Made by a program: the position numbers and the translations under genes | Source of the DNA: Escherichia coli | GTDB taxonomy: Bacteria; Pseudomonadota; Gammaproteobacteria; Enterobacterales; Enterobacteriaceae | Direction: 5' to 3' (one strand) | NCBI RefSeq assembly: GCF_003334335.1 | Contig: NZ_QOWQ01000238.1 | Length of the DNA stretch: 222 bases | Shown here: in pieces, positions 1-222 of the stretch | How positions within the stretch are numbered: position 1 is the first letter of the stretch | Layout of the letters: each line of letters starts with the position of its first letter | The notes under the pieces: generated by a model | The model's input: only the letters and a program-made list of their open reading frames with translations | Databases searched by the model: none | What the model was told of the DNA's origin: nothing

Positions 1-80
1 AATAAAACAATCATCAAATACAGAATTTTCGTAGGCTGAGGGATTGCTGAAAATAATTTAGTGCGTCCTTCAATGGTCAT
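1..80 (-). CDS. Possible 5' end of a protein-coding gene running off the window (N-terminus MTIEGRTKLFSAIPQPTKILYLMIVL...); product unknown
   Basis: The reverse complement has ATG at 80-78 followed by 26 stop-free codons to the window edge. The peptide ends in a hydrophobic stretch (ILYLMIVL) compatible with a membrane segment. Against: no Shine-Dalgarno upstream (sequence before the ATG is cagcacaatctg), G at first codon position is low (4 of 26), and the frame is also open upstream of the ATG, so the start is ambiguous. A second in-frame ATG lies at 14-12. Confidence 0.2.
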   Translation of the reverse strand, partial: MTIEGRTKLFSAIPQPTKILYLMIVL

Positions 81-118
81 CAGATTGTGCTGATGTAAAC
101 AGTTAAGCACAATTTGAT
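79..118. repeat. Imperfect inverted repeat (13-bp arms, 14-nt spacer); candidate operator or RNA stem-loop
   Basis: Read directly: 84-91 ATTGTGCT is the exact reverse complement of 106-113 AGCACAAT. Pairing extends to 79-91 against 106-118 with one G/T mismatch (83 vs 114), which would be a G-U wobble in RNA. The stem is AT-rich with only 3 G-C pairs in the perfect 8-bp core. An 8-bp inverted repeat alone is not rare in AT-rich DNA, so function is uncertain. Confidence 0.4.
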
Positions 119-137
119 TATTTGACTTTCTTCTTTT

Positions 138-153
138 TGTGACTGACTTCACA
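138..153. promoter_or_regulatory. CRP-family (cAMP receptor protein) binding site with perfect core TGTGA-N6-TCACA
   Basis: Read directly: TGTGA at 138-142, 6-bp spacer CTGACT at 143-148, TCACA at 149-153, centre between 145 and 146. This matches both consensus half-sites of the established CRP motif. The 22-bp context 135-156 is tttTGTGActgactTCACAatt with AT-rich flanks. A rough estimate puts chance occurrence of both perfect half-sites at this spacing in a window of this size and composition well below 1 in 1000. Binding is not demonstrated. Confidence 0.55.
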
Positions 154-222
154 ATTAAAGATGTAACCGTATACAAATTGTTGATGAATAAAGAGACAGC
201 ATAAGTGGCAGGCCAGTCGTAA

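Follow-up and report, generated by a model that had tools for sequence, protein, structure and literature searches.

A strand-asymmetric palindrome upstream of eib in lambdoid prophages of Escherichia coli, tentatively read as an atypical terminator or insulator

What is a 13-bp palindrome doing directly against a possible start codon in Escherichia coli DNA? The question arises from a stretch of 222 nucleotides (hereinafter the window, meaning the whole of it), in which a reading made from the sequence alone had noted an inverted repeat at 79–118 beside a minus-strand ATG at 80–78, and had offered as explanations structure-controlled translation initiation, a leaderless or short-leader transcript, or an ATG that is not a start. 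The repeat itself is confirmed: a repeat search of the window recovers two arms of 13 nt each (79–91 and 106–118), which are 92% complementary (12/13) and separated by a 14-nt spacer, the only non-Watson–Crick position being 83/114, a G–T on the plus strand. Of 3000 dinucleotide-preserving shuffles of the window, 0.47% contain an inverted repeat that is 13 nt or longer, has no more than one mismatch and encloses a loop of 3–30 nt. The palindrome is thus a genuine feature and no artefact of composition. A search against the covariance models of Rfam 15 gave no match better than E = 4 in the window and none with E up to 1 across the surrounding 1.2 kb. The palindrome and the elements around it are as follows, in window coordinates unless stated otherwise:

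69–79, plus strand: 11-nt unit TTCAATGGTCA, tandemly duplicated in 15 of 55 copies; it abuts the 5′ edge of the stem, which stays intact
78–80, minus strand: candidate ATG, rejected as a start codon; position 78 is C in 42 and T in 13 of 55 copies
79–91, plus strand: left arm ATCAGATTGTGCT, whose 5′ end is ATCAGATT, a motif shared with the best-conserved promoter-proximal block
92–105, plus strand: 14-nt loop GATGTAAACAGTTA, of which the TAAACAGTTAA part is shared with the diverged FHI-type upstream region
106–118, plus strand: right arm AGCACAATTTGAT, in which T114 pairs with G83 as G·U on the plus strand only
119–137, plus strand: T-rich tract, with 14 T in 19 bases, which adjoins the 3′ end of the stem on this strand only
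138–153, no strand assigned: perfect CRP core TGTGA-N6-TCACA (TGTGACTGACTTCACA), 10/10, a neighbor of the hairpin lying outside it
336–364, window-equivalent (L001 6336–6364; L178 about 1563–1607): palindrome I4, ACATCAGAT-N11-ATCTGATGT, overlapping the −35 of the proximal promoter-like site

The window belongs to an intergenic region of lambdoid Eib prophages and lies ahead of eib, which codes for an immunoglobulin-binding trimeric autotransporter. It matches 27 of 5,426 complete E. coli genomes at 70–71 places, all of them chromosomal and none with an annotated feature beneath the window, as well as eight phage records, among them prophage P-EibA of E. coli ECOR-9. It is 98.6–100% identical to the DNA between the tail-fibre assembly gene and the eib/YadA-like genes of E. 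coli prophages, and in every locus inspected it lies inside a gap of 680–800 bp. This gap is flanked on one side by plus-strand genes of a lambdoid prophage for the tail fibre and for tail-fibre assembly (DUF4376), and on the other by a plus-strand gene labelled ‘YadA C-terminal domain’, identified as eibA in the record of P-EibA. From the end of the window to the plus-strand eib gene there are 187 nt, the eib ATG being at window-equivalent 410; the center of the palindrome is about 311 nt upstream of that ATG, and the hairpin is about 350 nt past the stop codon of the tail-fibre assembly gene. A repeat of the REP or MITE type was considered and rejected, the element being restricted to the eib locus (about three per genome) and A/T-rich. 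We did not find the window sequence in the literature that we searched. Downstream of eib there are always orf-156 and orf-60 (L001 7815–8285; L002 8304–8477), which belong to the PHROG families phrog_6585 and phrog_9340, with no function assigned there; neither displays a DNA-binding signature, orf-156 has no Pfam match, and neither is a recognizable regulator.

Conservation was assessed in an alignment of 55 copies, comprising the window, 12 genome, phage or viral loci and 42 metagenome loci, the last found with a flank-anchored pattern that left the hairpin unconstrained and fixed 119–134. The hairpin has zero variants among the 42 metagenome loci, and together with the T-rich tract that follows it is invariant in 55/55 copies, positions 119–134 being fixed by the pattern in 42 of these and 135–143 being unconstrained. 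Fourteen columns of the window vary, none of them in 79–118 (P = 0.019) or in 79–143 (P = 0.0065), and variation continues as far as the 5′ boundary of the stem, with substitutions at 69, 71, 75 and 78. The copies are 92–100% identical, such that they offer no covariation and their invariance is weak evidence. Across loci, the sequence hardly varies between window position 20 or so and the eib ATG, beyond which divergence among the eib coding sequences sets in within some ten codons. The duplication of TTCAATGGTCA is mainly seen in the eibG-like STEC lineage. At window 4–17 there are two sharply different haplotypes, represented by 27 and 25 copies, and a 117-nt indel at L002 5821–5937 (window-equivalent about −47), missing in L001, L003 and L008, carries GCAATACAGAATTTTCGTATTGC, a repeat of ATACAGAATTTTCGTA at window 18–33. 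In viral contigs, a scan that specified the arms and left the loop free gave 120 loci, of which four were homologous with identical hairpins and the others chance hairpins.

The minus-strand ATG does not survive this comparison. As the sequence-only reading had it, the CAT at 78–80 is a minus-strand ATG that covers the two outermost stem pairs, and the 20 nt 5′ of it are devoid of Shine–Dalgarno-like GGA, GAG and AGGA-type 3- and 4-mers. The codon is, however, ATA in 13 of the 55 natural copies (24%). The frame stays open on the 5′ side of this codon, reaching a TTG at 176, and the length of the mechanical ORF differs by locus (78 aa versus 161 aa); it is broken by a 2-nt deletion at 43–45 in some copies, meets a second 2-nt deletion and the 117-nt indel further downstream, and has the two divergent haplotypes at 4–17 within its bounds. 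Substitutions at 43, 69, 71 and 75 follow no third-codon-position pattern in this frame. Across the 27 RefSeq genomes no CDS is annotated under the window, the sole minus-strand annotation being an automatic call in one phage record that starts at GTG 152; the peptides of the ORF match no PHROG family, and all real genes flanking the window are on the plus strand. Because of the ATA copies, the broken frame and the missing annotation and PHROG match, we conclude that the ATG at 80–78 is not a start codon, exactly as the fallback explanation had allowed, and that it stands by chance in a non-coding part of the prophage. The minus strand hides no gene here, translation is not controlled in any unusual way, and structure-controlled initiation at this codon is left without support by the same observations.

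The mirror-image hexamers that had been pointed out in the arms (TTGTGC, 17 nt, CACAAT on both strands, with 3/6 and 4/6 matches) are likewise present as described, and the accompanying caveat that they follow automatically from the palindrome is borne out. As a sigma70-like minus-strand promoter, they do not rise above background: a 7/12 match is at chance frequency, with 11 in the window versus 10.4 expected in shuffles, and at the stricter threshold of 9/12 the window contains no sigma-70 promoter. A leaderless transcript would start at the A of the codon with a −10 about 7 nt upstream; the only candidate −10, CACAAT at 89–84, ends 3 nt before the ATG and gives a minus-strand transcript start near 77, 3′ of the A at 80. 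Since that start lies beyond A80, the proposed promoter and the proposed start codon are mutually exclusive, and a leaderless or short-leader transcript from this ATG is unsupported, with the predicted start falling inside or past the codon.

On the plus strand the palindrome has more to offer. The plus-strand RNA is predicted to form 13 contiguous pairs including the G·U wobble (−16.5 kcal/mol, z = −4.0, 0/200 shuffles as good); the minus-strand RNA has an A·C mismatch in its place (−11.4 kcal/mol, z = −3.1). The mean pair probability is 0.93–0.94 in all plus-strand contexts, up to the 684-nt intergenic region, and 0.61–0.88 on the minus strand. Compared with the usual features of intrinsic terminators, the stem is within range (about 5–15 bp with several G–C pairs are sought; there are 13 plus-strand pairs, four of them G–C and one G·U), and so is the T tail (at least 5 T in 8, 0–2 nt past the stem; TTTGACTT has 5 T at offset 2). 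No comparable T tail exists on the minus strand. The 14-nt loop falls outside the usual 3–8 nt and is the sole point on which the hairpin departs from the criteria of a standard terminator scan (loop at most 8 nt), which does not call it; more generally, we attribute this miss to the long loop, the few G–C pairs and the interrupted T tract. When the loop limit is raised from 8 to 16 nt, the plus strand yields just two hits from the tail-fibre gene to eib, one of them being the hairpin; 1.35% of shuffles contain a T-tailed stem of 10 bp or more. In upstream regions matching the window (hereinafter window-type), the GC-rich terminators beside the tail-fibre gene are all minus-facing, and there is no good plus-strand terminator just after the tail-fibre assembly gene; the position of the hairpin between plus-strand tail-fibre genes and plus-strand eib is compatible with a terminator at the end of a plus-strand unit. 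Two or three minus-oriented intrinsic terminators are stacked downstream of the plus-strand tail-fibre assembly gene (L001 5736–5753 and 5817–5842; L002 about 5751–5768), with no evident minus-strand gene nearby that would need them.

Diverged eib upstream regions place the hairpin in a wider frame. We compared the loci eibC/D/E, PhiR12_3, GER2, KY202, SCU-171 and FHI_NMBU_11, in which eib-like genes lie behind the same tail-fibre genes without a match to the window. These diverged types align with the window-type from the CRP site to the ATG with a mean column identity of 68%, and the segment 5′ of the CRP site is unalignable across types. An exceptional hairpin is present in the window-type only (z = −3.3, versus −0.9 to +0.8 in the five other types), and the palindrome is missing from the eibC/D/E, GER2 and FHI types. 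The strong stem, which five other eib upstream types lack, is lineage-specific, and eib control in general does not require it. The FHI and GER2 types, which have no strong hairpin (z about 0), possess canonical plus-strand terminators right after the tail-fibre assembly gene, and the presence of the strong stem correlates with the lack of another upstream plus-strand terminator, a correlation drawn post hoc over four architectures.

What is retained across types is the CRP core immediately downstream of the hairpin. When the 681-nt region is shuffled, 0.04% of the shuffles contain a perfect core and 2.2% one that matches at 9/10 or better. Each of the six upstream types has a CRP-like core of 9/10 or better, placed at −256 to −277 relative to the ATG, those of the window-type and KY202 being 10/10, and 7 of the 10 core columns are invariant across types as against the mean identity of 68%. 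Among the 55 copies the site varies at spacer positions 144 and 145 only. A first global alignment had placed a GER2 CRP-like site under the left arm of the hairpin; this was rejected, the multi-type alignment pairing the CRP sites together. A search on either strand for a CRP-dependent −10 at class I or class II distance (−41.5 or −61.5 spacing) yielded none that is convincing or consistent across types. An 8-nt inverted repeat, ACAATTTG at 109–116 and CAAATTGT at 174–181, is near-symmetric about the center of the CRP core at 145.5. The conditions that induce Eib are stationary phase, static or low-oxygen culture, 37 °C and complex medium (PMC5450701; PMC4352079), its regulation has been called complex and unresolved (PMC5450701), and a passage of PMC7649339 cites ibrAB as activating Eib. 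The conservation of the core suggests that eib is under CRP control, which would fit the stationary-phase induction.

Closer to eib there are further conserved elements. A promoter-like site TTGAGC-17-GATAAT lies at window-equivalent 364–392, and TTTGTATACA just 5′ of the ATG is invariant in all upstream types as part of a conserved block TTTGTATACA(G/A)A. Our literature search found no mapping of an eib promoter. An eibG deletion was complemented by eibG with 168 bp of upstream DNA on pGEM (preprint 10.64898/2025.12.25.695649), a fragment that would exclude the window if that locus has the eibG-like upstream type; on that condition a working promoter would therefore lie near the ATG, bearing in mind that the plasmid is multicopy and that read-through from the vector is possible. 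Such a promoter agrees with the proximal promoter-like site and the conserved block. Overlapping the −35 of that promoter-like site is the palindrome I4, of which the left arm of our hairpin resembles a shortened copy: CATCAGATT and CTGATGT each occur at both window 78–96 and window-equivalent 337–364 (I4), the CATCAGATT of I4 being at 337. CATCAG/CTGATG has four occurrences in 684 nt (P = 2e-4), CATCAGATT three in 12 kb versus 0.12 expected, and across all upstream types ATCAGATTTTCTTTA is the proximal block with the highest conservation; elsewhere in the 12-kb locus the arm core AGATTGTGCT is found no more often than chance would give. I4 is kept as a hairpin with varied arms, the FHI version being a 17-bp perfect stem with a T tail and the EibC version carrying AATCAG/CTGATT, an apparently compensatory change; I4 could serve to attenuate or insulate transcription directly 5′ of the eib promoter. 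Between the CRP core and I4, TAAGGAAATTCCGA (L001 6265–6278, window-equivalent 265–278) agrees with 11 of the 14 positions of the RcsAB-box consensus TaAGaatatTCcta (PMC4325325), among them all five that are conserved; the pattern TAAG.N5.TCC.A is retained in the FHI and EibC types, and the GER2 type has TACG. The same TAAGGAAATTCCGA forms the left arm of a stem-loop annotated in the GenBank record of P-EibA (AF151091) at 3777–3814, window-equivalent 269–306, and that record annotates none at 79–118. The annotated stem-loop is akin to ours in belonging to the same conserved upstream block on the plus strand, with perfect 11-bp arms around a 16-nt A/T-rich spacer, but differs from it in sequence, in position and in its RcsAB-box-like left arm. 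A palindromic hexamer, GTATAC, occurs three times, at window 169–174 and window-equivalent 380–385 and 401–406 (P about 1e-3).

How, then, is the palindrome best explained? The account that we favor, if tentatively and as one possibility among several, is that it is an atypical and probably weak plus-strand intrinsic terminator, a 3′-end hairpin or an insulator. Transcribed on the plus strand, it would yield an RNA hairpin followed by a U-rich tract, distally upstream of the prophage eib gene, and this would stop or insulate transcription coming from the tail-fibre side before it reached the CRP-containing control region of eib; both the plus-strand transcription of the region and termination at the hairpin are what we infer from this arrangement. 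Its strand-specific stability, the plus-strand T tail, the distribution complementary to that of the FHI and GER2 terminators and the absence of variable columns argue for this account, as do the 13 contiguous pairs, which exceed what a protein half-site needs, so that selection for base pairing is favored. Against it stand the 14-nt loop, the G–C pairs numbering only 4 of 13, the interrupted T tract (TATTTGAC), the distance of about 350 nt beyond the tail-fibre assembly stop and the absence of the stem from five other eib types; a Q-modified polymerase, moreover, would ignore the hairpin during lytic growth. The nearest parallel is offered by phage ‘morons’, promoter–gene–terminator cassettes of lambdoid phages such as HK97 and HK022 that are flanked by terminators or insulating hairpins. 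Like the terminators flanking morons, our hairpin is stable, is followed by a T/U tract, is on the strand of the flanking genes and lies between a late tail-fibre and an accessory gene; unlike them, it has a 14-nt loop (3–8 nt is usual), an A/U-rich stem with four G–C pairs and an interrupted U tract, it escapes the standard scan, and its role as a terminator is a prediction. Several of the same facts could be read as those of a functionless, lineage-specific by-product, left behind when an I4-like CATCAGATT...CTGATGT hairpin was copied by partial duplication or template switching, with the recent spread of the cassette mimicking conservation. We think this doubtful. It would account for the restriction of the strong stem to the window-type (z of −0.9 to +0.8 in the five diverged types) and for the identity of at least 92% among all copies; judged by eye, the arms also look like matched short insertions around a GCTGA..TAAACAGTTAA..ATTTTGAT core shared with FHI, and the complementation by eibG with 168 bp upstream would make the window dispensable for basal plasmid-borne expression (preprint 10.64898/2025.12.25.695649). 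However, the lack of variation in 79–118 and 79–143, with variants piling up at the edge of the stem, is not what it predicts, and the strand-specific G·U together with the T tail is more order than a neutral relic requires.

Were the palindrome to act as DNA, it might be an operator for a putative dimeric or looping eib regulator, 47 bp upstream of the CRP site, which could also cooperate with I4 at 336–364 over the −35 of the proximal promoter. The invariance of arms and loop in 55 copies would suit an operator, as would the sharing of CATCAGATT and CTGATGT with I4, about 259 bp downstream, the recurrence of CATCAG/CTGATG and CATCAGATT above expectation, with ATCAGATTTTCTTTA as the best-conserved proximal block, and the regulated expression of eib (PMC5450701; PMC4352079; ibrAB as cited in a passage of PMC7649339). 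We nevertheless regard it as unlikely, given that the arm core AGATTGTGCT does not recur beyond chance in the 12-kb locus, the spacing of the CATCAG/CTGATG pair is unequal at the two sites (6 versus 15 nt), the eibC/D/E, GER2 and FHI types lack the palindrome, and the downstream orf-156 and orf-60 are without a DNA-binding signature. We know of no operator geometry with 13-bp arms and a 14-bp spacer, and to our knowledge neither the arms nor the loop contain a known transcription-factor consensus, comparison by eye with LexA, FNR, IHF, TyrR, GalR/LacI-type, ArcA, PhoP and Hin/Gin crossover sites giving half-site matches at most. A use of the palindrome by the minus strand is very unlikely, whether through a leaderless or structure-gated ORF at 80–78 or through a CRP-assisted divergent promoter (TTGTGC-17-CACAAT, start near 77) for a non-coding RNA that would end at the minus-oriented terminators near the tail-fibre gene. 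The two or three terminators oriented for such an RNA, and the A-rich tract (137–125 on the minus strand) and CRP core upstream of the proposed −35, would be in keeping with it, but beyond the loss of the ATG in 24% of copies, the unconserved frame, the missing Shine–Dalgarno sequence, homologues and RefSeq CDS, and the chance-level 7/12 promoter with its start near 77 inside or beyond the ATG, the DNA under the putative RNA is the most variable part of the region, with the 117-nt indel and the two haplotypes. The usual helical faces in CRP class I spacing are −61.5 and −71.5, and the CRP center would be off these at about −68.5.

A bolder form of the operator account, which we consider highly improbable, would join the two palindromes: 78–118 and 336–364, sharing CATCAGATT/CTGATGT, would form an operator pair across which a putative regulator loops the DNA over the CRP and RcsAB-like sites, switching Eib on in stationary, static culture. 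Conceivably, this regulator would be the IbrAB activator system. Pairs of distal and proximal operators with a CRP site between them are known from gal (OE/OI), ara (O2/I1) and deo. The eib region resembles these in that related dyads (78–95 and 337–363) flank a perfect CRP core 5′ of the regulated gene, but it differs from them in having candidate operators with no named regulator, an unequal dyad spacing and a distal dyad that is part of a far longer stem and that the other eib upstream types lack. If true, looping between such a pair would give the eib genes their first described cis-regulatory logic.

The Eib adhesins confer immunoglobulin binding and chain-like adherence in LEE-negative STEC. 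None of the explanations of the palindrome amounts to unusual biology, and it is the surrounding region that offers the more useful leads for Eib regulation, namely a set of candidate cis-elements comprising the conserved CRP core, the RcsAB-box-like site and the conserved proximal hairpin and promoter blocks. To these, one lineage adds an extra terminator-like hairpin, which may insulate eib from phage late and tail-fibre transcription.

Follow-up and report, generated by a model that had tools for sequence, protein, structure and literature searches.

The window analyzed here, a stretch of 222 nt of Escherichia coli DNA, is most probably non-coding cis-regulatory DNA that lies upstream of eib-family genes, which encode immunoglobulin-binding adhesins, in lambda-like E. 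coli prophages, and the long stop-free frame on its minus strand is most probably incidental. It reads as regulatory because positions 49-208 are conserved, the core of a CRP site is invariant among the copies and positional counterparts of this core occur in two diverged loci. As we picture it, the window would constitute the distal half of an upstream region of ~680 nt that travels with eib-family genes, located where the tail-fibre module ends on the right. Sequence of this type has already been deposited, as non-coding DNA that precedes the genes of a known prophage adhesin class. The one mildly new point would be the conserved candidate CRP site, which keeps a constant distance to the start codon in diverged adhesin loci of prophages and offers a modest, testable lead on Eib control. 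More generally, a stop-free frame in AT-rich DNA, even one of ~200 codons, need not be a gene, and the gap that harbors the window was rightly left unannotated.

The whole window is 100% identical to a segment of the chromosome of E. coli S1-CAM-02-A (NZ_CP145707.1, L001 8001-8222; hereafter, the source locus). It is matched in 27 of 5,426 complete E. coli genomes, at one to five places per genome, all of them chromosomal and none under an annotated feature; no window matches were found beyond these 27 genomes. At the source locus, it is held by an unannotated gap of ~680 nt (681 nt) in the tail region of a lambda-like prophage. To the left of the gap is a fragment of a DUF4376 tail-fibre-assembly-like gene that ends at L001 7728, and to the right a plus-strand gene with a YadA C-terminal domain, encoding an Eib-family trimeric autotransporter, that starts at L001 8410; the adhesin ATG is located 188 nt past window position 222. 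The order of genes along the prophage is J, lom-like, tail fibre, DUF4376 tail-fibre-assembly-like gene, gap and YadA C-terminal domain gene, with a small hypothetical gene and then an S6 peptidase autotransporter 3' of the adhesin gene. The adhesin gene product matches the EibD structure 2xqh (E=1e-83). Judged by its sequence and neighbors, the window is the distal upstream region of an eib-family gene.

The same arrangement occurs in prophage P-EibA of strain ECOR-9 (AF151091), whose eibA-upstream gap is 97.2% identical to that of the source locus over 681 nt, with no indels. P-EibA also carries J, lom, tail fibre, tail-fibre-assembly-like gene, gap and eib gene, the latter followed, as at the source locus, by an orf-156-like gene and then a serine-protease autotransporter. 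The depositors placed no CDS in the gap, and their sole annotation there is a stem-loop (L002 3777-3814) outside the window. The record is reportedly the work of Sandt and Hill in 2000. The source locus differs from P-EibA in its Eib allele and in the presence of an IS21-family element that breaks its tail-fibre-assembly-like gene. This element (istA/istB, ISSso4-like) occupies L001 5183-7490, inserted into the DUF4376 gene close to its 3' end, and left behind a 138-nt DUF4376 pseudogene fragment (7591-7728), so the prophage of the source genome is probably defective.

The eib-like genes that adjoin near-identical upstream regions are mosaics (e.g., L001 8410-9726 versus L002 3918-5096). The downstream Eib allele of the source locus and EibA share 53% identity overall; their C-terminal halves are near-identical, and their N-terminal passengers differ. 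Among 17 copies, the eib-like signal peptide is moderately conserved (the first 90 nt are ~74% identical), and the N-terminal passenger is ~44% identical and essentially unalignable. This mosaic pattern fits a cassette-like swap of the passenger head between conserved flanks.

Table 1. Features of the window, with positions counted from its first nucleotide.
Feature	Position	Strand	Basis or remark
Upstream, probably non-coding region of the Eib-family adhesin gene, distal part	1..222	+	100% match to NZ_CP145707.1, neighbors, AF151091 identity
Stop-free frame of 73 codons, within the 197-codon frame at L001 7694-8284	3..221	-	Judged non-coding
17-nt motif AATACAGAATTTTCGTA	18..34	+	Second copy within the 114-116-nt insertion
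11-nt unit TTCAATGGTCA	69..79	+	Tandemly duplicated in 4/17 copies (alignment)
ATG named in the preliminary description as a possible start	78..80	-	ATA in 5/17 copies
Inverted repeat ATCAGATTGTGCT / AGCACAATTTGAT, 14 nt between arms	79..118	+	12/13 complementary
Perfect candidate CRP core TGTGACTGACTTCACA, best candidate functional element	138..153		Shuffles, 17-copy and diverged-locus conservation

The preliminary description of this DNA had singled out the minus-strand frame, and its account of the window holds. Read from window position 221, the frame is stop-free for 73 codons and yields exactly the peptide quoted, while three to nine stops fall in each of the remaining five frames. The reported near-flat composition was reproduced as well (G+C by codon position 32.9/32.9/38.4%; G at first position 16.4%). 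The rough estimate that such a frame would arise at well under 1% agrees with 20,000 mononucleotide shuffles, in which a given frame was fully open in 0.39% of cases; the fair chance estimate, rather than this per-frame figure, is the 2.3% of shuffles in which any of the six frames was open.

The two signs of non-coding DNA proposed at that stage, stops just outside the window and a lack of protein homologues, fared differently. Homologues outside the locus are indeed missing (see below), but the frame stays open past both edges, running in the source genome from L001 8284 to 7694 (197 codons stop to stop) and reaching up to 252 codons in some database variants. A TGA bounds it upstream, and its other end lies inside the antisense of the DUF4376 gene. 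Its first 36 codons hold no ATG, GTG or TTG, the first possible start being a TTG 36 codons in. A run of 73 codons is unremarkable for the 719-nt region, where it is reached by 55% of shuffles. The 197-codon run was reached by none of 5,000 shuffles of that region (p<2e-4), which gave a longest open run of 78 +/- 19 codons and a maximum of 185. The earlier reading of a chance open frame in regulatory DNA is retained as to its being non-functional and regulatory, but pure chance does not suffice as a full account of its length.

Two other contributions to this length can be named, i.e., a composition bias of the strand or a decayed ancestral ORF, and either may contribute. Stop triplets number 32 on the minus strand and 48 on the plus strand, with a first-order Markov expectation of 37.8 for the minus strand. 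Open runs of 97-129 codons occur in other minus phases of several copies as well, which suggests a strand composition effect. The upstream stop codon is polymorphic, being TGA, TAA or TTA among the copies and W (TGG) in database variants; owing to this sense codon, three of the latter (P0001, P0002 and P0004) reach 210-252 codons when read from an ATG. Whichever source the length has, the conclusion that the protein is under no present constraint holds.

That conclusion draws on an alignment of 17 copies of the gap, 15 of them places in 12 complete genomes and 2 from phage records. Within the window-homologous part, an 11-bp tandem duplication is present in four copies (L009, L010, L013 and L015) and shifts the minus frame so that '...NLMTIE' is directly followed by a stop, a 2-bp deletion affects one copy and three have TTA>TAA at window position 4; altogether, 6 of the 17 copies were counted with frameshifts and stops in this part. 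Elsewhere in the extended frame, further indels not divisible by three occur, and nine copies carry an insertion of 114-116 nt upstream of the window, most with a stop in frame. Open length varies from 72 to 197 codons across the 17 copies, with variable C-terminal ends. No start with a ribosome-binding site is conserved among them: no purine-rich, Shine-Dalgarno-like motif occurs in the 15 nt (window 95-81) preceding the ATG at 80-78, and direct reading of the sequence revealed none before the TTG at 176-174 or before the upstream ATG of the database variants. Substitutions in the window number 15, of which 2 are synonymous, 12 are non-synonymous and 1 creates a stop; they are distributed 4/7/4 over the codon positions, when ~22% synonymous changes are expected without selection (48.7 synonymous and 170.3 non-synonymous sites).

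Codon usage and database searches gave concordant results. With a model trained on the locus's own genes, the minus frame scores -0.36 bits per codon; the true frames of four real genes of the locus score +0.13 to +0.28 and their wrong frames -0.13 to -1.1. The peptide contains 1.0% D, 2.4% E and 2.9% G. No protein relatives outside the locus were found among 5.8 billion clusters or in an exhaustive HMMER pass over 1.84 billion representatives, and tblastn of the phage collection likewise returned matches limited to copies or fragments of the same locus; the protein matches that were found, all of this kind, are at least 76% identical. The longest ORF variants have no Pfam match even at E<=10, and scans of PHROGs and NCBIfam gave nothing meaningful, the best hits (E=0.33 and E=0.099) covering stretches of 22-30 residues. 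Neither the NCBI annotation of the 27 complete genomes, none of which has a feature there, nor the authors of AF151091 called the frame, whose predictions are confined to short contigs and to partial hypothetical proteins in some NCBI drafts. The diverged adhesin loci of phage GER2 and FHI_NMBU_11 have no comparable minus-strand ORF. An acquired AT-rich gene, which the preliminary description had kept as its alternative, thus finds no backing in homology, in conservation of the frame or in gene prediction, and all three favor the non-coding reading. We judge the minus frame to be incidental and predict that it makes no functional protein. It shares with long spurious ORFs the unconserved start, the lack of codon bias, the frame-breaking variation rich in non-synonymous changes and the lack of homologues, but is unusually long (197 codons) for DNA of 40% G+C.

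Among the alternatives, the one that survives best is still unlikely in our judgment. It holds that the minus frame is the decaying remnant of an ancestral, lineage-restricted orphan gene, convergent with the tail-fibre operon, ended by a minus-strand terminator and now drifting, whose DNA has been kept or co-opted for eib control. The 197-codon frame, longer than the longest run of all 5,000 shuffles, and the minus-strand terminator at L001 7753-7736 together would fit a real or former minus-strand gene and speak against our main reading. The database variants with an ATG start, the alternation of stop and sense at the upstream codon and the several independent disruptions in different copies, a pseudogene-like pattern, point in the same direction. 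A former gene should be weighed, however, against the failure to find homologues outside the locus, the lack of any residual signature in codon usage or amino acid composition and the openness of the other minus phases, which argues for strand composition instead of one former frame. Moreover, the frame of the source copy reads through the terminator hairpin, and the diverged loci lack a counterpart.

Conservation of the DNA itself favors a regulatory role for the window. Its copies are 97.9% identical on average, as against 52% for the adjacent eib-like genes over their first 390 nt. Conservation within the locus is highest at window 49-208, which includes both the inverted repeat and the CRP core; 6 of its 160 nt are variable sites, as compared to 50 in the distal 160 nt of the gap. 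The high identity among copies may stem from recent common ancestry or prophage recombination instead of purifying selection. The perfect CRP site (TGTGA-N6-TCACA) that had served as support for the initial regulatory reading is itself well supported by conservation. Its core occurs in 1 of 200 dinucleotide-preserving shuffles, and all 17 copies have it in perfect form, the sole variation being G/A at spacer position 145. CRP-like cores with one mismatch occur in phage GER2 and in FHI_NMBU_11 as well, at 276 and 261 nt, respectively, from the adhesin ATG, as compared to 264 nt here; the adhesin-upstream gaps of these two loci resemble the source gap just in the proximal ~130-170 nt. The chance of such a core at that position is ~0.001 for each diverged locus. 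We read these positional cores as a phylogenetic footprint and as the strongest evidence that the candidate CRP site is used. The window would thereby resemble E. coli CRP promoter sites in its perfect core, conserved among copies and, by position, in diverged loci.

The same data bear on a second alternative, quite unlikely in our view, by which the window is an AT-rich spacer that is similar among prophages as a result of recent recombination and carries its CRP core by coincidence. The presence of one to five copies per genome in just 27 of 5,426 genomes, indicative of recent relatives, the mosaic structure of the locus and the lack of a promoter at the classical distance from the CRP site are what such a spacer would lead one to expect. 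It does not account for the recurrence of CRP-like cores, equally far from the ATG, in two otherwise unalignable loci, or for the eightfold difference in density of variable sites between window 49-208 and the distal 160 nt within one gap.

Two further proposals place a gene on the minus strand. That the frame represents a genuine lineage-restricted gene, present or recently lost, which either arose anew from the adhesin control region or is decaying into it and which is convergent with the tail-fibre operon and ended at the terminator L001 7753-7736, is very unlikely. That it is a functional acquired AT-rich gene, e.g., for a small membrane protein antisense to the eib control region, is extremely unlikely: the length of the frame, hydrophobic stretches such as ILYLMIVLFALFLC in its translation and its prediction on short contigs and in some drafts are countered by the frameshifts and stops in 6/17 copies within the window-homologous part alone, start candidates that are unconserved and without a Shine-Dalgarno sequence, the non-synonymous excess, a codon score like that of a non-coding frame, the failure to be called in any of the 27 complete genomes, the lack of detectable relatives and the chimeric nature attributed to P0011, the sole variant with a lipoprotein signal.

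P0011, in which an N-terminal lipoprotein signal peptide is fused to the ORF, likely derives from a chimeric assembly. It is encoded on a lone 916-nt metagenome contig with 1.8x coverage (L020, ENA ERZ505436 NODE_64540) in which a mechanosensitive-channel gene, together with the beginning of a lipoprotein gene, is joined to the eib region, the junction to the eib upstream region falling at the palindromic stem-loop arm GGAATTCCGA. The mechanosensitive-channel part bears little resemblance to E. coli prophage DNA. Through this contig, the protein collection lists a 100-residue 'lipoprotein' that is misleading.

If the window is regulatory, as we favor, the geometry of promoter and CRP site can be put forward as a proposal. 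A matrix scan detected no convincing sigma-70 promoter at -41.5, -61.5 or -71.5 from the CRP site on either strand. The single hit of a simpler scan, TTGAGC-17-GATAAT at L001 8364-8392, was discarded; it would set the transcription start at a mere ~11 nt from the ATG. Three diverged loci share a -10-like box in their alignment (TATAGT, TACAGT and TACACT), just 5' of a conserved stem-loop. At the source locus, the TATAGT box (L001 8260-8265) might drive a weak promoter with a transcription start ~138 nt before the eib ATG. The CRP site would then be centered near -126, the window would span approximately -272 to -51 and the eib mRNA would have the stem-loop at L001 8269-8306 right at its 5' terminus. 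Under this proposal, cAMP-CRP would bind 138-153 and help activate eib on the plus strand from far upstream, and the inverted repeat at 79-118 could be a second protein site or a plus-strand hairpin. This differs from class I and class II CRP promoters, there being no promoter at such a distance and a predicted center near -126 instead. Distal CRP sites beyond -100 are known, e.g., that of acs P2.

The published dependence of Eib proteins on the medium is consistent with catabolite control. These proteins, EibA, C, D and E of ECOR-9 among them, reach their highest levels in static stationary cultures in glucose-free LB (PMC5450701; see also PMC4352079) and are lower in media with 1-2% glucose (PMC5450701). 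A point against our reading is that, on multicopy pGEM, eibG with 168 bp of upstream DNA sufficed for complementation (bioRxiv 10.64898/2025.12.25.695649). Such a fragment would exclude any window-homologous stretch that this eibG locus may have, and a region of this kind would then be non-essential on a multicopy vector; window matches, though, were confined to the 27 genomes. The literature outside the primary Eib papers relates Eib control to static growth, stationary phase, temperature and medium, with no mapped promoter, and our search of it retrieved no link between EibG and catabolite control. IbrA and IbrB are reported to activate eib.

Besides the CRP core, the region is rich in palindromes and repeats. 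Those pointed out in the preliminary description are borne out, with 13-nt arms at 79-91 and 106-118 and CATCAG-N6-CTGATG at 78-95. The arms of the longer repeat are invariant in all 17 copies, and a T-rich run follows at 119-137. The repeat region folds at -19.1 kcal/mol as plus-strand RNA (z=-2.2) and at -12.4 kcal/mol as minus-strand RNA (z=-1.2). The stem has 13 bp, mostly A-T or G-U, and a 14-nt loop, and the U-rich tract after it is interrupted; this hairpin was not reported by a scan for terminator patterns. It could be a plus-strand RNA hairpin that acts as a weak terminator or insulator where the tail operon is read through; alternatively, it could be a protein operator. Rfam 15 covariance models had no match at E<=1 on either strand of the 1.2 kb at L001 7500-8700.

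A canonical intrinsic terminator in minus-strand orientation is found at L001 7736-7753 (AGGGGC...GCCCCT and then a T7 run), directly 3' of the stop of the plus-strand tail-fibre-assembly-like gene; on the plus strand, the hairpin is followed by just TT. A second allele (L012 type) differs in the loop; the stem is conserved.

The 114-116-nt indel polymorphism maps between L001 7955 and 7956, ~45 nt to the left of the window, with the insertion in L003, L004 and seven more copies. The insert brings with it a copy of AATACAGAATTTTCGTA inside a perfect 7-bp inverted repeat (GCAATAC...GTATTGC); in L004, the two copies of the motif (627-643 and 803-819) are 100% identical.

Closer to the adhesin gene, a perfect stem-loop with 11-bp arms (GAAATTCCGAA...TTCGGAATTTC) lies at L001 8269-8306 on the plus strand and corresponds to the one annotated by the depositors of AF151091. 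It folds at -13.8 kcal/mol (z=-3.3), and its variable loop is the site of the upstream-stop polymorphism of the minus frame (TGA, TAA, TTA or TGG). Further downstream, CATCAGATTTTCTTTA (L001 8336-8362, plus strand) is 100% identical in three otherwise diverged adhesin-upstream regions and forms the inverted repeat CATCAGAT-N11-ATCTGATG, whose hexamers are the same as those at window 78-95. These hexamer repeats may represent a repeated operator for a regulator. A 25-codon ORF, MRAARHQIFFIYLMLSCFICIQIIL, occupies L001 8322-8399 on the plus strand, 100-177 nt beyond the right end of the window; a good AGGAG Shine-Dalgarno sequence precedes its ATG by 7 nt, its end is 10 nt away from the eib ATG and its changes among the 17 copies are mostly non-synonymous. 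FHI_NMBU_11 has a similar ORF of 22 codons, MGAEIHQIFFIHLMYFGLFVYK, and phage GER2, with no start codon, has none. The 25-codon ORF possibly encodes a leader peptide or merely overlaps a conserved DNA box.

Follow-up and report, generated by a model that had tools for sequence, protein, structure and literature searches.

A predicted CRP site in the distal part of the upstream region of prophage eib genes in Escherichia coli

Genomic context and distribution

The window analyzed here is a stretch of 222 nt of Escherichia coli DNA with a G+C content of 34.2%. It is located in an intergenic region of lambdoid prophages, between a gene resembling tail-fibre-assembly genes (DUF4376) and eib, and is the distal part (-409 to -188 from the ATG) of one form of the eib upstream region, here called type A. 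At 94-100% identity, the window is found in 71 places in 27 of 5,426 complete E. coli genomes, with one to five copies per genome that are without exception chromosomal. In addition, it matches eight phage records, including prophage P-EibA of strain ECOR-9 (AF151091). The best matches are those to E. coli S1-CAM-02-A (100%) and to P-EibA AF151091 (98.6%). This region has been present in GenBank since 2000, with no annotation attached to it.

The gene order is the same in all annotated copies and consists of gpJ, lom, the tail fibre gene, DUF4376/orf-191, a gap of 681-806 nt, eib and orf-156, with every gene on the plus strand. When eib was examined as a possible moron, it was found together with orf156 beyond the conserved phage genes, and co-directional with them, in all annotated copies. 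The eib ATG follows the window in 54 of the 55 copies with sufficient downstream DNA, 186-188 nt past the window end. The eib open reading frames encode 356-466 aa, and a YadA-type anchor ends 31 of the 34 complete ones; three of the 34 are truncated (12-108 aa). The downstream gene is annotated as a 'YadA C-terminal domain' protein and is the gene of the Eib immunoglobulin-binding trimeric autotransporter adhesin. In AF151091, a stem-loop is annotated after eibA. In two of the phage/prophage copies, an IS21-family element splits the DUF4376 gene just upstream of the eib cassette (L001 3183-5490; L003 626-2928).

The position of the eib ATG and the plus-strand orientation of the neighbours indicate that this is a one-directional upstream region and not a divergent one. 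An earlier reading of the window, made from its letters alone (the sequence-only reading), had proposed regulatory DNA whose target lies outside the window, with any plus-strand gene beginning after position 222, and eib is indeed found there. The same reading had considered a divergent control region, to be checked from the orientation of the flanks. This suggestion did not hold, as DUF4376/orf-191 upstream and eib downstream are both plus-strand in every annotated copy and no divergent promoter is conserved across upstream types.

More copies were gathered with an exact 22-mer anchor, resulting in 8 viral and 47 metagenome loci. An earlier pattern for viral contigs that included the spacer of the predicted CRP (cAMP receptor protein) site gave zero matches, because the window has a minority G at position 145. 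The 22-mer CCGTATACAAATTGTTGATGAA is also present at 1192-1213 of L017, a Nitrosomonas metagenome-assembled genome that is the anchor's sole match in the reference-genome collection, and at 7486-7507 of the metagenome contig L024. Both were rejected as chance matches inside a gene, with no flanking similarity; judged by eye, this gene is a candidate motB-like gene. Another metagenome contig, L051, contains positions 115-222 of the window alone (at 1161-1268), and about 60 nt past the window end a different sequence takes the place expected for the remainder of the eib leader. L051 is either a rearranged copy or an assembly artefact.

Features of the window

The three plus-strand frames of the window contain five, seven and eight stops, respectively, with a longest open run of 84 nt, and no ATG, GTG or TTG is present after the final stop in any of them. 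This agrees with the sequence-only reading, in which every plus frame was described as broken by stops. The sole complete open reading frame of at least 20 aa is a 21-aa frame starting with GTG at 139-204, which is without a ribosome-binding site. Small open reading frames annotated in the PhiR12_1 and PhiR5_2 records sit in variable sequence. Consensus scans of both strands of the window revealed neither a sigma-70 promoter nor a terminator-like hairpin, the latter as the earlier reading had noted, and a tRNA/tmRNA search was negative. The following features were assigned, in window coordinates:

1-222, plus strand: distal part of the type A eib upstream region, non-coding, assigned from genome and phage matches and the eib ATG downstream.
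1-222, minus strand: stop-free frame, part of an open stretch from L001 6330 to 5691, judged to be no functional gene.
17-33, plus strand: 17-mer AATACAGAATTTTCGTA, with a perfect second copy 176 nt upstream in copies with a 114-nt insertion.
69-79, plus strand: 11-nt unit TTCAATGGTCA, in one, two or three tandem copies in an alignment of 41 unique copies.
79-118, no strand assigned: inverted repeat ATCAGATTGTGCT / AGCACAATTTGAT, its two 13-nt arms separated by 14 nt, in type A only.
135-156, no strand assigned: predicted CRP site, with its core at 138-153 and its centre at 145.5.
163-166, plus strand: GTAA, invariant in five upstream types and exactly 9 nt past the CRP core.

Within type A, the window is almost invariant from about position 22 on in the 41 unique copies aligned. 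Window copies are 87-100% identical, with mismatches that come largely from the 11-nt repeat. The variable features are two haplotypes at 4-17, scattered SNPs, a 2-nt deletion, the 11-nt repeat and the CRP spacer positions 144/145. Tandem Repeats Finder reported a period of 11 and 3.5 copies in L038. Each TTCAATGGTCA unit adds approximately one helical turn, upstream of the CRP site. In some copies (L003/L004/L005/L008), the 114-nt insertion adjoins the window on its left; it looks like a partial duplicate of the neighbourhood and has the perfect 17-mer AATACAGAATTTTCGTA in common with window positions 17-33.

For the inverted repeat at 79-118, a role as a protein site and one as an RNA hairpin are both conceivable. 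Its predicted fold is -17 kcal/mol on the plus strand (z = -3.0) and -11.8 on the minus strand (z = -2.4), and the G83-T114 pair would form a G-U wobble in RNA of the plus strand but not of the minus strand. None of the 41 unique copies varies within the repeat, and hence there is no covariation to test. A clear counterpart was not found in the other eib upstream types.

Over the window-equivalent positions 100-400, the copies share a mean pairwise identity of 98-99%, compared to 91-96% in the eib anchor and 87-96% in orf-156, while less than 40% of the passenger domain is alignable. The non-coding upstream DNA (L001 6100-6400) is therefore better conserved than any coding part of the cassette (L001 6410-7726). 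The arrangement has the appearance of a regulatory head that stays the same in front of adhesin alleles that can be exchanged, and the passenger domain is hypervariable. As the type A copies are nearly uniform, comparison within the type cannot single out functional elements; the comparison between upstream types is more telling.

The predicted CRP site and its conservation

The core TGTGACTGACTTCACA at 138-153 is a perfect match to TGTGA-N6-TCACA (10/10 positions). The expected number of perfect core matches per window is 0.01, and one of 200 shuffles had one. Downstream of its centre, the eib ATG follows after 264.5 nt and a conserved -10-like hexamer, TATAGT, after 114.5 nt. In the 41 unique type A copies, the half-sites are invariant and variation inside the site is confined to the spacer, at positions 144 and 145. 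The window spacer CTGACT is the minority form among type A copies, CTAACT being the commoner one.

The window is absent upstream of eibC, eibD and eibE (ECOR-9), of the eib gene of phage GER2 and of several chromosomal eib-like genes, and only the proximal 150-165 nt or so are common to type A and the other upstream types. Positions 1 to about 95 have no counterpart among the other eib upstream types and are a variable, type-specific spacer. Each of five upstream types has, however, a CRP-like core that matches at 9 or more of the 10 positions, located upstream of the ATG by 261.5-276.5 nt and of the hexamer by 113.5-116.5 nt. The distance from the stop codon of the upstream gene to the CRP site varies from 102 to 542 nt across types. 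The intergenic region is only 363-374 nt long in the short upstream types, and in the C/D/E and L073 types, approximately 100-115 nt, mostly terminator, lie between the CRP site and the upstream gene.

When the types are anchored on the CRP site and compared without gaps, between-type identity reaches 0.85 in the core, as against 0.33 for the spacer and 0.42 for the 40-nt flanks. The left TGT and the right T, C, A and final A of the core are invariant, and the fourth positions of the left and right half-sites differ in some types. The chance of a core with at least 9/10 matches in a slot of six positions is 1-4.5 in 10,000 shuffles per type. The five types share ancestry, and the sites are therefore conserved rather than independently evolved. 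The sequence-only reading had taken the CRP site to be meaningful, which the retention of core and spacing in five diverged upstream types bears out. Judged from these comparisons, the perfect core looks functional, and the pattern clearly bears the evolutionary mark of a CRP site that is under constraint and whose position matters.

The GER2-type upstream regions contain a second CRP-like core, AGTGATGCCTGTCACA (9/10), 89 bp upstream of the conserved core (L068 3926-3941, with equivalents in L070 and L071).

The accessible literature on eib makes no mention of an eib promoter, a regulator binding site or CRP. No earlier description of the CRP site or of its fixed spacing seems to exist, and the element itself is of an ordinary kind.

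Promoter and leader between the window and eib

The proximal elements shared between type A and the other types are the -10-like hexamer, an AT-rich hairpin, a CATCAGA...TCTGATG hairpin, TTTGTATACA and the ribosome-binding region. In type A, the first conserved -10-like hexamer is TATAGT at L001 6260, and the variants across types are TATAGT, TACAGT, TAATGT and TACACT. No conserved -35 was found upstream of it in the five-type comparison. A second conserved -10-like hexamer (TATATT, CATATT or TAAAAT) is present in the loop of the AT-rich hairpin, 137.5-145.5 nt from the CRP site. This hairpin has an 11-bp stem, is located at L001 6269-6306 and encloses the second hexamer; AF151091 annotates a stem_loop here. 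Just 5' of the first hexamer, a perfect palindrome, GTGATATCAC, is found at L001 6244-6253, and it is also present in the GER2 type.

Neither strand was found to carry a canonical sigma-70 promoter at a distance that would make the CRP site class I or class II, and a home-made sigma-70 matrix gave weak promoters only, none at a canonical distance. Use of the right half-site as a -35 element (TTCACA-16-TATACA) was rejected, as this arrangement is not conserved in the other upstream types.

In the leader, the CATCAGA...TCTGATG hairpin (L001 6337-6364; alignment A1 columns 73-100) is found in most upstream types. It is retained in L072 through changes on both sides of two counted pairs. Covariation of this hairpin is weak, with 84% of the cells paired and a value that was equalled by 39 of 500 shuffles, for a hairpin that was self-defined. 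RNAalifold gave nothing convincing on the eib leader. The element TTTGTATACA, at L001 6375-6384 and about 30 nt before the eib ATG, is essentially invariant in the five types, while its surroundings have diverged; the one exception is a T-to-C change in the type A copy L007.

The leader also contains an unannotated upstream open reading frame of 25 aa (L001 6322-6399; window-equivalent 322-399), with the majority sequence MRAARHQIFFIYPMLNCFICIQIIL. A strong AGGAG ribosome-binding site precedes its ATG by 7 nt, and it ends 10 nt before the eib ATG. In type A, the frame is mostly intact; three copies are extended to overlap the eib ATG (ATGA) and one is frameshifted. A similar frame is present in the L072 and L073 types and absent in the GER2 and C/D/E types.

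Proposed function and alternative explanations

The window is probably the distal half of the eib control region, with the CRP-cAMP site at 145.5 as the functional element that helps to activate eib; we hold this reading to be likely, with considerable room for doubt. In this model, eib would be a moron, the term for an added gene that brings control signals of its own, placed where the late operon ends in lambdoid prophages. CRP would bind at 145.5 when cAMP is high in the absence of glucose and would help to activate the eib promoter, which would lie downstream of the window. Because this promoter has a -10-like hexamer and no recognisable -35, it is probably activator-dependent. Transcription starting about 12 nt after the beginning of the first hexamer would place CRP near -126, and use of the second hexamer would place it near -152, compared to -41.5 for class II and -61.5, -72.5 and so on for class I promoters. 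A position of about -126 is unusually far for direct activation by CRP. The tight spacing of 113.5-116.5 nt suggests a helical-phase-dependent role of CRP as a distal co-activator. Such a role might involve DNA bending, contact with the alpha C-terminal domain of RNA polymerase, or a partnership with a second activator acting close to the promoter, for which the published IbrAB factors are candidates; perhaps CRP also counters silencing of this AT-rich DNA.

Published observations on Eib physiology fit activation by CRP. Static stationary-phase cultures in LB, to which no sugar is added, have the highest Eib levels, and the two media that contain 1-2% glucose give lower ones (PMC5450701). The authors of that study ascribed the effect of the medium to nutrient limitation and not to glucose (PMC5450701). 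It has also been shown that eibG with 168 bp of upstream sequence, from which the whole window is excluded, complements an eibG mutant when carried on multicopy pGEM (bioRxiv 10.64898/2025.12.25.695649). Expression thus does not strictly need the window, although the complementation may be due to vector promoters and copy number.

A different protein may bind TGTGA-N6-TCACA, for example a prophage or island regulator such as IbrB or a member of the CRP/FNR family, or CRP may repress eib or shape the DNA without activating it. The non-canonical activation distance of the site is consistent with this idea, as is the GTAA kept unchanged 9 nt past the core, which may be a sign of a composite site. 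In addition, ibrAB is reportedly needed for eib expression in K-12 lysogens. However, the half-site positions are constrained while the spacer is free, the site in the window is perfect, and the FNR consensus TTGAT-N4-ATCAA does not fit. We consider a protein other than CRP, or a non-activating CRP, unlikely.

The near-identity of the type A copies may also reflect recent spread or recombination between co-resident prophages, so that, beyond the CRP site, the window would have no regulatory role and would act as a homology 'linker' beside the hypervariable eib gene. The contrast between the upstream DNA (98-99% identity) and the eib passenger (less than 40% alignable) and the presence of one to five copies per genome point in this direction. 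The left part of the window tolerates the 114-nt indel, one to three repeat units and two haplotypes and is missing from the other types, and the 168-bp fragment is enough on a plasmid. A homology linker does not account for a CRP site whose core and spacing are conserved from type to type, and we consider it rather improbable as an account of the whole window. For positions 1 to about 95, it is compatible with activation by CRP and does not exclude it.

The CRP site might also, or instead, drive an unannotated leftward transcript, which would make this a divergent region after all. Terminator-like GC hairpins are found at L001 5736-5753, 5817-5842 and about 5861-5885, with one more inside the 114-nt insertion. 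They lie between DUF4376 and the window and carry an A-run on their plus-strand 5' side, by which they are oriented as minus-strand terminators. The orientation of those at L001 5736-5753 and about 5861-5885 and in the insertion would suit a transcript ending on the DUF4376 side, as would the symmetry of the CRP site and weak minus-strand promoter-like matches in the window. On the other hand, the minus strand has no promoter at class I or class II distance, nothing upstream of the CRP site is conserved across types, and the 100-115 nt, mostly terminator, of the C/D/E and L073 types leave little room for a leftward promoter. The whole-window fold of the minus strand is no better than that of shuffled sequence (z = -0.3), Rfam gave no match, and the hairpins are equally explained as insulators that end the late operon. 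We consider a leftward transcript very unlikely.

The sequence-only reading had also raised a discrete small transcript, which is not borne out. Rfam searches gave only noise, with nothing better than E = 4 for the window and nothing that reached E = 0.1 across L001 5500-6600. The whole-window fold of the plus strand (z = -1.7), like that of the minus strand, is not significant, and positions 1 to about 95 are type-specific. A self-contained small RNA is not supported, with neither a promoter nor an intrinsic terminator in the window and no match to a known RNA family. The overall picture given by the earlier reading thus stands for non-coding regulatory DNA with a meaningful CRP site and lacks support for the divergent layout and the small transcript.

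That reading had overlooked the stop-free minus-strand frame across the window. Because of this frame, the label 'non-coding' needed testing. The openness of the frame is statistically odd: the open stretch spans 197 codons, a length reached by none of 2,000 dinucleotide shuffles, and 640 nt contain two stops in this frame against 11 and 15 in the other two. Gene callers predict products of 100-252 aa here. The tests for an intact frame, for selection and for homologues elsewhere all came out against coding. Of 52 unique copies, half (26) are interrupted by a stop at window position 4, and the frame is shifted by the 11-nt repeat and the 2-nt deletion. SNPs are distributed 31:21:24 over the codon positions, with 21 synonymous and 55 not, which is neutral-looking. 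Searches of 5.8 billion proteins and 1.84 billion representatives gave same-locus sequences only, and PHROG and Pfam searches gave no match. The frame also crosses the terminator hairpins, enters the 3' end of the DUF4376 gene and is missing from the short upstream types. It is thus most improbable that the window lies inside a real or recently decayed minus-strand gene (up to 210-252 aa) overlapping the eib control region, and the description as AT-rich non-coding DNA survived these tests.

Activation of eib through the CRP site can be extended to a broader proposal, which is tentative. Eib might be under direct catabolite control through a phase-fixed CRP, about 126 bp upstream of a promoter without a -35, that needs a second factor, for example IbrAB, against silencing. 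One head, 98-99% identical between copies and placed before hypervariable eib alleles on several prophages of one cell, could then let a single host signal switch on a set of surface variants together, with the 11-nt repeat (one to three copies) tuning expression by helical turns. We regard this as possible but doubtful.

Significance

Eib proteins bind immunoglobulins, make cells resistant to serum and bring about chain-like adhesion in LEE-negative Shiga-toxin-producing E. coli, and the accessible literature calls the regulation of eib complex. The conserved CRP site offers a testable link between host sugar availability and the expression of a prophage-borne adhesin. Such a link would account for the high expression of stationary-phase cells in rich medium that contains no sugar. 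In recent constructs, the 'native upstream region' is 168 bp long and does not reach the conserved CRP site.

Comparison with known systems

Distal CRP sites are known from other promoters. At proP P2, CRP at about -121.5 reportedly co-activates with Fis. A putative CRP site at -117.5 has been described for guaB (PMC2885671). The eib region resembles both: its CRP site is close to the consensus and would be centred more than 100 bp before the start site, and its promoter would rely on other factors too. In addition, proP P2 is a stationary-phase promoter, and Eib is induced in stationary phase. The predicted distance in eib (about -126 or about -152) is slightly larger than in these two cases.

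In the pap system, a CRP site in the papI-papB region lies at about -215 from papBA, acts in a helical-phase-dependent manner and is thought to counter silencing. Both systems combine an adhesin gene in AT-rich, horizontally acquired DNA with a distal CRP site. However, papI and papB are truly divergent, whereas the neighbours of eib are co-directional. The pap system also features phase variation via Lrp and Dam methylation.

The lom and bor genes are listed together with EibD as morons of lambdoid prophages (PMC8065619). Like these genes, eib is an extra gene next to the tail-fibre genes where the late operon ends, with a terminator hairpin before it and its own stem-loop after it, and it is AT-rich and prophage-expressed. 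It differs from them in its hypervariable gene and in an upstream region that is unusually long (363-806 nt) and modular and that carries a conserved CRP site.

Follow-up and report, generated by a model that had tools for sequence, protein, structure and literature searches.

Upstream of the genes for the Eib immunoglobulin-binding adhesins of E. coli prophages, a stretch of 222 nt (hereafter the window, numbered from its first base) carries two palindromes that share the half-site TTGTG/CACAATT around spacers of different length. This raises the question of whether one protein recognizes both palindromes or whether they are separate elements that happen to look alike. The answer we reach is largely ordinary: the window holds one conserved CRP (cAMP receptor protein) site and one lineage-specific inverted repeat. 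The explanation that best accounts for the data as a whole, at a probability of about 0.6, is that the window serves a prophage moron encoding Eib as its distal regulatory region, that CRP-cAMP bound at 138-153 would contribute to turning eib on at glucose exhaustion late in growth, and that the shared half-site reflects chance or local sequence reuse and not shared CRP binding.

In every copy, the window is flanked on one side by a lambdoid-prophage gene for tail-fibre assembly (DUF4376) and on the other by the gene for a YadA-like trimeric autotransporter, which in AF151091 encodes the immunoglobulin-binding protein EibA. The start codon of eib lies 188 nt past the end of the window. The window is carried by 27 of 5426 complete E. 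coli genomes, at 1 to 5 places per genome, and by 8 phage records, including prophage P-EibA of ECOR-9 (AF151091, 3509-3730, 98.6% identity). The 684-nt intergenic region from the tail-fibre gene to eib (range 5729-6409 of locus L001) travels as a whole only with eib. The idea that the window marks a moron boundary, with the DNA upstream of it also found in phages that lack eib, was rejected, since this DNA was never seen apart from eib. Like the morons of lambdoid prophages (lom and bor of lambda; eibA/C/D/E of the ECOR-9 prophages, AF151091), eib here follows the tail-fibre genes, has its own AT-rich upstream region and is expressed in the lysogen. The AF151091 record annotates only a stem-loop (3777-3814) and neither of the two palindromes discussed here. 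Eib adhesins contribute to immunoglobulin binding, serum resistance and the chain-like adherence of some LEE-negative STEC, and in the literature that we reached their regulation is poorly understood.

General searches of the window returned no known class of element. The best matches to Rfam covariance models scored 12-17 bits (E >4), far under the gathering scores, and consensus scans called neither a promoter nor a terminator in the window; across the whole intergenic region, a single promoter-like site near the start codon was called and, close to the tail-fibre gene, two terminator-like sites on the minus strand. A minus-strand ORF of 49 aa (window 3-152, annotated in PhiR5_2) was rejected because an 11-bp indel polymorphism would put it out of frame in 18 of the 52 copies. 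A small plus-strand ORF, annotated in PhiR12_1, ends at window position 34. The genes 3′ of eib (ORF-156 and ORF-60), considered as local regulators, gave only PHROGs matches of unknown function. At several independent loci, IS21-family or IS1 insertions lie in or next to the tail-fibre assembly gene upstream of eib (L001 3183-5490, L003 1-1928, L005 1361-2058 and L268 1-1091), and the L268 insertion removes all DNA upstream of about −210 from the CRP site.

To compare relatives, we drew 52 distinct copies, the close family, from genomes of E. coli, from IMG/VR and from metagenomes; most are 92-100% identical to the window, and the least similar is at 87%. The pattern used to gather them lies about 100 nt further downstream, and sampling was thus independent of the window itself. 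We then added four diverged groups of eib-like upstream regions, denoted B (L013, L271, L268 and phage GER2), C (L010 and L270), D (L269) and E (L014), which together with the main family make five groups. All five have in common a conserved leader of about 190 nt, located downstream of the window, and the window portion of groups B to E is largely unalignable with that of the main family. A scan of the genome collection with the 16-mer pattern CATCAGATTTTCTTYA yielded chance matches, with no real homologue among the matches listed.

The second palindrome of the window, TTTTGTGACTGACTTCACAATT at 135-156, has the anatomy of a CRP site, with the core TGTGA-N6-TCACA at 138-153 (centre 145.5), all 10 of 10 core positions matching and A/T-rich flanks. 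We scored it with a symmetrised position weight matrix (PWM) built from 20 classical sites. The site scores 18.5 bits, a value that exceeds all 20 training sites (mostly 11-17 bits, with three low scores of 3.2, 4.4 and 6.6) and was reached by 0 of 2000 shuffles. The equivalent sites of groups B, C and D score 12.9-16.9 bits, and that of group E reads TGTAA-N6-TCACA (9/10 core positions). The core is thus kept at 9/10 or better in all five groups, despite mostly unalignable flanks, and its centre lies 262-277 nt from the ATG in the four groups measured. Among the 52 close copies, the only variable columns inside 135-156 are 144 and 145, both in the N6 spacer. The score, the conservation in diverged relatives and the pattern of polymorphism bear out the initial annotation, which had called 136-155 a CRP site.

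We consider it quite likely that 135-156 is a functional CRP site, and a plausible new member of a very well known class. It resembles the CRP-cAMP sites of E. coli (22-bp consensus AAATGTGATCTAGATCACATTT) in its perfect core, its A/T-rich flanks and a score above the classical sites, and differs from the class I, II and III architectures in standing without a mapped promoter at a canonical distance, such as a centre at −41.5, −61.5 or −71.5 from the start. The 79-118 palindrome falls outside this family. In the literature searched, no paper ties eib to CRP. In group B, AGTGA-N6-TCACA forms another CRP-like site, 90 bp upstream of the conserved site (L013 2127-2142, L271 1301-1316), with 9/10 core positions and yet only 5.6 bits.

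Two further motifs keep a near-constant distance to the CRP core. GTAAC, an instance of a GTAAS motif, lies on the plus strand at 163-167, and GTAAS is found exactly 25 nt after the start of the CRP core in every group. The motif TAnnnTAAGA (L001 6260-6269, window coordinates 260-269) begins at +121 to +124 from the same point in all five groups; in group E both motifs were read from the sequence. T1, A2 and T6 of its −10-like hexamer are invariant, the pattern of a real −10 hexamer, and the stretch between GTAAS and TAnnnTAAGA is almost unalignable among groups. The arrangement of CRP site, GTAAS at +25 and −10-like motif at about +122 suggests a rigid regulatory module, which would be directly testable.

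Where transcription starts relative to the CRP site may be read in two ways. In the first, 135-156 would be a class II CRP site serving a weak promoter that starts near 185-188. The candidate −10 for this promoter, TATACAAAT (170-178, plus strand), comes from a fixed-register comparison of the groups and would place the centre of the CRP site near −40. The class II candidates (TACAAAT in the main family, TGAAAT in group C, TGTCAT in group B and, at the same offset as TATACAAAT, GATAAT in group D) are weak and their register is not fixed. In the second, the CRP site would act as a far-upstream co-activator site, near −126, for the conserved −10-like element TATAGT (L001 6260-6265), 122 nt downstream. 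TATAGT is the better conserved −10-like element of the two, and a good −35 element is absent from both architectures. Co-activator geometries of this kind are those of proP P2, where CRP acts at −121.5 with Fis, and of acs P2, where it acts at −122.5 together with −69.5; if TATAGT is the −10, the eib site would resemble, among known arrangements, only co-activator cases such as these. Just upstream of TATAGT lies a perfect 10-bp palindrome, GTGATATCAC (L001 6244-6253, window coordinates 244-253), of which GATATCACC is kept in group B and not in C or D.

Published expression data are consistent with catabolite control. Eib synthesis is induced late in growth, and the proteins peak in LB static culture and are considerably lower in two media with 1-2% glucose (PMC5450701); the authors of that study read the effect of the medium as nutrient limitation and not as catabolite repression. 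If the CRP site is functional, it would provide a simple account of the response of Eib to both growth phase and medium. A deletion was complemented by a plasmid whose insert reaches only 168 bp upstream of eibG (bioRxiv 10.64898/2025.12.25.695649). This insert excludes the whole window, indicating that the window is not essential for expression from a multicopy vector.

The upstream palindrome was initially annotated as ATTGTGCT-N14-AGCACAAT at 84-113. The sequence reads exactly so, though the arms are longer: the full inverted repeat is ATCAGATTGTGCT-N14-AGCACAATTTGAT, with arms of 13 nt each at 79-91 and 106-118, a 14-nt spacer and a perfect 8-nt core (84-91 and 106-113). Its single mismatch, G83/T114, corresponds to a G·U pair on the plus strand and to A·C on the minus strand, and the predicted folding energy of 79-118 is −16.5 kcal/mol (z −4.4) for the plus strand and −11.4 for the minus strand. 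An 8-nt perfect arm with a spacer of at most 30 nt occurs in 16% of dinucleotide shuffles of the window, and a 13-nt arm with one mismatch in 0.4%. A nested mini-palindrome, CATCAG-ATTGTG-CTGATG (78-95), overlaps the left arm, and this arm shares CATCAGAT with a leader hairpin, ACATCAGAT-N11-ATCTGATGT (L001 6336-6364).

The 79-118 palindrome is real but lineage-specific. The run 79-122 is the longest invariant run among the 52 close copies, with variation beginning at its left edge, position 78; at a rate of about 9.5% variable columns, we estimate that an invariant run as long is expected in about one third of such alignments. Arms and 14-nt spacer show the same invariance, and the alignment therefore offers neither covariation nor an arm-versus-spacer contrast. 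When sought in groups B to E, the repeat was absent as a palindrome, leaving it confined to the close family, and the equivalent place in the diverged upstream regions does not hold it as it would a conserved eib regulatory element. Group C has a local similarity to window 60-137 (P ~0.003), which extends over the spacer and outer right arm (GCTGAnnTAAACAGTTAA....ATTTTGAT) and leaves out the inner arms; local alignment of the same region to groups B, D and E gave no significant similarity. A homology of the palindrome in groups B and D picked out by eye (ATTGTG..AAACAG..GCAAT) was dropped after local alignment against shuffles (P 0.45-0.6). The recurring AAACAG stands at offsets of −23 to −123 from the CRP site across groups, a variation that leaves nothing phase-locked to CRP. 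Comparison of orthologous regions therefore separates the two palindromes, with 138-153 kept in five groups and 79-118 in the close family only, the outcome that the initial annotation had named as telling against its pairing of the two.

The shared half-site is present as described, with CACAATT at 108 and 150 and TTGTG at 85 and 137, and the palindrome centres, at 98.5 and 145.5, are indeed 47 bp apart. A repeated 7-mer alone is expected by chance, at about 3 pairs per 222 AT-rich bases by our estimate, and a second one is found in the direct repeat GATGTAA (plus strand, 92-98 and 160-166), whose second copy overlaps the GTAAS motif. When the 134 nt that precede the CRP site are shuffled, 0.18% of the shuffles yield an inverted repeat that contains TTGTG/CACAA and has arms of 8 nt or more, and TTGTG-N4..30-CACAA occurs twice in the whole 54-kb eib phage, both times inside the window. 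On the shuffle rate and the phage-wide count, the resemblance exceeds naive chance, at about 0.2-0.5% under shuffling in a test designed after the pattern had been seen. We find no evidence for a protein that binds both palindromes, and a real link between them may exist. The same phage holds no second copy of the 79-118 palindrome. The 11-mer half-site CAGATTGTGCT occurs once more there, in tail tip assembly gene I (PV340549.1 42128-42138; ~0.03 expected), and ATTGTGCT has 4 further occurrences (~1.7 expected); none of these extra occurrences is palindromically arranged.

The favored explanation thus treats 79-118 as a separate element that would not be a CRP site, would be confined to one eib lineage and would have an accessory role at most. 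It may act as a hairpin in plus-strand read-through RNA, serve as the site of a further factor, or be neutral.

The first of these possibilities would make the palindrome an RNA insulator, weak terminator or stabiliser for read-through transcripts of the phage late operon or of a weak upstream promoter (AATAAT, 52-57). The sole mismatch fits such a hairpin, pairing as G·U on the plus strand and failing as A·C on the minus strand (−16.5 vs −11.4 kcal/mol), although in any stem half of all transitions give a G·U pair on one of the strands. A U-rich tract (119-137) follows the stem. As in intrinsic (Rho-independent) terminators, a stable hairpin thus precedes a U-rich stretch, but where these have a G+C-rich stem, a loop of 3-8 nt and a run of T directly behind it, 79-118 has a 14-nt loop, few G-C pairs (4 of 13) and an interrupted U tract, and as an intrinsic terminator it was rejected, with no call from the terminator scan. 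The surrounding region is enriched in hairpins of similar geometry: in L001 5729-6409, 3 perfect inverted repeats have arms of at least 8 nt separated by 11-16 nt, where dinucleotide shuffles predict 0.21 (P = 0.002). They are the 79-118 palindrome, the stem-loop that AF151091 annotates (GAAATTCCGAA-N16-TTCGGAATTTC) and the leader hairpin ACATCAGAT-N11-ATCTGATGT, with which 79-118 shares CATCAGAT in its left arm. The leader hairpin, ACATCAG..CTGATGT in the main family, becomes GTGTCAG...CTGACAC in group D (L269 ~1590-1620) in the same ungapped 29-nt register, and these three double compensatory changes suggest that hairpins matter in the leader. For 79-118 itself, covariation is absent because the palindrome does not vary, Rfam gives no match to the window, and the repeat lies upstream of every plausible eib promoter. 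Taken together, we regard an RNA role for the palindrome as tentative and rather doubtful.

In the main-family leader, the stem at L001 6336-6364 carries an A·C mismatch in 49 of 52 copies. RNAalifold returned only a weak consensus for the leader (−4.3 kcal/mol), in part owing to a misalignment of group D by MAFFT. Long-range complementarities linking the window to the segment ahead of the ribosome-binding site were mutually overlapping and within chance expectation by our own estimate, and were set aside.

The palindrome could instead be the operator of a non-CRP dimeric or tetrameric regulator of one eib lineage, with CRP acting 47 bp downstream; the regulator might be IbrAB, a ParB-like protein paired with a PAPS-reductase-like protein, or another phage or host factor. 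The rarity of its 13-nt arms by chance (0.4%) and its invariance in 52 copies, with variation starting at position 78, argue for such a site, as does the 22-bp centre-to-centre distance between its TGTG and CACA cores, about two helical turns, which would put both on the same face of the helix. Expression of eib requires the genes for IbrAB (Sandt et al. 2002, as cited in PMC7649339), and the literature that we reached describes no cis site for them. Against an operator, the four other eib groups keep the CRP site and the leader motifs and do not conserve 79-118, the 54-kb phage has no second copy, and the spacer is as invariant as the arms, with no contrast between the two. On balance we find an operator unlikely, and its most specific form, in which IbrAB acting at 79-118 and CRP 47 bp downstream would together switch on eib in main-family prophages, very unlikely. 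If true, this form would provide the first DNA target for an enigmatic regulator pair. The palindrome gains importance only as the target of a lineage-specific regulator, for example IbrAB; failing that, it is an ordinary inverted repeat.

Comparison by eye with the consensus sequences of IHF, FNR, PhoP, ArcA and TyrR gave nothing convincing. The best resemblance was TGTAAA-CAGTTA-AGCACA at 94-111, which matches the TyrR box consensus (TGTAAA-N6-TTTACA) at 9 of 12 positions and keeps G2 and C17.

The initial annotation had also read 84-113 as a CRP-type site with a 16-bp gap, perhaps a degenerate or duplicated one, and there is only a slight chance that it still binds CRP, for example as one dimer per arm on a TGTGC half-site in tandem control. 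In favor, TTGTG(A)CTGA and CACAATT appear in it in the order that they have in the true site, a co-occurrence improbable by chance, and the second CRP-like site of group B shows that tandem sites do occur among eib upstream regions. Against it, its two best 22-mers reach 5.4 and 4.9 bits, whereas shuffled windows have a mean best score of 6.2, and these two 22-mers overlap by 12 bp, so that both cannot be occupied. Its pentamers TGTGC and GCACA are spaced by 16 nt where a CRP site has 6, and the 47-bp centre distance puts it on the opposite helix face from the CRP site. Of the three alternatives offered at the outset for this palindrome, the degenerate CRP site is hence the least likely.

Several smaller features vary among the copies. 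An 11-bp unit, TTCAATGGTCA (69-79, plus strand), abuts the 79-118 palindrome; 34 of the 52 distinct copies have a single unit, 17 have two and 1 has three, each added unit amounting to one helical turn. Window positions 1-20 fall into two sharply different haplotypes, AATAAAACAATCATCAAATAC and AATTAAACATTCAGGGGATAC, each in about half of the 52 copies, a pattern that suggests recombination with a breakpoint near position 20. In alleles that have gained about 115 nt by an insertion upstream of the window, AATACAGAATTTTCGTA exists in a second exact copy (L003 2830-2870), which sits inside a palindrome with 9-bp arms, ATGCAATAC-N9-GTATTGCAT; the window's own copy (17-33) is a degenerate version. 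Nearer to the gene, a 12-bp palindrome, TTTGTATACAAA (L001 6374-6391), lies 25-35 nt before the start codon and is conserved in groups B, C and D; its form in the main family and group E is TTTGTATACAGA. One half of this palindrome, GTATACAAAT, recurs in the window at 169-178, in the main family only.

Follow-up and report, generated by a model that had tools for sequence, protein, structure and literature searches.

A conserved, predicted cAMP-CRP operator in the regulatory region of the prophage-borne eib adhesin genes of Escherichia coli

We propose that a perfect palindrome in the regulatory cassette of the eib adhesin genes of Escherichia coli is a functional cAMP-CRP operator, most likely one that activates eib when cAMP is high. 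Judged from the sequence, such a function is probable, and we attach lower confidence to its sign and to its promoter class. The palindrome lies within a 222-bp stretch of DNA (hereafter the window), and the quality of the site, its location and its selective conservation are established by the comparisons reported here. A preliminary description of this DNA had named the palindrome as a cAMP-CRP operator implying catabolite control. That reading is still a prediction, now carried by a matrix score and a phylogenetic footprint, and published effects of growth medium on Eib levels (PMC5450701) bear on it circumstantially. The features of the window are as follows.

78..80, minus strand: start codon of a hypothetical minus-strand gene, rejected
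79..137, plus strand: hairpin with T-rich tail (arms 79-91/106-118), a terminator-like boundary of the eib cassette
135..156, no strand assigned: predicted CRP-type operator of 22 bp (TTT TGTGA CTGACT TCACA ATT), centre 145.5
138..142, no strand assigned: left half-site TGTGA, without variation in the window's family (62 copies, 39 haplotypes)
143..148, no strand assigned: spacer CTGACT, 6 bp, unconstrained
149..153, no strand assigned: right half-site TCACA, invariant in the window's family, with TCA.A invariant across lineages
163..166 (8163-8166 in locus L001), plus strand: GTAA, invariant in the alignment, 17.5 bp from the site centre in seven lineages
174..179, plus strand: CAAATT, a weak candidate -10 element of class II, inferred from sequence, with a start near 186 and CRP at about -40.5

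The exact core TGTGACTGACTTCACA occupies positions 138-153 within the 22-mer TTTTGTGACTGACTTCACAATT (135-156) and is two-fold symmetric, TGTGA-N6-TCACA with a 6-bp spacer, just as had been described. The surrounding DNA is AT-rich (34.2% GC in the window and 30.7% at positions 100-200, against 56.5% in the adjoining tail genes), and RefSeq annotates no feature beneath the site, in agreement with the earlier account of an AT-rich, non-coding stretch. The sole open reading frame that is found mechanically in the window, a 21-aa GTG frame on the plus strand (139-204), overlaps the site; it changes non-synonymously, is missing from other lineages and was rejected. Chance would yield the exact core pattern 0.01 times per window, and 1 of 200 dinucleotide shuffles contained it. 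Given that a perfect core arises by chance about once per megabase, the case leans mainly on conservation.

Site quality was scored with a symmetrised 16-position matrix derived from 107 CRP sites that underlie ChIP-seq peaks of ETEC H10407 (PMC4287617 Table 1). The window site reaches 14.8 bits, at or above 77% of these 107 sites when they are scored leave-one-out, so that the weight-matrix scan against a site collection suggested at the outset places it inside the range of sites bound in vivo. The next-best 16-mer across the whole intergenic region has 3.7 bits, and 43 of 20,000 shuffles of that entire 681-bp region reached 14.8 bits. Perfect cores make up 8 of the 107 ChIP-seq-derived sites (PMC4287617), which bears out the earlier remark that such a core is unusual among verified sites. 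The score falls below the 21.9-bit consensus because the spacer has C9/T14 and not T9/A14; the spacer and the left flank (TTT) are the sub-optimal parts of the site. Variants from other lineages score 11.4-17.9 bits (36th-93rd percentile), all within the range of ChIP-bound CRP sites, and T6 and A17 are invariant across every lineage. T6/A17 is said to mark CRP-N sites, and C6/G17 the Sxy-dependent CRP-S sites, a distinction reportedly drawn by Cameron and Redfield in 2006. By these two bases, the predicted operator is of the ordinary, Sxy-independent (CRP-N) type.

Two complete E. coli chromosomes match the window at 100% identity, and the region is present in 27 of 5,426 complete E. coli genomes (0.5%), always on the chromosome and with a median of 3 and a maximum of 5 copies per carrying genome. 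In NZ_CP145707 (locus L001) the window corresponds to 8001-8222 and falls within a 681-bp gap. Upstream of this gap is the remnant of a tail-fibre-assembly (DUF4376) gene, interrupted by an IS21 element. Downstream, a 438-aa 'YadA C-terminal domain' coding sequence begins at 8410, and beyond it come a phrog_6585 gene and an S6 (SPATE) autotransporter. The 438-aa product matches the EibD crystal structure (1e-83), and the gene is an eib gene, encoding an immunoglobulin-binding trimeric autotransporter adhesin. Identification of the flanking genes, which had been recommended, thus yields a tail-fibre-assembly remnant on one side and an eib-type YadA-like coding sequence on the other. The plus-strand gene that had been considered possible beyond position 222 is eib, which begins with an ATG 264.5 bp downstream of the site centre, well past the window end. 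The distances given earlier were also right: from the centre at 145.5 it is 65.5 bp to position 80 and 76.5 bp to position 222. With the region upstream of eibA in prophage P-EibA of ECOR-9 (AF151091) the intergenic region shares 97% identity, and with its counterparts in seven recently deposited PhiR phages 96.6-98.7%. The site falls in the regulatory DNA of an eib 'moron' located where lambdoid prophages carry their cargo: the cargo gene follows the tail-fibre-assembly gene, has its own regulatory signals and flanking hairpins, and differs in composition (34-39% GC vs 56% in the tail genes).

This part of the prophage also bears traces of rearrangement. In L001 the DUF4376 gene just upstream of the eib cassette is split by an IS21-family element with ISSso4-like istAB (5183-7490 + 7591-7728), and L023 and several PhiR phages likewise have IS elements on the flanks of the cassette. 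An 11-bp insertion, GTCACTCAATA, which is a near-duplicate of the neighbouring sequence, is found at about position 77 of the window in L008, L021 and L022, and the PhiR phages carry an insertion of about 114 bp between the tail-fibre-assembly gene and the window. The distal intergenic part tolerates indels; the site and the leader do not. The regulatory cassette of about 270 bp, together with the signal peptide, is 92-100% identical among L002-L024, and the Eib proteins are about 52% identical overall. A fixed control region over a variable Eib suggests recombination or diversifying selection downstream.

All 16 homologous loci that were fetched keep both pentamers, with a spacer of CTGACT, CTAACT or CCAACT. 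Across the window's family (62 copies, 39 haplotypes) 30 of the 222 positions vary, none of them among the 10 half-site positions and two among the 6 of the spacer, a difference that alone is not significant (P roughly 0.2). More diverged loci were found through the Eib protein; their upstream DNA is too diverged to be matched to the window by BLAST. These lineages carry the site with at most one mismatch, 259.5-276.5 bp from the ATG, in the forms TGTGATGTTGCTCAGA, TGTGATATTGATCAGA, TGTAATTTTGTTCACA, TGTGATGCATATCAAA and TGTGGTGCTTATCACA, and a second perfect core, TGTGATGGTTATCACA, occurs among them. The six diverged lineages agree with the window at 9-10 of 10 half-site positions and at 0-2 of 6 spacer positions, and their ±60-bp flanks are 30-44% identical to it. 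Within the left half TGT is invariant across them and GA nearly so. In the six-lineage alignment the 5+6+5 half-site mask at 138-153 ranks first of 432 alignment windows for conservation. Within 400 bp the site clearly outscores every other matrix match in each of the diverged lineages, and the chance of such a score within 21 positions is at most 6e-4 per lineage.

Ascertainment through the motif itself was avoided by use of a motif-independent anchor, the leader block about 192 bp downstream (ATCAGATTTTCTTTA-N4-5-TCYGA). With this anchor the site was present in 49 of 49 metagenomic eib leaders that had enough upstream DNA and in all genuine eib leaders of the viral collection, at offsets of -189 to -195. 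Anchor matches in one viral locus (L027) and in 17 metagenomic sequences were rejected as chance matches, and a scan of species-representative genomes for the leader anchor returned unrelated taxa only, again chance matches. One locus (L012) has an Eib-like C-terminus, a different N-terminus and a different upstream region, and it has no site; the site therefore goes with the eib-type leader and not with every YadA-like gene. Loss of the motif from related intergenic regions had been raised as evidence that would speak against an operator; the motif is kept in all eib lineages. Conserved half-sites around a free spacer reproduce the information profile of CRP, and on this sequence pattern we conclude that the site is selectively maintained.

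The lineage of L009 and L025 has additional CRP-like sequences. A second strong one, AGTGATGCCTGTCACA (14.8 bits), lies 90 bp upstream of the main site (L025 1301-1316; L009 2127-2142), and a weaker third, GGTGACGGATATCACC, adjoins the TAnnnT block of the leader that is described below. At the aligned position the main family has the 10-bp palindrome GTGATATCAC, in which TATCACCG is similar to a half-site of the lambda operator.

A perfect core at the chance rate of about 1/Mb, seen in 1 of 200 window shuffles and able to form a 6-bp stem, might be a coincidental palindrome or an RNA hairpin without any protein-binding role, but its fixed offset in every eib lineage despite decayed flanks makes this extremely improbable. 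As RNA the 6-bp stem is weak (-4.8 kcal/mol, z = -1.7), and an Rfam search of the region with E up to 1 gave no match. The half-site changes between lineages are one-sided and break the pairing (G-G, G-A, A-C), the right-half variants TCAGA (L006/L011) and TCAAA (L026) being uncompensated on the left side. Uncompensated changes of this kind argue against an RNA stem and are the behaviour of independent protein half-sites.

The FNR consensus, TTGAT-N4-ATCAA, has T rather than G at the discriminating position. The window site mismatches it at 4 of 10 positions and G5 is kept in every left half-site, so that an FNR site was rejected; C18 is likewise found in all right half-sites save the TCAGA of L006/L011 and the TCAAA of L026. 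It is nevertheless conceivable that another protein binds the palindrome, either FNR or a regulator encoded by the prophage or by an island, such as IbrB. EibG responds to oxygen tension (PMC4352079), the right half in L026 (ATCAA) is FNR-like, an invariant GTAA lies beside the site, and IbrAB is reportedly required for single-copy eib expression (Sandt 2002, cited in PMC7649339). Set against these observations, the conserved positions are exactly those of CRP (G5, T6, G7, A8; T15, C16, A17) around a free 6-bp spacer, every variant scores as a ChIP-bound CRP site does, and EibG is very low under anaerobiosis (PMC4352079), when FNR is active. We therefore consider a different binding protein very unlikely, and favor CRP.

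As for the direction in which CRP would act, the bases around the invariant GTAA have diverged, and GTAA fits no promoter element at either of the two candidate starts discussed below. The left flank of the site has no conserved columns and no consistent -10 element across lineages. GTAA has no left-flank counterpart, which argues for a rightward, eib-side function. The hairpin at 79-91/106-118 (13-nt arms, 92% complementary, -18.2 kcal/mol, z = -4.07) runs into a T-rich tract that reaches the site. Hairpin and tract, which include no canonical U-run, may shield eib from read-through of the late operon; in L006 the corresponding position, about 80 bp before the site of that lineage, is occupied by a canonical plus-strand terminator. 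Flank pattern and upstream hairpin together suggest a layout of terminator-like boundary, CRP site, leader and eib. The preliminary description had held that neither orientation nor class can be set from sequence; it was right to leave both open. Conservation points rightward to eib.

A leftward or bidirectional CRP-dependent promoter could instead produce a non-coding or antisense RNA towards the tail-fibre genes, ending at the tail-fibre-assembly terminator. CAAATT does stand at class II distance on the minus strand too (reverse complement of 111-116), and in L001, L025 and L026 the tail-fibre-assembly stop is followed by a terminator-like hairpin whose T-run is on the minus strand. We consider this quite improbable, given the left flank described above, a minus-strand open reading frame that is not conserved, and a minus-strand window RNA that is unstructured (z = -0.34) and has no Rfam match. 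Moreover, terminators are expected at the lambdoid tail-fibre-assembly junction anyway, which counts against a leftward promoter. The hairpin in question is GC-rich and lies directly after the stop in all three loci scanned (L001 7736-7753, L025 1205-1224, L026 1173-1192); its T-run being on the minus strand, it would terminate leftward transcription or act in both directions. The earlier suggestion of a minus-strand gene with its start at position 80 does not survive comparison, since C78T removes its ATG in 9 of 39 haplotypes. In addition, an 11-bp indel in codon 2 (L008, L021, L022) shifts its frame, and the 161-aa minus-strand open reading frame has no PHROG match and no RefSeq annotation.

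A simple sigma-70 scan gave no match inside the window. The only intergenic match, TTGAGC-17-GATAAT, ends 18 bp before the ATG, and its -10 element is not conserved. The window's own family has no good sigma-70 promoter at a canonical class I or class II distance; class I distances (-61.5 to -92.5) were rejected on reading the sequence, which offers no usable -10 element there. Hexamers that are -10-like or TG-extended occur 2-3 bp downstream of the position of the class II candidate CAAATT in several, though not all, diverged lineages. The second candidate is a lineage-invariant TAnnnT, which in L001 is TATAGT at 8260-8265 (window + 260-265) and would place CRP at about -127. The distance from the site centre to TAnnnT is 114.5 bp in the window's family and 111.5-116.5 bp across lineages; with a range of 5 bp, helical phasing is not strictly kept.

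We infer CRP as the binding protein, activation as the effect, and the promoter that is its target. In the mechanism that we favor, when glucose is absent and cAMP is high, CRP would bind 138-153 and rightward transcription into eib would rise. Two architectures may be envisaged. In one, a class II promoter beside the site would start near 186 and give a structured leader of about 225 nt. In the other, CRP at about -127 would act on a promoter whose -10 element is the invariant TAnnnT (TATAGT), and would probably do so by opposing H-NS silencing of the AT-rich DNA, or together with the IbrAB activators, as at pap. A more specific proposal is a composite site, in which the CRP operator and the GTAA at 17.5 bp form one unit and CRP cooperates with IbrAB to desilence all eib prophage copies of the cell simultaneously. 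We offer this tentatively and think it unlikely; if true, it would provide the first DNA target and a mechanism for the IbrAB family, in which IbrB is ParB-like and IbrA PAPS-reductase-like, and would tie the display of an Ig-binding adhesin to carbon status.

The leader between the site and eib contains several further elements. Its most conserved block (L001 8255-8310, window + 255-310) reads TA...TA.G..A..TCC, includes TATAGT and is probably the core promoter region. TATAGT is followed there by a stem-loop with 11-bp arms that is annotated in AF151091, the loop of which holds a second invariant motif, T.A.ATT.A. Further downstream, at L001 8336-8364, is a hairpin ACATCAGAT...ATCTGATGT (z = -5.6), and L026 has GTGTCAG...CTGACAC at the same place, amounting to three compensatory pair changes, which suggests an RNA element in the eib leader. 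The 5' arm of this hairpin, CATCAGATT, recurs at window 78-86. The consensus leader RNA fold as a whole has -2.1 kcal/mol and almost no covariation. At L001 8322-8399 a 25-aa upstream open reading frame (MRAARHQIFFIYLML...) is preceded by a good Shine-Dalgarno sequence, AGGAG at 7 nt from its ATG, and its 3' end falls within the ribosome-binding region of eib; a comparable frame exists in 4 of 6 lineages (L001, L006, L011, L026) and is absent from L010 and L009/L025. The palindrome GTATAC occurs three times (L001 8169-8174, 8380-8385 and 8401-8406), and the two proximal copies bracket the Shine-Dalgarno region, which their pairing could occlude. Finally, a 15-nt inverted repeat joins window 164-178 with L001 8376-8390.

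Published expression data are in line with activation by CRP. EibG and the EibA/C/D/E proteins of ECOR-9, as well as the Eib proteins of ECOR-2, are highest in LB (PMC5450701). In M9 with 1% glucose, and likewise in yeast-extract medium containing 2% glucose, the proteins are considerably less abundant; their levels climb to a plateau at stationary phase (Rubin et al., PMC5450701). The authors read the medium effect as nutrient deprivation (PMC5450701); it is equally what catabolite repression predicts and fits CRP activation, as circumstantial evidence that is confounded by growth rate and acidification (pH). Our literature search found no paper linking CRP to eib, no CRP binding, transcription-start or crp/cya data for any eib gene, and no EMSA, footprint or ChIP data for eib-positive strains. 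Elsewhere, CRP displaces H-NS at pap from far upstream (PMC11316696), and it targets acquired virulence genes (PMC4287617, PMC12360894), sometimes as a repressor. In EAEC 042, for example, CRP down-regulates the putative adhesin 0536 (PMC12360894), and the sign at eib therefore cannot be assumed.

CRP might thus bind the site and repress, fine-tune or insulate eib rather than activate it, which we think unlikely. Besides the EAEC adhesin, this possibility draws on the want of any fixed canonical activating geometry and on a plasmid experiment, in which eibG with only 168 bp of upstream DNA, the site being absent, complemented a deletion from multicopy pGEM (bioRxiv 10.64898/2025.12.25.695649). 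The success of that construct means that a proximal promoter or vector read-through exists and that the CRP site is dispensable at high copy number. Nonetheless, Eib drops in both glucose media and increases towards stationary phase (PMC5450701), and all candidate core promoters are downstream of the site, with none overlapped by it. We accordingly retain activation as the more probable effect of CRP.

The class I and class II CRP promoters of E. coli are exemplified by lac and galP1. Like canonical E. coli cAMP-CRP sites, the eib site has the form TGTGA-N6-TCACA with two-fold symmetry and T6/A17, is intergenic and scores in the upper quartile of bound sites. Unlike them, it is accompanied in the window's family by no good -10 element at -41.5, -61.5 or similar, the best-conserved block puts CRP at about -127, and the site resides on accessory prophage DNA that is found in 0.5% of genomes in several copies each. 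At pap, too, an adhesin gene is embedded in AT-rich DNA, CRP has its site a long way upstream of the probable promoter, and glucose lowers expression (PMC11316696); PapB/PapI serve there as dedicated co-activators, as IbrAB would at eib. However, the pap operon is chromosomal, encodes fimbriae, undergoes Dam/Lrp phase variation and has divergent promoters; nothing comparable is seen at eib. The co-option of a global metabolic regulator for mobile virulence cargo has precedents in ETEC estA and in the pet, capsule and adhesin 0536 genes of EAEC (PMC4287617, PMC12360894). These targets are plasmid or island genes at which binding was mapped experimentally, whereas the eib site is prophage-borne and predicted. 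As with lambdoid morons such as lom, bor and the cargo carried behind tail-fibre genes, the cassette is an AT-rich insertion that follows the tail-fibre-assembly gene, and it comprises a terminator-like hairpin on its upstream side, a regulatory region of its own, a cargo gene and a stem-loop downstream. Most described morons, in contrast, have simple constitutive or lysogen-active promoters, and the eib cassette has about 270 bp of regulatory DNA with a predicted CRP operator. The eib operator is thus a new predicted instance of a very well known type of element and is not categorically new.

Eib proteins confer non-immunological immunoglobulin binding, chain-like adhesion and aggregation on Shiga-toxin-producing and commensal E. 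coli, and their regulation has so far been described phenomenologically, in terms of static or shaken culture, medium, oxygen and IbrAB. The conserved operator offers a concrete, testable mechanism, which should be useful to the field of Eib and STEC adhesion. Since both low-Eib media held 1-2% glucose, the published 'low expression' in 'minimal or low-grade media' is possibly catabolite repression, and CRP control predicts that glucose shuts off the eib adhesin. As every sampled eib copy carries the site, coordinated control of the 3-5 prophage copies of a strain is likewise predicted. The regulatory cassette of about 270 bp is far better conserved than the adhesin under its control, and a functional operator within it would add a case of mobile virulence cargo wired into the global carbon regulon of its host.
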